From: Podarcis vaucheri
Lineage: Eukaryota
DNA length: 64,000 nucleotides
Strand: one strand, 5' to 3'
NCBI GenBank assembly: GCA_965113315.1
Contig: OZ220375.1
Made by a program: the position numbers and the translations under genes. The notes beneath the pieces were generated by a model, which ran no database searches, had not been told where the DNA came from, and worked only from the letters and a program-made list of their open reading frames with translations. Positions 1-64,000 of this stretch are shown piece after piece. Within the stretch, counting starts at the first letter, position 1. Each line of letters begins with the position of its first letter.

Positions 1-2149
1 GTGGCTGCTGGTTTGGATTATTTGGAGGGGTTTGTTTTGGGAAGCTAATGCCACATTTAAAGACAGACAAATGGCCCTGTGGTGTTCTCTGTGAGGATGG
101 TACTGACACCACGAGGACCTTTATCCACACAATATTGTCACTCAAAATGGCAGGCTGGCGGGGCTGCTTGGGAGGAGATTTGCTCAAAAACACCCAGACC
201 GACTATCTGTTATTTAATGGCACTGTGTTTGAGGAGAAGTGATATGGAAGTTCTGCCTGTGGTTGTTTGGCTCACTGATTCACACATGCAGAGTTGATGC
301 TCCAGTCCTCAGATGATAAATAGGCATTTGTCAACCACGCCTTAAAGAAAGAGACAAGAGTCTTAAGAGCTGGAGGTGAGGTTATCTGTACCTTTAGTAC
401 TCTCTTTCCCCCCGCTTCCTCCAGCCACACGCACAACAAAATCCAAAGAGAACCATTCAAATTAGAGCTATTTAAAACCTAAAGGTTCTGGTCTGTCCCT
501 TTAATATACATTTATTGTATTTATAATTGTATTTTTATTTAAGAAATTATGTAATCTGCCTTGAGGGCCCAGTTTGGGGACTGAACGGTGGGATAAAAAA
601 AACAACCCTTAAATAAACAGACTAAATAAAATTCCCCTCAGGTTTCCTGTGTTTCTGGATATGGAAGACTGAGTGCTGGTAATACACATATTTAATCTAA
701 AAATAGCGGGGTCAGGGCTCCTTGCTAGATGCCATGCCTGCAGATGGTTTACAAGCAGTTGGAATCTCACTGGGCCAAAATTACATAACAGTAGGCTATA
801 TAACTATAATTTTTCTTCAGTGTTTTATCTCCCTGCTACTTTTTAGATATCTTTCAGAGAAGGGACGCTTCCCCTCACAAACATCAACGCATTTTTTAAA
901 AAGTACCTCCTTACAGTTTCTACATGCTCAAAGTGCTATCAGTAGTGCCAGTATTTTTGAGCAGAAAATTGGGCATCTCTCCTAACCTGAGATAATGGTC
1001 ACAATTCAGGGAACAGTTCTGAGGATACAGTGACAGTGATTACCCAGCTTGAGGCTAACTGATAAGGTGGGCTATATCTATATCATACATAAATGTGAAG
1101 TGTAAGTTCCTGGAACTTACCAAACCTTTGTGGAGTCTCCAATGGAAATCTATTTAACAACTTTAAGGGCCAAAACTTCAAAATGTTTAGCATTGTGAGC
1201 CCTTCTTCCATTCTAGCACACAGTGGCACCTCTTAAGGTGAGGAGAGTAAAGTAGACTGAAATTTGCTGTTCTGTGTGATTAAGTCTGCTTTTCTGAGGA
1301 TGGGGAAATAGTCTTCTCCTCCTTGGTCCTGCTCTGTGCACATTTGCAGCCCACACTTGGCAGTACTCATCAAACTGAAGTGCCGTTGATGTTGCAGAAT
1401 GAAAAGTCTGTTGGGTGAAGAATTTGACTCTCCAATTCAATTGCTTGAATGCTGATTGGTCATTGAGGGTATTAGATTTTTTTTTTAAAAAGAAGTAACT
1501 GAAGATTACATTCTTGATATACCTGTATTAAGCAGGCAGGATGTATCACGCTGGTTCATTGTGTGCCTGTTGAAATGTTATTTTGCGTCAACTGTTGTGG
1601 CAAAAGCTCTTAAGGTGCCACAGGTCCTTTTGCTGTTGTTTTCCGTGAAGTGCTCTTAGTAATTGGCAACACCATCCTAACCACGTGTTCTCAGAAGTCG
1701 GTCATATTGAATCCAATGGGGCTTACCGCCTGACAAGTTTGTTTAGAAAGTACGCAGACATTTACTTTAGAGCCAGTCATGCCCCACAATATTCATTTAC
1801 TTAAAACATTTGTAGCTAAATCAAAAAATCCCAGGATGGTGTCCAGCAGTGTGAATAAAACCAATTCACAGGCAACATACAATTAAAAAAACTCCAAGAA
1901 ATAAACATAATAATATAACTCAGCAAGACAACAACAATTTAAAACTGCAACCCCATTATCCATCCTTCCTATCGCTCACCCCAATTCCTGTGCCATTTGC
2001 CGGTTGCCTGGCAGGCAGATATATGGCAAATACGCGGCTTCTCAGCGCTTCGCCTCCATGTCAGGAAAAGCTTTTTCCTGCTGATGTTTTCTGCCTGTCA
2101 AGCAACCTGCTAAAGGCGGCGAGGCTATGCCAGAAAACACGCACACCAA

Positions 2150-2910
2150 CACCGGGCAAGCTGGCAACCCCAACCGGGCTGAGAGCAGCCGCTGCGGGGT
2201 CGCGCCGCGCGCTGAGGAGCGCCCGACGGGGCACTATTTCTGCATGGCATTGAATTGCAGCAGCAAAGGGACACGGGGAGCGGGGAGGCGGCAGGATACG
2301 ACGCCGCCCCAGCAGCGAGGAAAGAGCGAGCCGAAGCCAGCACGCGCGCTCGCTCGCTGGCGCGCAAAGGCCTGTGGGCCACGGAACGGAGGGAGGGGAG
2401 GTCAGAATGCGGAGAGGATTGTGGGTAGGAGGGGAGGGCAGGAAACAGCCTTCTTCCTTGGGGAGGGAGGTTTCCGGTTCCGGCCGGGCCTGTGTGAGTT
2501 GCAGCCTGGCAGTGCCCCCTCCACTCCCCCACCCCAGTGGGACCAGAAACGCCCCCCGCGTCCGCTGGGGGCAAGGCGAGGGCCAGGGGGCTTCCCCCCC
2601 AGCACCAATCCTGCCGCACAAGGAGCAGCCCCTGCCGGGGGCGCGGAGGAGGCTGGGGCAGCGCCACACACCGGTGAGTGCGCCGTCCCTGCTCGCCCCC
2701 CCCCCGCTCGGCCGCATAGGTTGGGCCCCAGGGCCTCCCCGCCAGCCCGGCCCCGCTCCCTCGCTTGGGTTAACTTCCGTCCCGTCCTATGATTCGCCGC
2801 CCCCCGCCCCGCCCGCTCGCCCGGCCACTGCGAACTCGGTTCGCCCCCTCCCGCCCGGTTCGCCTGCGCGACCCGCTCCCTCCGCCCCCTCCCTCTTCTC
2901 CTTCTGCATC
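2150..2910. promoter_or_regulatory. ZNF865: CpG-island promoter of ZNF865; non-coding exon 1 ends at 2673
   Basis: Very GC- and CpG-rich. Tandem ETS-like TTCCGGTTCCGG at ~2472-2483, GC boxes, and a strong donor CCG|GTGAGT at 2673/2674. Confidence 0.75.
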
Positions 2911-3436
2911 CAGTAGCCTCACAGCTGGCCCCCAACCAGAAACCTGCGTTATGTCACTTTTCTCCCTTCGCTCCCCTCCCCGCCAACTCATATGCACATC
3001 CAACCTCAAGCTGGAATTGTCATCCCACATATTGACTTTTATCTTTAACCTTATAACCTAGCACGGATGACTGTTTCCTTCAAGCCTCTCGTGTATCCGC
3101 TGCTTTCCCCGTAGATGTAGTCACATTCCCACCCCATCCTGCATTTTACCTTGGTGGTCAACTCCACATTACTAATTCTAGATATAGATGGGGGCTCTTC
3201 TACTTACTGCAGGCTTGCAACCCTGCTGCCTGTTGCAAGCACCTTCCCTCACACTGTTTTCTCGTCCTGATTCTCCCCCCATGCTATTTTATTAATGTCT
3301 AGGAAACTGCCTGACACCATTTCAGACTCTTAGTCCATTTAGGTTACAGTAGTGGTTTGCAGCAACTGCCCAGGGATTCAGATGAGTCTTTCCCAGACCT
3401 CCCTGAATATGGAATAGGTTGATCCTGGGACTTTTT

Positions 3437-3497
3437 CATAGAATTGTAGAGTTGGAAGGGACCTCAAGGGTCATCTTGTCCAACCCTTGCAATGCAA
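3437..3497 (-). mobile_element. 3' tail of a CR1-tailed SINE or CR1 LINE
   Basis: catagaattgtagagttggaagggacc...tccaaccc is the reverse complement of the tail of the SINE at 41114-41264. Confidence 0.6.
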
Positions 3498-4881
3498 AGT
3501 ATGTTTTCTGTGTCTGATCCATAACCCTTCTCTTTGGATGCTTTTAAAAAAAATGGATGAAGAAAGTGTTACTCAAACCTGAGTGATAGCCACCTTCCCA
3601 AACAGATTTATTTCTAACTGCATCTACAGATTGCAGAGGTATAACCCTCACAGTGCTACTCTTGAACCTCAACACACTATTCTTACCCACCACTGACTGG
3701 TAAATGTGTTATATAATACTCCCGCCCCACTGCAGGCCCCAGGGGCATCTTGTACCCTTCATCATCAGTGTGAGGAATGACTGGACTTCTACAGTTTCAG
3801 TTAGAGCCCTCTCTGCTGCCTCCCACCCATTTCATGCCCAGGGTTATGCAGTACTTTGCTGCCCTAAATTGTAAACTGGCAGAAGCTCTTCAGGTTATGA
3901 AGAAAAGGTCATTCTCAGGTCTGCTTAACCAGATCCTTCTGTAATGGGAGATGATGTAATTTTGCACACACACACCCACACCCAAAATTGCTGCACAAAG
4001 AGTTTTATCTTGTGCCCCATAGGGATTAAGCAAAATTCCTTATCTGTGCATCTTTTTTTTTGACTTATTCTGTTCTGCTAGTGATGAAAAGGGATAAGGA
4101 TCTATACAAAACATTGCAGGCTTGATACTGGAATTTTTGCTTGGTCCTCTATTTCTCTCTCTCTGGCTATGTCACTGGGTGTAGCCCAAACATCTTAACT
4201 ACATCTGTAGTGTTTTTCATACAGGGTGCAATTATCATCTGGGAATGTAGCCAATTGAAATATTCTTCATTCATTCTTTTCCCTGTGCCACCACTTGAAA
4301 AACTTTCAGGTGTCTTTGTCCCTGCAGCACAACTGCTTTGCCTCGGTTATTGTGTGTTTGAATTGACCCTTTGTGGAGAATTAACAGGCAATTCCTGACT
4401 TGGAAAGTGTTCAGGGGAGGGGGATAAAAATGGGGGGGGCTTTATTGGAGTTATGGTGTTTCTTAAAAATGCCTTCTACATGTGGGGTTTAATGGGAATC
4501 CCCCCTCAAAAGAGAGAGGTAGATCCATGACATTTCCAGATGTATAGGGTTAAACCAACAATGCAACTTGGCTGCCAAGTATCTTAGCAAGCTTAGTTAC
4601 ATAACCCAGGAGTTCTGCCTCCTAGTGCTACGGGTTTAAATTGATGCACAAGACTCCCATTTCCTCTCTCAAGGGCAGAGGAACCCTAGTTCGTAGCCTT
4701 CCACCCTCAATCTCCTTGGTTTCTTGTCCTGCTGCTATATTCCTCCATTGTTGTCATTCTTTCAACCCAGTCCACACCCCTGAAATCCACTAAGGCCCTC
4801 GCAGCTTTCTCCTAGATGATCCTGGTCTCACTTTATCCATGCCTCCATTGCTACCTCCTTTTCTTTACCTCATTCTTGGTA

Positions 4882-5093
4882 CAGTGGTACCTCGGGTGAA
4901 ATACGCTTCAGGTTACAGACTCCACTAGCCCAGAAATAGTACCTCAGGTTAAGAATTTTGCTTCAGAAATCGCACGGCGGCGCAGCAGCAGCACGAGGCC
5001 CCATTAGCTAAAGTGGTGCTTCCGGTTAAGAACAGTTTCAGGTTAAGAACAGACCTCCGGAACGAATTAAGTACGTAACCAGAGGTACCACTG
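4882..5093 (+). mobile_element. Tc1/mariner-type MITE, family A
   Basis: TIRs CAGTGGTACCTC...GAGGTACCACTG, TA on both sides, internal GCTTCAGGTTA repeats. Closely similar copies at 31908, 39211 and 44245. Confidence 0.85.
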
Positions 5094-5857
5094 TATTCCA
5101 TTGTTCCCAGACCTCTGCTTCATTGCCCCATTTAAGGTAGATGTAAATAAGGCAGACACTGCACTGTTAATAAAATCTGTATTTTTTAATATAACTCCAG
5201 CGATAGGCATTGGGATATGTCTGTATTCAGTACAGCTCCCAGCACTTGGCTTCCATTGTTTCCTGTTGCAGTGCATTCCACTCCTCATGTATGAGAAATG
5301 TGGAGAACTGAGGTTGGATCCAAACAAGGTTAGTTGAACTTAAGTTCCATTGTTTTCAGAGGGAATTAAGCATGTCTGACTATCTTCTCCCATTGATTTC
5401 AGTGAGACCTAAGTAGGTTCAGCTAACATAGTCTGCCTCCAACCCCTGGCTTCTAAATCTTACATCTGGTGCATTATAACCCACCACATTGCCATTTGCT
5501 GAATTAGACCAGTTTTCTTTTAAATCTAGGGCAGTTTGTTAATGGAGGGGGTTGGGCTGGAAATGGGTGGTGATAGCAGTGCTGTGTACTACACAACTTC
5601 TTATCTTTGTCTTGCATGGAAAGAAGGGAGGTGGAGAAAGGGTGGGTATTTGGGATTCTTATCTAAGTATTTCCTGATACTTTAAAACTCTGAAAGTTTT
5701 CTCTCTCTGTGTAAGTATATATGCAGAAAGTTGGTAAATGCAAGAAGCATTGAAAGTAACTACAAAAATGAGGCAAATTTAAGAACCCACAAGAAGGTTT
5801 TTATTTTTTTACTTTCTGAAGTGGCTGACTCCCCACCCCTCCCCCTTTTTCTTGCAG

Positions 5858-6199
5858 GGGTCTCACATTTGACTATTCCTTTGTGGAAAGTGCATATTTG
5901 GAAGAGAAACTGTGCAGCTTGTGTGCATATAATCAGATGTGGTGATCTTGCATATCACATTAATTGTTGGTTGTACATACACTCGAAGGCCATAGCATTC
6001 CAGGGTGTGCACATGGAGATGAATATATGTGTGATCATTATACTGGAGGCTATGGTTTCCTGCTGTGACTGTACGAAACAAAACACATGCGTATGTGATC
6101 ATCATATGTGATGATTTACATCGGGTTTCCTGCTTCCTAAACAGAAGTGCCTTCCAGCCTAATGTGCAAGGCAGTCCTTGAGACGCCCTCCCCCCAAGA
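5858..6199 (+). other. ZNF865: Candidate internal non-coding (5'UTR) exon of ZNF865, strongly self-complementary
   Basis: Acceptor cccctttttcttgcag|G at 5857/5858 and donor AGA|GTAAGT at 6199/6200. Lies between exon 1 and the coding exon. Several uATGs and nested inverted repeats. Confidence 0.55.
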
Positions 6200-6332
6200 G
6201 TAAGTCAGCCAGTGCAGTGGGACCACTCTAAAGCCCTACGTGGCTTGGCCCCTACATCCTCCAGAGGCTACCTGCTTTTCTGCATCCCATTGTATCCCAA
6301 CATTGGAAGTGGATGGTAAAATGCCTCCCATG

Positions 6333-6461
6333 CCAGACTTTTAAAGCACATGGCTTCCCCCAAAGAGTCCTGGGAACTGTAGTTTGGTAATTGTAGCTTT
6401 ATGGTGTTGAACTACAGTTACCAGGATTCTTTGGAGGAAGCTATGTGCTTTAAATGTATGG
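6333..6461. mobile_element. Palindromic MITE-like element
   Basis: ttaaagcacatggcttccc...gggaactgtagtt and aactacagtt...gaagctatgtgctttaa form one long inverted repeat. Confidence 0.6.
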
Positions 6462-6878
6462 TGTGGATGTGACCGATGGTGACAATGATTTACCAAATGG
6501 TAACCTACTGCAGTGGGCCTGGGTACATCTGTCGTGTCCACCTACATGGTGGTGAGACTCTTAGGACACATTTGAAATTGAAGGGAGGTGGTGAAAAGCT
6601 CTTCTGTTCATGGCTAGATGCTGCAGAAGACCATGTGTTCCCCCTCACTGTGGTAAGTTTCTGCTGGGTAAAATGGTGGCCCGTGCTCCCCATCAGTGCC
6701 CTCTATTGATGATCATCAAACTGAACCTTTATGGAACTCCCTTCCTTTGTAAAGTCACTGGAGACCTAACTGGAGCAAATATTGACAACAGTGCAAGGCT
6801 TTTCTGTTTGGAGAGACACGTAATAGCCAGAGATAGACAAATAAGATGTTATATATGGATATTGAAATGGACCTTTTA

Positions 6879-7003
6879 CAGTAGTACCTCAGTTTTTGAA
6901 CGTAATCCACTCTGGAAGACCGTTCAAGTTCCAAAACGTTCCAAAACTGAAAACCCTGTATGGAAAACTCACTACAGAAGCCACGAAAACTGAGGTACCA
7001 CTG
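6879..7003. mobile_element. Short Tc1/mariner-type MITE related to family A
   Basis: TA|CAGTAGTACCTCAG...CTGAGGTACCACTG|TA. Confidence 0.7.
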
Positions 7004-8249
7004 TACTTAAATTTACTTACCTTCCCCTTGTCTTATCAGAAACAGATTGCCATTATGAAATATAAAATATTCACAAATGGATGAATTTCCATAAGTCATA
7101 CAGGTTGCAGAATTCTGCATTTATGGGTGCAGAATACGGGAGGATCTTGAATGCAGAATAGTTTATATTTTATTATTAGGCCCACACTGTTCTAGATAAG
7201 ATGGGCAAGTAGAAAAGCATTCAGCCTGAAGGGATGAGAAGCCCACTTCCTTGAGGCAGAATCTTTGACGCATCAATCCTATACACATTTTAGTTTGTAT
7301 CCCATCACGACCCCTCAGCCTACCTTATCTTACTGGGTTGCCATAAAACAGGTGGGGGAACCCTCTTCAGCCCAACAGTCATTCTCAAGGAGTGGGGCAG
7401 GTAAAAGTGCCATAGGTGTGCCTCATCTTCAAACAGTTGGCTATATACCAGCCATGCAAAAGCACATCCACCCATCTCTGCATCTAGGCAATTGAGACAT
7501 TACCACAGTGGCGGAACACCTTTCAGCCAAGCAAAAACCCTTGAGGAGGATGCAAATAAGGGCTGGTGAAAGGGGCGTGGCCCCAGGGAAAGGGGTGTGG
7601 CTTGGGTAGAATTCCAAGGGCTGGGTGGAGAGGGCAGTGCTTGGCCTCTGAGCCTGAGTTCCCCCCATGCCTGTTATAAAATGTGGCAGCCCCATGTATG
7701 TATTCATACCTAGAGGGGCATGTTTGGGACTATGCCATTCTATAACAATCCTGTGTGGTAGGTTAGGCAGAATAAGAGTGGCTGGTTTCAGGTGGCATGA
7801 GAAACCTTTCTAGCTGAGTGGGAAGATGGAGTTTTCCATGTTCAAACTTTCCACACTGGCTTTCAGCCCTGGTAACCTACATTGGCAGAGCCCAGCATAT
7901 TCGAGCAAGGAATGCCACTTTGCAGAGGAGTTTGTTTTAAATAGGCAAACCCCAAACTACAGGGACAAGCACGGGCTTCTGAACTCCCCAACGCGAGCCT
8001 GGCCTTGGAATGCTTTGTACCTGTGACCTCCGAGAGTCTCGTTTTTTAACCTCTGCTTAATACCAGGACTCCATAAATATTCAAAGAACTAATGCTTTAG
8101 CTGCATTGGAGCCAACTAGTACTGAATGGGTATAAACCCTGCTTGCCACTCAAAAACTGGAGGATTGTCAAGCTTAGGAGAGTGAGTCACATGTGCTCTC
8201 ATTGAGAGCAGGAACTAAAGCTTAGAGGCAGCACAGATGGTTTGAGACA

Positions 8250-9040
8250 TATCCCGGTATATTTTAAGAATGTTAGAACAGGTAAATGCCATCCATAAAA
8301 GGTTTGTGGGGCTAGAGAAACACCCCATGAAAAAAAGTTACAATATTTGGGCCCTTTTAAAAGCAATTAAGGACACAATTGAGGTGTGTAAAATGATGCC
8401 AGCATAATACAATAACCCAGGATCTTCCAATGGAATAGAAGGGTAGGAGATTTTTTTTTTTTATAAAAATTTTTATTGGTTTTTGACAATTATTATAAAC
8501 ACAAACATTACACAGTACGTACAAACAAACAAACAAACATATAAAGAAACATGTATAATTTTGAATCCTTTTTTCTTAAACCTTACTTCACCGACTTCCC
8601 CATACCTCCCCTTTCTGCATCCCAATTTCCAAATTTATTTCAGCAAATCTTACCCCTTAGTTTTATCAAATTTTCCCAGAAGGGTAGGAGATTTAGGACA
8701 GACAAAAGGAAGTCCTCCTTTACCCCACGTGTTTTCTGTGGGATTTACTTGGTGATGAGCACCGATTTAGGTGACTTTAAAATTAGATTAAGACAAATTC
8801 ACAGAGAATAAAGCTCTCCGTGGGTAGCTATCATAATGACTATATACTATTATACAACTTCTGGGATGAGAGACAGCATGCCTCTGTATGCCAGTCTCTG
8901 ATGGACAACAGCAGAGGAGACAGGTATTGCCTTCAGGTTCTGCTTGTGAGCTCTGCAGATGTTTCTGGACAGCCACTACAGAGGCTATATGCTGGACTAT
9001 TTGGCCTTTAATCTGATGCAGCGAGGTTCTTGTTCTTATA
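8250..9040 (+). mobile_element. Decayed CR1 LINE 3' end, interrupted by a younger insertion
   Basis: Remnants resemble the CR1 ORF2 end (aattgaggtgtgtaaaatgatg; ttagacaaattca) and the reptile CR1 3'UTR (atgctggacta...ctgatgcagc...ttcttat). Boundaries approximate. Confidence 0.5.
8454..8677 (-). mobile_element. 5'-truncated poly(A)-tailed retroelement (L1/Tx1-type 3' end)
   Basis: Poly-T and TTTATT at the left end. Perfect 17-bp direct repeat AGAAGGGTAGGAGATTT at 8437-8453 and 8678-8694 (target-site duplication). Confidence 0.8.
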
Positions 9041-9350
9041 CCTGAGACCCTGGAGAGACACAGCCAGTCAGAAGTAGACAATATTGGGTTTGTAGACAAG
9101 TCTGACTGAATATAAGGCGGCACCATGGTTCTTTGCAATTAATTTTAACAACTGGCAACTTTTTCTTTTTTTAAATCGGAAAATTCTTGACCCATCCCAT
9201 TGTGTAAATGGAACATATCAGATTTTTTTTTTTAAAAAAAATGGGGCCACCACAGCAAACAGTGCTGGTGTCTTGGATATGTCTGGTGTGTGTCTACATT
9301 GGTATCCCGTTTCTCTCCTTTGTCTAGGCAGTGCCCCCTCCCGGGCGGAG

Positions 9351-12290
9351 ATGGAAGCCAATGCAGCAAGCGACGAGGGTGTGCATTTCCAGAGCTACCC
9401 CTTCGACTTCTTGGAGTTCCTGAACCACCAACGCTTTGAACCTATGGAGGCCTACAACCACGAGCACGCCAAAGCAGTCGCCGCCCTCCCCTGCCCACAG
9501 CCACAGTACGACTACACCCAGCCGCCCGCTGCCGCCCCACCTGCCCACTTTGACCGTGTCCCCACCGCCGTTGGCACCTCCAAGCCCAAAGCTGAAGGCC
9601 CATCCTCCTCCTCTTCCTCAGCAGCCGCTTCTGCCAACGTTCAAGTCAAGAAAGCCGAACCGGGGGCTCCTGCACCACCACAGCAGCAACAACAGCAGCA
9701 GCAGCAGCAACAACAGCAGCAACCACCCTATACTGGTCCAGCAGTGGTGCCAGCGACAGGCCAGCCTCTCTTCGATAGCACAGCTGCAGCGGCAGCCGCT
9801 GCCGCTGCCTACAACACTCCTCAGTGGGGCATTGTGGACCTTTCTGGCCACCAGCACCTCTTCAGCAGCCTGAAACGTGGGCAGGCCCCACCCCCAGCTA
9901 CAGCCACTGTTGCCACTGACAGCCAGGCGGGCAAAGACGACAAGAACTACTTCCGGCGCTTGAAATATTTCATCGACCGCCGTTTCCCGTGCGGCGTGTG
10001 CCAGAAATCCTTCAAGCAGTCGTCCCACCTTGTGCAACACATGTTGGTACATACAGGCGAGCGGCCCTACGAGTGCACCACCTGCGGCCGCACCTACAAC
10101 CACATTTCCAGCCTCATCCGGCACCGTCGCTGCCACAAGGACACCGAGGATGCCACGGCGGCTGCCAATGCGGCCGCTGCTAACGCAGCCGCCGCAGCAG
10201 CTGCTGCAGCAGCAGCCGCCGCAGCTGTTGCCACCAACGCAACTGCTGCTTCTGGAGCCGAGGGAGCAGCTCAGCCTCCTACTCAGAGCGGCAACCCTCA
10301 GGTGGTTCCCACATCCGCTGGGACGGCAGCCGCGTCTGCCCTCAGTGCTGCCATAGCTCAGGCGGAAGGCCCGTTCACCTGCTCTCTCTGCTGGAAGGTC
10401 TTCAAGAAGCCAAGCCACCTGCACCAGCACCAGATCATCCACACGGGCGAGAAGCCGTTCTCATGCTCCGTCTGCCAGAAGAGCTTCAACCGACGCGAGA
10501 GCCTGAAGCGGCACGTGCGGACCCACTCGGATCTCCTGCGAGTGCAGTGCGGGGTTTGCGGCAAGGAGTTCCGGGACGCTTCCTACCTTCTGAAGCACCA
10601 GGCTACCCACGCGCCACCCGGAACCTTGCCGCCACGCCCCGAGTACAAGTGCGACATCTGTGGCAAGGGCTACGTGGCTCCCCAGAACCTCCTGCGCCAT
10701 CGGCAGCTGCAGCACGAGGGAGCCCAGCTGCCCAAGGACGGCACCAATGCCCTGTCCTACCTGCCGCCGGGAGCTTATCTCCTCCCACAAGACCCACAGG
10801 CTACCGGTTCTGACGGCGACACCAAGCCCACATCCTACGGGCTGTTAGGTCACCCGCTGCTGGTGGGGACGGCAGCGGGCAAGAACTTCTGCTGCGGGAT
10901 CTGCGGCCGCGGCTTTGGGCGCCGGGAGACGCTGAAGCGCCATGAGAGGATCCACACTGGGGAGAAGCCTCACCAGTGTGCCGTGTGCGGGAAGCGCTTC
11001 CGCGAGTCGTTCCACCTCAGCAAACACCACGTGGTGCATACACGGGAGAGGCCCTACAAGTGCGAGATCTGCGGGAAGGTGTTTGGCTACCCGCAGAGCT
11101 TGACCCGCCACAAGCAGATCCACCGGCTGCAGCTGCCTTGCTCTTTGCCACCCATGGGGCCCTCGCTGGCACCCATGGGTCCTTCGCTGCCGCCGCCTCC
11201 CGAAGGGCTGACCTACGGCTGCTCCGACTGTGGAGAGCGCTTCCCCGATCTCTTCCACGTCATGAGCCACAAGGAAGTTCACGTGGCCGAGAAGCCGTAC
11301 CCGTGCGACGTCTGCGGCAAGTGCTTTGGCTTCATTGAGAATCTCATGTGGCACAAGTTGGTCCACCAGGCTGCCCCCGAACGGCTCCTGCCACCAGACG
11401 AGACGGCCGCAGCGGTGGCGCCTCTGGAGAACGGGCTGGCCAGTGGCGACAACATGACGTCTTTCGAAGACCACCACCCCACCTTGCCCAGCGGGGAGCG
11501 CTTCTCCTGCTCCATCTGCGGCCAGACCTTCAAGCATTTCCTGGGCCTTGTGACCCACAAGTATGTTCACCTGGTGCGGCGCACGCTGGCCTGTTCAGTC
11601 TGCGGGCAGAGCTTCGCGGGGGCCTATGACCTGCTGCTGCACCGCCGCACCCACCTGCAGAAGCGGCACTTCTCCTGCCCGGTGTGCGGCAAGCGGTTCT
11701 GGGAGGCCGCCCTCCTGATGCGCCACCAGCGCTGCCACACCGAGGAGCGCCCTTACCGCTGCGCGGTCTGCGGGCGCGGCTTCCTGCGCTCGTGGTACCT
11801 GCGCCAGCACAAAGTGGTGCACACCGGCGAGCGGGCCTACAAGTGCGCCCTCTGCAACAAGCGCTTTGCCCAGTCGTCCAGCCTGGCCGAACACCAGCGC
11901 CTCCATGTGGTGGCTCGGCCCCAGCGCTGCCCCACCTGCGGCAAGACCTTCCGCTACCGCAGCAACCTTCTGGAGCACCAGCGGGTGCACCTGGGCGAGA
12001 AAGTCTACCGCTGCGACCGCTGCTCGAAGAGCTTCTTCTACCTGTCCTCCATCCTGCGCCACCAGCGCTCCCACGATGCCAAGCGTGAGCTGCGATGCGG
12101 GGCCTGCCTCAAGCTCTTCAAAGACCCCAAGTACTTCAGCAAACACGTCCAGGCCCACCAGGGAGGCCGGCCGTTCAAGTGCAGCACCTGTGGAGAAGCC
12201 TTCTCCAACACCTATGGCCTCAAGAAACACCGCCACATCCACAAGATGGAGCGCTTTGCCGCCATGGGAGGCCACAAGGAGCAAGCCTAG
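9351..12290 (+). CDS. ZNF865: Zinc finger protein 865 (979 aa, 20 C2H2 fingers, one coding exon)
   Basis: Acceptor ttctctcctttgtctag|G at 9327/9328, ATG at 9351. Motifs MEAN..GVHFQSYPFDFLEFLNHQRFEPME, TPQWGIVDLSGHQHLF and KDDKNYFRRLKY match recalled human ZNF865. 20 CxxC..HxxxH fingers counted. Confidence 0.95.
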   Translation: MEANAASDEGVHFQSYPFDFLEFLNHQRFEPMEAYNHEHAKAVAALPCPQPQYDYTQPPAAAPPAHFDRVPTAVGTSKPKAEGPSSSSSSAAASANVQVKKAEPGAPAPPQQQQQQQQQQQQQQPPYTGPAVVPATGQPLFDSTAAAAAAAAAYNTPQWGIVDLSGHQHLFSSLKRGQAPPPATATVATDSQAGKDDKNYFRRLKYFIDRRFPCGVCQKSFKQSSHLVQHMLVHTGERPYECTTCGRTYNHISSLIRHRRCHKDTEDATAAANAAAANAAAAAAAAAAAAAAVATNATAASGAEGAAQPPTQSGNPQVVPTSAGTAAASALSAAIAQAEGPFTCSLCWKVFKKPSHLHQHQIIHTGEKPFSCSVCQKSFNRRESLKRHVRTHSDLLRVQCGVCGKEFRDASYLLKHQATHAPPGTLPPRPEYKCDICGKGYVAPQNLLRHRQLQHEGAQLPKDGTNALSYLPPGAYLLPQDPQATGSDGDTKPTSYGLLGHPLLVGTAAGKNFCCGICGRGFGRRETLKRHERIHTGEKPHQCAVCGKRFRESFHLSKHHVVHTRERPYKCEICGKVFGYPQSLTRHKQIHRLQLPCSLPPMGPSLAPMGPSLPPPPEGLTYGCSDCGERFPDLFHVMSHKEVHVAEKPYPCDVCGKCFGFIENLMWHKLVHQAAPERLLPPDETAAAVAPLENGLASGDNMTSFEDHHPTLPSGERFSCSICGQTFKHFLGLVTHKYVHLVRRTLACSVCGQSFAGAYDLLLHRRTHLQKRHFSCPVCGKRFWEAALLMRHQRCHTEERPYRCAVCGRGFLRSWYLRQHKVVHTGERAYKCALCNKRFAQSSSLAEHQRLHVVARPQRCPTCGKTFRYRSNLLEHQRVHLGEKVYRCDRCSKSFFYLSSILRHQRSHDAKRELRCGACLKLFKDPKYFSKHVQAHQGGRPFKCSTCGEAFSNTYGLKKHRHIHKMERFAAMGGHKEQA
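9681..9722 (+). repeat. Mixed CAG/CAA repeat encoding Q14 in ZNF865
   Basis: 42 nt of CAG/CAA codons. Confidence 0.9.
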
Positions 12291-15200
12291 CGCTGGGGGC
12301 AGGGGAAGAAAATCTGGGCGGTCCTTTATCCTGGTACTTGAGGGTGGGAAGAGGAGGCTAGTTCCTGTCTGTTGCAAGCCACAAGGGCAGGCGTTTCCCT
12401 GTAGTAAAATGGCAGTAAGGTGCTATGTTTGGGGAAGGATATGGGAGAGTCCTCAAGTCACAATTGCATGGGGCAATCCATGGAGAACCAGGGATGCAAC
12501 ACAGGATTGGTTTACCTAGGTATCCTCCCTGGACCTTGGTTTTCCCCAAACAAATAGCTGTTGCCCTGTCCATCCTGGATTCCCTAGTCTAAACATGATA
12601 GGAGAGGATGGCTGTGATAGAAATACCCTTTCTTACCAAGAACGGATGGACATTTATTACCTTTTCCAGGAAGTGGGAGCAGAGGAATGATGTTCTTGTG
12701 GAATAATAAGCCTAGATACTGAAAGAGAGAAGAAGCCATCTAGGTTCCCTTTTGCAGGAAGAGGTGGATCTTCCTTTCCTCCATTTAAGTGTTAGAGCCA
12801 ATTCATAAATTTCAGTAGAGGGCAGGACATGGTACAGTCCTTCAGAAGCGCTTGCCAAATTTTACTGTGAACCCAGCCACCTGATCTATGCCATGTAGGT
12901 CTTGCTTCCTTTCTGGAGGAAAGACATTGATCTGGGTGCTTCCTTTAACTCTGACAATGGGCTGCTTGTCATCCCCCCCCCCCCCAATTTACCTGTGTAG
13001 GAAATTAGAGGAGCTTGCTTGAACTTTGCATATCTTACAATATGATCTAGATGCTGCCACACCATAAAATATCTACCTGTCTTCCCACCTCCAGGACAGT
13101 TACCACTTCATCATGCAGCTGGAGGATCATAAACCTGAATGCTCCCTCACTTTAAAAACAAAACACTCATAGGAAACAAGCGAGTCTGGAGGAAGGGTTC
13201 TAGCCTAGCCTTCTTCCTGATACCTAGCTTTCCACATGCAGGGAATACAGTATTGAATATGAAAGAGCATTCAGATAGGTCATTTCCCCCCTATGTATCT
13301 TGAAGTGGTGTAGGCCCAGATAGACTGTACCATGTGGTATTTTTCAGAATTTTCAAATTGACACAACAGTTAGCTAGTGTGTGTTGCCTTCTTCCTCCTG
13401 CCAGAACCTCATATGGTTGTGGTTGCGTATGAAGCTGAGAGAGAGGAAAGCAAACGTACCTGGTGGCCCTGCATCCCAGGCCACAGTGAAATATGTTGCC
13501 TTGGTTTGCACAGCACATCCAGTGCTTCGCCCACAGTTCTTCCACTTCCACAAGCCCACCCTGTTCTTGGCAATTCTTTTGGCGCCCTCACATCAGATAA
13601 ATGGCAGACTTAACTAGTTTGTGGCTGGAGTACCCCACGGGGACTTTTTCATCCTCATTCTTAAATCATGGACCTTCTTTTCCCCCCACCCAAACAGGAA
13701 TATTGGTCAGGTATGGTCAAAAAGGTTCTTCCAAACTCTCAAGCTCCCTGGCGTGGCTCCCCAGCTCCCTCTCTGGGCGCCGCTCATCACCCTCTGGTTC
13801 TGAACAGGCAGAAGAGGAAGCTGACTTACTACATGCAACCAAAGAGTTCTGAGAGCACGCCCCCTTGTGGACGGCGGACACCAGGTGGTTCGCCTCTCCC
13901 TCTCCCTCGTGATCCAAGTTGACCTTCCGCATCTAATAAGACAGTTGTGATGGGGAAACGTTACTGCTTTTCCATGCTGGAGCGTTCAGAGCGTGAAGAC
14001 TTTCTTTCAGGTGGCAATACCAAAGGTGCCTCCTTGCCATTTCTGGTCTACATCCCTGCATCCATAGTTCCTACAGTCCAAGGATAGGAGGACCCAAAGA
14101 TGCTTTTTATTATTCCAGTGTGGTTGCCCAGTGCCTGGAAGAAGAGGGAAAGGGGGATGTTGCCAAAGTTGCAGAGTTGCCTGGGGATAGAGAATTGTGA
14201 TAGAAATGGACTCGGCTGGGGGGTGCAGGCGTTCCTTAAAGGAAACCTCGCGGAATTTGGTGACCCAGTGTCCTATTTGACGAAGATTGTGAAGAACAGA
14301 AAGGAGATGGGAAGAGGGTTCAGCCTGTTATTTTCCAGCCTCGGTTCCACATTTCCTATGTTGGGTCAACTCCAGGGGGAAACTCTTTGTCCATGTTGAG
14401 TCAGGCCCAGTTATCTTAACGTCTCTGACAGACTGAAATACTACTGACTAATGTCCTGCCTCCATAAGTGGCTGATACTGGATGTTCTCTTTCTTGTTTT
14501 ATCTTTATACTAAAGTTTTAAGGCCTGAACTTGTAGCTGAAATTCAGTGGATTCTCCCTTTGGTGGTGGATATAACTCTCCCTGCCTTACATGAAAACTT
14601 TCCATATAGAATTTTCCCTCCCTGACTTTGTAATTTGCCAATAGAGCTGAGTTTAATGTTAGATTCTCCTCCCTCCTTATGAATACAAGTGTATCTTGTT
14701 TATACCATACCTGCTTCGTAGGAAGAGCTGCTTCTGCGTTGAGTTGAGCATGGTTTCCACGGAAACCCCACGGAAAGACGTGGTAACCCCAAAACTGATG
14801 ACCTGTTCTCACACTAAAGGCTGTTGTTTATACCATCCACTTTATTACCCAGGAATAGCAAGAGAGTTCACAACAACTAATCTAGCAGATGATTTGTCTG
14901 TCAAATTGTTTTAAGTGTAGGTTCCCAAATGGACGATGGAACATGACAGGGAGAAACAAGTCTTACGCATTCCCAGGTGACCTAAGACAAAAATACTGTG
15001 TTTCGAAACCACAACATAACATTGTCTCACACATAACAGGATTTCCAATGGATTTTCCCCCCTCCAGAATAATTTACAGGCCTAAAATAAAGAAGACAAA
15101 TATCCATACAACTATGGAATTCCTGTTTCAGTCACAAAATTTATGCTAATATATTCAGCCAGGCCTTGCCTATGAGAATGGTGTTCTGTTTCCTACAGTT

Positions 15201-16675
15201 GACAAAATGTAGTCTTGACTTTCATCCTAAGTTTTTAAAAGTTTTCTTTAAAAAAAAAGAAAAAAGGTTTTAACGTTTTCTGACCTTAGAAGAGCAATTA
15301 CTCCATCTTAACACCCCTTAATCACCTCCTGTATTCACAATGGTTAGAAAGTAGCAAGAGAGAGTTGCCTCCCCACTCAACCATTAATTTTTTTTATTTA
15401 CAGGTGAAAAGAGGGAGCTGAGGGCAAAATGGCTATCTTTGTTTCTAGCCAAAATTCTAATGCCAGAGAGCAGGCACTCTGCTCATCTGCCTGCTGTCAC
15501 TTGTAAGATCAGGTTTGCTTAAGAAATGAAACTTGTGCCCATTCTTCATTGTAGGAGTGGTTTGATTTTTCCAAGTATGTTTCCCTGTTCTCCGTTGTAG
15601 TTTGGTTTGATTGGTTGGTGCAATGTAAAATTGCCATGCCTCACTCTCATGTGAAAGATGCTATTTAAAAAAGAGCTGAACAGCACTTCTAATTTTCCTC
15701 TATAAGAGAAGTAGAGGGGTCATGGGATTAGAGAGTAAGAGGCCCGGGAGGTGGCATTCTTTGGCTTGAATTCTGTGGGAAAGTTCTGTAGGGACTAAGG
15801 TCAAAGACAGGTGTTCCAGGTTTTAATTCTGGTTGGGCAATGGGATACTTTTGAAGACCCAGTTGGAGTATGCGATCAAGACTTGCCAACTAACCTTCCT
15901 GCTTCACTGCTCTGCCTTTTATATAAATATACCTGGATGGAGTCTTAGCTCTGAAGTGTGTGCATCACTAGGATGCTGGCTGTCCTACAGATTCTCATCA
16001 CCCCTGATGCCTTGCCTGCTGTGAACGGGAATTGTGAAGATCCTCCTGTCTTTTCCTAGCATCAGACCTGAAGTTTTAAGATGCCGCAAGACACACAATC
16101 ATCTGAACTTCCATCAGCCCTCCAGTTCATTGGGGAACATGGATTCTCTGGTTCTGACAGCGGGCAATGTTTTCCCATGCTCCCCACTCATCCCAAACTG
16201 GGAGATGGACATTTTTGAGACAGGACTCAAACATTCCCAGACCAGTGACTGTTGCGATCTCTGAAAAGAGTCCTGCCGCAGATAGGATCCAACCCATTGC
16301 AATCATGTTAGCAAGATGACTTTTTATATTAATACAGATCTATAAATACATACGTTTATATATAAATACTTCTTTTTCTAACTACCCCTTTCTCCCATTG
16401 GCCATAGGAAGTGCAGTACTTTTGGTGCCAAGATTCAAGTCCCTTATGATAACGTGTACTAAAATATAATATGTATAGGACCCCCTCATTGTCCATGCAG
16501 CTGATGGGCCTGGACCGATATAACCTGCCCCGTCCTCCTCGGTGGTGCCCCTTTGGGAACTGTACAGCGTGTGTTTTTCTCAGTTGGGGTTAGGGGAATG
16601 GGAGCGTGTGTTTGTGTTTTAAACCAAGCTATTGTTTTAAAAGTGTCTGATTTACGATGTACAGACTAAACAAAC

Positions 16676-16681
16676 ATTAAA
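16676..16681 (+). terminator. ZNF865: Candidate distal poly(A) signal (ATTAAA) of ZNF865, implying a ~4.4-kb 3'UTR
   Basis: ATTAAA follows TGTA- and GT-rich 3'UTR-like sequence and precedes a T/GT-rich stretch. No obvious TE between the stop codon and this site. Confidence 0.45.
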
Positions 16682-19600
16682 AAAATAAGAATTGGAAAGC
16701 GTATGTCCCATGCATTGAGAGGGCTCCAGATTTGCTTGTTTTGCTAACCGTGGGTGTGGAGGGAGCTTCACTCTAAGAATCCCAAGTAACTAGACCACTG
16801 GACAGGGCTTCCTGAAGTGTTGGGACCATGTGAAGGGCACAAGAACACGAGGGCCTGTAGATCCCCAAGAACTGCAGCAAAAAAGGAGATGGATACCCAC
16901 AGTGGCTAGAATCAGGTTATCAGAGCTTGAAACTTTAATACGAGCTGGGCTGTGTGAAGAGCAGAATCCTATACCCAGCCACAGGAGAAAGATCAAGGTG
17001 GGTTTGCCAGAAATCTTGCACTGTCTTCTACTAGAAGGGGTTTTCTGCCGTCTTGGGATCAGGGCAGTGGCTAGGGCTTTCTTATTCTAAGTGAGGTGCC
17101 TCTGCTACATGAGCCACAGCTCTCCAACAAGTTGATATGAAGAAGTGGGCAAGGTAGAGGAGGTTTGGTGGTATCTCACTGACATTTTAAAATGTTGAGG
17201 TCATCCCTAGAAATTGAACATTCGGAAGCAAACAGTTGAGTACCCGTACTTCCAACACTCTTCTCTGCCAGTTTCATCTAGGCTACTGGAGATGGAGAAG
17301 GCTCGGATGATCCTTGGAAGCAAACATGCTGGCATTCAAAATATGCAGGAAAATTTCAACATTGCAGTTTTACACACTTTCAAATGTTGCTGTTGAAATT
17401 GAAATTTTTGTTAAGTCCAAAGCATTAACAAGACAAGTATCGGCATACCAAGCAGGATGCTTTTCTTTCTCTTTTTGCACTTCAGGAACAGAGCGTTCCA
17501 ATGGTATCTAGAAGCTGGCTGAATTTAAATCAGAATGTTAAACTTTGCAAGCAAATAAAGCGAGGAAGAATTGTTTTTGAGAAACCTTTCCTCCTCCTTA
17601 ACTTTACAGGCTTAATGCCAGATCAAGGTGTTTGTTCATGTAGCCCAGGGCGGCCCAACTTTACAAACCAAGTAGGCCGCAAACGTACTTTGACAGAGAA
17701 CCCATGGGCCACAAACTTTGAGAAGGCAACGCAAGGCCTGGTGGGGAGGGGCATCATATGTTGCCGAGGGCCACCAAAAACGGTTTTGAGGGTTGTGCAT
17801 TGGACCACCCTGATGTAGCCTGTGTTGTCTCCTGCGTTTTCCAGAACCCTCAGGCGAAAAGACTTTCCTCACTTGCTATCCAATCCTTTCACATTAAGAT
17901 GTCAGTAACTGAACCTGGGACCTCTGTGCAAAGTCTCTGCTCTACGACTTGAGCTAGGTTCAGTTTTGGCTCATCCCTAAGAGGATGGGCAAGTTGGAGA
18001 AGCTGGAGAGCATCTGGCCCAGAAGACCGCGTTTGGCTCTTGCTTCCTTTTTTCTTTTGCTATTATGTATGTGGGAGGGGCCTAGATTAACACCAGGTAA
18101 ATCTACATGATCATGTGTGACAAGGCATTTCTGTGATGCTCCATTTTGAAGGACATACTAAATATTTTATCTGCTATCACAAATGGAGCACTATGAAAAA
18201 CATTGACAATTTAAACTGTAATACTTACAACATGGAATTGTTTTCTCTTGTGAGATTGGTACAATGCACCCAGCTCAGACAATGAAGCAAAAGTGCTGCA
18301 TATAGGAAATGGCTGTCAAAACCTGGGAGGAGACCACGTAAACTTCAAATGTTTACACTGCAAGATCTGCAGTGAGAAATGCAGAACTAAGAATGCCTAG
18401 TCTCGGGGAAAAGCTAGAAAACTAAAGAGTTTTCATAAAGTGATGTGTGACTGAAAGGTCTAAACTGATAATATTTGGAGTGGATATTTAAGGTAACTGT
18501 TCAGTGGAACTATCTTTGGTAACAGTATGTAGCCTGAGAGGTTGGTTCAACAATTTTTTCTACCCAAATTTTCCCATTGGGGTTATATGCAAATTCAACT
18601 ATGTTTAACAAAATATTTTTTAACTGGCTAGTGCTTGCAAAGCAAAATGTCAAGAATAATTTGGTTTTAAATGTGGCTACAACAACTTTTTAGAAGATTT
18701 TATTTCTACCTTTGGATTTCTGCTTACAACTTTTACAAGACTGGGGGACCTTTCTTCTAAAGACCTTTTCCCCAACTTCGTGTAACATGAACAAATCTTG
18801 ATTTTCATCTTCTTTATTTACTTATAGCTCTTTTCAAATGCATTTAAAAAAATCATTTCAGATTTGCCCTCCTGAGGGTAAAAACACACATTAGAAATTG
18901 TGGGTTCGCTATGATCGCTATGAGCAGGACCATGCATCTGCTTTTTTAAAAAAGCAACAACAACCCAATACTGCATCAGTATACCTAGTGTTGGTATCTA
19001 ATAGTACAATCCTATGTCTACTCAGAAGTAAGTCTAATGAGTTCATTGGGCTTTCTTCCAAGAAAACTGATATAGGATTACAGCCCAAACCATCTGCACT
19101 CTAGCAATTGTGTACAGTTACACAAATGAAGTAAATGATAACTTGCTTATTTCATATAATACCATTTTTCTTCTGCTAGCAGTGGGAAGGGGCAGACACC
19201 TGTACAAGGCACTGGTTTCTAGAAGTGCTCAGCTATTCCTTGCCCCAATTTCAGAAATGTTACCGACCGTTAGCCATGCACTTTAGGCGCCTCTCTTCGT
19301 TAGTTTGGTTCAGATGTAATGCCCAAACCAAGAAAAGTAGTACGATTTGGTTCACGGGTAATTGCAAACAGACAAACAAAAAGAGCTGCAAGATCCTAGC
19401 CCTCAAGCCTATGGCTACATTTAGATGGAATGCCAAACCACACTTTACATAATCAAGCCTTTAGACTTATTAATACATCATTGTTGTACCTCACCCTTCC
19501 AACAGGAGCACAGGGTGGCCTAAAGCTACAAATAAAACAAATATTGTTGGCGGCGGCAGCAACAGCAGCAGCATACTACCTTGAGAATTGCAAAACTCAA

Positions 19601-20001
19601 GTTTGACCCCAAAGCCTGGGTAAATAAAAGTGTTTTCAATTTATGTTAAAAGATTTCTCCTGTAGGGACCAAACAAATATCCCATGGGGGAGAGTTCCAC
19701 ATCGAGTGTTGCTGCATAAAATACCCTTTCCTGAGTAACTGCACTACTGACTGCTCTCTCCCCGCCCCCTTGCTCCAATTTCCTCCTGTACTTTGTTAAC
19801 TTTGATTAAATCACCCATATTTTACTTGCAAGCCAGAATTAGAAACCATGGTTTGATTATAATCTCTAGGTCTAGTTTGCAGAAAATCTGCAAGAACCAG
19901 AAAGATCAAGAAGAGGGGGCAAGTAACTCACACCCAAGGCTTGCTCATGAAACATAACCATCGCTTGGCATTCTATCCAAAACACACCTGTGGGTCCAGA
20001 A

Positions 20002-20137
20002 CAGGCTTCCTCAACCTCAGCCGTCCAGATGTTTTGAGACTACAATTCCCATCATCCCTGACCACTGGGCCTGCTAGCTAAGGATCATGGGAGTTGTAAG
20101 CCAAAAACATCTGAAGGGCTGAGGCTGAGGAAGCCTC
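20002..20137. mobile_element. hAT-type palindromic MITE, family B
   Basis: CAGGCTTCCTCAACCTC...GAGGCTGAGGAAGCCT. Closely similar to the copy at 60083-60219. Degenerate 8-bp TSD gtccagaa/ggctagaa. Confidence 0.8.
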
Positions 20138-20289
20138 GGCTAGAAGCTTGCTGTTTTCTACAAAGTTAAAAATGAGATTCTCAAAGACGCTGAAATCAGC
20201 ATCTACTGTTGCAACGGTGCAGAAGTACGCGCAGCTCTGCCAACAGCTACAGTGTGCCATCTCCCCATGGAGAACTTCCTCCTCAAGAA

Positions 20290-22272
20290 TCACTGTGACT
20301 TGGCACTCCATTGGTCTTTCGCCACCCCTTTAACACCAGGCCCAGCACCCTCCTGCCCATGAAGCCGGCGATGCTTGGCAAAATTGGAAGAGTTATTGAA
20401 GCGCCGGCAGCACACAGCACATTCAAAGGGCTTCTCCCCAGTGTGCAGTCTCCGGTGAGTGGCCAGGGCTGAGCTCTGCGTGAACCTCTTGCCACAGACA
20501 GCACACCCAAAGGGCCGTTCGCCCGTGTGCACCCGCAGGTGCTCCTTCAGATCTGTGGCACGACGGAACTGCTTGGGGCATGCAAAGCAGAGGAAAGGCT
20601 TGGAATCGAATGCTGACTGGGAGGGCTGATCATAAGGCTCAGGATCTTGGAAAGGAAAGCAAGGTGCAGAGCCCCCCTCTTCCCAGTTCTGAGCGGTGCT
20701 TCTAAACTCCTCTTGTAAGGAGCCATGACCAGGAGATGTGGAAATATCGTAAGGCAGAGAACATGGCTCAGGGCTCTCCAGTTCCCAGGGAGATACACCA
20801 GCAGGCATGTCCAAGGGAGAGCATCCTTCAAATTCCCCCCTTTCGCTACTTGTCTCCAAATCGGTCTCTTCCCAATCAGGACAGGACCAGACAGACACTT
20901 TTGCTGTGAGAGCATTAATCTTCCCCGGGGCACACGCTTGAAATGCCATCTCTTTCTGCTTGTTGCTGCTGCCATCTTGCCTCAGCAATCTGAAGTGACC
21001 AGCACCATTTTGTCTGAGGTCATGGGCAGCGATTCCATGGTGGCCATTTTGTCTTGACACTGAGGTGCTGAGGCGCCTGCTTGGATTCAGTGCGCTGACA
21101 GGGCATTCCCCTCTGCCATTCTGCTTTATGTGGGCACCAATGCTCTCCCCACTACTATGCTTTGGGCCCTTGAGGTAGTCTTCATTTGTTCTCCTTACTA
21201 AACAGCCCACAACTCCACTCTCTTGACTCAGCTTGTGGCTACCAGCTTCCAAAAGGCCTTTCCCACAACTGCCGTCATCTAACAGTAGCTTGCCATTGTG
21301 GCTGCCGACATGATGCTTCTGTTCTCCCTGAGTGTGGCTTCCCTCTGCTCTATTTTGCCTCAGGCCTATAGTGGGATTTTCACCACCAACGTACTTTTGG
21401 CGTCTGAAACTGTGGCCATTTTGCATCGGTCCCTGGCCGGTGCCACCATTTCCCCCCAGTCCACCTTTGCTATCACTTGCCTGCCTTAGACCCTTAGAAT
21501 GGCCACTTTGCCTCAGTTCACGGTTAGGGCCACAACTAGCATTATCTCCCCTTAGTCTAATTTGCCTGAAATGGTCCACATCATCGCCAGGTTGCCTCAG
21601 GCCACTATCCTGGCTAAAGCCGTTCACATAAGGGCTGTTGGGGTCACGGCCTCTCTTGTTCTCGCCTTCCCTCAGTTCTTTGACGACCTGGCAGCCATTT
21701 TGTCTGGGCAGCAGGCCAGGGCTTATACTGTAGCCACCTTGTCTTTCTGCCAGCTGGCTCAACTTCTTCTCAGGTAGGAAGGCGCAGTCCTTCCCGTCAC
21801 CTGCCTTGTCGCCGTAGCCAAACGGTTGCCCGTGGATGCGCTGGTGCTTGCGGAAGTTGGAGCCGTTGTTGAACGACTTAAAGCAGACGCCGCAGCGGAA
21901 GGGCCGCTCGCCAGTATGGATGCGCATGTGGCCAGAGAGCACTGAGCTCTGAGTAAAACGCTTGCCACAGATGCCACAGCCATACGGCCTTTCGCCTGTA
22001 TGTACCCGCTCATGGTCGCGTCGGTCTGAGGCCCTCTTGAAGCGCTTGGGGCAGAAGGAGCAGCTGTAAGGCCTCTCGGCAAGGAAGGACAGGGCCTCTT
22101 GGTTGCCAGGCAACCATCCCCGGGGCTCGGCCAAGAGGCTTTTGCAGCCCTGGCATTGTGGAGCCTGCCCTTTGGGCCCAGCAAGACTCGGCAGCTCCTC
22201 CTGGCACAGCGGGCAGACGGGGGGCAATCCTGGAGTTGCCTCTTCTTTCACTCTAACCAGCTGGATTTCCAT
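20290..22272 (-). CDS. ZNF784: Zinc finger protein 784-like (660 aa, 2x3 C2H2 fingers)
   Basis: Minus-strand acceptor ttccag|G at 22318/22317, in-frame TGA upstream, ATG at 22272. MEIQLVRV resembles human IEIQVVKV. The fingers ([12 protein letters not shown] / [10 protein letters not shown] / [10 protein letters not shown]) match recalled human ZNF784. Position and strand are syntenic. Confidence 0.85.
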
Positions 22273-22861
22273 CGGCGGGTCCACACCAGCAGAATGCCTG
22301 CTTCACAGCATCTTCCCCTGGAAATAGTAGGAAAGGCAGAGATGTAAACAGAGCGGGTACGGTGGGCAGATCAAATAGCCAGAGCTTGAATTACACGGGG
22401 AGCAGTAGAAGCCTGGTTTCCTTACCTATTGCTTTTAGAAGGCTGAAGAGGAAAGAGATGATTCGGCTAAATCCTGAAGGAATCAGGGACTGGGGGGGGC
22501 TATGAATGTAATTCACCTCCCTTCCCTAACCCAAGACACATGCTGGTTTCATTTAAGTAAGTTTGTACTCAATCTTTCTATCTAAGAATGCCCAACGAGG
22601 CTAAAAGCAAAATATAAAAGCAACATCAATGTAACCAAGTTAAGCTGGTCAGTTGAGAACAATATGAAAACAAGACAGCAGCAGTTAAAATATTGAAGGA
22701 AATAAAAATCCTCCAATTAAACAAATGTCAACTGGAATTGATCTGTCTTAAAGCAATGGCAAAAAATTATCAGAGGAAACACCAGAAGGGTCTCCTTGGG
22801 CAGACAATTCCCCAGACTCCATGTGGCCACAGAAAGGTTCACTCATGTGTGATCCCATTGA

Positions 22862-23415
22862 ATCTTTCTTTCTCTCTCTTTCTTTCTCTTTGTTTATGCA
22901 TTTTTACAACTTATATATACACCATAAAATATTCATCATTATTTCTTATCCTTGGACTTCCCAGTCTAACTCTCCATGGTGTTCTAGGTAGTCTTTTGTC
23001 GGCTGCATAATCTATTATTCCATCCATTTTTGTCACAAATCTTCCTTTATTTAATGTTATCTGCTGCTCTTATGTTCATTCCTACTTGTAGGTTAAACTA
23101 TTATACCCTCTGAGATACTTTTCAAAACACTTCCACTCATCTCTTATCCGTGACTCATCCTTATTTCTTAGTTTAGCGGTCATAGTTACTAATTCTGTGT
23201 ATTCTATCAATTTATTCTGCCATATTTCTTTCGTGGGAATCTTTTTTTCTTTCCATTTCTTCACATATACCACTTTAGCTGCGGTGGTTGCGTTTAAAAA
23301 GAGATCAAGTGCCTTTTTCAGGACATCCTAATAGAAAGGCCTCAGGTCTTTTGGGAAATGTGATCTTAAGGATCTTTTTAAATTCTGTATTAATCATCTC
23401 CCAGAATTCTCTAGC
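22862..23415 (-). mobile_element. L1/Tx1-like LINE fragment (ORF2 C-terminus and 3'UTR)
   Basis: ORF 23082-23273, VKKWKEKKIPTKEIWQNKL...DEWKCFEKYL, is typical of an L1-clade ORF2 end. A-rich on the minus strand. Confidence 0.7.
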
Positions 23416-23556
23416 ATAGTTCCCATTGAATTTCAGCTAAAAGCAGAACTTACTACGAAGCCTTTACAATGTGTTTTCATGTGCCTGAGTTGGGTACAAA
23501 TACTTTAAATGAACAAACAAGCATGTCTGGTATCCCCAGCTTAAATCAGACCTCAC

Positions 23557-23798
23557 CAGGTGTCAGCAACCTTTTTCAGCCCCTACGGTCCCTCAGACCA
23601 TGTGGTGGGCTGGACTATATTTTTTTGGGGAAACCGAACGAATTCCTATGCTCCACAAATAACCCAGAGATGCATTTTTAATAAAAGGGCACATTCTACC
23701 CATGCAAAAACACGCTGATTCCCGGACCATCTGTGGGCCAGATTGAGAAAGCGATTGGGCCGCATCCAGCCCAACAGGCCTTAGGTTGCCTGCCCCTG
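23557..23798. mobile_element. Non-autonomous hAT element
   Basis: Termini CAGGTGTCAGCAACCT...AGGTTGCCTGCCCCTG. No clean TSD. Confidence 0.55.
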
Positions 23799-24229
23799 CT
23801 CTACACCCAAGGATGCAGAAGTCTCCCCCACAGCGAGTGTGTCCTGAACTTCCCAGATAACTTGTTCAGCTCTTAGCTCTAACCCAAATCTTTCCCTGGT
23901 TTAAATCCTCGCCCAAGGAACCCAGGCATCCTGACCACCAAGCTGACTGGCTGGACTTCACTGTTTTCAGTGCTCATCCGAAGCACCCCAACTCCAAGTC
24001 TGCTGCTCCCTTCCCAGACAAGCCAGGATCACTGCAGGGAAACTCCGTGTGAAAAGGCTGTTTACCTCTGAATCAGAGGTGCGGGTGGGGGGGGGGGGTA
24101 AACAAGAAACGGGAGGACCACCATCATCTTTATCCAGCCCCTCCGGATGGATGAGCTTTCGGCCTGGCCCAGAAAATGCCATCCTTGACCCTAGCAACCC
24201 CCCCACCACCTGCCCCAAATCTTGCTTTC

Positions 24230-24950
24230 TTACCTCCTAGGCCCCTTTCGATGGAGCCTCTGAACCAATCAAAGAGCCCAGCCCAGCGTCCCGGCTCCCG
24301 AGTTCCCCTCCGGGGCTCTTAACCCGCCCCACACCCTCCAAGCCGCCTGCCCTCCAAATTTCACCGGCCCCCTCCCTCCCGGGCATCCTGGCTGCCAGCC
24401 AAAAGCGTCCCAACCCCGTTTAGATCTCTCCCCCTCCGCCCCCAGCTGCGATCTCCGATCAGATCCCGCTCGTCCTCCTCCCTGAACGAGTCCGGCTTCT
24501 TGGCGGAGAGAACAATAGCCCGGAGCTGGGCGAGCATGGCCAAAGGTGGAGGGCAGGGGACCCGCCGCTGGCCAGGCGGCCGGGGGCCGCGCCATCGACG
24601 GTGCTCGTGCTGCAAGCCCTCCGCCCCGCGCCTCTGGGTTGACTCGGGGTCCCTTTGTCCCTCCCTCTCCCCCCCCCGCCTGCCCACCCCCCATTGGCAC
24701 GCGAGTCCCCTACTCATCCTCGGGCATTGCACCCGGCAGCCGCTCCTGGCCGCTGACATCCCCTCCTCCTGCTCCACAAAGGAATCCCTCACCTGTACCT
24801 GCTCCATCCAGGCTGGTACCGGGGAGATTCTGCAGCGCCGCCGCCGTCCCTGTGCAACTTTCCGCCTCCTTCAGGGGGAAGAAACAGTTGGGAAAACTCC
24901 CCTCCCCCTTTTCCCTCCTCCCCATCCCGAATGCGCACCTCCCCTTTAAG
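24230..24950 (-). promoter_or_regulatory. ZNF784: CpG-island promoter and first exon(s) of ZNF784
   Basis: CpG-rich. Minus-strand donors CAG|GTGAGG (24793/24792) and GAG|GTAAGA (24234/24233). ETS-like GCGGAAAGT at ~24857-24865. Confidence 0.65.
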
Positions 24951-27089
24951 TGCAACCAAAAAGGAAATTAAAGGGAACTGGGAGATGGCCCTGGCTTTTT
25001 GTCTGCAGTCAGAAATACAAGCAATACATGACCACTCTTCCCCCCCCGCCCCACCTCCTTTCCCTCTTTTAAAGACACAGCCGCCCCGCTTGCAAAGTAG
25101 GGAGAATCAGAGGCTGGTTCTGTGATTTAGCTTAGTTCAAATACGCTTTATCCGCGGTGTAATAAACCAGGATGAATTAGAATAGGGTCTGTACTGCAAA
25201 GCACTTTTTGAGGTTCCAAATGCTCGCGTTTGCATCTTTATTCTACTCACGAGAGCATAAGACACCCCCCAGTCCATATCCTGTTCTTTCAGTGGTGAAC
25301 CAGATGCCAATGGGAAGACCACAAGCAAGGCATTAACGAAACAGCCCTCTCCCCTTTTGTGACTGGTATTCAGAGACACACTGCCTCCAACACTGGGTTG
25401 TAGAACACAGCCATTGTGATTAGTAGCTATCTGTAGTTTCATCCTCCACGAATTTGTCTGTCTGGGTTGGTGGCTAGCACCTCATACTGTGGGAGCAGAT
25501 TCCACAGTTTAACCAGGCACGTGCGCCTTTCTGGAATCTTCTAACGTTCTCAGGACGGCCCTGAGAGAGAGGTTTTTCCTCTCTGTCCACTTCCCCCACA
25601 TCACACACAATTCCATACAACTTCCTCATGAAAAAGCAGGTTTAAAAATCTATTTTTAACATATACTATCATACCAGCATCTCCGCTGTAACAACTTTTA
25701 TCTTTTCTCTCTAGACTGAGGAGCAGGATGTCATCGAACCAGTATGTACACCCTAAAACATATTCTGAACTGATGTCAGTTTGCTTTGAACAATTCTGTA
25801 TGCAGTTTTTCAAAGGAGAATTTGCATTTCCAAGCACGCCTGCTTTCATTCCACATCCCTTCCCCTAAAGCAAGGTTCTGGACTGCTTGGCCAATGTATG
25901 GGTCAAGCTGGGAAAACAAGCATTTACTCTATGACCTCTGTGCTCATGTTCCTGTACCGCTTTATCCTGGTAGGCTAACATACCCAGCTTTTAAAACTAA
26001 AATAATAAGCATTCCAAATTCTCTGGAAATGCAAATGTTGGGTTCATAATAAAGCATGTAGCTGAGAAAGCTTATGCAAAACAAGTGATATACTTACATT
26101 TTATTGATTTACATATTTTGAGTACTCAGCTGGCAGATTCTTGACGCATATTTGGTTTTTGTAATAAAAAAAAAAATCATAAAAGGATGCTACGTTCAGT
26201 GTGCATCCCACACTTCCTCCTTCAACAAAACCTCTTTAGAGAAAGCCAAGACAGACCACTGAGCCATCTGTTTTGTCCGCTCCACAATGCCAGGCAGCGG
26301 CAATCCATGGTTTCAGAGTGGAGTTTCTCTAAGACCTACCTGGAGGTCAGGGATTGAACCTAGGACCATCTGCAATGAAGAGCAGCTGCTCTACCCCTGA
26401 GCTTATAGCACTCACCCCACTTGCTATGTTCAAGGAAATCAAGTGATTCTCCACATCTTGAGAAAAGACCTTTTGCAAATGTCTAGAAGTTACACAGCTG
26501 AAAGGCACTCTTCTCAAACCCAGCAAAGGGCTAAATTCTTGCCAACGGATCTACATCCTCTCAACGAAATGGAAGTAACACAGCAGAACTTTATTCGTTT
26601 AGCACACAAAGATGAACCAAAACCCCAGAGGATTGTTTTTAATTAAAAAAAAAAAGGAAGACACACACAGTTTAAAAATTCCACACTAAATATGAAGCAG
26701 AGGAAACATGATCCAGGAATCTCCCTGGCAAGCTTTGGAGGTACCAGGCTAGCCGATACCTTGGAACACATGCCTGTATATCGATGTCTCCTGATTGTTT
26801 CTCCCTGTCGAGGAAACAGAGGTTCTATGTTTGTTAATTATTGTAGGAAACCACAGCAGTCTTATCACATACATCCCACAGGCAGTAAGCCTGGGATGAA
26901 GACCAACATTTTCTGTTGCTGCATATCTGGGGTTGAAACCCACCCACCCCGTAAGTATATAGACCATGGCCTGCAACTCTTTGGGAAGCTGGTTGAAATG
27001 GTTCTAATTAGGGGGCAGAAGAAAACAAGGCCTGACCAGAGTTGATGGGTCCACACATGGATCTGATCTGGAGGCTGTACTACCAGTAG

Positions 27090-27113
27090 CAGCAGCAGCA
27101 GCAGCAGCAGCAG
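27090..27113. repeat. (CAG)8 / (CTG)8 microsatellite
   Basis: Read directly from the sequence. Confidence 0.9.
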
Positions 27114-28688
27114 CCGCTGGAAGGAATGTAGAATCACCAACTCTGTTTCCCTGGAAAAATCTGGAGGGTTTGGAAATAAGAGACTGTTAAGGCTGGTAAG
27201 TTGGGGAATATCCCATATTCCATCCTTCAACACCCATACTCCCCATCTACATTTTTAAATAATAGTAATAATTCAGAGCCAGAATTCATTAAAGCAGTGC
27301 TTTATAGATGGAAGGACAGGTTAGGAGGAGCCTTAAGGAAATGCAAAAAAAACCCCAACCCTGGACTCCTTCTAATTTTAGCCAAATTGTGGTCCCCTGT
27401 AGCCTTCAAAAAGCAGTAGCCAAGGGGGCTGCTGCAACAGGTAAAGGGTGCCAGGCCCTCTCTGGCTCCCCTGTAATTTGGGCACTGCCTTAAAGAAAAG
27501 TGACTTTCTTCCTGCACATGGAATTCAGCTGATGTTTCACCCAGCCTTCTCTTGCCTCTTGCTCATACTCCTTCAATAGGCTCTTTATTGTAAAGGAAGG
27601 AGGGGGAGAAATTTGGGCCCAGGCGTTCTTGAGGTGGAATGTCAGGATTCAAGGCCACAGCCTCCATCGTACATCAAGTAGCCATGCAGCTGTATGAGAC
27701 GCTTGCAGAGGACTCAAAATAAAGAACCAAAATTTGCCAGATTCGATTTGAACCTCTCGCTAAATTCAACTGGAAGCCCTGCATGGCTATTGTAGAGTAA
27801 GGAGAGTTCTCTTCATGGCTGCCCACCACCTGCTTTTAATCTGGAACCAAATTCTGCATGAAAGCAAAGCAGATCTTCCTAAAATAGGCATGCGCTAGTT
27901 TTCCTGACAGGCTGAGGTCTCCGTACTGTGTCTGTGGGTCACAATGCATACATGAGAGGGCTAGCCCCTAGTAGATTCGAAGGCCAAGTCTGCCGATGAG
28001 GAGGTTTTTAACAGGCATGCATTGCCATTCTGCATGATAGCATACCCTCCAGGCATACACAGAGGGGACAGTGTCTGCGCCATAATGCAGGTTCTAGGCA
28101 GGGTCTGCTGGATTCCTCCCTCCACATATCCCCAATATGCCGCAAGAACTTCTCCCTATGACACCGTGGCAGAAACAGATGCTAGAAGGCAATGCTCTGT
28201 GTTGCAGAGCTTGGCCCGTGAATCCATGCTGGATGTGAGTGACCTATGGGGGTAGTGGAAACTCGGGTGGGGACAAAGCAGGAGGCAAAGAATCCCCCTG
28301 CCAGGTTGCGAGAAGCACAGACAGATGGGATAGACAAGGTTCTACAAAAGGCGGAAGGTAGGCCAGTGTGTCCATACCAAGTCCTTGCGGCCTGAGAAGG
28401 CAGGAGGGACCTAAGCTGGGATTTTGCAAGCTGGCTATCGCATGCCGGATAGTTTGTGGCATAGGTGGGTGAGGTTCTCCATTCCCATTTCCCCCATGCA
28501 ACAGCTAGTCATTGGGCCAGCAAATGGAGAAGTATCAGGTCCATAAAGACATGGCATCTGCAGGCCAGGGTTGCCGTCGCATGGGTGGGTGCCTAGCTGC
28601 GCCCAGGTGGTAGATGTCTAAGGCCTGGGTGGGCAGCGAGGTTCTCATGCCTCTCGTGGCACAACTTCAGTCTCGAAAAGGCTGGCCT

Positions 28689-29447
28689 TTACGGCGTCGG
28701 GAGGAGCTGCAGGCGGTGCTTCCGGCGGATGTGCCTCTGGAGGGTGTTGCGCTCCCCAAAGCGCATGTGGCAGGCCTCGCACTGGTAGGGCCGCTCCCCC
28801 GTGTGCACCCGCTGGTGGTGCGAGAGCTCCCCCGAGTCACGGAAGCTGCGCTGGCAGATGGGGCACTGGTGGGGCTTCCGGCCCGAGTGGGTGTACTTGT
28901 GGCGCTCCAAGTGGGACGTGCGCTTGAAGGCCTTGCCGCACGCCCGGCAGACGTGGGGCTTGCTCTCCGAGTGGGTGATACTGTGGCGCTGCAGGTAAGA
29001 CAGGTACTCAAATGTCCGCGAGCACACGGGACAGCTGTACACCTTGCGCAAGGACCCTCCGCTCCCGCCCCCTTCTGGGTCCCCTGCCGCTCCCACCCCC
29101 TCTTCCACCAGCACTGTGTATGGCAGCCCTTGGCTGTCAATCAGCAAGTAGCGCCCCAGTCGAGAGGGTTCCCCTTGTTCTGTGCCTCCTGTCCCTCCAG
29201 GAACAAGTGCCCGCCTCCCTGCTCCTGGCAGCCCATTCAATCCCTGAAGGAGGGCGCTACCAGGAGAAGGCAATGGCGGGCGAGAGAGTTTAGGAGGCGA
29301 CGTTTGGACACCCCCTCCCTCACCCCCCAGCTCCAGCTTGATGGGTTGTCCCGCATGGCTTGATGGCTCTTGTGGACTGAGGGGTTCCAAGGTTTCTGGT
29401 GGTCTTTGGGAGTCTCCTATAGACTTGGAATGTCTCTGCAGCTCCAT
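28689..29447 (-). CDS. ZNF581: ZNF581/ZNF580-family zinc finger protein (252 aa, 4 C2H2 fingers)
   Basis: Minus-strand acceptor ctttcttattgcag|A at 29491/29490, ATG at 29447. [17 protein letters not shown] and [25 protein letters not shown] match recalled human ZNF581. The RLGR just before the motif is ZNF580-like. Confidence 0.8.
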
Positions 29448-29589
29448 AAGTATCTCCTTATGTGTATTCCCTTGGGTTGGAATGCCAGGTCTGCAATAAG
29501 AAAGAAAGCACATTAATTGGGAAAAGTGGGAGGGGGGAGTCATATGGGTCACACAACTTTTAGAGCTGCAATTATGTAGGGCTGCCAGT

Positions 29590-29810
29590 AAGGCTGGGCA
29601 ATATCTAGTTTTCAACATTGTGATATATCACCAGCTAAACATAGCAAAACATATTGATATATCACAATGTCTGAAATAAGGATGGAGCTATATAGATGTA
29701 TTAGCTGGCATCACAGTTTTTCCCACATACGCACACACACAGAGGATTTGTGATATACTGCCAGATCAAAAATTATGAAACGGTTATCATGATATGGACT
29801 TCAGCCCTAG
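29590..29810. mobile_element. Old CpG-decayed hAT-like MITE in the ZNF581-like intron
   Basis: Termini ggctgggcaatat...atat...cagccctag with repeated gatat/atatc motifs. Confidence 0.4.
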
Positions 29811-30759
29811 CTGCCAGCCAATTAAAAGAGCTGTACTGCAACTGATTTGTCACCCACTTGTCTTTTTTTTAAAGAATCAATTCCATTAATAAATAGCCTA
29901 TAACCAACCCTCAATATGGATGCTTTTTAGAGAGACTAATATAGCCCTTTAGAGAAGCCAAATATAGCTAGCAGCGTAATAAAGAACAGCTACCACTCAT
30001 TGTTTAGAATAGGAGGTATTTTGAATGTTTTCTTATTCACGCTTGGTACACCAATATCAGAACCACAATATCTACACATAATAAGTCATTGCGTCCTTAC
30101 TGTACAACACTACCCAACAACTTTGGTGTCTACTGATTACTCAGTCGACAGCCCAAAGTCACACATGCTTACATGGAAACAAGACTTTGTTTGATGGGAC
30201 TTACTCCCGGGCAGGTCTAAGGCTGCAATCCTAAGCACACTTACTTGACAGTAAATCTACTTGAATTTGGCAAACAAGCACAGGACTGGACTGCAAAATT
30301 TTAGCTGGTTCGTTTATGAAGCTTACAGCCCCAGCAAATAAAGCTACTAACCCTGCAATCCTATACAGATTTAATTAAGTGTTGTTCCTATTGGACATTG
30401 AGGGACTGACTTCACACTTGCCTGGGCTGCTCCTTCCCTAGATTTGGCGATTTCACACATGTTGAGTTCCAAGGAAGCTTCCTAGCAAAATTCTTAAAGA
30501 CACATACTGTACAAAGTAGCATGTGAATGCAACCTTTGTTTTTTACCATCTGTGGAAAGAACCAGATCTTATTGAGCTGTAGGCTACAGGTGAGTGATCT
30601 AAAGCCCCCAACATTGTTTTATGGGGCTTCCAGCTTCCTCTGAACTCTGGACTCTCATACTTCCATCCCCCCCCCACCCTGAGTTCCTCCTTCCTGTTGG
30701 CTTCTTCTTTATTTTTTCCATCTTTTGCCTCTCCCTCTCTCTCTTCCTCCTCCCCTTAA

Positions 30760-30834
30760 AGGAGTGCCTGGCGTGCTCTGGTCCATGGGGTCAGGAAGAG
30801 TCAGACACAACTAAACAACTAAACAACAACAACA
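30760..30834 (+). mobile_element. RTE/BovB (or BovB-tailed SINE) 3'-end fragment
   Basis: aggagtgcctggcgtgctctggtccatggggtc...ctaaacaacaacaac is nearly identical to 38033-38109. Confidence 0.8.
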
Positions 30835-31907
30835 GAAGGGGAAAGATTTTGAATGATACATATAAACTGGTTTTAAATTTTTTTCTGGCTGTATCATCAT
30901 AATAATTATCACTTCCTGAATTTATATCCCACCCTTCCTCTCGAATGAGCCCAGGATGGCAAACAGATCTACAATTCAAAAATAAAAACAAAGTAGAAAC
31001 AGATTAAAACATTCAAACAATAATTGCAATTAAAAGCATACTTCTATCCAATGTTCTAGTATGCCAGTATTCAGTGTTCAGTTTGAGGAAATGCATTCCA
31101 GAACATTAACTGTATTGGTTTGTTATACTGTACAGTACTTTAAAAAAAGTATTTGTACACTTATTTGAGAATAAACCTATCAAACCCAGTGATGCTTATT
31201 TCTGAGTAGACCTGTATAGAGGTGGTAGTTTAATTTGAAGTAAAAGTGGTGAAAATAGAAGAGTGATGTTTATTCCAGATTAGTTAAGCCAGAACAAATA
31301 TGTCTGTGGCTCTTCCCATCAATTCTGGCTCCATCTACTGCTAGCATTTGGCCACCCTGAAAGATGACCCCTGAAGGAATGTGGCCCTCAAAAGGAAAAA
31401 AAAACCATGCCTAGCTCATCTATAGCAGGTATATATAATACCATCAACCATTACAGCAGAGTTAGATGGCAGGGGGTCTATCTAAATAAATGCTGTCTAA
31501 AAGGCCACAGTAGGAAGATGTGATAAGATTTCATCCTCTACTCAGGCAAGGAGGGAGGAGAGGTTACAACATGGAGAAGGAACCACTAAAAATGGAAAGA
31601 ACTTGGAAAACGTGGAAATGTAGTGCCAGAATCTAGGTATATAGTATCTATATACCTCTTCACTAACACCTAGAAGTTTGTGAGAATCCCTGACCTGAGG
31701 CTGTTGGGGGGAAAGTCCTGATATTATTACACCTCAGCTATACCAAAGTATAGCAAGCAGTTTGTGTTGCAGTGTGAATGTGTGGTCAAAGGTGGGGTTG
31801 GGGTTCACACGTCTCCTCTGCCTGTCCTCCATTTCTGGTTTTGTCCAACATTCTGCCAAATACTTCTAGGAAGCTTACAAAGTAGGGTGTTTAGAGGCAT
31901 ACTGATA

Positions 31908-32149
31908 CAGTGGTACCTTGGGTTACATACGCTTCAGGTTACATACGCTTCAGGTTACAGACTCTGCTAACCCAGAAATAGTGCTTCAGGTTAAGAACTT
32001 TGCTTCAGGATAAGAACAGAAATCGGGCTCCAGCGGTGCGGCGGCAGCAGGAGGCCCCATTAGCTAAAGTGGTGCTTCAGGTTAAGAACAGTTTCAGGTT
32101 AAGAACGGACCTCCGGAACAAATTAAGTACTTACCCCAAGGTACCACTG
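31908..32149 (+). mobile_element. Tc1/mariner-type MITE, family A
   Basis: TA|CAGTGGTACC...GGTACCACTG|TA, 242 bp. Confidence 0.85.
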
Positions 32150-32532
32150 TACTGAAGATCAAATTAGCTATCATGGTCATTCATATGGTCAAAGCTGGGG
32201 TGGAATAAATGGGAATGGCTCTGGTGGGTGGAGCTGAGGGAAGATATGGTGGGAGAGCTTTGGTGGGGTGGGTGGGACTTGGAGCACTTCCACTTTCTGT
32301 AGGCATCAACTGCCTCCATCCCCGGCTCTGGGGCTCTTCCATCAACATTCTAATATAGGCCACCTGTCATTAGGTTATGCAACAGCTTTCCTAAACTCCT
32401 AGTCTTGCAGACTTACACACAGCCTAAGGACTGGCATCAAAATTCCAAAATATCTTTCTTGGCAGACACCCAGGTTACTTTCTCTCTCACTTAGCCCCCT
32501 TCCTCCATATGAAGAACTGGATCCAAACTTAC

Positions 32533-33089
32533 CCTGCTTGGGTGGCGTTCCAAAGTCTCAATCTCAACTCTCATTTCTGCACCAAAACCTCATGCCAAGG
32601 TGAGGCAGGCACCAGAACATGCCCTTTGCTTCCATCCTGGCGTGAAGTAAGCTGTAATGTCCAGGTGGAGAACAGAGGGGTCTTCCAGTCTATGATCCAA
32701 GGCGGCAGTATTAGCTGGCAGTGGATGGCACGGATCCGAGCGAAACAGTTAGCGGCACCAATCCGGGGCGCATGTTGGATCGTAGCCGGCAACAGAACGT
32801 GGCCCAGGTCCAAAGTTACCATGAAGAAAGAGGAAGGGATTGAGCAATGCCACCTTGGCACCCGAGGCACGGCAGGCGGATCTAGAAGTAGCAACCCAAG
32901 AAGCAGCAAAGTTGCCCGGCAGCAATGATCCAGAGGAAGCGATATATGGCACCTATCCAGCAGGCACGCACGTTCTGGCAAAGGTAAAAGGATCCAAGCC
33001 TTCAGGTTTCGGGGAGTTGGCATCCGGCTCCAAACGTCAGTTTAGCAACAGCAGCAACAGCAGCCTCCACCCACCAACCCGCCGCCCCG
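32533..33089 (-). other. Candidate 5' exon of the ZNF581-like gene
   Basis: Strong donor AGG|GTAAGT at 32533/32532. Possible acceptor ccctctctgctatcaag|C at 33090/33089, so the 5' edge is uncertain. Lies just downstream of the CpG island. Confidence 0.5.
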
Positions 33090-33269
33090 CTTGATAGCAG
33101 AGAGGGATATTAGGATAAGAGGGAGGTAAGCCTCCCCAGGTGCCCCTCCGCTCCCCCCAGAAAGCAAAGCCGTGGGCATCCAGAGCCAGGTGCCCTCTTG
33201 CCCCGCTGCCTCCCCCTGCAGCTGCCCATCAGAAGCCCAGGCTATTCAGGGCAGAGAAGGGGAAACTGA

Positions 33270-33670
33270 GGACGGGGGGGGGAGACCCCGGGGTGCCCTG
33301 AGGAGGGGGGGAGGGTCTCTGTCAGGGTGGGGCTAAGCGAGGGGGGCTTCTACCTCGCTCTTCCTGGGGGAGGTTGGAGGTGGTGGGGAAGGAGGAGGAG
33401 GTGGGTGTCGCAGCGAAAAGTGTCCTGACGGAAACGCGGCGGCTTCTCCCACCGGCTCACGCCGAAGAGGTTCCCAGATCAACGTTCGTCCTCTCGCGCA
33501 CAGAGGGAGCGGGTCGCGGAGGTGGCTTCTCGCGCACCTTCTGTAGAGCCAAGGGGGATCCTGCCCCCCCCCGGGCGAGGGCGCTCGCCTCCGCGACCCA
33601 CGGAGACCCTGCCTCGCCTCCCTTCCCTCCACCGCCTCCTCTCCAGAACTTGGCGCAGCCCCTGAATCTG
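33270..33670 (-). promoter_or_regulatory. CpG-island promoter of the ZNF581-like gene
   Basis: CpG-dense. Two TCTCGCGCAC motifs. Candidate minus-strand donors near 33461 and 33354. Confidence 0.65.
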
Positions 33671-34150
33671 CGCTCAGCATTTGGGAAGCATTGCAGGAAG
33701 CGATGCAATTAATGCATGCATATGTAAATACACGTATGATTTATGTATCTTGTATGCAGGACCCCCCGACTGCACACGAGCCTTTAGAGCAGCCTTTCTC
33801 AACCTGTGGGTCCCCAGATGTTGTTGGACTACAACTCCCATCATCCCTGAGCTCTGCGGGGCGCGAAGGGAGAAGATTGTGGCTTCCCTCTCCTCACCGA
33901 GAACGCCCTGCTTAGACTGAAACCCTTCGCGTACTTTCGCTGGGACGAAGTTACGTCCACGGACTTCAGCGAGGCTCAGCTTCCATGAAAACAGACGCGA
34001 GTAAAGAGCTGCAAGAAGTTAAGCCAGTCCTGTCCAGCGAACCCAGGACCTGGAACCCTGTTTTTTTCTGCGCTCCTCCAAGTCCTTCACCACCCGGGCT
34101 TAGCCCCAGCTCTGCCTTCTCCCACCACACAGTGAACCCAGGAGTGATGG

Positions 34151-34276
34151 TTACAGATAGGTAGCCGTGTTGGTCTGCCATAGTCAAAATAAAAAAATTC
34201 CTTCCAGTAGCACCTTAAAGACCAACTAAGTTAGTTCTTGGTATGAGCTTTCGTTTGCATGCACACTTCTTCAGAT
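34151..34276. mobile_element. Penelope-like retroelement fragment
   Basis: gtagccgtgttggtctg...gcaccttaaagaccaac...gagctttcg...cacttcttcag resembles reptile Penelope ends. 15-bp direct repeat ACCCAGGAGTGATGG at 34136-34150 and 34277-34291. Confidence 0.7.
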
Positions 34277-34580
34277 ACCCAGGAGTGATGGGTTCAGCTT
34301 CCGCCCACTCGATCCCCCAAGCCTCTGCTACCTGGACACTTGCTTCGTGTTATCTAGGTCCTCTCCACAAACACACTCTCCACTTTCTCCAATGGTGTTT
34401 TCTGCCCTGGTGAAATGTCAAGCCCAGTTGCTGAGGAACAGTGATTTTACATAGATGCAACAGGTGAAGCTTTTCCCAGAATGGTGAAGGTGTGATGGGG
34501 AATGATGACATTCCTCAGAGAAAGCCATTCCCGTCACTGCCTCTTTATTCATGGTGCATATGAAGAAGGCCTCTTCATGT

Positions 34581-34670
34581 CGTAGCTGTCAACTTTTCCC
34601 TTTTCTTGCAAGGAATCCTATTCGGAATAAGGGAATTTCCCTTTAAAAAAGGGAAACGTTGACAGCTATG
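34581..34670. mobile_element. 90-bp hAT-type MITE
   Basis: TIR CGTAGCTGTCAAC/GTTGACAGCTATG with perfect 8-bp TSD CTTCATGT. Confidence 0.85.
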
Positions 34671-35196
34671 CTTCATGTGTCCTTAAGAGGTACATCTTCA
34701 CTGTCCTCTTAAATGAGTATAACATTAAGGCAAGATGTAGCTCAGTTGGTAGATCATTCCACAGTTTTGGAGTGGCCACTGAGAAAGGAACATGACACTG
34801 CCAATCTCATCCCCTTCAGGGACAGGGAGCAGATCACGATTGTGACAAAACTGCGAGATCCACAGCTGGGCAGTAAGTTTATTAAAGCTGACCAAAATGT
34901 CATGAAATACTAGCAAGCACTGTTCCTGAGTTCTTCACTAGGCAAACTATTTCATAAAGCAGAGGTGAGATTGGGGTGGTCTAGGAAAAGGAAAAGTACA
35001 GAAATTAAGTTGGATGTTGTAGAAATCAGATTACCGGTTGTTTGTAGACTAAATTTCAAGGTGGAGATTGCACACCAAACTCCAAAATCCACATTTAGCG
35101 ATACTTGAAAGCTTGCTGCTTTTTGCTATATTTTGGTCAATAAAGATTGAGACTAACCAACTTGTCACAAAGTTCTCCAGAACTCTTCATCAGCTA

Positions 35197-35395
35197 CGTA
35201 GAGTGTCGGACTAGGAGATCACAGTTCAAATCCCCACTCTGCCATGAAGCTCACTGGGTGACTTTAGGCCACTACCTCTCAACCTAGCCTACCTCACAGG
35301 GCTGTTGTAGGGATTAACATGGGGGGGAGGAGAGTATCATATATGCCACCCTGAGCTTCTTGAGCAAATAAAAGTGGGATATAGATGCAATAAGT
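35197..35395 (+). mobile_element. tRNA-derived SINE (MIR/CORE-like)
   Basis: B-box-like gttcaaatccc, ctgggtgactt, core ctagcctacctcacagggctgttg and an A-rich tail. Decayed antisense copies near 7740-7830 and 52680-52810. Confidence 0.65.
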
Positions 35396-37205
35396 AAATT
35401 TAAAAAACAACAACAACCCAAAGTACAAAAATTTTATGCTGACCTCATGGCTACATCATCAGCTTAACTTTTGTATTTTGGGGGGTTTTGTCTCATCTTA
35501 CTCACCCCCTGCTTTGTATAACATCTTGCCTGTTTAAGAGTTCTAGAGAACTCAAAATCTTGCCACACTTTGTGACATGTTGGCTGATTCCATCCTTCTT
35601 ATAGATGACCAACATTAAGAAAAAATATGGCAGCAAACAGCTTAGAATCAACAATAAAATTATATTCATAAAATAAGTGCATCACAAATTGGTAGATCAG
35701 GTTAGGAAATCAACAGATCTGGATCACCACTCATGGGAAAGTTGGCTTGTACTAACTGTTCCACTGCAGAAATTTCATGTGAATTCTACACACAAACATC
35801 CCTTCTGATCACCCTGACAAAAATGCACAGATGCAGAGGGAAACACAATGGTGTGAAACAAATACACAGCTACTCTCCCCCAACACACTTCCACACAAAG
35901 ACAAGACAGTAGGTGGATGATAAAGTGGTATGTTTAGGGTGAGGCTTCTCTCTGCCACATGACTTCTCCCACCCACTAGGATAATGACCAGGCATTGGGA
36001 TCCTATTTTTAATCTTAATTACGGGTTTTAGTGTTAAAATCATGCCTGTTCCTGCACATTCTAGGCTCTGTTCTGGCATGTTGCAACATTCTCCCCCACT
36101 CCAGACTCCCCAACATCCTTCCACAGCCATCTTTATGACATGTCTCCTCTTCCCCCGCTGCCTTGCGGGATATCTCTGGGAGAAGAAAAGCCGAAGGAGT
36201 AAACCCTACACAAATCCAGAGTGGAGCCCCTAAGACAATTAGATGGCACCTTGTATGGCTCCTTCCAGCAACTCCTGCAGCCAAGCGTCTTGCCCCGCTT
36301 TCCTTTGGACCACATCAGCGAGGCTGAGATGATCTTGTCATCTGGGCAGCCCAGGAGCTCCATACACGCTGCCCAGCTTGTTCTCCAGGGAGGTCACTTT
36401 TGACCTCACCCCTTCATGTGCACTCCATTGTCTCTTGAGACAGACAGGTGCCAACCATCCAACCTCTTCATCCTCCCTCTCACAAATTTCTCTTTATTGG
36501 GCTGGGCCAGTTTAGAAGCCCCCTTTTATGGGGTAAAGTACTCAACCCACCCAACTACCTAGATGTTGAGAGGTACAACTGTGGCTTGAATTGTTTCTTT
36601 TGTGGGGGGAGAGTGGATGAATTATAGTTATGCTCAAAGTCTAACTGCTGGTCTTGATTTTGGTGACAATTAGCTTGTGACAGTGGAGACACTGGCCCAC
36701 ATTTCATGGTCAGTTAAGAAATATGTTCTTGTATCCAAATCCTTTTAACTGTGTTTGGGGTGTGTGTGTCATTTAAAAACAAAATAATAATTTATTTTTG
36801 TTCTTGTTTTTATTGCGTATTCTATATTTTTATGCTATGAACCACCCCGAGACCTTTGGATGAAGGGCGGTATACAAATTTAATAAATAATAAATAAGTC
36901 ATAGTTCCATCTGGGGTTGGCAACATGAAGCCCACAAAGCCTTTGTGCCTCCTTCTCACCGGCCCCTTTGTACTGGGGTGGTTTCCTTCCCTGCCCCCCC
37001 CCATTTTAAAAGCACATTGAGATGAAGAAGGAAATTGGAAGAGGGATGCTGTTTCCTTGTTCCACCTCCATGTGTTTTTCAGGGACTCATATTGGCAGCT
37101 GAGCAGAAAAATGGAGCATCACAGAAGGCGGGAGAAGAGAGGGGGTGACAGCGGAAGGATAGAAAATGTGAATGGAAACTTAGAAACTTAGTCACTTCAT
37201 TTTCC

Positions 37206-37207
<2 letters not shown>

Positions 37208-37245
<38 letters not shown>
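37208..37245. repeat. (GA)n microsatellite, about 19 units
   Basis: Read directly from the sequence. Confidence 0.95.
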
Positions 37246-37249
<4 letters not shown>

Positions 37250-37662
37250 GGATCCAGCAAAACAATTCCTACTTAAATTGCATTTCTTCCCTCATAGATC
37301 CCTGCCACCCTCCCACAACTCACCATCAAATCAAAGTTCATATCTCTCCTCGTTGACTGAACCATAACCACTATAGATTCACTGCCTTCCAGGACTGCTA
37401 TGGACCTTCATCTTTATTTTTTTTACAAGGGATCCCCCTCAAAAGCACAATCAAATCACAGGTCACCTCTGTATCCACATATGTGTTCTGTTATTTATAG
37501 TCACGTGGAAAAATCATGAGGAATTGTGCCTTGACTGAATGTTTTTGTACTAGCAAGCACTGGATCTGTATTTTATCAATGGATCAGAGGGAAGGAGGTG
37601 CTAGACACAGGTTATGGATATTATTTTGTCCTTTTATATCTTGAAAGATATAACACTTGAAA

Positions 37663-38109
37663 GTAGTGATATATGGAAGTGAGAGCTGGAAGTGAGATCT
37701 GGACCATAAAGAAGGCTGATCGCCGAAGAATTGATGCTTTTGAATTATGGTGCTGGAGGAGACTCTTCAGAGTCCCATGGACTGCAAGAAGATCAAACCT
37801 CTCCATTCTGAAGCAAATCAGCCCTGAGTGCTCACTGGAAGGACAGATCATGAAGCTGAGGCCCCAATACTTTGGCCACCTCATGAGAAGAGAAGACTCC
37901 CTGGAAAAGACCCTGATGTTGGGAAAGATGGAGGGCACAAGGAGAAGGGGACGACAGAGGACGAGATGGTTGGACAGTGTTCTTGAAGCTACCAGCATGA
38001 CTTTGACCAAACTGCGGGAGGCAGTGGAAGACAGGAGTGCCTGGCGTGCTCTGGTCCATGGGGTCACGAAGAGTTGGACACGACTAAACGACTAAACAAC
38101 AACAACAAC
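37663..38109 (+). mobile_element. RTE/BovB LINE, 5'-truncated 3' end
   Basis: ORF WTIKKADRRRIDAFELWCWRR...EKTLMLGKMEG..RRRGRQRTRWLD...HGVTKSWTRLND is the RTE-BovB ORF C-terminus, followed by a (CAA)n tail. Confidence 0.92.
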
Positions 38110-38123
38110 GAAAATATATTGAA

Positions 38124-38300
38124 AGAACATAAGAAGGGCACTGATGGATCATGCCAATGGCCGATCTAGTCTAGCATCCTGTTCTCACAGTGGCCAGCCA
38201 GATGCCTGGGGGAAGCTCACGAGCAGGACCTGAGCGCAAGAGCAACTCTTTCCACCTGCGCTTTCTTTCCTCCAGCAGCTGGTATTCAGAGGCATTAGTG
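38124..38300 (-). mobile_element. CR1 3'UTR fragment
   Basis: aagaacataagaagggc..tggatca..gccaatggcc..tctagtctagcatcctgttctcacagtggcc is the antisense form of the reptile CR1 tail. Confidence 0.65.
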
Positions 38301-39210
38301 CCCCTGACTTCTATAGTGGACCTCAAGGTGGCCTCAGACCTCCTTCAATTCAGGAAGAGACAGGTGGCAAACAGGTCACTATAGAAGGACAGGGAAGGAG
38401 GGAATGCTCAAGGAAATTTGAATGGGTATCACCTACAGCAGAGATGGTGATCTCATGACCCAGAACTCACTGAAAAGCTTTTAATTAAGTGCATAGTAAA
38501 ACATGGGCCCATAATTCCACTCATAAAAAGAGTTGTAGTTGTAAAAATGTAGTCCACACACTTTAATGTTACATCACTCTAGCAATTTCATGGCTCACCA
38601 TGTTCATCAGATGGCTCTGCCCTGGCAGCCTTAGATGCCACCTTATGCCCCTCCCAAGTACCACTAGGTACTTTCCCACCAGCCCCCTGATTTGCCAGGC
38701 ATCACTCCCAGGCTCCTCTTGCTGTCACAGAACCTGAATTTTAGACCAAGCTGCACTAACCATAAGTCACATCTTTCTTTCCTGAAAATCAGGCTCAGTT
38801 TTTTTGGTTATTAATGTGAGATAAAACAGGGTAACAGCAAGGGCGCAGCTGGTGGGGGCAATTGCCCCCCTAAATCAAGTAAATAAATAAAAATCCTTAA
38901 GTAACTGAGGTTCTGTCCCCCCCCATAAAACCTGTCCCCGCTAACATAAATCCTGGCTACACCCATGTGTAACAGCGACTGTGGTGTGGAGAAGGCTCTT
39001 GGCACATGCTTAGAGGTCCTGTCATCCTTGGTACTTAACATGTTCCAAGGCTGGACCATGGCAGCATGGTAGACTGAGCAACCTCTGAGGCTTACACGTG
39101 ATAGAAAAAAATACTGGATTTGTAAGCAAGGCCAATTGTGATTTGCGTGTTTGATTGCTGGTTAGAGGGCCAGAAGAGTTGGGAGGGCCTTGTGGAGACA
39201 ATTCCCTCTA

Positions 39211-39452
39211 CAGTGGTACCTCAGGTTAAGTACTTAATTCGTTCTGGAGGTCCGTACTTAACCTGAAACGGTTCTTAACCTGAAGCACCACTTTAGCTAA
39301 TGGGGCCTCCTGCTGCCGCCACGCCGCCGGAGCACGATTTCTGTTCTCATCCTGAAGCAAAGTTCTTAACCTGAAGCACTATTTCTGGGTTAGCGGAGTC
39401 TTTAACCTGAAGCGTATGTAACCTGAAGCGTATGTAACCTGAGGTACCACTG
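39211..39452 (-). mobile_element. Tc1/mariner-type MITE, family A (opposite orientation)
   Basis: TA-flanked, same TIRs, reverse complement of 31908-32149. Confidence 0.85.
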
Positions 39453-39479
39453 TACTAAGCCTCAACATTTTCTCCCGGA

Positions 39480-40300
39480 GGCTGTTTCACAGGTGCACGT
39501 GCTTCACTTGGTTTCTGGCAAGCTAGGCAGCTCGAACAGATTCCCGTGCAAAGCATTGCGCTTGTTAGGAGACGTCCGCAGCGTGCATCTGTGCTGCTAA
39601 ATCCGTGATGGCTCATTTAGACGTTCAAGCCTGCCCTCCAGGAACGAAGGGATTGCTGTGAATTATTAGATTATTTTTCTGTCTCCAGCCGGCGACGTGC
39701 GCCCCCCTTCCCACTTCAAAGCTGTCTCGCTCCTCCTATTCCCTTTTCCTCGCCACCTCCTCTTGCTGCACTTTACAGACGCTCCCCTGCTCAGCTGCAG
39801 CCCGGAGCTGTGGTTTGGGACGCTCCGGCGTGGATGCGGTTGCAAGAGTAAGGTAAGAACTGCGTGTCCTGGCAGGAGCGGGGGGTTGTGAGAGATAGTC
39901 TCGGTCCCCTGCACACACCTTGATTTGATCCTTGCCCATCGCTACCCCCGCTGCTGGTTCTCGGGAGATCGGACCCCCAGGCATCCCGTGCGTAATGCTC
40001 TCCAAGTCTCGGGGCGCAGCGCCGAGGGCGCACGGCGGTCCTTTGGCGTCTCCAAAGTCTTGGCGCGGGCGTCGCCACCACCGTCATTTGGGGACGGGGA
40101 GGGAGGAATCCTTCATCACAGGGCAGCAGCCGGGGCCATTTTGAAGTGGTGGTGGTGGGCTCTGGTTTTTTTTGCCAAAGGCCCGATTTGATGGGGGATA
40201 GCGGTGGGGCGGAGAGGGAGGGTTACAGACCCCCTCCATCCCAAGCAATTCCTTGACGTCGTCTCGAGCCGGCCTGCTGTAGGGAGTTTGCGTGGGAGAA
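39480..40300 (+). promoter_or_regulatory. CCDC106: CpG-island promoter of CCDC106; candidate exon 1 ends at 39852
   Basis: CpG-enriched. Donor AAG|GTAAGA at 39852/39853. YY1-like GCCATTTTG at ~40135. Confidence 0.6.
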
Positions 40301-41113
40301 GCTTGTATCTGGTTACTAGCGAGATTCTAGTAGGATGCAGGGAAACGGAAGGAGGAGGCGAGAGAGAGAGAGAGGCCTTGCTGTGGCCAGTTGGTTTGGA
40401 GTCGGAGAGAAGGCGAGCAAGTCTGGGCATCATTGAAGGACCCAAGTAATGGCAATGAGGAAACGGGTAGGTGGGCAAAGGTCAATGACTGGCGGGGAAG
40501 GAAGGCAAATGCCCTGCTGATGTTAACTGTGGGGCCTGGATAGGCGGTGATAGTCACCTGTAGGACTCCAAGAGGTGGCTCAGACCAAGATATTTTGCGG
40601 CCGGAGACAGCTGCACCTCAGGATCTCAAGAGGTGTGCCCCCAAATGCATTGCAATGTCCCAGAGGATGCTAGGAGGGACACATCACCCTGGTTGCTTCC
40701 CTGGTACCCCTAAGAATATTGTGACTTCCCTTCTCTCCACTGGTTGAGTTACTTGTCAGTTGGCTTTTGCTTCAAATTTTGGTTTCCAGAAGCTGAGCTT
40801 TTTGGGTTTTAGGTAAGCATGTTAGAGTCTGTGTGACAAGGAGGGAGTGGCCAAGCCAAGAAATCGAGAACTGGAGCCTGCAAGTAGCAACTAGGCTTTA
40901 TCCACCTGGATTGATGACCTACTTTGGCAAACCCCCATGTGCATGTGCGTACACACACACACACAGAGGCTGGGAGCCTCAATGGAGCTCCTCTGGAGGC
41001 TTCACCTGGGGCAAAAAAAAACAAAACACCCAGTTAGCCACCTCTCTGCCCCCCACTGCCCCTGTAGCTATGGATCTGAGCAATGCATTTATTTTATTTA
41101 TTAAAACATATAC

Positions 41114-41264
41114 TGTAACTCAGTTGGTAGAACATGAGACTTTAAATCTCAGGGTTGTGGGTCCAAGCCCCACTTTGGGCAAAAGGATTCCAGCATTGCA
41201 GGGGGTTGGACCAGATGACTCTTGCTGTCCCTGCCAACTCTACAGTTCTATGATTCTATTCTAT
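41114..41264 (+). mobile_element. tRNA-Lys-derived SINE with CR1-type tail
   Basis: Head taactcagttggtagaacatgagactttaaatctcagggttgtgggtccaagccccactttgggc resembles tRNA-Lys(CTT). Tail gggggttggaccagatga...ccaactct...ttctatgattctattctat. Confidence 0.8.
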
Positions 41265-42442
41265 ATTTATGCCACTTCTTTCCATGGAAATACTAAACTC
41301 AAGGCAGCTTGCAACAGATGCATCTTTCTATCTGTCGATAACTGGTTGTATTGCCGGTTGCACATTTTAATCCATTTGGGGGAAAATGCTGTAGCAAATG
41401 CAATACTATATCAACATACAGAAAAGATTGTAACATCCAGTGGGTTTTTTTATTAGTAATTGGTTATTCAACTGCATTAAAAAAAAAAATTGTAAGCTGC
41501 ATCAGTGCAATACATAGAGAATGCATTCTGCAGTGTTGGGAGCCGGTTAAGAGTCTAGCTGCTGAAATATTGAGGGCTGGATCTGATAAGAGATTGGATC
41601 CCATCCCTATATAATGGTCTGTTATTAACAGATGTGCATTGTATTGTTGACTGAGGTTGGATAAGAGAGATGTGTATGTGCATTTGTGCAAGTTAGTGGC
41701 AGAATGGGAACTGAACTGAAAGGAAGCAGGGTTCTATCTCTCCCCCACCCCCCAAACTGCCACCCACATACAATCCATTAACTCTGCAGGCATAGCTAAG
41801 CCACAGGAAAATGTGGTTTCCAGCCCTAAACAATTTTTGTACTTGTGTCCAAGTCTAGTTTGTGTGTGGGTCCCTCTTAAAGAAACATCCCCACCACCCC
41901 TTAAGGGTTGTTGCACATAACACTTCCGGGAGCTTGAGCAGGGACTCCTCTGACACTTTTGGATACTTCAAAGGGAGTCGGGGGGGGGGGAGAGGCAATG
42001 ACCTTCAATGGTTTGCTCTGTTCCAATTCTAGAGAACCGGAGAACGAGTGTGAGCCTGTGCACTCATGACTCAATGACTGAAACATCAAGGAGTAACTTG
42101 CATAAATGAATAGAGCCATCACAGATATAGCACCATCAGAAACTGAATTTTCACTGCAACTCTGGGCGACGGATGCCTGAGTAATCAAGGGATGTGATGT
42201 ACATGCATGTGAAAGCGGAATCCATGAGTTTCACCTGGGTTGAGAGAGAAAAAAAGTTTATCTGAGCAAGAGAGCTGGCCTTACAACCCCTGTGCCTTTA
42301 CAAGACTGCTGGAAGCAACTGATTTGGGGATCACCTCCTATTTCATAGTGGGCATCGCTCCACTGCAGTGCCCCTGCCTGCTTTTATTGCTGTGGGATCT
42401 CCTGGCTTAACCTATTAATTTCCCTGTCTTGCCTCTGTCCAG

Positions 42443-42575
42443 GTGTTTGGAGCCATTTCCTAAGTGGGCAGGTAGCTGTGTGGAAGATCTTGGATCCCTA
42501 AGTCACCCTGGCTCAGGTAGCTATCCTCTTGGAAACAGTGCGAGATAGCGGGTACCTGGGAACTTTTTTGACCTG
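42443..42575 (+). other. CCDC106: Candidate non-coding exon of CCDC106
   Basis: Acceptor cttgcctctgtccag|G and donor CTG|GTGAGT. No ATG inside. Confidence 0.55.
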
Positions 42576-42806
42576 GTGAGTCAGATCTTTATATCCCTGC
42601 AGCCTATAGGCCAACTTTGAAAGGTGGGCAGGGCCACCCATCTGTCAGTCATCTGATGTCATTACCGTGCCAAGTAACCTATCAAAATGGATCGTTGGGG
42701 TGGGGTGGGACGGCTTCTGGAGGGATTTGGTAAGGCAGCACCCAGCAGGATGGGAACCTCCACCTGCCCATCATGACATAGACCCTAGTTTGTTGTCAGG
42801 TATTCA

Positions 42807-42979
42807 CAGTGCTTTTTTCTGGGGGAATGCAGGGGTACACATACCCCTAAACATTTTGTGAATCTTTGTACTTTTGTCCATTCACTGTATTTACAGTATT
42901 TTCCCCGATTTGAACTATAAAATGGTGATTTTCTTGAGTCATAATGAGAGTACCCCTAAACATTTTTTTTAAAGCACTG
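42807..42979. mobile_element. hAT-type MITE
   Basis: TIR CAGTGCTTT/AAAGCACTG with perfect 8-bp TSD GGTATTCA. Confidence 0.85.
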
Positions 42980-43320
42980 GGTATTCAAATATGCAATTCC
43001 CAGCTATTTTTTAGGAAGAGCTACACCTTATCCCCCCCCCCCCCCCGCTGCTAATGTGCATTATTGGTATTATGCATTTATAGAATGGGAGGACATACCT
43101 GAAAGACTGTAATTCAATGTTCTCTGAAAAGAGCAAAAATTTTCAAAAAAGGGGGGCTCCTTGGCTGGGGATTCTTGTCAGGGTACAAGGGAAGGCTGCT
43201 TTGGAGTTCACTCATTAGGAAAATATAGGGGAGACAGAATATCAGGCCGATCTGCCCAGTTAGATCACCTCTCCTGCTCTCTAGGTTAGCAGCATCCGTC
43301 CCACCTGGGGAGGGAGGACA

Positions 43321-47533
<4,213 letters not shown>

Positions 47534-48960
47534 TTCCCCCTCCTGGCTTTGCCTGAACCCACTTTGACAGCCCTCCAGTCTCTATTTCCGTCTACCGTAG
47601 TTATTGAGGAAGCTCCTGCTGTGCTCCCCTGGGGCTCTTCCTTGTCAGCCCCTTTCACCCTTTCCCACAGTTTCTAGTGCTAAAGGCAAGCTCTGCCTTT
47701 GTAAGGCAAGTGGGATGCTTTTATCCTGGCACAATCATCTCTTTGGGAAGCATCATCTGACCAGGCGCTCCCGTTTATATGTCAGCTGGTTAAAGGCTAC
47801 TGAGAGATGAACTGGATTAAATTCACTCCATTTGCTTCCATCTTAAGAACTGGCAAAATGACTGCCCGGTGGGAGTAGTGGGGGAGCAGGTTAGTGGGAC
47901 AGAGTACATCCCATTCATAGGTAAAGTGCTGTGGTGAAGAGGTTGCTTCAGACTGGCTGTGCAGGTACAGTAACACCTATAGGACCGCCAAGGCATTCAT
48001 CAGAGACGGTGTCCGCTGCCTTGCAAATAAGCTACGAGGTGACACATTTTTCTTACACAACACTCCCCTGCATACTGCTTATTTGTGGCGTGTCAGCAGC
48101 CCCAAAGGGCTGAATAAACATTGGCAGAAATTTCCCTGCCTTGTTGCTCGGAGGCCAGTTGTGTTTGCCATAGGTAAGTGTGTGTGTTTGCGAGCTTGTT
48201 TTAACAGCTCCAGAACTTGGGGCAGGGATGCTCAAGATGGCTTGGCCTTCCCCTGAAGGCAATGCCTGTCTCCTTAAGAAGTTAGCGTAGGCAATGGATT
48301 TACCCACCTCACGTGCCATCTCACTGCTCCCCTCCCCTTTCCAGCCTGCTGTGAAGCAAGACTAGAACTGGAGGGCGATTGCTGAACAGGCTGCAGTGGT
48401 CTTGCCTCTTGGCCACTTTCTTTCTTCTTTCTTTTACATCCAATGCTACTGGCACCTTCTTAAGCTTTTCTCTTCCTGTTGCCTTTTTGCTATAACAGTC
48501 CTTAGCCTGGAGGAATGAACTGCAGCATTTGGCTGCCTCTAAATAATTCCCTATAGTCTCCCAAAGAAATTCCCACATCCCAAGGCTTCCTTGCATCTCT
48601 TTAACGCCATGGACACCACCTGCCCTCTTTCATGTTTTCCTGTTCCAGGTTCTGAAGCTGGGCTGTGTTTGGTGGCAAGCCATTTGCACTTCCTTTTTGC
48701 TTCCTGAGACAGAGACTGTGTGTACACTCCAACACCTCTGTGGCTTCAAGCCGCCACCTTATGTGTGAGCAAGGGTTTTGTTTGTTCTCTGCTCCTTTGG
48801 GATGTCTCCCCTTTATTCAGTGTAATGAATGGACTGTTTCCACTGTGCCTGTAATTTATCACCCAGCTTTTTCCTCTGTGTTAAAAAAATAATAATTTAA
48901 AAGGAAAATGTAAAAAAAAAAAAAAGAATTTACTAAGAGGATTTAAATTAAAACGTTTTG

Positions 48961-48966
48961 AATAAA
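48961..48966 (+). terminator. CCDC106: Poly(A) signal AATAAA of CCDC106
   Basis: AATAAA with an ATTAAA just upstream, followed by GT/T-rich tgtgtggttttaatttt. Confidence 0.65.
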
Positions 48967-49305
48967 ACTCAGCAATGTGTGGTTTTAATTTTTCATGTTT
49001 GTATAATTGCTGCAAAAATGTGTGAATTTGTGGCTAGTTAGGATATTCCTGGCTTGGAACTAGGGGATGAAGAGCTGGATGTTGGCAACCGATTCAAATC
49101 CTCAGCTGTATATTATCTGGGAGTCAGAGTTAAGTTGGGTGTTACTCAGTTTGTTACCGATTTGTAAAATTAATGGCATGCCCTCAGTTTTGGTGTGAGG
49201 ATGAGAGAATTGTTGTGAAATGTACACTAAATGGCACAGTAGAATTTGGCATAGAAACATCTGTCCCAAGGTGTGGCCTAAAAAATGCAGGAAGGCACTA
49301 CTTTA

Positions 49306-49366
49306 CTGAAGCTAAGCAGGTCTGGGTCTGGTCTGTGCCTGGATGGCTGGTTGGCTGCCTGAGACC
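49306..49366 (+). mobile_element. 5S rRNA-derived fragment (5S-headed SINE or pseudogene)
   Basis: gaagctaagcagg..tgggtctggt..gtgcctggatgg...gagacc resembles the 5S internal control region. Partial and diverged. Confidence 0.5.
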
Positions 49367-51648
49367 CACATATACTTTGCCTTGGGCTCCATGATGGAAT
49401 AAATTTATGTCAGTGACGTGGAGAAGTTGTCCGATGAAATACCCTTGCCACAGCATTGGATAAAGTTATCTTGAAGCTGTGGTGCTACTCTCTGGAAAGT
49501 GGGGGAAAATGTGCAATAGAAAGCAAAGGAAGTGGGAGAGAAACACAGGTGCCTGATTCAGAAAAGGGATTTCCTTCATATTTGGTGAACTTAGCATTTT
49601 GTTAGTGTGAAGTTCTCCTATGAAAGCCCCACTGGAGGAACAGGAGGGAAAATGTGCTGTTAAAGAACCTCGGTGGGGTGTATGGAGAGCTTCACAGCGG
49701 TTCCCAAATGGTGGTACGCAGACCCCTCAGGGGGTCCATCTAACCCACTCTGGGGTCCATGGCATATACCCATCAACTGTCCGAAAATGCGTGAGTATGC
49801 AGCGCCCAAAGCCACGTGTTTTTGGGTGCTTTGACTCACGGAGAAGCGCAGTCCAGAATATGCACATCCTGGTTCTGGTAACCACTGATCTAGATCATGA
49901 AAGGCATGGGTGTACCTATACTTTGGCAAATGTTGCAGCCAACTAAAAAAAAAAAAAGTGGTTGTATTCCAGCCATTGTAGGGGGAAACCAGTCATATCT
50001 CAAGCCATGAGTGTTGCAGTCATTGAAATTGTGAAACGCATAAAGTAAAACAAAAAAACCTGAGAGCCTATCTCTCCTACAGGAATAAGAAAGCAGTATG
50101 AATGGAAGTGAATATTAACCTCTGCCTTGTGGGTGAATTATGACTCATGGCATAGAATTTGAAAACAATGTCCTGCCCCCTTTTACAGTGCATCCACTAT
50201 GCAGCTGATGGCTACTCCCTTTGGGAGTCCACATTTAGGTGGGAGAATGTTGCTGCTGTTGCTGTGCTCGTGTCCTGTTTTTAAGAGTTCCCCGTAGGCA
50301 TTATTAGAAGAATTTTAAGGTCTCATATATAGAATATTCATAAATGCACACATATCTAAATATATGAACCAAGTGTCGGAAATAGTATGGGAGAGCAATC
50401 CTGAAGCCATTTTGACTCTCCCAATGACCTCAAATATTCCTCTGCAGGAAGGGAGGCAAATGGGAAAAGACTTCCCATTGTCTTTTTGCTTGCAAATCCT
50501 GTCTTAAGGTCATATTTGCGTATGAATAGGGCGAGTCTGTGAGATAGATTCAAGAACTAAAGTATTAACTATCACAAAAGAATGTCCAGACTGCCCAGGG
50601 AATGCAATCAGTGACCATTACTGTATTAGGTATCCTGGCGGACAGGATTTCTGCTGCAGCCCGCCTCCTCCTGTAATGTATGTATTATGTTTTGAGGGGT
50701 GGTCTTGGGCTACAGAGTGGGCAATTTCAAAAGTCTATATAAAGGCTTGCACACCATTGTTCAGGGTTCTCCTCCCTCCTGCGTGTGGTAAGTGGGGACC
50801 CTGTTGCAACAGTTTACTAAAGATCAGGCTTACTAGCCTTTTTGCTTCTCAATATACTCTGGTTGGCCTCTGTTATTTTCTCCTACTGATACGGAACCCA
50901 CTTAAGGACTCTATACGGGTTCCAGAATACCCCATAAGGGAAAGGGAGCAGTTTTTTCTTATAACAGCGTTTTGTCGGCCCCTGAGAGGAGAGGATGCTG
51001 ATCTATAGTTGGGCTTTTGTTCCGATCCCAGCAGGGCCCTTTTCACGCTGATCCTCATCAAAGGCTTTATTTCTTATAAAGAGCGGTCACCACGTGGTCA
51101 AAGTGCAAGAGCTGTGCCGGAAGCGACTGGCTAACGTCCGACGGAAATACTCGCCAGCCCCGGAAACAGTTGTGGAAGACTCGGGAGAAGCCGCGCTCTC
51201 TTTACTCTCTCCCCTCCCTCCTTTTAAGCGGGAGCCCGAACGGAAGAGGCAAACATGCGGCGCTAAGAAACAGACGCTAGCGGAAGTACCCGAGGCTCTC
51301 CGGAAAATTCCGAAGGCGCGGGGTTCTGCCTTTCCCCGAGGCTCTCCGGAAAAACTCGAAGGCGCGGGAGGGGGGGGCGGCCTCTCCCGAGCGTTCCTGG
51401 GAAGGCTCTCTGAATAAAGAAAAGCGAGCGAGGCTTTGTCCTAGAGAGGTTAAGGAGGCCGCCGAGCGTATTTCGAAAGGGTCTTCCGGAGATAGCCGAG
51501 CGTTTCCGTTAACACCCGAAGCTGCCGCCGGAAGCTGCCGAACTCAAGGGAAGGCGCCCCTGCGGCCTAGTGCGTGAGGAGGAGCTGGAGAGCGAGAGCT
51601 ACTAGAGCAGCTGCGAGGCCGCGTTCAGGCCGCCCTCCTCCGTCAACC

Positions 51649-64000
<12,352 letters not shown>

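Follow-up and report, generated by a model that had tools for sequence, protein, structure and literature searches.

Intron 1 of ZNF865 in Podarcis vaucheri carries, 3 kb into its length, a 342-nt stretch with the signals of an exon and the symmetry of a palindrome, and the question that it raises is whether this is an exon kept silent by its own structure, the relic of a transposon or something else. A sequence-only reading of the window (the whole stretch of DNA analysed here, 64,000 nucleotides long) had described positions 5858 to 6199 as a candidate 5'UTR exon that folds end to end into a multibranch, G-U-rich RNA. Following up that description computationally, we favour, with a probability of about 0.5, a structure-masked 5'UTR poison exon, possibly derived from an old transposon palindrome.

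The host gene and its flanking exons

A 979-aa C2H2 zinc-finger ORF begins at 9351 on the + strand of the window. Its N-terminal 215 residues resemble a rattlesnake protein (85% identical) and match frog proteins named zinc finger protein 865, in a search that gave 11 matches among 7,999 candidates scored, and judged by these matches the host of the candidate exon is the reptile ZNF865 orthologue, which bears out the gene call of the sequence-only reading. The exact ZNF865 protein was absent from the protein collection searched, and none of the 617 pattern matches from a metagenome scan with its N-terminus was confirmed. ZNF865 has been described as a broadly expressed, little-studied zinc-finger gene linked to senescence (bioRxiv 10.1101/2023.10.25.563801). 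For cattle, the annotation gives the gene three exons (PMC3375255), and an isoform 202 exists for mouse Zfp865 (PMC13110116), neither of which is proof of the candidate exon in that species. The exons flanking intron 1 (2674-9327) are the following:

2494..2673, + strand: 3' part of the non-coding exon 1 of ZNF865, with donor ACCG/GTGAGT and RNA depth
9328..12290, + strand: ZNF865 coding exon, with its acceptor at 9328 and its ATG at 9351 (979 aa)

In stranded RNA from organism B, a close relative, reads on the + strand cover exon 1 in its 3' part and the coding exon at its start. The sense-strand depth of the bin 2494-2740 was 0.86 and 4.2 in the two runs, versus 0.04 and 0.36 in the preceding bin, and depth is near zero 5' of ~2490. 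Exon 1 has an ATG at 2244 that shares the frame of the ZNF865 ORF (2244-2673), and the 151-aa N-terminal extension that would start there was set aside because a relative shows, among the indels listed, frameshifting deletions of 4 nt at 2356 and 1 nt at 2594. The coding exon opens with a tandem acceptor (TAG/GCAG, at 9328 and 9332, 4 nt apart). Low sense-strand RNA depth (0.3-1.0) was also present in unique intron bins at 3729-4469 of the window, which may represent pre-mRNA or a further minor exon.

Splice signals and upstream ORFs of the candidate exon

The candidate exon and its parts are located as follows:

5831..5857, + strand: polypyrimidine tract (15 of 15 pyrimidines, plus CTRAY) and acceptor CAG
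5858..6199, + strand: candidate cassette exon of 342 nt with ten ATGs, called from splice motifs; zero RNA depth in two runs
6013..6111, + strand: uORF of 32 codons that shares the frame of the main ORF and holds two more in-frame ATGs (6019 and 6052)
6162..6199, + strand: ATG opening an out-of-frame ORF, which in the in silico spliced form crosses the junction and ends 89 nt past the main start

The acceptor CTTGCAG/G (5858), the donor AGA/GTAAGT (6199) and the 32-codon uORF named by the sequence-only reading are all present, and a canonical branch point, tract, AG and GT were found around the exon by rule-based scoring against consensus motifs. By the same scoring, acceptor 5858 is the strongest of the nine intron 1 acceptors that pass the filter. 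The full splice rule was passed by only three acceptor-donor pairs in the 64 kb on both strands (12 when the branch-point condition is dropped), and one of the other two is a coding exon of CCDC106. A second acceptor lies within the exon at 6145 and would define a 55-nt exon (6145-6199) in which the sole ATG left is the one overlapping the main ORF. Elsewhere in the window, a 64-nt exon-like stretch at 57170-57233 has a branch-point motif, a tract, a GTGAGT donor and stops in three frames (fold z -1.6); it may belong to another gene as a poison or UTR exon. At 18828-19027, a predicted exon-like stretch of 200 nt overlaps small perfect hairpins (18828-19200; z -3.8) and is likely derived from a repeat.

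The stop of the uORF (6109-6111) sits 88 nt 5' of the exon end at 6199. Nonsense-mediated decay (NMD) follows a distance rule by which the stop lies more than 50-55 nt 5' of the last junction, and these 88 nt are in agreement with it, on the condition that the upstream ATG is used.

A coding role for the exon was rejected because Pfam gave no match for two exon frames, including the 83-aa exon part of a stop-free + frame, and because the atlas matches for P0001, a machine-predicted ORF of a relative that spans 5707-6159, were all <0.9. That stop-free frame runs for 141 codons (5686-6111) from the intron through most of the exon and is open in the relative too. When translated exon frames were used as protein queries, the + frame found one relative (P0001), the long - frame gave two matches that were dropped, both being unrelated tandem-repeat proteins, and the other - frame gave none. 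Furthermore, the exact uORF peptide was absent from the protein collection searched, and none of 10 orthologues with a locatable N-terminus has an N-terminal extension resembling the exon.

Predicted fold of the exon

All the stems listed by the sequence-only reading can be found where it placed them, but the multibranch fold built from them was not recovered. In the ensemble of 5810-6222 the mean pair probability is 0.00-0.01 for hairpin 5921-5982, for hairpin 6093-6121 and for the helix TGTGCAG/CTGTACG, and 0.13 for the GACT/AGTC helix, and enforcing the helices of that fold yields -98.0 kcal/mol versus -106.9 kcal/mol for the minimum free energy (MFE) structure, a cost of ~9 kcal/mol. What is predicted is one long rod with pair probabilities of 0.6-1.0:

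5932..6112, + strand: predicted rod core, in which 5932-6007 pairs with 6036-6112 (helix P 0.57-0.98)
5987..6058, + strand: apical hairpin that tops the rod (lower helices P 0.86-1.0)

The hairpin at 5987-6059 is the sole inner hairpin of the earlier description to hold (z -4.08 on + and -2.3 on -), and none of 300 shuffles was as stable on the + strand. When transcripts were cut and folded, the three-hairpin arrangement of the sequence-only reading was the best fold of a transcript ending at ~6090, and the rod won once 6091-6112 were present. Because the rod wins only after these bases, the two predicted folds may be successive states. The circular fold of the exon had a z of -2.8 (40 shuffles).

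The statement that the exon belongs to no known ncRNA family was upheld by Rfam 15 (miRNA, snoRNA, scaRNA and ribozyme families; gathering score or E<=10), which left it without a match, the best Rfam match being SNORD53/92 (17.6 bits versus a cut-off of 46, E 0.97). A C/D snoRNA was rejected since the C-box-like GTGATGA at 6108 is followed by no CTGA downstream within the exon. The hammerhead core motif is CTGANGA, and a hammerhead was rejected by eye, as GAAAC is present and this core is absent. A metagenome scan with the hairpin pattern gave no matches. A tRNA-like Rfam match at 41116-41173 barely reaches its cut-off (29.5 bits) and lies beside a repeat also found at 3436-3495; it is probably the head of a SINE.

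Two further features were noticed within the exon. An exact 11-nt repeat, GGTTTCCTGCT, occurs at 6054-6064 and 6124-6134, and a 12/13 repeat occurs in the same order at 6030-6042 and 6094-6106, an arrangement that suggests an internal duplication of ~40 nt or a repeated binding motif. The consensus of the Pumilio element is UGUAHAUA, and TGTACATA at 5972-5979, mostly paired in the predicted rod, matches it.

Fold statistics

The description of the structure as G-U-rich was not sustained: G-U pairs make up 12 of its 93 pairs (13%), versus 15.6 +/- 2.8% in the MFE structures of 100 shuffles. Neither was the strand bias, since the whole exon has a z of -2.43 on + and -2.40 on -, that is, equal on both strands, an outcome that the sequence-only reading had itself named as speaking against it. 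The fold of 5857-6188 has a z of -3.06 on + and -3.34 on -. For the rod core the values are -3.9/-4.3 on + and -2.8/-1.9 on - (-3.62 and -2.89 in a re-run), and at 17 control loci the difference between the + and - z spans -2.9 to +2.9. In a Watson-Crick-only, strand-neutral self-alignment, the ratio of G-U to A-C positions is 10:5 or 20:10 depending on the scoring choice, and 20:10 has a p of 0.05 against 50:50 and of 0.29 against the local G+T-rich composition. The argument that G-U positions reveal selection on the RNA rather than a decayed palindrome thus fails the shuffle, the composition and the control-locus comparisons.

Scored on a grid over the window (1,004 of 1,064 windows of 180 nt, with 15 shuffles each), the best 180-nt window of the element has a z of -3.26, which places it 22nd of the 1,004 and at the 18th locus, in the top ~2%, and this z fell to -1.99 with 30 shuffles. 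The stability of the fold is ordinary for a window so rich in repeats, and folding alone does not mark the element out. Just 3' of the donor, at 6333-6461, lies a high-copy palindromic repeat with a z of about -14 to -19 and a DNA depth of ~3.6e4 in its bin.

Complementarity between branch point and donor flank

The sequence-only reading overlooked a complementarity between the branch point and the flank of the donor, which involves two outer arms:

5816..5830, + strand: left outer arm, with the branch-point-like CTGAC at 5825-5829; A5828 lies 30 nt before the exon
6200..6217, + strand: donor GTAAGT and right outer arm AGTCAGCCAGTGCAG (6203-6217), the inverted repeat partner of 5816-5830

The arms are complementary at 13 of 15 positions (inverted repeat I2). 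Within them, the branch-point motif at 5822-5830 is perfectly complementary to the donor flank at 6203-6211, forming a predicted 9-bp core (P 0.98) that joins the branch-point-like CTGAC to donor positions +4 to +12. When the branch-point-bearing acceptors of the window were combined with its GTRAGT donors, 3 of the 1,760 combinations had a complement of at least 9 nt, and one of the three is the exon's own pair. Furthermore, helices between 5850-5865 and 6179-6199 are predicted to pair the acceptor and the first exon bases (TCTTG and AGGG, P 0.67 and 0.46) with the 3' end of the exon. Given the match of branch-point motif and donor flank, all the helices taken together would seal the exon from one end to the other.

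The symmetry reaches beyond the exon into both introns, with every helix on a single axis near 6022. In the Watson-Crick-only self-alignment it has a z of 6.3-6.9, reached by none of 1,000 shuffles, for a centre picked post hoc, and a local palindrome score ranks the site no higher than 10th among the 16 top loci. The trinucleotide AGT stands on the outer side of each of the perfect 8-nt arms 5823-5830/6203-6210 (at 5820-5822 and 6211-6213).

Copy number and likeness to transposons

The sequence-only reading had listed dispersed genomic copies of the MITE (miniature inverted-repeat transposon) type among the findings that would count against it, and such copies were not seen at the likeness used. 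DNA contigs of organism B have a depth of 13.1 on 5952-6198, the single-copy level, against 1e4-1e6 for repeats of the same intron; reads and contigs of relatives were mapped at 86% likeness, a setting that covers copies of 86% and above. The 64-kb window holds no second copy. Because of this single-copy depth, the stretch is not a young MITE.

The exon stretch is like the non-autonomous DNA transposons (MITEs) of lizards (PMC3014272) in its size, in its inverted ends, in being palindromic inside and in the 3-nt repeat at its flanks; it differs from them in being single copy at 86% likeness. Chapaev and Harbinger elements of lizards have TWA target repeats (PMC3014272), and the flanking AGT and the arm end are unlike those of the lizard families described there: TWA/CAC (Chapaev), TTA/TAA (Harbinger), TA (Tc1/mariner) and 8-bp repeats (hAT).

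Sequence constraint in relatives

Over the span of P0001, the differences at non-silent sites number 5/86 in the upstream intron, 1/32 in the zone of branch point and tract, and 2/240 in the exon (exon vs upstream flank, Fisher p 0.015), in a comparison that hides silent changes and has a flank sample of 105 nt. The two exon differences correspond to two residue changes in ~100 exon codons. One of them would give the rod an additional base pair (its P rising from 0 to 0.95); the other lies outside the rod and would break the closing helix of the sequence-only reading together with a small side hairpin. In run X1 (organism A), 3/173 differences were found in the core versus 9/153 in a flank contig of unproven orthology (p 0.07, two-sided). 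Finally, organism B keeps 0.68 of the exon words, which corresponds to ~4 changes versus 7-8 expected (p 0.13). The three comparisons point in the same direction, with small counts from close relatives that are perhaps not independent. No compensatory change was seen in the relatives compared, in which silent partner changes of P0001 are invisible. With the strongest acceptor of the intron and a conservation above that of the flank in a relative, a 5'UTR cassette exon with inhibitory upstream ATGs, as first proposed, was judged plausible.

RNA reads over the exon

In the stranded RNA runs X13 and X15 (12-13% of each), depth over 5458-6198 is 0, while the flanking exons reach ~1-6x. Full inclusion would be expected to give 9-18 reads, the upper bound on inclusion is 0.16-0.65, and the dip in depth alone is no finding. 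No splice, back-splice or editing reads were seen for the exon in these runs: no reads cover the stretch, and none of the 15 joints listed is a splice junction. Zero reads fit an exon that is skipped or cleared by NMD, and equally one that is unused. There is precedent for such scarcity, in that ordinary RNA-seq has few reads of conserved cryptic poison exons (PMC11632617).

In run X1, which may be RNA, a single 173-nt contig falls on the exon (5939-6111; 3 differences, depth 2.6); the run has nothing on the flanking exons, and a further contig of 155 nt lies in the flank. Runs X2-X4 share 0.15-0.22 of the words and were counted as no evidence.

Discussion

The reading to which we give a probability of about one half is that of a poison exon in the 5'UTR of ZNF865 that is masked by structure. 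An imperfect inverted repeat of ~400 bases in intron 1 carries strong splice signals and would fold as one long rod. The default outcome would be skipping of the exon, with the U2 and U1 sites both covered by the clamp, if the pairing masks them as we suppose, and a helicase or a dsRNA-binding factor that opens the clamp would lead to inclusion. By an alternative route, slow transcription could leave the early three-hairpin fold in place and likewise result in inclusion. The included exon would add uORFs, one of them overlapping the main start (ATG 6162), and would place the stop of a uORF 88 nt 5' of the last junction, which would send the mRNA to NMD and silence it. Because the ORF lies wholly in the last exon, such a stop would be the only kind of junction-dependent NMD trigger available to ZNF865. 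An old DNA transposon may be the ancestor of the palindrome, and as origin and function are separate matters, such a descent would be compatible with a poison exon.

An improbable elaboration of this proposal makes the element a two-state RNA switch, in which the three-hairpin fold gives way to the rod after 6091-6112, the clamp of branch point and donor seals both ends, and ZNF865 itself or a dsRNA-binding protein sets the splicing state. Such a switch would parallel, in a vertebrate, the P5SM-TFIIIA system of plants, and it would be sauropsid-wide and possibly exapted from a transposon palindrome.

Somewhat unlikely, in our judgement, is the main rival explanation, by which the stretch is a decayed old miniature inverted-repeat DNA transposon, that is, a cryptic exon without use or regulatory role that an inherited palindrome keeps silent. 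That every helix falls on the same axis fits a DNA palindrome, the perfect 8-nt arms are flanked by a 3-nt AGT repeat, and the length is MITE-like in a window rich in palindromic repeats that fold better. Moreover, no G-U or strand signal exceeds the controls, no RNA reads were found, and conserved complementary regions show enrichment at splice sites that are inactive or cryptic (PMC8052449). Against such a relic, no second copy was found in the window or, at 86% likeness, in the DNA contigs of organism B. The AGT is not TWA and the arm does not start with CAC (PMC3014272), and a 3-nt match is easily due to chance. In addition, a divergence below that of the flank and a full set of strong splice signals are unexpected under neutral decay.

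The inner rod or its hairpin could instead work as part of the intron, whether as a substrate of Microprocessor or ADAR or as the precursor of a small RNA, with the splice signals being secondary, and this we consider clearly unlikely. The hairpin at 5987-6059 is the most stable part of the element (z -4.1) and of about pre-miRNA size. The norm for a pri-miRNA is a stem of ~35 bp with a single-stranded base, whereas here the stem continues for ~90 nt with no single-stranded base near 35 bp, and Rfam gave no miRNA or snoRNA match (best E 0.97). The 173-nt contig of run X1, its only unique-looking contig on the exon, nearly matches the rod core, but that run may not be RNA, the depth is 2.6 and a 155-nt flank contig accompanies it. 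There is precedent in DROSHA-bound hairpins that overlap exons (PMC5473138; PMC4006729), such as that of DROSHA exon 7 and other Microprocessor-bound exonic hairpins, which are likewise miRNA-sized and on an alternative exon (PMC5473138); unlike them, the ZNF865 hairpin tops a much longer predicted rod. Least probable is a constraint on the DNA itself (for instance, an intronic enhancer) with fold and splice motifs incidental, which would suit a stretch 3 kb into a first intron with unremarkable fold statistics, and lower divergence alone cannot separate a DNA from an RNA function, but it leaves unexplained why the best acceptor of the intron and a perfect donor stand at the bounds, and why they are complementary.

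A poison exon masked by structure would have known relatives, none of them identical to it. A stem that hides branch sites holds down a poison exon of SF3B3 (PMC11162794), and the likeness is that a branch point lies within a predicted helix just 5' of an exon whose inclusion would cut expression. The SF3B3 structure is a local stem-loop of 14-17 bp, conserved from fly to human and tested with minigenes and SHAPE (PMC11162794). By contrast, the partner of the ZNF865 branch point is its own donor flank ~380 nt away, the whole exon is in the predicted fold, and the position is in the 5'UTR. Conserved complementary regions that loop out exons resemble the element in having complementary arms in the introns to either side of an exon, and they are tied to masked splice sites and low inclusion (PMC8052449). 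In human, such regions tend to avoid branch points (PMC8052449), whereas the ZNF865 arm covers one and its predicted pairing runs through the exon.

Structured cassette exons of plants (P5SM in TFIIIA, 45ABC, DEAD motifs) similarly place structured RNA over splice sites, are linked to NMD and reside in genes for nucleic-acid-binding proteins (PMC12218528; PMC3378873). The ZNF865 exon differs from P5SM in having no 5S rRNA or other Rfam likeness, a vertebrate host gene, no ligand known and a poison effect that would be of the uORF type, not of the coding frame. TFIIIA is a C2H2 zinc-finger protein, like ZNF865.

In the literature on ZNF865/Zfp865, splicing and structure, no description of the element was found in titles or abstract openings, subscription papers falling mostly outside this scope, and ZNF865 is absent from the supplementary text, possibly incomplete, of PMC11162794, PMC8052449 and PMC11632617. 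If the predicted fold is right, the unusual features of the element would be its 5'UTR position and a branch point whose partner is the donor flank of the same exon, with that exon folded throughout in between.

An unused relic would be an ordinary finding. If the palindrome derives from a transposon, a functional exon would make a clean case of exaptation. If real, the structure-masked poison exon would be a compact way of silencing an exon, with one helix hiding both the U2 and the U1 sites, and it would poison through the 5'UTR a gene whose ORF has no internal junction. It would thus provide ZNF865 with a post-transcriptional off switch.
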